Assembly: GCA_038851075.1 (NCBI GenBank)
Contig: JAWCLG010000017.1
Location: forward strand, 1-17,655
Direction of reading: 5' to 3'
Source: Candidatus Hadarchaeales archaeon
Lineage (GTDB): Archaea > Hadarchaeota > Hadarchaeia > Hadarchaeales > Hadarchaeaceae
Length of the DNA stretch: 17,655 bases
The notes under the pieces are model-generated. The model had not been told where the DNA came from. It saw only the letters and a list, made by a program, of their open reading frames with translations, and searched no databases. The number at the start of each line of letters is the position of its first letter. Positions within the stretch are counted from its first letter, which is position 1. Below, piece by piece: positions 1-17,655 of the stretch. The position numbers and the translations under genes are program-made.

Positions 1-2
1 TT

Positions 3-935
3 TCGAGAGGGCCTCTCGCATACCTCAAAAACAGGACCGTGATACTCGCCGTTGACGAAGCATACCTTGTAGCCAAACCCATAATGATGAGAGGCGGGAG
101 AGGGGACACTTCCAGAAGCAAGCTGGAGGACATAGCTAGGGCTGGAAGGTCCTACGGCCTAGCCCTGATGCTTGTGACCCAGAGGCTCGACGACATAGCC
201 GACGGCATTAGACAGAACTTCTACAGATGGGTCGTGTTCAGCACGTCGTCTCCCAAGGACACGTTGATACTTTCCGCGGTCGCGCCCGAGCCCATCCAGA
301 AGATAGTCAACGAGCTCAAAATAGGACACGCATACATCAGGATGCCTAACCCGAGAAGGCTCGAGATGTACAGGTTCACAGCCGACACAACAGCCCTAAC
401 AGACGGATACATATTCGAGATGGAGAGAAGACTCCTCAAAGTAGAGCAGGAAGAGAACAAGGACAAGGAGGATGGGAAAGGAGACGTGTACAGCCTGCCG
501 GCATGCAGAACATGCGGGGTCTCGCTACTACAGGGATGGAATTACTGCCCGGTATGCGGCTCAGACCCAACGGTAAGGAAGGGTACCCAGCGGCAGGCAA
601 AGGCTGTGAAACAAACAGAACAGTCAGCGTACGGCTTGGCTAAAGACATAACCATAGGTCAGAACCAAACGGAGAACTTCATCTTGTTAAGAGAGGAGAT
701 TGTTGCGAGGCTTGCTGGGGAGGGTAGAACAGACCTAGCTGATGCCGTGGATTCAATACCCTTAGAAATCTTCAACAAGTTTGTAAAGGCTGTGAAGACA
801 GGTGTGTCAGACCGTAGCAGCGACGAGCTGTTCGTCGCATACAAGCTTCTAGCACCATCACCACAGGGAAGGCTGAAGCCCACCAAGCTAGGAAGAACGA
901 TACACAAACACATAAAAGAATCCGGAAACAACTAA
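3..935 (+). CDS. HerA/VirB4/FtsK-like P-loop ATPase, C-terminal part (5' end outside window), with Zn ribbon
   Basis: Frame is open to the window edge (SRGPLAYLKNRTVILAVDEAY). Walker B hhhhDEA, 'ARAGRSYGLALMLVTQR' HerA/VirB4 signature, then CRTC...CPVC Zn ribbon and a wing-like C-terminus (GRLKPTKLG). Confidence 0.8.
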   Translation, partial: SRGPLAYLKNRTVILAVDEAYLVAKPIMMRGGRGDTSRSKLEDIARAGRSYGLALMLVTQRLDDIADGIRQNFYRWVVFSTSSPKDTLILSAVAPEPIQKIVNELKIGHAYIRMPNPRRLEMYRFTADTTALTDGYIFEMERRLLKVEQEENKDKEDGKGDVYSLPACRTCGVSLLQGWNYCPVCGSDPTVRKGTQRQAKAVKQTEQSAYGLAKDITIGQNQTENFILLREEIVARLAGEGRTDLADAVDSIPLEIFNKFVKAVKTGVSDRSSDELFVAYKLLAPSPQGRLKPTKLGRTIHKHIKESGNN

Positions 936-999
936 ACCCAACCACACAACCATTCAAACAAACTACACCTAAACACGGCATACCTACCTCGCCACGCCG

Positions 1000-1476
1000 C
1001 ATAATCCTTTCGCGGACCATCCCAGAACAGCCAAAACACCATTCCTCATCAATGATGTCTTGATAGATGGGCTGGATAAGATGGGTGAGAGATCGGACTA
1101 CGACGTGCTTCTGAGCATGATGCAGACAGGGAGAATATCAGTCACAAAAGCATCTCTACAGGCTGAAACCATATGTGTGACCACAGTCCTAGCAGCAGCA
1201 AACTACCTCGATAAGATGCCTCCAGAATTACTTGACAGGTTTATGATACTATACATCCCACAGTAGTAGCCTGAAGACTTGAAAGTGGCTGTCAAGATTA
1301 TGGGACACTCTGGGATGTCTGAGCAGATTGCGATAAGCATAGCTTCTACGATGTGGAGTATTGGGTTCAGAAGCGCCAGAGACGTCCTGAAAGTAGCCCG
1401 GTACAGCATGGGAGACACCGGACAAGCTCTAGTATGCCTGCAGATAATGGCGAGCGGGGCTCCACCACGGAGATGA
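1000..1476 (+). pseudogene. Degenerate MCM/MoxR-like AAA+ ATPase
   Basis: In one frame: DHPRTAKTPFL (decayed Walker A), LIDGLDKM (Walker B with E>G), TGRISVTKA, VLAAAN (sensor 1) and LLDRF (Arg finger). Two TAG stops at 1264-1269 are followed by in-frame continuation to 1476. The segment between Walker A and B appears deleted. Confidence 0.75.
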
Positions 1477-1667
1477 ATCCACTGGCACAAACCTGTCGGG
1501 GGTTGTGAGATGCTTTGCTGAGGCTTCACGTTCACGGTCGCGGCAGCATTCATAATAAACACAGTTATGACTGGAATGGCTGTTAAAGCATAGGAAAGAG
1601 TTTTGCAGTGTTGATGACAGTTTTTGCCTCGACAGTTATCTAAAAATGGAGACGGTATTACAACAGT

Positions 1668-1901
1668 GGTACTGTCAAAGTAATTATGCCTCCTTCTATC
1701 TTGGTTTTTATGAGTGTGTTGTGTATTAGGGCTATAGCGGCGGCTATCTCCTCTATACTCGTTATTTAAGCTTCCTGAACCGTCTCTCTATCTTATTCCT
1801 GTTCCCAAACGTCTCCTGGAAGTACTCTATTCCCAGCCTTCTCAAAAGAACTATAGTCGTGGAACCTGAAAAGCCTACCTATACAGCCTGCAAGACAGTC
1901 C
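1668..1901 (-). mobile_element. Internally deleted IS6-family element remnant
   Basis: Minus strand encodes LLRRLGIEYFQETFGNRNKIERRFRKLK*, resembling the archaeal IS6 transposase DDE Glu motif (TFGxRNxIERxFRxLK), then SIEEIAAAIALIHN. It ends at an IS6-like terminus GGTACTGTCAAAG (1668-1680). The possible opposite end GACAGTCC (1894-1901) is imperfect and no TSD is evident. Confidence 0.7.
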
Positions 1902-1956
1902 AACACATCCATTACATGGAGAGAAATATGCTGACAGGTCCGCAAAAAGCTTTAAC

Positions 1957-4900
1957 ATCTTCAGTGATAATTTTGAGTCCTATTCTGTTGGTTCTTTCCC
2001 CTCAGCTAGCGGCTGGGAAATAGTATTCAATGGAAGAGGCGACCAGTATCAAGTCGTTTCAAACGCATATTCTTACTCTCCCACCAAGTCGTTCCAGCTG
2101 TGGGGACAATATGGTTGGTCAGCTGTTGTGCAGAGGCGTTTTTCCTCAACAGCCTCATCCATAGGCTACGAGTTTGCCATACTAATAGAGGCTAGAGGTA
2201 GTGTCGGCGTAGACCATCCCGCCTTCTTCAACAGAGAGGAGGCTACATGGGGTGCATATTATGCTACAGTTCAATTTGATCATAGTGATGGTAGGATAAA
2301 GGCTGAGGATGGAACCGTTCTTGGATCATGGAGCGCGGGGAGATGGTACAGAATTAAGGTCATACTCAACAGGCAGACAAATACCTACAACGTCTGGTTC
2401 AACGGACAGCTTGTCGGACAAAACCTGAGGGTGTCTAGAACGAGTACTGATAGAATAAACGCGATAGCCCTCACCAGCGCTTGGCCAGGACAGAAAGTCT
2501 ACTACGACGATGTAAGGGTTTTTGCAGTACAGCAGCAGCGAGTCTTAGGGTTTACTATCAGGAGGCGGAGGTGAACGGGCGTAGGCTGGACCCGAACAAT
2601 CCTGAGATAACTGTCAGCCCGGGGCAGAGCATATCTGGCTACCTAAGGGTTACCGTGGATAACAACAGAGGCGGTGCTTGGATAACGCCGGTAATAGGAA
2701 CCGCTAGCTTCACGAGAAGACAGTCCCAATGCATTGCCGGTGACGCGCCTTCGGGAGGGAGCACTCAAACCTACAGCTTCAGCCTGACCGCTCCAAGCCA
2801 GCCGGGAACACACTATATAGGGGTGTTCACAGGCTGGATGTATAGTTGCGACGAAGTGGCTAGCAACGACCATCCACCAAACTATGGTGACGGGGATGAC
2901 GTTTGGGACATGCTGTCGCAAGGCTGGGAGGAGGTTATAGCGAACGGGCAGGCATCCACAGGACCTTACAGGATGCCTAGAAGAGCTATAAGAATAGTAG
3001 TACAGCAGCAACAATTTACCGTTAGGATAGTTAGTTATAACGCGCCATCCACTGCTACCGTTGCTGAGCGTGTCTCCATCCCCATAACTGTGGAGTACAG
3101 CTTCCCCCAAACAGCTACAGCTTATGTAGGTCTTTCTGTGGGGGTTCAAAACCCAGACGGTTCGTGGACTAGAGTTTGGTACAACCCTGAATATGAAACC
3201 CCGAGAACCGGTAGTGGAAGATTATCCTATACAGCAGTCTTTAACGCGCACTCCCAGCCTAGAACCTATAACTACCGTATAGGAGCCATGTACTGGTACC
3301 AAGGCTTAAGCGACTGGGTTATCTCCGACACGAAGACATTCCAGATAGTAGTTCAACAGCCGCAGGATACTGTTGCACCAAGTGTGAGGGTCATAGCGCC
3401 TAACGGCGGTGAGACGCTGACTGTGGGGGAGACGTTCAGGATAAGGTGGGAGGCGTCGGACAACGTAGGCTTACACCATATACACATATTGCTGTTCCAT
3501 GAGGGTAGCCAGATACAGGTTATAGCCAGAGACCTGCAGAACACCGGCTACTACGACTGGACGGTTCCGGACAGGCCTGGGACAAACTACAGGGTTAGGG
3601 TTGTCGCAGTAGATGCTGCGGGAAACTCTGGTCATGACGATAGCGACGCACCGTTCAGCATAGTCCGACAGCAGCAACCTACCGCAGCTAAAGTTCAGAT
3701 CGGCATAATACATACGTATGTTGGCGACCTTAGGATTTGGTTGGGTGTTCAAGGAGGTAGAGAGGTACTGATATGGAACCGTGAAGGAGGCTCTTCAGAC
3801 AATATCTTCAGAGAGTGGGATTTATTTTCTTTAGGCTTCACGGAAAATGACCTGCCTCCATCTTCTTCGAAACGTTGGTATCTAAAGGTCAGGGATGAGG
3901 CATCTGGAGACGAAGGAAGGATAGAATACTTTAGAATAGTTTACCAAGGGCAGACATACGAATCGCAAGACAGGCCCGAGATTAAAGACTACCAAGAGGT
4001 GATGGCATTTATACCATCCCGGCAACAACTGGATAATGCGCAAATAGTTGACTTCAGCCCGCCGAGTGGAGTATTCGAACCCGGGTCTTTGCTGATCGCA
4101 AGAATAAAAGTCAATAATGCAGGCATGACAACTAGAAGCTTCTGGGTTGGGCTGAGCTATCGGAAGCCAGATGGAAGTTATTATGACATTACCCCTCAGC
4201 AGACGAACACGTTAAGCCCAGGACAGGAACAGACGCTAACCTTCCAGTGGCAACTTCCAAAAGATGCTCCAACCGGGGAATATGATGCCATAACAGCTGT
4301 ATGGAATGGCTATGACCCACAAAGAAACATAATGATAGAGCCACAGTATGATAGAAGAGAGGTCCCTAACGCGTTTGAAGTAGAAGAAGAACTAATTTTA
4401 TTTTCCGAAACTATATACTATAGACGTCTTATCCCTACTGGTGTAACATCTGAGGTTCGGCTAGAGCCCATTGGATACGTTTACTTAACAGGACGGCGAA
4501 ACCTTATCGTCGGGCACGAATATTTGTATAAATTAAAGCTAGCTGTTGGGAGAGGGCCGGAAACCGGGAGAGAGTATTTCATCCACGGCGCGTCACCGGA
4601 AAAACCCGGCATTATGACATTCTTTGTACCTGAGGAACTTGACTGGCGATTTGACCCAACAAAAGACTTTACATATCCAAGAATAAGGTGGCAAAGCACT
4701 GTATTGGATTGGTTAAGAAGGTATATAGGTTGGGCTGTTAGGGCAATAATAACACTTATCGCTGGGGCGTTTGGTGGCCCCATTGGCTCAGTAGCAGCTG
4801 GTTTTGTCATGTTTATAATAGGTCATATATTCCAGTCTGAAGACCGAGCATATGATCTCAATCTAGGCTCAACGATCACACCTGCTAATCAAGACCCAGC

Positions 4901-5105
4901 TAAGGCCGACGCAGTTATTATCAACTGGTCCGAGCAAGGGAATACGCAAGGGCCAATAGTAGCAATACTACATGTCATACCTTCAGAATATGCTCGTGGC
5001 AAAGAGTTCCAGATCAGCATAGCTATTGATTTCTGGGTAGGCGGGGGGGAAGACCAAAATATTCTTGTCAGGGGCAACTCTAAAGAAATAACAGTCCGAG
5101 AGTAG
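1957..5105 (+). pseudogene. Large modular secreted/surface protein, 5'-truncated and frameshifted at ~2540
   Basis: Frame is open 1870-2574 with no start before the domain, which begins IFSDNFESY (LamG/ConA-like beta-sandwich). After VQQQ it continues in the 2481..5105 frame (SLRVYYQ). Later modules are separated by Q-rich linkers: Ig-like domains, a PNGGETLTVG...IRW domain, a P-proprotein domain (IIHTYVGDLRIWL...WYLKVRD...GDEGRI), a CARDB-like domain and a hydrophobic Gly-rich segment. No signal peptide seen. Confidence 0.7.
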
Positions 5106-5337
5106 ATGCTCGCCTAATTGTGGGTCAGGAAGACTTAGCTTTACAGTGCTTTCCTCACATAGGTTCCCTCCCCTTCTTCTATCTGATCTCAAGGCTCATC
5201 ACGTCACTTGTGGCATTCTGTCCCTAACTGCAAAAGTTGAGATCTAAAAATTGGCATTATTCCGCTTAGTTTATTTCTCTACAATTGTAGCTATCCGCAT
5301 TCCCAGACCCCTGATTGCAGCTTGTACGTAAGAACCT

Positions 5338-5810
5338 TTAGGTAGCCTTCTCAACTGTAAGCTCCCAGTTACAGTTAGCCGCCAGTATTTTGACGTACCA
5401 GTTTCCAGCCGGTACAGCCGCTAAGTAAAACTCAAACACTCCCTGCTCTTGTCAATACTGCCTTCTTTACAATATCGTTCGGAACAGACCTTGTAGAGAT
5501 ACCAGTGTAGTGTGACAAACCGTAGTTCTGCTGTAGCCGTTATTCCCAGCTTCAGCTTTAGGTCGGATGTGGAGTTGAGCGTGAAGGGTTTTGTCTCCTT
5601 GATTCCGCTATCCCTGTCGCTAACCAGAACAACCCCTCTCTCAGCAGGGTAGATCGTGTTGACATAGGTTATGTATGCGATGGCTGTGTTTGTGGTTGTC
5701 GTCCTTATGGTTGAAGTGACAGTTGTTGTCATAAACCTGCTGATGGTCCGCCTAACATACGCTGTTGCTGTCGTTGATTCTGTAACCGTGGTTGGAACGA
5801 CTAAAGCTTG
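5338..5810 (-). pseudogene. Thr-rich stalk plus small beta-sandwich domain protein, frameshifted and 5'-truncated
   Basis: ORF 5421..5732 (TTTVTSTIRTTTT...GIKETKPFTL) continues after a frameshift near 5450 as EQGVFEFYLAAVPAGNWYVKILAANCNWELTVEKAT* (stop 5338-5340). The upstream boundary is approximate. Confidence 0.6.
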
Positions 5811-5855
5811 AAACCATTTCCAAAAAACTCTCCGAACACAGTCCTGAGTCTATTA

Positions 5856-5881
5856 TTTCTAGCTGGAAAGTTCCCTAGAAA
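5856..5881. repeat. Imperfect inverted repeat
   Basis: TTTCTAG-ct-GGAA-ag-TTCC-CTAGAAA. Confidence 0.55.
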
Positions 5882-5887
5882 AGGGGG

Positions 5888-6122
5888 TCAAAATGCGGGG
5901 TAGACCATCCACGTCAGCAAAGATTATGCGGGTGCGACAGGTTTTCCCGGATGCGAAGTATAGAGCCGTCGACGCGGGCTGCGGACCAGCTCTAGGAAGC
6001 GACAGAAGCTTTCTTGTAGCTGTCGGGTGTGACGCCATTGAACCTTTCCACCAATGCTCCCTTCTCCCACAACTCTCCCGGCCCGGAGTACGCTAGGGCC
6101 GTAGGGATGCAGTGTTTCTTTA
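5888..6122 (-). pseudogene. Degenerate HhH-GPD (Mig/MutY/EndoIII family) DNA glycosylase fragment
   Basis: Minus strand reads LVERFNGVTPDSYK / frameshift / KLLSLPRAGPQPASTALYFASGK...VDGLPRIL. This aligns with VMEMFNGRIPEQEEKLLALPGVGEYAARAVLCFAYGK..VDANVCRVL of the 16155..16808 gene. Confidence 0.7.
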
Positions 6123-6298
6123 GGAAGCTAATAATATACTTTGCAGCCTGATCCGATTTTGTTTTTAACATAATTTCAGAAATGAAGACACCGTATGTAA
6201 CTTGGGTCTGCTTATACTGGCTCAGTATTCTCTAGACAATCTCGTCAACTATATCCATTTTTATGTTTTCTGTTCCGTTTGTGTGTAGCCTCGTGACC

Positions 6299-6314
6299 TT
6301 TTATAGATTTATAT
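6299..6314 (+). promoter_or_regulatory. Putative archaeal TATA box for the defence operon
   Basis: TTTTATAGATTTATAT about 40-50 nt upstream of the first possible start (6351). Confidence 0.3.
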
Positions 6315-6350
6315 CGGTCGGACATAGTTAGTGGCTTAACGCGAAAGACC

Positions 6351-8663
6351 GTGAGCGGCCATAGGAAGCTTCTCAGGCCTGTGTTTCTCCGCGAGAAAAG
6401 CGTTAAAATGTATCTTCAGTCCCTCTACATAGCCCTCATCGCGTCCCGCCAGAATGCTGAAATCATACTAAGTCATGAACTCGATGCTCTTGGCGCGGAT
6501 ATGGCAAAAGGTCATGAGCTGGCGAAAAGTTCATTTTTATACTTGAAAAGATGGTGTGGGAGAATCCGCAAATACATAGTCTCAGAGGAGGTTTATTCTA
6601 AACAGATATGCGAGCCTGCCCGCGTGGCGGCAAGATACAGGCTGTCGATATCGACTAGTACGACGCTCTCAGGATACGTATTCTCAAAATCTACGGAATT
6701 TTACGACCCATTTTTCGGTGGAAATGTTGTCGATCTGTCGGTGGTCATACCGTCACTGGGATGCTCTCTGACCCTCCGGTGCCGTGCTGATTGCGTTCGC
6801 GATCTTAACCGAGGAATGTATGAAATTGGGGGTGTGCAACCTATCCCCTACGTTAACAGACTCCATCCAGTTCGTCTCTCCATCCGTGATAATACCCGTG
6901 GGCTTATTCTCAAAGAGCTGGACGTTTTAAAGGCCTCGCTGTATGATCTTCGACGGTACTCCTACTCAATTGCCTTCGAAAACTTCTGCAGAGTCGCCTC
7001 AGCCCAATTGCGGGGAAAACTGCGAGGAGGAGTGGCGCTCGGCGCGACAGAGGTCGTCGCGGGCTACTTATCTGACGTCAGGCTCCCCCTTATCAACATC
7101 GCGGGCCACTTCAACAGAGATGTGGCAATACAGCTTGTATGGAACGGCGACACTAAAGGCGTTGAGGCGCTGAGGGGGAAACCCGTCAGGGCGCTCACCG
7201 TGACGTGGTATGGAAGAGGAAGACAGGTTCTCCCTGAGGCCTTCATCATCGAGCCCGCGGAGAGTGATATGGAGATTCTTGAGGATGACATCATCGGATT
7301 CGTTAGAGCCCGCCTGAAGGTTGATCAGGAGACCCTCCATCATCATTACCCCAATGTCGACCCCTCACGGTTCAGAACAAGCTTAATCAAATGGGATGCG
7401 GGACACATGATTTGGACACAAAATGAAGCCCCCACTGGTGACGATGTTGTTGCCGGCTTCTTGGAACAGAAGCTTTCCCTGATGAGGGTTAGGAGCGAAA
7501 TACCGGGACCGGCAGAGTATGCACCATTAGCTCTGTGGACTCTGATACTTGATCGACAAAAAGTCCGTCTTCAAGAGGTAGCCGAAAAAATGTATACGAA
7601 CAAATCTGTGATGTCGTGTATGGTGGATCTGCTCAGGATGCATGAGAATGAGGAGCCGCTCCCAAAATCATTCAAGGGGCTGTGCTCAATTTTTGGTCCC
7701 GGCTTGACATATGAGGATCTTCTGTGGATGAGGGATACTGGCCTTATCAAGAAATCCGGAGGGGAAGTCAGAGTGACCAAAATAGGGGTCGAGGCCCTTT
7801 ACGCGGCTACAAGAGCGGCGATTCTTGACCCGCTCCAACGGGAGCTGGAGGAGAAAGGGCTCATCGCCATTCCTGACGCTGAGAGCTCTCTGAATGTGCC
7901 GGCATCCCTAATCCTGAGGGGTCTGGAAGATCTGCGGAGTGCGGGCGTGCAGCCGCTACAGCTTGACGGGCTGGATACCCGTTTGGTCTGGGTCAGGAAG
8001 GGCGACGGTCACATGACAGAGTTTGCACGTACAATTCTAGCAAGGCTCGAGTCAGACATCATAGACGCACTCAGCAGAGTACCTCACGCTTTGTCCGTGT
8101 CAAAAATATTAGACGCTCTTAACAGGCGGATGGGCGGTCTCTGGATAAGGGAGATTCTCAACATATTGCGGATGCGCGGAAGGGTAGTTGAGAAAGACGG
8201 AATGTGGATATATCCGGATGAGTCCAAGATAATGGACGTAGTGTCCGGGGAGCCGGACAAATTACTCACACTAGAGGAACTGATGAATAAAGCAATGATA
8301 CCGGCGGCAAGAAAGTATATCGTCTTCTCTCTTCTGGGGGAGCTGGTGAAAAAAGGTGTCGTGGTTGAGCCCCGTAATGGGAGGTGGGCGATAAAAACGG
8401 ATGACCCGCACATCCTTAGGCGCAGAGCCGAGAATCTCATAAAGGCGGACTGTAAGCACCGGCTCCTCGAAATTCTGGACAATTACTACCGCATGGACAT
8501 AGTCACCGCAAGGGCCCGGTTACGTGTCTGTATCAGCCACCACGAAAATTTCAGATTCGGTGGAATTAACGTTGACCGGATGGCGGATGAGATGCTCGAA
8601 GAGCTCGAGAAGGAGGGGCATGTTAGGCTTGCCGGAGGTACAGTATTTAGGAGAGAGAGGTGA
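6351..8663 (+). CDS. Uncharacterised protein with tandem winged-helix-like domains, first gene of DISARM-like operon (start uncertain: 6351, 6408 or 6501)
   Basis: 770 aa ORF whose stop overlaps the RBS of the MTase. The C-terminal half has repeated helix+wing patterns (MRDTGLIKKSGGEVRVTKIG; LRMRGRVVEKDGMWIY; LVKKGVVVEPRNGRWAI; LEKEGHVRLAGG). The N-terminal half is beta-rich. Confidence 0.75.
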   Translation: MSGHRKLLRPVFLREKSVKMYLQSLYIALIASRQNAEIILSHELDALGADMAKGHELAKSSFLYLKRWCGRIRKYIVSEEVYSKQICEPARVAARYRLSISTSTTLSGYVFSKSTEFYDPFFGGNVVDLSVVIPSLGCSLTLRCRADCVRDLNRGMYEIGGVQPIPYVNRLHPVRLSIRDNTRGLILKELDVLKASLYDLRRYSYSIAFENFCRVASAQLRGKLRGGVALGATEVVAGYLSDVRLPLINIAGHFNRDVAIQLVWNGDTKGVEALRGKPVRALTVTWYGRGRQVLPEAFIIEPAESDMEILEDDIIGFVRARLKVDQETLHHHYPNVDPSRFRTSLIKWDAGHMIWTQNEAPTGDDVVAGFLEQKLSLMRVRSEIPGPAEYAPLALWTLILDRQKVRLQEVAEKMYTNKSVMSCMVDLLRMHENEEPLPKSFKGLCSIFGPGLTYEDLLWMRDTGLIKKSGGEVRVTKIGVEALYAATRAAILDPLQRELEEKGLIAIPDAESSLNVPASLILRGLEDLRSAGVQPLQLDGLDTRLVWVRKGDGHMTEFARTILARLESDIIDALSRVPHALSVSKILDALNRRMGGLWIREILNILRMRGRVVEKDGMWIYPDESKIMDVVSGEPDKLLTLEELMNKAMIPAARKYIVFSLLGELVKKGVVVEPRNGRWAIKTDDPHILRRRAENLIKADCKHRLLEILDNYYRMDIVTARARLRVCISHHENFRFGGINVDRMADEMLEELEKEGHVRLAGGTVFRRER

Positions 8664-8673
8664 GGGGACTAGC

Positions 8674-9600
8674 ATGGGCAGGCGGCAGGTTCTCGATCTT
8701 TTCTGCGGGATAGGCGGCTTGGCTCTCGGTTTCGCCCGGGCCGGCTTCGAGGTTGTCGGAATGGATATTGACCATCAGGCCTGCGCGACTTACGAGCTGA
8801 ACGGGGTAGGGAAGACGGTCCAAGCGGACCTCGTTAAGGAGCGGGTGGGAGGAGAGTTCGACCTAATCATAGGCGGCCCGCCGTGCGAGCCGTGGTCGTT
8901 CCTGAACCTGACCAAGAGAGGAAGAGGACATCCAGCATACCCATGCCTGAGGGCCTTTTATGATTCTGTTCGCCGTGTTCGGCCGGTAGCCTTCGTTATG
9001 GAGAACGTGCCGGGGATAAGAGAAGAGCCGGTCCTCCTAGACTGCCTCACCGCGATGTTGCGCATGGGTTATCTGGTGTCTCACAGGATAATAAGATATA
9101 GTGACCACGGGTCGTCAACCGCGAGACGCAGGTTGTTCGTCATTGGAATCATGAAAGGATCGGGCGTTACGCCGGAGCAGGTCTTCGACGGTATAGCGCG
9201 ACGGCCCGCAGGAACCGTGAGGGAAGCCATAGGCGACCTGAGGGGCAGGGGGCCTGACCCGTTAATAGACCATGTCTGGCCGAAAGTGAGAACGGTGGAA
9301 AGATACCTGCGCTACTACGTGTCGGGAAGATACGGGTGGTATATACTGCGGTGGGACCAGCCGGCACCGTCCTTCGGCAACGTCACGAAGACCTACATAC
9401 TTCATCCCGATTCATTCAACGGAGGAGAGACCAGGCCCATATCGGTGCGGGAGGCGCTGCGAATCATGGGGTTTTCGGATGATTTTCGCTTTCCCCAAGG
9501 TACCAGTTTGAGGAAAAAGTATGAGATGATAGCTGACTCCGTCTCGCCAGTATTCTCCGCGGCTCTCGTCAAGTCTCTTAAACGTTCTCTGGGGCTATGA
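8674..9600 (+). CDS. drmMII: DNA (cytosine-5) methyltransferase, DrmMII-like
   Basis: Motif I DLFCGIGG, catalytic IV GGPPC, VI ENV, VIII RRR, IX SVREALRIMGF. ATG 8674 follows a GAGGTGA/GGGG RBS. The gene symbol is assigned by context. Confidence 0.93.
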   Translation: MGRRQVLDLFCGIGGLALGFARAGFEVVGMDIDHQACATYELNGVGKTVQADLVKERVGGEFDLIIGGPPCEPWSFLNLTKRGRGHPAYPCLRAFYDSVRRVRPVAFVMENVPGIREEPVLLDCLTAMLRMGYLVSHRIIRYSDHGSSTARRRLFVIGIMKGSGVTPEQVFDGIARRPAGTVREAIGDLRGRGPDPLIDHVWPKVRTVERYLRYYVSGRYGWYILRWDQPAPSFGNVTKTYILHPDSFNGGETRPISVREALRIMGFSDDFRFPQGTSLRKKYEMIADSVSPVFSAALVKSLKRSLGL

Positions 9601-9649
9601 ACCAATCCACAAAGGTAAAAAATTTAAGAGCCCTTACCCCTTAGGGAAT

Positions 9650-12600
9650 ATGCGCGAGCTATTCGTCACCGAACTTGTAAAAGAGATCCTTGGTCCGCGC
9701 TGCGGTTTACGGGAGGAACTCCCTGAGAGCCCTCTCAGCGAATATATAACCGGGGTTCTAGCGCCCGTTTCTTCCCCGTCGGTTAGGGACATCGATGCGG
9801 AGTCGGGGATTGCGTTTAACGAGTCGCAGGAATATGAGGAGGAGACGGATGACGCCGACATTCATGCTCCGCCGCACCTTTCCCCGGTTCTCAATCCCAA
9901 GTGCAGACCTTCTTCGATCGGACTATCCTTTATGGTGGAATACCACGGTGGAACAACACCGGGCATTGACGTGTGTCTTACATGGTCAAGATATTTTTGG
10001 AATGCTGATAAAAAAGTATGGAAAAGGGAGCCACGATATGCAATAAGAACTATAGCATTGGACAGCGATATAAAATCTTTTCGGATAGGGCCGGATGGTG
10101 CAGAGACTACCCCCGACCGTGCTGAGATACACCTGCACGTTCTCGTTAGAAACCGGCAGGGAAATCGGGCATTCGTCACGCTCTACGCCGTCAACGGAAT
10201 CCGTTTCACTTCCACCTCCACCGGCGACAGGGTGGGGTCCGAGAATCACATTTTTCAGCCTCAGATAAGAGTTGTGTGCTGGTCCGGGACGAGAGTCATT
10301 CCCGTGATACAGAGGGAGCCGCTAAGGAAGGATGAAAAGGAGCTTTCGTTCCTCTATAGGCGACGGCCAATCCTTGCGCGTGGGCACCTGTGCTCCGCGG
10401 TGTGGAAGGATGTCGACCTAGAGAAGCCATATGAGGGGAGGCTCGATTTTCCGGATTGCGTTAATCAATCCCCATTCCGCTGGCCGGATGGCGATATTTT
10501 GCCAGAGCAGGAAAAAAGGAGGTTCGTGTGCCCGGATGTAAGAACGGACTTTGTTCCGGTTTACGCTATCCCCATGCCTGATATGGAGTGGAATGAAGAG
10601 AGTTACGGACCACCTCCCGAATTGAGCGCTGAAGTTCTCGCCGAAAGTTGGGACCTAGACGAGTTGCGTTCGAGGCTGGAACCGTTAGTCAGGGCATATC
10701 GAATATGGATTGGTGAGCTGCGTGGTTCGCTGGTGGAACTATCGGAAAGTGAACGGGAGATTGCGGAACAACTGATAGAACGCTGTGAAGATGCCCTTAA
10801 CCGCATAACGCGGGGTATTGATCTGCTGTGCATGGATGATGATGCGCGGCTCGCATTTTGCTTCGCCAATAAGGCACTCGACATTCAGCGGAGATGGGCT
10901 AGGGGGAGTGGACTGAGATGGAGGCCCTTTCAGCTAGCATACATCCTTTTCACGCTAGAGTCAGTTTTAAGGGAGGACTCCGCTGGGAGGGGCGTCTGCG
11001 ACCTTCTCTGGGTGCCCACCGGCGCTGGAAAGACTGAGGCCTATCTGGCGATAGCGGCACTTGCCATGGCTTACAGGAGGAGGAGAGCGCGGCGCAGAAA
11101 AAACGGCGACCGAACAGGAGGCGGGGTCTGCGTAATCACGCGATACACTCTGAGGCTGCTCACAATACAGCAGTTCAGGAGAGCTCTGGCGATGACCACC
11201 GCATGCGAATATCTTCGTGTCCATGGTCTGGGGCGGGGGGTGCCCGTTGGCTGGAGGCCCTCCAGATGCACCATCAATGACGATTATCTATGGGGATCCC
11301 TGCCATTCTCCATCGGCCTGTGGGTCGGGGGAGGCGTCACTCCTAATAGTCTACTAGACACTTGGGCCGGTAGGCCGGTTCCCGGAGCTCTCAAAATCCT
11401 GAAAAACTCGCACGATACAAGTGAGCCTGCCCAAGTCATGAATTGTCCGGCATGTGGGGCAATACTTTCGGTACCCAAAAACGGCTTAAGGCCGGGAATA
11501 TATAACCTGCATCTAGTGGTGCGTTCATCCGGTGCTCAGAGCCTTCGTAACGCCATCACCTACCTTGCGGGCTCCTACGAGAAGTTGAATGTTGTCTCAG
11601 CAGATCTATCGCCACATCATTCCGACGGATACTTTACTATCTCACTACTGATAGACGTCAAAGACCAGGCCAGCGGCCAAGACGGCCAAGATATTGACAG
11701 ATTATGGGAGGCGCTGAAGCATAAACTAGCTAGTGTTGAGCTCGTCGCGGCCCGCGCCTCTAGACCCGGCTATTTCATCCGCCGATACCGAGGACAGCGC
11801 GGCAATGAGGTTGAATACGATTTTGAGATATTCTGTCCGAACCCGAGCTGCGGGCTGCGCGTTCCGTGGTGTGGCGGAGCACCTGCGGGCTCGATTCATG
11901 GAAGGCCACCGCAGATACCTGCCCGCTCTAACTTTCCTGACGGGAACAATCCTATAGATGTTCAAGAGCCGTTCTGTCTTAACTCATTGAATGTCTCTGA
12001 CCGTATTCCAATCCCGGCTCTCACCGTCGATGATCAGATTTACCACCGGATACCATCCATGCTCGTCTCGACGGTAGATAAATTCGCGAGACCTCCATTC
12101 GAGCCCCGCGCCTCCACCATCTTCGGAAACGTCGAGTTCCATCACTGCATTGGAGGATATTATAGGCGCGGTCTACATTATCTGCAGGTCAAAAAAGGCC
12201 ATCCGTTACCCTCCGGGACCGGTAAGGGGGGGTTTTTCGTCAATATTCCCCCGCTGGACCCACCCGACCTTATACTGCAGGACGAAGTTCATCTCATAGA
12301 AGGGCCGCTGGGCAGCCTAGTGGGCTTCTACGAGACCGCCGTGGATTTCCTATGTAGCACACCGTCCGGGTGGCGAGTGAAGTACATAGCCTCAAGCGCA
12401 ACGGTTCGCGGGGCCGACAGGCAAGTTCGGTCCGTGTTCAACAGAAAGCTCCAAGTTTTTCCGCCCCCCGGTCTCTCAGCGGACGACAGATTCTTCATCA
12501 GAGAGAGGGAGGCCCATTCATTAGATGACAAAATGCCGGGTAGGCTGTATGTCGGAATATGTGCTCCGGGCAGAGGTTCCCACACGCCCTTGGTGAGGAT

Positions 12601-13546
12601 ATGGACGCGTCTTCTTCAAACCGCGTGGAACAGCAGGAACAGTCCCAGTATAGACGCCTTCTGGACGCTCACCGGATACTTTAACGCCATTCGGGAGCTC
12701 GCTGGAACTAGGGCACTGTACAGGGATGACATCAAGGACCGTATTAGCTTCATCGCGCGCGGAGATCCGCGTCCACTTCCGGAGGATAGATGTGTGGAAC
12801 TATCCGGCAGAACCCGGTCTGATGAGCTGCCGAGCATACTCAACCTGCTCAGTGAGCCCTATCCTAATGCTCAGGACGCGCTATTCACAACATCGATGTT
12901 TGGAACCGGTGTAGACATACCCCGTATAGGAATGATGGTGGTAAACGGCCAGCCCAAAACCACAGCGGCTTATATCCAGTCCACCGGACGGGTGGGAAGG
13001 GGCGTGGGTGGTCTGGTGGTAACTTTCCTGAGGGCTTCAAGGCCACGCGACCTAGTTCACTACGAATTCTTTATCGGATACCACCGCCAGCTTCACAGAT
13101 TCGTAGAATCCTTAACCGTGTTCCCCTTCTCGCCGGGAGTCATGGACAGTTTCTCCGGGCCTCTCCTCGTCTTCATGTTGAGAAATATGAGGGAGGCCCT
13201 GATCTCTTGGCATGAAGACGAGTCGGCTCCGAGAATGTCCACCACCAGATCCACTGCTCCTGAGGTGAGGACCGTCATAAATGCTGTAGAGAACCGATAC
13301 CGGAGCACAAATCTTCTGCCGGCTCAGGGAAGGGACATAAGGCAGGAATTGGAATCAAAGCTGGACCGCTGGCAAAATATAGCAAAAGCCCGCCCCGACC
13401 TGCGGTATGCGGAGTATATAGATGTGAGACACTCCGTCGTACTTGGCGACGCGCGGCATCAATACCGCAAGGACATCGATGTGGTCTACCCTGACTCCCC
13501 TCAATCTCTCAGAGAGGTTGAGGACACCGTAGGTTTTGAGGCATAG
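9650..13546 (+). CDS. drmA: DISARM SF2 helicase DrmA
   Basis: WRPFQL (Q motif), PTGAGKTEAY, YTLRLLTIQQF, IGLWVGGGVTPN, TVDKFA, QDEVHLIEGPLGS, SSAT, GYFNAIRELAG, TSMFGTGVD, YIQSTGRVGR, RPRDLVHYE. Lies directly upstream of the DUF1998 and PLD genes. Confidence 0.92.
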   Translation: MRELFVTELVKEILGPRCGLREELPESPLSEYITGVLAPVSSPSVRDIDAESGIAFNESQEYEEETDDADIHAPPHLSPVLNPKCRPSSIGLSFMVEYHGGTTPGIDVCLTWSRYFWNADKKVWKREPRYAIRTIALDSDIKSFRIGPDGAETTPDRAEIHLHVLVRNRQGNRAFVTLYAVNGIRFTSTSTGDRVGSENHIFQPQIRVVCWSGTRVIPVIQREPLRKDEKELSFLYRRRPILARGHLCSAVWKDVDLEKPYEGRLDFPDCVNQSPFRWPDGDILPEQEKRRFVCPDVRTDFVPVYAIPMPDMEWNEESYGPPPELSAEVLAESWDLDELRSRLEPLVRAYRIWIGELRGSLVELSESEREIAEQLIERCEDALNRITRGIDLLCMDDDARLAFCFANKALDIQRRWARGSGLRWRPFQLAYILFTLESVLREDSAGRGVCDLLWVPTGAGKTEAYLAIAALAMAYRRRRARRRKNGDRTGGGVCVITRYTLRLLTIQQFRRALAMTTACEYLRVHGLGRGVPVGWRPSRCTINDDYLWGSLPFSIGLWVGGGVTPNSLLDTWAGRPVPGALKILKNSHDTSEPAQVMNCPACGAILSVPKNGLRPGIYNLHLVVRSSGAQSLRNAITYLAGSYEKLNVVSADLSPHHSDGYFTISLLIDVKDQASGQDGQDIDRLWEALKHKLASVELVAARASRPGYFIRRYRGQRGNEVEYDFEIFCPNPSCGLRVPWCGGAPAGSIHGRPPQIPARSNFPDGNNPIDVQEPFCLNSLNVSDRIPIPALTVDDQIYHRIPSMLVSTVDKFARPPFEPRASTIFGNVEFHHCIGGYYRRGLHYLQVKKGHPLPSGTGKGGFFVNIPPLDPPDLILQDEVHLIEGPLGSLVGFYETAVDFLCSTPSGWRVKYIASSATVRGADRQVRSVFNRKLQVFPPPGLSADDRFFIREREAHSLDDKMPGRLYVGICAPGRGSHTPLVRIWTRLLQTAWNSRNSPSIDAFWTLTGYFNAIRELAGTRALYRDDIKDRISFIARGDPRPLPEDRCVELSGRTRSDELPSILNLLSEPYPNAQDALFTTSMFGTGVDIPRIGMMVVNGQPKTTAAYIQSTGRVGRGVGGLVVTFLRASRPRDLVHYEFFIGYHRQLHRFVESLTVFPFSPGVMDSFSGPLLVFMLRNMREALISWHEDESAPRMSTTRSTAPEVRTVINAVENRYRSTNLLPAQGRDIRQELESKLDRWQNIAKARPDLRYAEYIDVRHSVVLGDARHQYRKDIDVVYPDSPQSLREVEDTVGFEA

Positions 13547-13565
13547 GAGGGATGAGGTCTCCGTG

Positions 13566-15359
13566 GTGCAGCATGTCAGGCTTTCCCAGTTCGTCATCAC
13601 ATACGGTCCGGGCGCAATAATAGAGGGTCTCGGAGGCCCCCGGGTTATACCCCGCCCCGATATCGGGCTCTTCGAATCCGGACGCGGTATGAGGCCTTCT
13701 GATTACGATATAGCCGATCAAAGGATGTCGGAGGGGCTGTTGAACGGAGCGCGTATATTCAGGCTTCCAACCAATGCGGAGTTGGGAGTTCCAGCCGATC
13801 TGCCTCTGTACCGCACACGCAGCTTTCCTGAGTGGCGCCTATGCCATAACAGTCAAGCCCACGGTGCCGGTCGCTCGGTGCTTTTTCGTCTACGGCTATG
13901 CCCCCAGTGCAGAACTGTCGGTAAGCAAATTGAGCCCGTCAGATTCATCGTCGCATGCCCGAAGGGACACATGGATGACGCCGACTGGTATGCGATCATT
14001 CATGGTGACTCGACCACCTGCCCCCACAGAAACTGGTTCTGGTGGAGCGGCGGTGGGGGGGCCCTCAGCAGAATAGAACTAGAATGCCCTCAATGCCATG
14101 CTCCCGCAAATCTGGGACGGGCATATGGTCAGCGGTTCCGCTGCAGCGGCAGATTCCCCGAACGCGAGCCACTTGGCTCCGGGCCGCTCTATCAGGAATG
14201 CGATGGACATATGTTGATAATACAGCGACAGGCCTCCAATCTGCGCATCCCAGAAATAAGGACGCTGTTCACGATTCCGCCGCGTCATACTGAACTGCAT
14301 CTTATGCTTCAAGACACATCAATACGTACAACGTTGATCGCCTTGGAGCGGCGTATATCCTCCAAGCAGACGCTGGAATCCATACTAAATAATTTGGTGA
14401 GAGCGCATCTCATAAAGCAGGACACGGCACACAAGATCCTGAGTTACGAGTGGGGCGAGATTCAGCGGGCCATCAACGAGATACTTACGCCCGTGCCGCG
14501 AGATTATGAGACACTGATTCTGGAAGAATTCCACGCCCTAATACGCGGATCAGCGGAGGGGATACCGCCGTATCGCGGCCCCAAGCCACGATCACAGGTC
14601 TTTCTTGAAATAAATCACCATCTGGTCCAACGTTTCCCACGACCCGGCGGAAAGGTACTACGCGTCGCTCCGATCTCCCGTTTAAGAACGGTCATAGTTC
14701 AGATGGGATACCGCCGTGAGGTCGATACCCAAGTTCCCGCCGATCTGGTGGATATAGGTTTCCCCGACCCGCTTAACCCACACCAAAAATGGTATCCGGG
14801 AGTGGAATTTCTGGGAGAGGGTATCTTCATTATGCTGGATGCTGGGGACGGCTGGCACTTCGATCTGGAAGGTCGGTCGGCAGATGAGTGGCTCAGGGCA
14901 TACCGGAATTCCGGCCAATATCCTGATCATGTTTTCAGAGTAAAAATGAGACATGAGCTTCACCCGGTATTCGTATGGTGGCATACACTGGCGCACCTCC
15001 TCATCAGAAGCGCGTCGATATACTCTGGATATTCTTCCGCATCGATGCGCGAAAGGGTCTTCATCGAGCTTAACGGCTCTAAGGCAAGGGGCGGAATACT
15101 GCTACATGCGACACAGCCCGGAAGTGAGGGAACATTTGGCGGCCTTATCGCATTGTCTCCCCACTTTATGGATATCTTGGAGAACTCCTTGGACACCGTT
15201 CATTCATGTTCATGCGACCCTATCTGTGGCGGAAACCTATTTAGGATGGGTGGCTATATCGGGGCTGCATGCTACGGGTGCCTGTTGGTCTCAGAGACGT
15301 CCTGCGAACACAGAAATATGTGGCTTGACAGAAACCTTCTAAGGGATAACCCACCTTGA
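13566..15359 (+). CDS. drmB: DISARM DrmB, DUF1998 (MrfA-like Zn-binding) protein
   Basis: N-terminal VRLSQFVITYGPGA and RFIVACPKGHMDD. C-terminal HTLAHLLIR...GSEGTFGGL...CSCDPIC...AACYGCLLVSETSCE..N..LDR. GTG at 13566 (or 13563) follows GAGGT; the longest ORF starts at 13536. Confidence 0.92.
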   Translation: MQHVRLSQFVITYGPGAIIEGLGGPRVIPRPDIGLFESGRGMRPSDYDIADQRMSEGLLNGARIFRLPTNAELGVPADLPLYRTRSFPEWRLCHNSQAHGAGRSVLFRLRLCPQCRTVGKQIEPVRFIVACPKGHMDDADWYAIIHGDSTTCPHRNWFWWSGGGGALSRIELECPQCHAPANLGRAYGQRFRCSGRFPEREPLGSGPLYQECDGHMLIIQRQASNLRIPEIRTLFTIPPRHTELHLMLQDTSIRTTLIALERRISSKQTLESILNNLVRAHLIKQDTAHKILSYEWGEIQRAINEILTPVPRDYETLILEEFHALIRGSAEGIPPYRGPKPRSQVFLEINHHLVQRFPRPGGKVLRVAPISRLRTVIVQMGYRREVDTQVPADLVDIGFPDPLNPHQKWYPGVEFLGEGIFIMLDAGDGWHFDLEGRSADEWLRAYRNSGQYPDHVFRVKMRHELHPVFVWWHTLAHLLIRSASIYSGYSSASMRERVFIELNGSKARGGILLHATQPGSEGTFGGLIALSPHFMDILENSLDTVHSCSCDPICGGNLFRMGGYIGAACYGCLLVSETSCEHRNMWLDRNLLRDNPP

Positions 15360-15853
15360 ACAATATATGGATCCTCGCAACAGGTCCCGAGCTCTTGAGA
15401 GAAGGAGTACGGGGAATCGAGCCTGTTATTGAGGAGCTAATAACATCGGCGCGCAGCGAAATTCATATCGTGACCTACCTTCTTACCCGTCAGGCGGCGC
15501 GTGTTCTGGACCTCACGGAAAAGGCGGCAGAACGGGGAGTGAGGGTTACCATGGTTATCAACCGGCTGGAGACCCAAGACGAGTTCATCAGATCGAAACT
15601 AATTTTGTTGCGGAAATCGTCGTCCAACATAACCGTCTACAATTTTTCCGACCCCGCGGGACGGCAGCTCCACGCAAAAGTCATCATAGCCGATCGAATC
15701 AGGGCCGTTATAGGCTCCGCAAACCTATCTTGGGGAGGGATGGTCACCAATTACGAAGTCGGGGTCATGCTGGAGGGAGATGCGGTTTGGAAACTAGCGG
15801 CGCTGGTAGATTCGTTTGTTATCGAAATGCAGGGTAAAAGCCTGTTCCTTTAG
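15356..15853 (+). CDS. drmC: DISARM phospholipase D-family nuclease DrmC
   Basis: Single HKD motif LHAKVIIAD..IGSANLS...NYEVG. TTG start overlaps the drmB TGA stop (TTGA). Confidence 0.9.
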   Translation: MNNIWILATGPELLREGVRGIEPVIEELITSARSEIHIVTYLLTRQAARVLDLTEKAAERGVRVTMVINRLETQDEFIRSKLILLRKSSSNITVYNFSDPAGRQLHAKVIIADRIRAVIGSANLSWGGMVTNYEVGVMLEGDAVWKLAALVDSFVIEMQGKSLFL

Positions 15854-15871
15854 GAACGCGAATTACTGGAA

Positions 15872-15898
15872 GGGCCCGAGTAGAATCTACTCACGCCC
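15872..15898. repeat. Inverted repeat downstream of drmC (hairpin or operator)
   Basis: GGGC-cc-GAGTAGA-a-TCTACTC-ac-GCCC. Confidence 0.55.
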
Positions 15899-16154
15899 GC
15901 GCGTAGGACGATAGACGCCTGTATCCTCATATGGAAAACCCAGACCGCAATTCCCGTCCACATATAGCGACCGATGAACATCCGCTGCAGGCGTTAGACA
16001 AGCCCACATATCCGTCTAGAGTCTGACCGAGGCCATAGATTTAGGAAACGGAGGAGCCGGATAAGCGGTAGGCCTGTCCGCCAAGATTATCTAGCTGCTT
16101 TAAAGACCGGCTGGAACTTAATATCGGCAGTGCTGGAGAAATAACTGTAATGAA

Positions 16155-16808
16155 ATGAGAGTGGAGGCGGAAATAGTCAGGAGGCTTCTTGACTGGTTTG
16201 CGAAACATGGAAGAGATTATCCATGGAGACGGACAACAGAGCCTTACCGCATACTGATTGCTGAGATGATGCTCCAGAGGACAAAGTCCGACCAAGTTGC
16301 CGGTCTCTACCAGCAGTTCATTCAGAAATACCCCGAGCCGCAGGCTCTGGCGCACGCAAACGTGGAAGAAATCGAAAAATTCCTGCTACCCCTCGGACTG
16401 AGGTGGAGGGCTCGAAAGATAAGGGAAACAGGAAAAACGGTAATGGAGATGTTCAACGGACGGATTCCGGAACAGGAGGAAAAACTTCTCGCCCTTCCGG
16501 GTGTGGGTGAATACGCGGCCAGAGCGGTGCTCTGCTTCGCCTACGGGAAAGACGTGCCGCTGGTGGACGCCAATGTTTGCAGGGTTTTGGGAAGGCTCCT
16601 TAATATGCCTCCCAGAGGTGAGGCAAGAAGGGATAGAAAATTTATCGAAACGGCTCACCGGCTGCACAGATACGTACCTGCCGGCAGAAGCAGGGAGTAC
16701 AACTGGGCCATCTTAGACCTCGCAGCGACAGTATGCACGCCGAGAAGGCCTGTCTGTCCCGAATGCCCGCTGAAAGACCTATGCTCATATCCCAATAAAA
16801 CAATGTAG
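16155..16808 (+). CDS. HhH-GPD [4Fe-4S] DNA glycosylase, probable Mig-type T/U:G mismatch glycosylase
   Basis: RDYPWR, EMMLQRT, HhH LPGVGEY, VDANV, and C-X6-C-X2-C-X5-C. At 217 aa it has no MutT-like C-terminal domain, and it lacks the MutY LQQT and GLGYY motifs. Confidence 0.85.
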   Translation: MRVEAEIVRRLLDWFAKHGRDYPWRRTTEPYRILIAEMMLQRTKSDQVAGLYQQFIQKYPEPQALAHANVEEIEKFLLPLGLRWRARKIRETGKTVMEMFNGRIPEQEEKLLALPGVGEYAARAVLCFAYGKDVPLVDANVCRVLGRLLNMPPRGEARRDRKFIETAHRLHRYVPAGRSREYNWAILDLAATVCTPRRPVCPECPLKDLCSYPNKTM

Positions 16809-16995
16809 AACCAGAAACATGATTCATCTGATATTTTCATCAAAATGACGTATTTATCGACGATCCGCAGCACTATAGGGGAAGATATGAGGTTACTGCT
16901 GGATGGAGGCTTAGAATACCCAACATGTTTAAAAACCTGCATGATTATGAGGCGAACGACGGAAGAGAGGTTAGGATAGCCTTATGGGTTGAGGA

Positions 16996-17187
16996 TTGAA
17001 TACCACGACTCATAAAGAATATGAAGAATCTCCGTTTATTCCTTCAGGTATTCAGCCACGGTATGACAGGGGACAATCATTTTGTAGTGTATGTCATAAA
17101 ACATTCGAGAACAGGGATAGATGTCCCTACTGCAACAGAGTATTAAGGAAAAAACCAAGAAAAAAGAAACACAAACCAACCTTCTAA
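16996..17187 (+). CDS. Small Zn-finger protein with basic tail
   Basis: CSVC...CPYC followed by LRKKPRKKKHK. TTG start is preceded by GAGG. Confidence 0.65.
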   Translation: MNTTTHKEYEESPFIPSGIQPRYDRGQSFCSVCHKTFENRDRCPYCNRVLRKKPRKKKHKPTF

Positions 17188-17276
17188 GCTAAATAAGCCT
17201 TAGTCCGCAAGCATGACGACGCCGCCCCAGATACGACATGATTAAATTAGCCCCTGCGGATCTGTCTGTGCGGGGC

Positions 17277-17655
17277 ATGTCTGAAATTAATGTAGATGTT
17301 TTGGTTGTTGGAAGCGGGGCTGCCGGGCTTGTCGGCGCTCTCGCTGCAAGACATGCAGGCCTCCGGACTTTGGTTGTAGAGAAGACGGAGCTTGTTGGAG
17401 GTTCAAGCGCTATGTCGGGTGGAGGGCTGTGGATACCCGACAACCCTGTCTCGAAGAAGGCGGGTTTGAGCGACTCTTTCGAAGAAGCTTGGACCTACCT
17501 CAGCAACATAGTTCCCGAGGCGGGTGAGGCTACAGCGCCCGAAAGAATCCGGGCCTTTCTGAAGCATGGGCCGGAGATGGTTAAGTTCTTGCAAGACATG
17601 GGCTTCAAGTGGAGGGCTTCGGTCGGGTATCCAGACTACTATCCCGAGGTTCCCG
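17277..17655 (+). CDS. FAD-dependent oxidoreductase, 3-ketosteroid-delta1-dehydrogenase (KstD)-like / FAD_binding_2 family; runs off the window
   Basis: Manual translation (not in the ORF track): MSEINVDVLVVGSGAAGLVGALAA...VVEKTELVGGSSAMSGGGLWIPDN...RIRAFLKHGPEMVKFL...YPDYYPEVP. Confidence 0.85.
   Translation, partial: MSEINVDVLVVGSGAAGLVGALAARHAGLRTLVVEKTELVGGSSAMSGGGLWIPDNPVSKKAGLSDSFEEAWTYLSNIVPEAGEATAPERIRAFLKHGPEMVKFLQDMGFKWRASVGYPDYYPEVP

Follow-up and report, generated by a model that had tools for sequence, protein, structure and literature searches.

OrfX, the product of the first gene of a class-2 DISARM operon in a Hadarchaeales archaeon, belongs to a real accessory family that defines a variant of this class and is apparently undescribed. 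In its modelled architecture, two OB-like barrels and an array of five winged helices (wH) share a single chain, and its gene is co-inherited with one clade of the helicase DrmA. The preferred reading, with a probability of roughly 0.5, is that OrfX stands in DrmE's place as a non-catalytic DISARM partner that binds single-stranded DNA (ssDNA) or junctions, RPA-like in one chain, and loads DrmAB. The window analysed here, 17,655 nucleotides in length, is an entire contig of a 1.0-Mb, 88%-complete genome.

The DISARM operon and its surroundings

Downstream of orfX, the operon contains drmMII, a long drmA, drmB, a short drmC and a gene for a MIG-like glycosylase (Table 1). In the available text of 10.1101/2021.12.28.474362, class-2 DISARM is the core triplet accompanied by drmMII and sometimes by drmE; by this definition, the drmABC triplet together with drmMII makes the locus a class-2 DISARM system. 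As for the optional drmE, no DrmE model matches OrfX.

Table 1. Features of the orfX operon and of related accessory genes (positions in the window unless a locus is given)
Feature	Position	Strand	Description
orfX	6351..8663	+	770 aa, GTG start; helical domain, OB, OB, wH-like, five wH; DISARM accessory subunit
TATA-like element TTTATA/TTTATAT	6300..6314	+	about 40 nt 5ʹ of the orfX GTG; read from sequence
Four-helix domain, N-terminal	6393..6647	+	residues 15-99; conserved N35, G54, W68, P89
OB-like barrel 1	6660..6890	+	residues 104-180; QPxPxVNRxH motif
OB-like barrel 2	7032..7256	+	residues 228-302; RxLxVxWY...PE motif
Small wH-like unit	7266..7415	+	residues 306-355; GxVRxR; based on secondary structure only
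Five-winged-helix array	7569..8651	+	residues 407-767
drmMII, C5-cytosine methyltransferase	8674..9600	+	PF00145 E 5e-42; PADLOC DrmMII PDLC02655 E 4e-86
drmA, long form, SF2 helicase	9650..13546	+	NF038326 1515 bits, cut-off 999
drmB (DUF1998/MZB)	13536..15359	+	NF038324 431 bits, cut-off 240; PF09369
Short drmC, PLD nuclease	15356..15853	+	165 aa; HAKxxxxD; PADLOC DrmC E 1e-46
HhH-GPD glycosylase, MIG (T/G mismatch)-like	16155..16808	+	1kea (Mig.MthI) E 3e-41, full length
MIG gene remnant, eroded	5939..6258	-	divergent from orfX; tblastn 47% over 110 columns, 27-aa gap, then frame change
Accessory gene, ~490-505 aa	L045:286-1800		
Accessory gene, ~490-505 aa	L046:4954-6435		
Accessory gene, ~490-505 aa	L047:16384-17844		
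Accessory gene, ~490-505 aa	L048:16775-18271		

The orfX reading frame was confirmed, and the ATG of the methylase gene sits 10 nt past its stop codon. Of the codons in which orfX differs from its 86%-identical homolog in locus L003, 90 do so synonymously and 104 non-synonymously, a proportion that fits purifying selection. The TATA-like element may serve as the promoter; a scan for sigma-70 promoters and terminators returned chance-level results only. Twelve short contigs from one metatranscriptome library map on orfX, the methylase gene, drmA and drmC; a second library has no such contigs. This does not in itself show transcription.

The drmC product matches NF038319 from position 80 on only and stays under the cut-off (98.6 bits against 133) because the ~80 residues found at the N terminus of the canonical model are absent; its PLD nuclease keeps an intact HxK motif. 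It has no N-terminal four-helix bundle, unlike most DrmC proteins as described in the available text of PMC12458937. That the N-terminal helical domain of OrfX might be this bundle, displaced, found no support by hhalign (0.1%, a low-powered comparison with two DrmC sequences).

The glycosylase also matches MutY (E 6e-42), in the N-domain only; the MutY C-terminal domain is absent, and in an alignment S45 and a tryptophan replace MutY's Val and Gln/Glu specificity residues (as given in the available text of PMC2714593). The enzyme is probably a functional stand-in for Vsr, which L008, L012 and L025 have. An intact MIG copy occupies, in L003, the place of the window's eroded remnant, and the copy after drmC in the window is 61% identical to the L003 protein. 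One MIG gene has apparently taken over from another within the locus, a sign that T:G repair next to the drmMII methylase may have been under persistent selection.

Upstream of orfX, the window contains the end of a HerA/VirB4-like ATPase gene with a Zn ribbon (3-935) and the gene of a large surface protein of the Ig/P-proprotein kind (2128-5105), which a frameshift near 2481-2574 has probably split. An ORF judged by eye to be tyrosine-recombinase-like lies at 461-1345 of L003. Together, these genes suggest an integrative element.

Domain architecture of OrfX

OrfX was modelled with AlphaFold from a 118-row alignment (pLDDT 95.2, pTM 0.87), replacing a four-sequence fold with a poor N-terminal half (pLDDT 59). 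An earlier reading of the DNA, made from the sequence alone, had described a C-terminal half of at least four helix-plus-wing patterns behind a beta-rich, possibly OB-fold-like N-terminal half, and had proposed AlphaFold as a check. The predicted structure contains the expected wHTH repeats: five wH units, each of the three-helix-plus-hairpin kind, and a further small wH-like unit, for which hhalign finds no likeness to wH3 or wH4. The N-terminal half likewise agrees with that description, resolving into a helical domain and two OB-like barrels, the latter with weak fold matches. All nine modules are found in 79 of the 94 proteins of at least 690 aa, a set that includes near-duplicates and helicase fusions.

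Conservation is unevenly distributed over these modules, as seen in alignments of 82 near-full-length members, picked by length and coverage, and of 118 sequences when fragments are included. Barrel 1 is the best-conserved part of the protein, with N169 in 82, R170 in 81 and R or K at position 143 in 77 of the 82 members. In barrel 2, an aromatic residue is present at W286 in 72 and at Y287 in 80. Both barrels thus hold conserved basic and aromatic residues (R143, N169-R170-x-H172, R280, W286-Y287). The wH array is the least conserved region, at 15-22% mean pairwise identity versus 27-32% for the N-terminal half. Net charges of the modules are near neutral, with family means from -2.9 to +3.1, and none is strongly basic.

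The OB topology of the barrels is tentatively read from their strand pattern and from concordant weak matches, with no domain-level Z or TM above threshold. Foldseek matches include tandem-OB nucleic-acid binders, namely HIN-200 (4l5q, E 4e-4), the Thermus and Deinococcus SSB proteins and baculovirus LEF-3, all at low scores (target TM 0.36-0.39, rmsd about 9-10, query range not reported). Additionally, a structure search of the Atlas with residues 1-330 of the L008 homolog (query model pLDDT 0.58) gave weak matches to RPA- and CDC24-OB clusters, with TM values of 0.33-0.47, all under the Atlas bar. Atlas feature searches (best 0.78) returned nothing informative. The VIA lists are filled by wH domains and barely probe the N-terminal half, and the absence of OB entries there carries no meaning.

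OrfX matches no Pfam, PADLOC or NCBIfam family, with only weak wH matches under the cut-off, and scanning 60 + 28 family members revealed no Alba domain. OrfX contains no Walker A or DExH motif and matches no helicase family, and so lacks the SNF2 character of DrmD. The earlier statement that the protein has no Walker or obvious nuclease motif therefore stands, and OrfX appears to be non-catalytic. A catalytic site, of a nuclease or similar enzyme, concealed in the N-terminal half would instead make OrfX an effector. Near-invariant polar residues would suit such a site (N169 and R170 as above, D or E at 432 in 80, D199 in 77, E296 in 75 and H172 in 65 of the 82 members), but neither a known catalytic motif nor an enzyme fold emerged from Pfam, NCBIfam, PADLOC or PDB sequence and structure searches, and the operon already encodes a PLD nuclease with its HxK motif intact. 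This alternative is quite unlikely.

Size and range of the orfX family

A profile search built on four homologs, with clustering at 50% identity, yields 156 clusters at E <=0.001, of which the best 150 are listed; 107 reach E <=1e-30. The named members seen are all archaeal: two "Nitrososphaerota archaeon" proteins, Nitrosarchaeum and Nitrosopumilus. The family is rare, present in 1 of 66 genomes of the host's own phylum and in 4 of 401 genomes of Nitrosarchaeum's phylum, three of these with a full-length homolog. In the order of G066, homologs occur in 2 of 251 genomes; among 76 further genomes, only the helicase-wH fusion turned up, and five bacterial genomes hold no orfX. A word-based homolog search found four proteins only, and a search for related loci found none in genome or viral contigs and at least one in metagenomes. 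Scanning GTDB with the orfX motif gave 14 matches, two of them homologs and 12 due to chance (dropped); the same scan of viral contigs and a plasmid search with P0014 gave none.

G308, a genome of another phylum, carries an orfX that is 86% identical to that of the window, with DNA 88.5% identical over 9.9 kb, which suggests that the whole cassette was transferred horizontally not long ago.

Relation to DrmE and other known proteins

According to the available text of 10.1101/2021.12.28.474362, citing Ofir 2018, deletion of drmE abolishes class-2 defence. DrmE (NF038316, PF24957) resembles OrfX in its slot and approximate size; the two have no detectable sequence relation and go with different DrmA clades, a separation drawn by sequence. 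OrfX could nevertheless be a highly diverged DrmE, being of comparable length (770 versus 835 aa) and in the same slot of a class-2 operon. Moreover, two DrmE sequences barely align with each other (blastp E 0.16), so sequence tests reach little. Against this, the true DrmE of L052 scores 524 bits with NF038316 (PF24957 E 4e-12), 10 orfX-family members give no match to NF038316, PF24957 matches none of 60 + 28 members, and hhalign against single DrmE sequences gives a probability of at most 0.4%, both for full-length OrfX and for its individual modules. Furthermore, the DrmA proteins of DrmE-bearing loci fall in a clade other than the one linked to orfX. A common origin with DrmE is thus very unlikely, and the sequence-only reading was right to place an unfamiliar family in the DrmE slot. 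PADLOC missed true DrmE controls, and its silence is therefore not used against DrmE. No solved structural relative of DrmE was found. In L060, a Bacillaceae DrmE is seemingly split into ORFs of 319 aa and 512 aa (11692-14152).

Class-2 DISARM of Bacillus paralicheniformis (drmE, drmA, drmB, drmC, drmMII) shares with the orfX operon the drmABC triplet, a C5 methylase, one large accessory gene and probably the CCWGG site. The orfX operon differs in having an accessory gene other than drmE and a long-form DrmA.

Proteins of the RPA/CST type also combine OB and wH domains (e.g., the WH of Pyrococcus Rpa2, 9f27). OrfX differs from them in joining five wH units to its barrels in one chain, in the patchy distribution described above and in its defence context; no Pfam RPA domain exceeds the cut-off in OrfX. 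The HIN-200 (AIM2/IFI16/p202) and Zalpha (ZBP1, PKZ) domains are 8-18% identical to OrfX, and many unrelated wH domains score within 1 Z unit; the likeness is taken here as one of common folds, not of homology.

Table S1 of Bell et al. 2025 (PMC12458937) lists a helicase, GKS66576.1, on the L008 contig (BQXB01000001.1) as "DISARM-like"; this protein is taken to be the DrmA of L008. The legend of Fig. 1 in that paper mentions many uncharacterized DISARM-like classes, and no description of an OB-wH accessory gene was found in its available text. Targeted literature searches of titles and abstracts likewise found no description of an OrfX-type protein; a mention in Ofir 2018 or in supplements is still possible.

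orfX follows DrmABC rather than the methylase

Full-length orfX homologs adjoin drmA in five of five loci (the window, L003/G308, L008, L012 and L025), representing about three independent lineages among roughly 80 full-length clusters. The link to a defence locus proposed from the sequence thus holds, and homologs mainly outside defence loci were not seen. Gene order varies, with orfX in first, divergent or last position: orfX-MTase-A-B-C in the window and L003/G308; vsr-MTase-orfX, divergent from drmA, in L008 and L012 (the L012 contig ends inside drmA); and A-B-C-vsr-orfX in G402, whose 13.5-kb contig has no C5 MTase.

In a 17-row DrmA tree from a quick search (no bootstrap), the proteins of the five orfX loci group as a single clade with an SH-aLRT of 100, and the deepest split of this clade, the window and G308 versus G402, L008 and L012, recurs in the orfX tree. 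DrmA identity is 44-48% between distant orfX loci, compared with 35-42% to long-DrmA loci that have another accessory gene. OrfX itself is only 22-27% identical across the deep split and so evolves faster than DrmA. The methylases of the window and L008 are 24% identical, whereas that of L008 is 76% identical to its counterpart in G079, which lacks orfX. Since orfX follows the DrmA clade while the methylase is swapped or missing, it is tied to DrmABC and not to the methylase; the tight coupling to the MTase suggested earlier does not survive this comparison. With these data, OrfX very probably belongs to the DISARM machine.

Five of the 401 genomes have a DrmA over the NF038326 cut-off; three of them carry orfX, and two carry a different gene of ~500 aa after drmC. 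G274 counts against the tie: its DrmB and DrmC are closest to those of the orfX-bearing clade (53-54%), yet no orfX was found in the genome, where the 5.2-kb contig starts inside drmA.

OrfX might also act mainly as a protein scaffold or as a regulator of operon transcription, with its wH units serving as docking surfaces or operator binders. Docking wH domains exist in RPA32-C and the cullin WHB. This is improbable, considering that conservation peaks at basic and aromatic positions in the OB-like half, that the gene changes position within the locus and that five wH units plus two barrels would far exceed a repressor's needs.

The wH array is found outside OrfX as well. In P0118 (910 aa), an SF2 helicase of the ResIII type is fused to the complete set of five wH units, and a related helicase family, with a member in G460 near an adenine-methylase gene, carries wH3-wH4 (hhalign 98.8%). 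OrfX-type wH arrays therefore also work with helicases in cis. A ResIII helicase with a wH array homologous to the C-terminal half of OrfX lies at L026:10203-12464; close to it are genes for a 760-aa N6-methylase and a 202-aa protein.

Several other arrangements were observed in related loci. The ~490-505-aa accessory genes (Table 1) follow drmC in long-DrmA systems without orfX and form a second family with FSSxN and LFP motifs; Pfam and PADLOC match none of four members, and NCBIfam none of two. Kinship of this family with OrfX found no support in a low-powered comparison of four sequences. DISARM has been described with DrmA and DrmB as separate proteins; in two archaeal genomes they are fused in one ORF of 2155 or 2181 aa (L047:9378-15842, L048:9691-16233). 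In three archaeal loci, drmA-drmB is directly followed by a gene for a 1040-1190-aa ResIII helicase (L049:6238-9357, L050:5638-8772, L051:3031-6606); two of these helicases have a weak HNH-repeat match, and no drmC was detected between. Beside two DISARM loci (L008:16756-17862, L046:2410-3504), an Mrr_N (wH) domain is fused to a C-terminal domain without a family match, presumed by eye to be possibly nucleotidyl-cyclase-like.

CCWGG avoidance and the probable methylation site

The window contains 6 CCWGG sites, compared with 43.8 expected, and the six operon genes contain 2, compared with 29.9 expected under synonymous shuffling (z -6.2). CCWGG is the most avoided palindromic pattern tested in the window operon, L003 (5 versus 28.6 expected), G402 (16 versus 34.6) and G405, which has no orfX (1 versus 22); avoidance is weak in the orfX-bearing L008 (z -1.8) and L012 (z -2.4). 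At 0.09, the operon's observed/expected ratio (O/E) lies below the genome median, which is 0.65 when taken across 85 windows of 10 kb. Across the genome, no 5-mer is more depleted than CCWGG (O/E 0.66), as holds in almost every large contig, and CTWGG is in excess, a pair of effects that 5mC deamination alone explains; GATC is also low (0.76). The available texts of 10.1101/2021.12.28.474362 and PMC11529989 report CCWGG as the class-2 DISARM site, and drmMII is the only C5 methylase gene that tblastn found in the assembly. Judged by site avoidance, CCWGG is the probable specificity of drmMII.

OrfX might accordingly read both sequence and methylation, binding unmethylated CCWGG duplex and recruiting DrmAB there. 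Target-recognition domains of PLD-plus-helicase restriction systems work comparably. The avoidance in the window operon, L003 and G402 fits such a reader, wH and HIN-type OB folds are able to bind duplex DNA, and the exchange of methylases would be no argument against it if they have one common site. However, avoidance does not point to OrfX as the reader, since G405 avoids the site equally without orfX and L008 and L012 do so weakly; deamination accounts for the loss of CCWGG with the CTWGG excess, and conservation within the protein is lowest in the wH units. The sequence-only reading had invoked methylation reading by wH domains as in DpnI, a proposal that gains no direct support here; DpnI is absent among the listed structure matches, which does not exclude likeness. 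A site-reading OrfX is therefore rather unlikely.

Proposed role of OrfX

As reported in the available text of PMC9142583, DrmAB binds ssDNA and 5ʹ overhangs but not duplex, and a 5ʹ overhang of ssDNA must be 7 nt or longer both to be bound and to permit loading. By its modelled folds, OrfX is probably a non-enzymatic DNA binder, and the chances that it is a structure-sensing loader of DrmAB are about even. In this capacity, when viral or plasmid DNA enters, the OB pair would bind its exposed single strands or a ss/ds junction, and the variable wH array would grip the adjacent duplex, dock the DrmAB helicase, or both. OrfX would thereby supply DrmAB with a loading substrate, DrmAB would translocate, and DrmC would cut the DNA handed over to it. 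Host DNA would be marked by 5mC at CCWGG, as site avoidance suggests, and the MIG-like glycosylase would mend the T:G mismatches arising from this methylation. HIN domains bind dsDNA, so a preference of OrfX for ssDNA is not fixed by its fold.

A more far-reaching and unlikely proposal is that OrfX is the missing self/non-self sensor of one archaeal branch of DISARM. Its HIN/RPA-like tandem OB and partly Zalpha-like five-wH array would, in one rigid chain, read DNA structure and methylation and license DrmAB. OrfX would then rank among several interchangeable OB-wH sensor modules that determine which targets archaeal DISARM attacks, and would parallel in prokaryotes the OB- and wH-based innate DNA sensors of eukaryotes.

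Significance for DISARM

OrfX marks out a subtype of archaeal DISARM, and the copies of Pfam, NCBIfam and PADLOC used here miss the accessory gene of this subtype. At least four families occupy the DISARM accessory slot that have no sequence likeness to OrfX or differ from it in domain content. According to the available text of PMC9142583, DrmAB binding depends on DNA shape and defence is modulated by methylation, with the role of the accessory genes, DrmD and DrmE among them, left to later work. With a confident model of recognisable DNA-binding folds, a candidate site in CCWGG and residues that can be mutated, the orfX family makes the question of how DISARM tells self from non-self directly testable.
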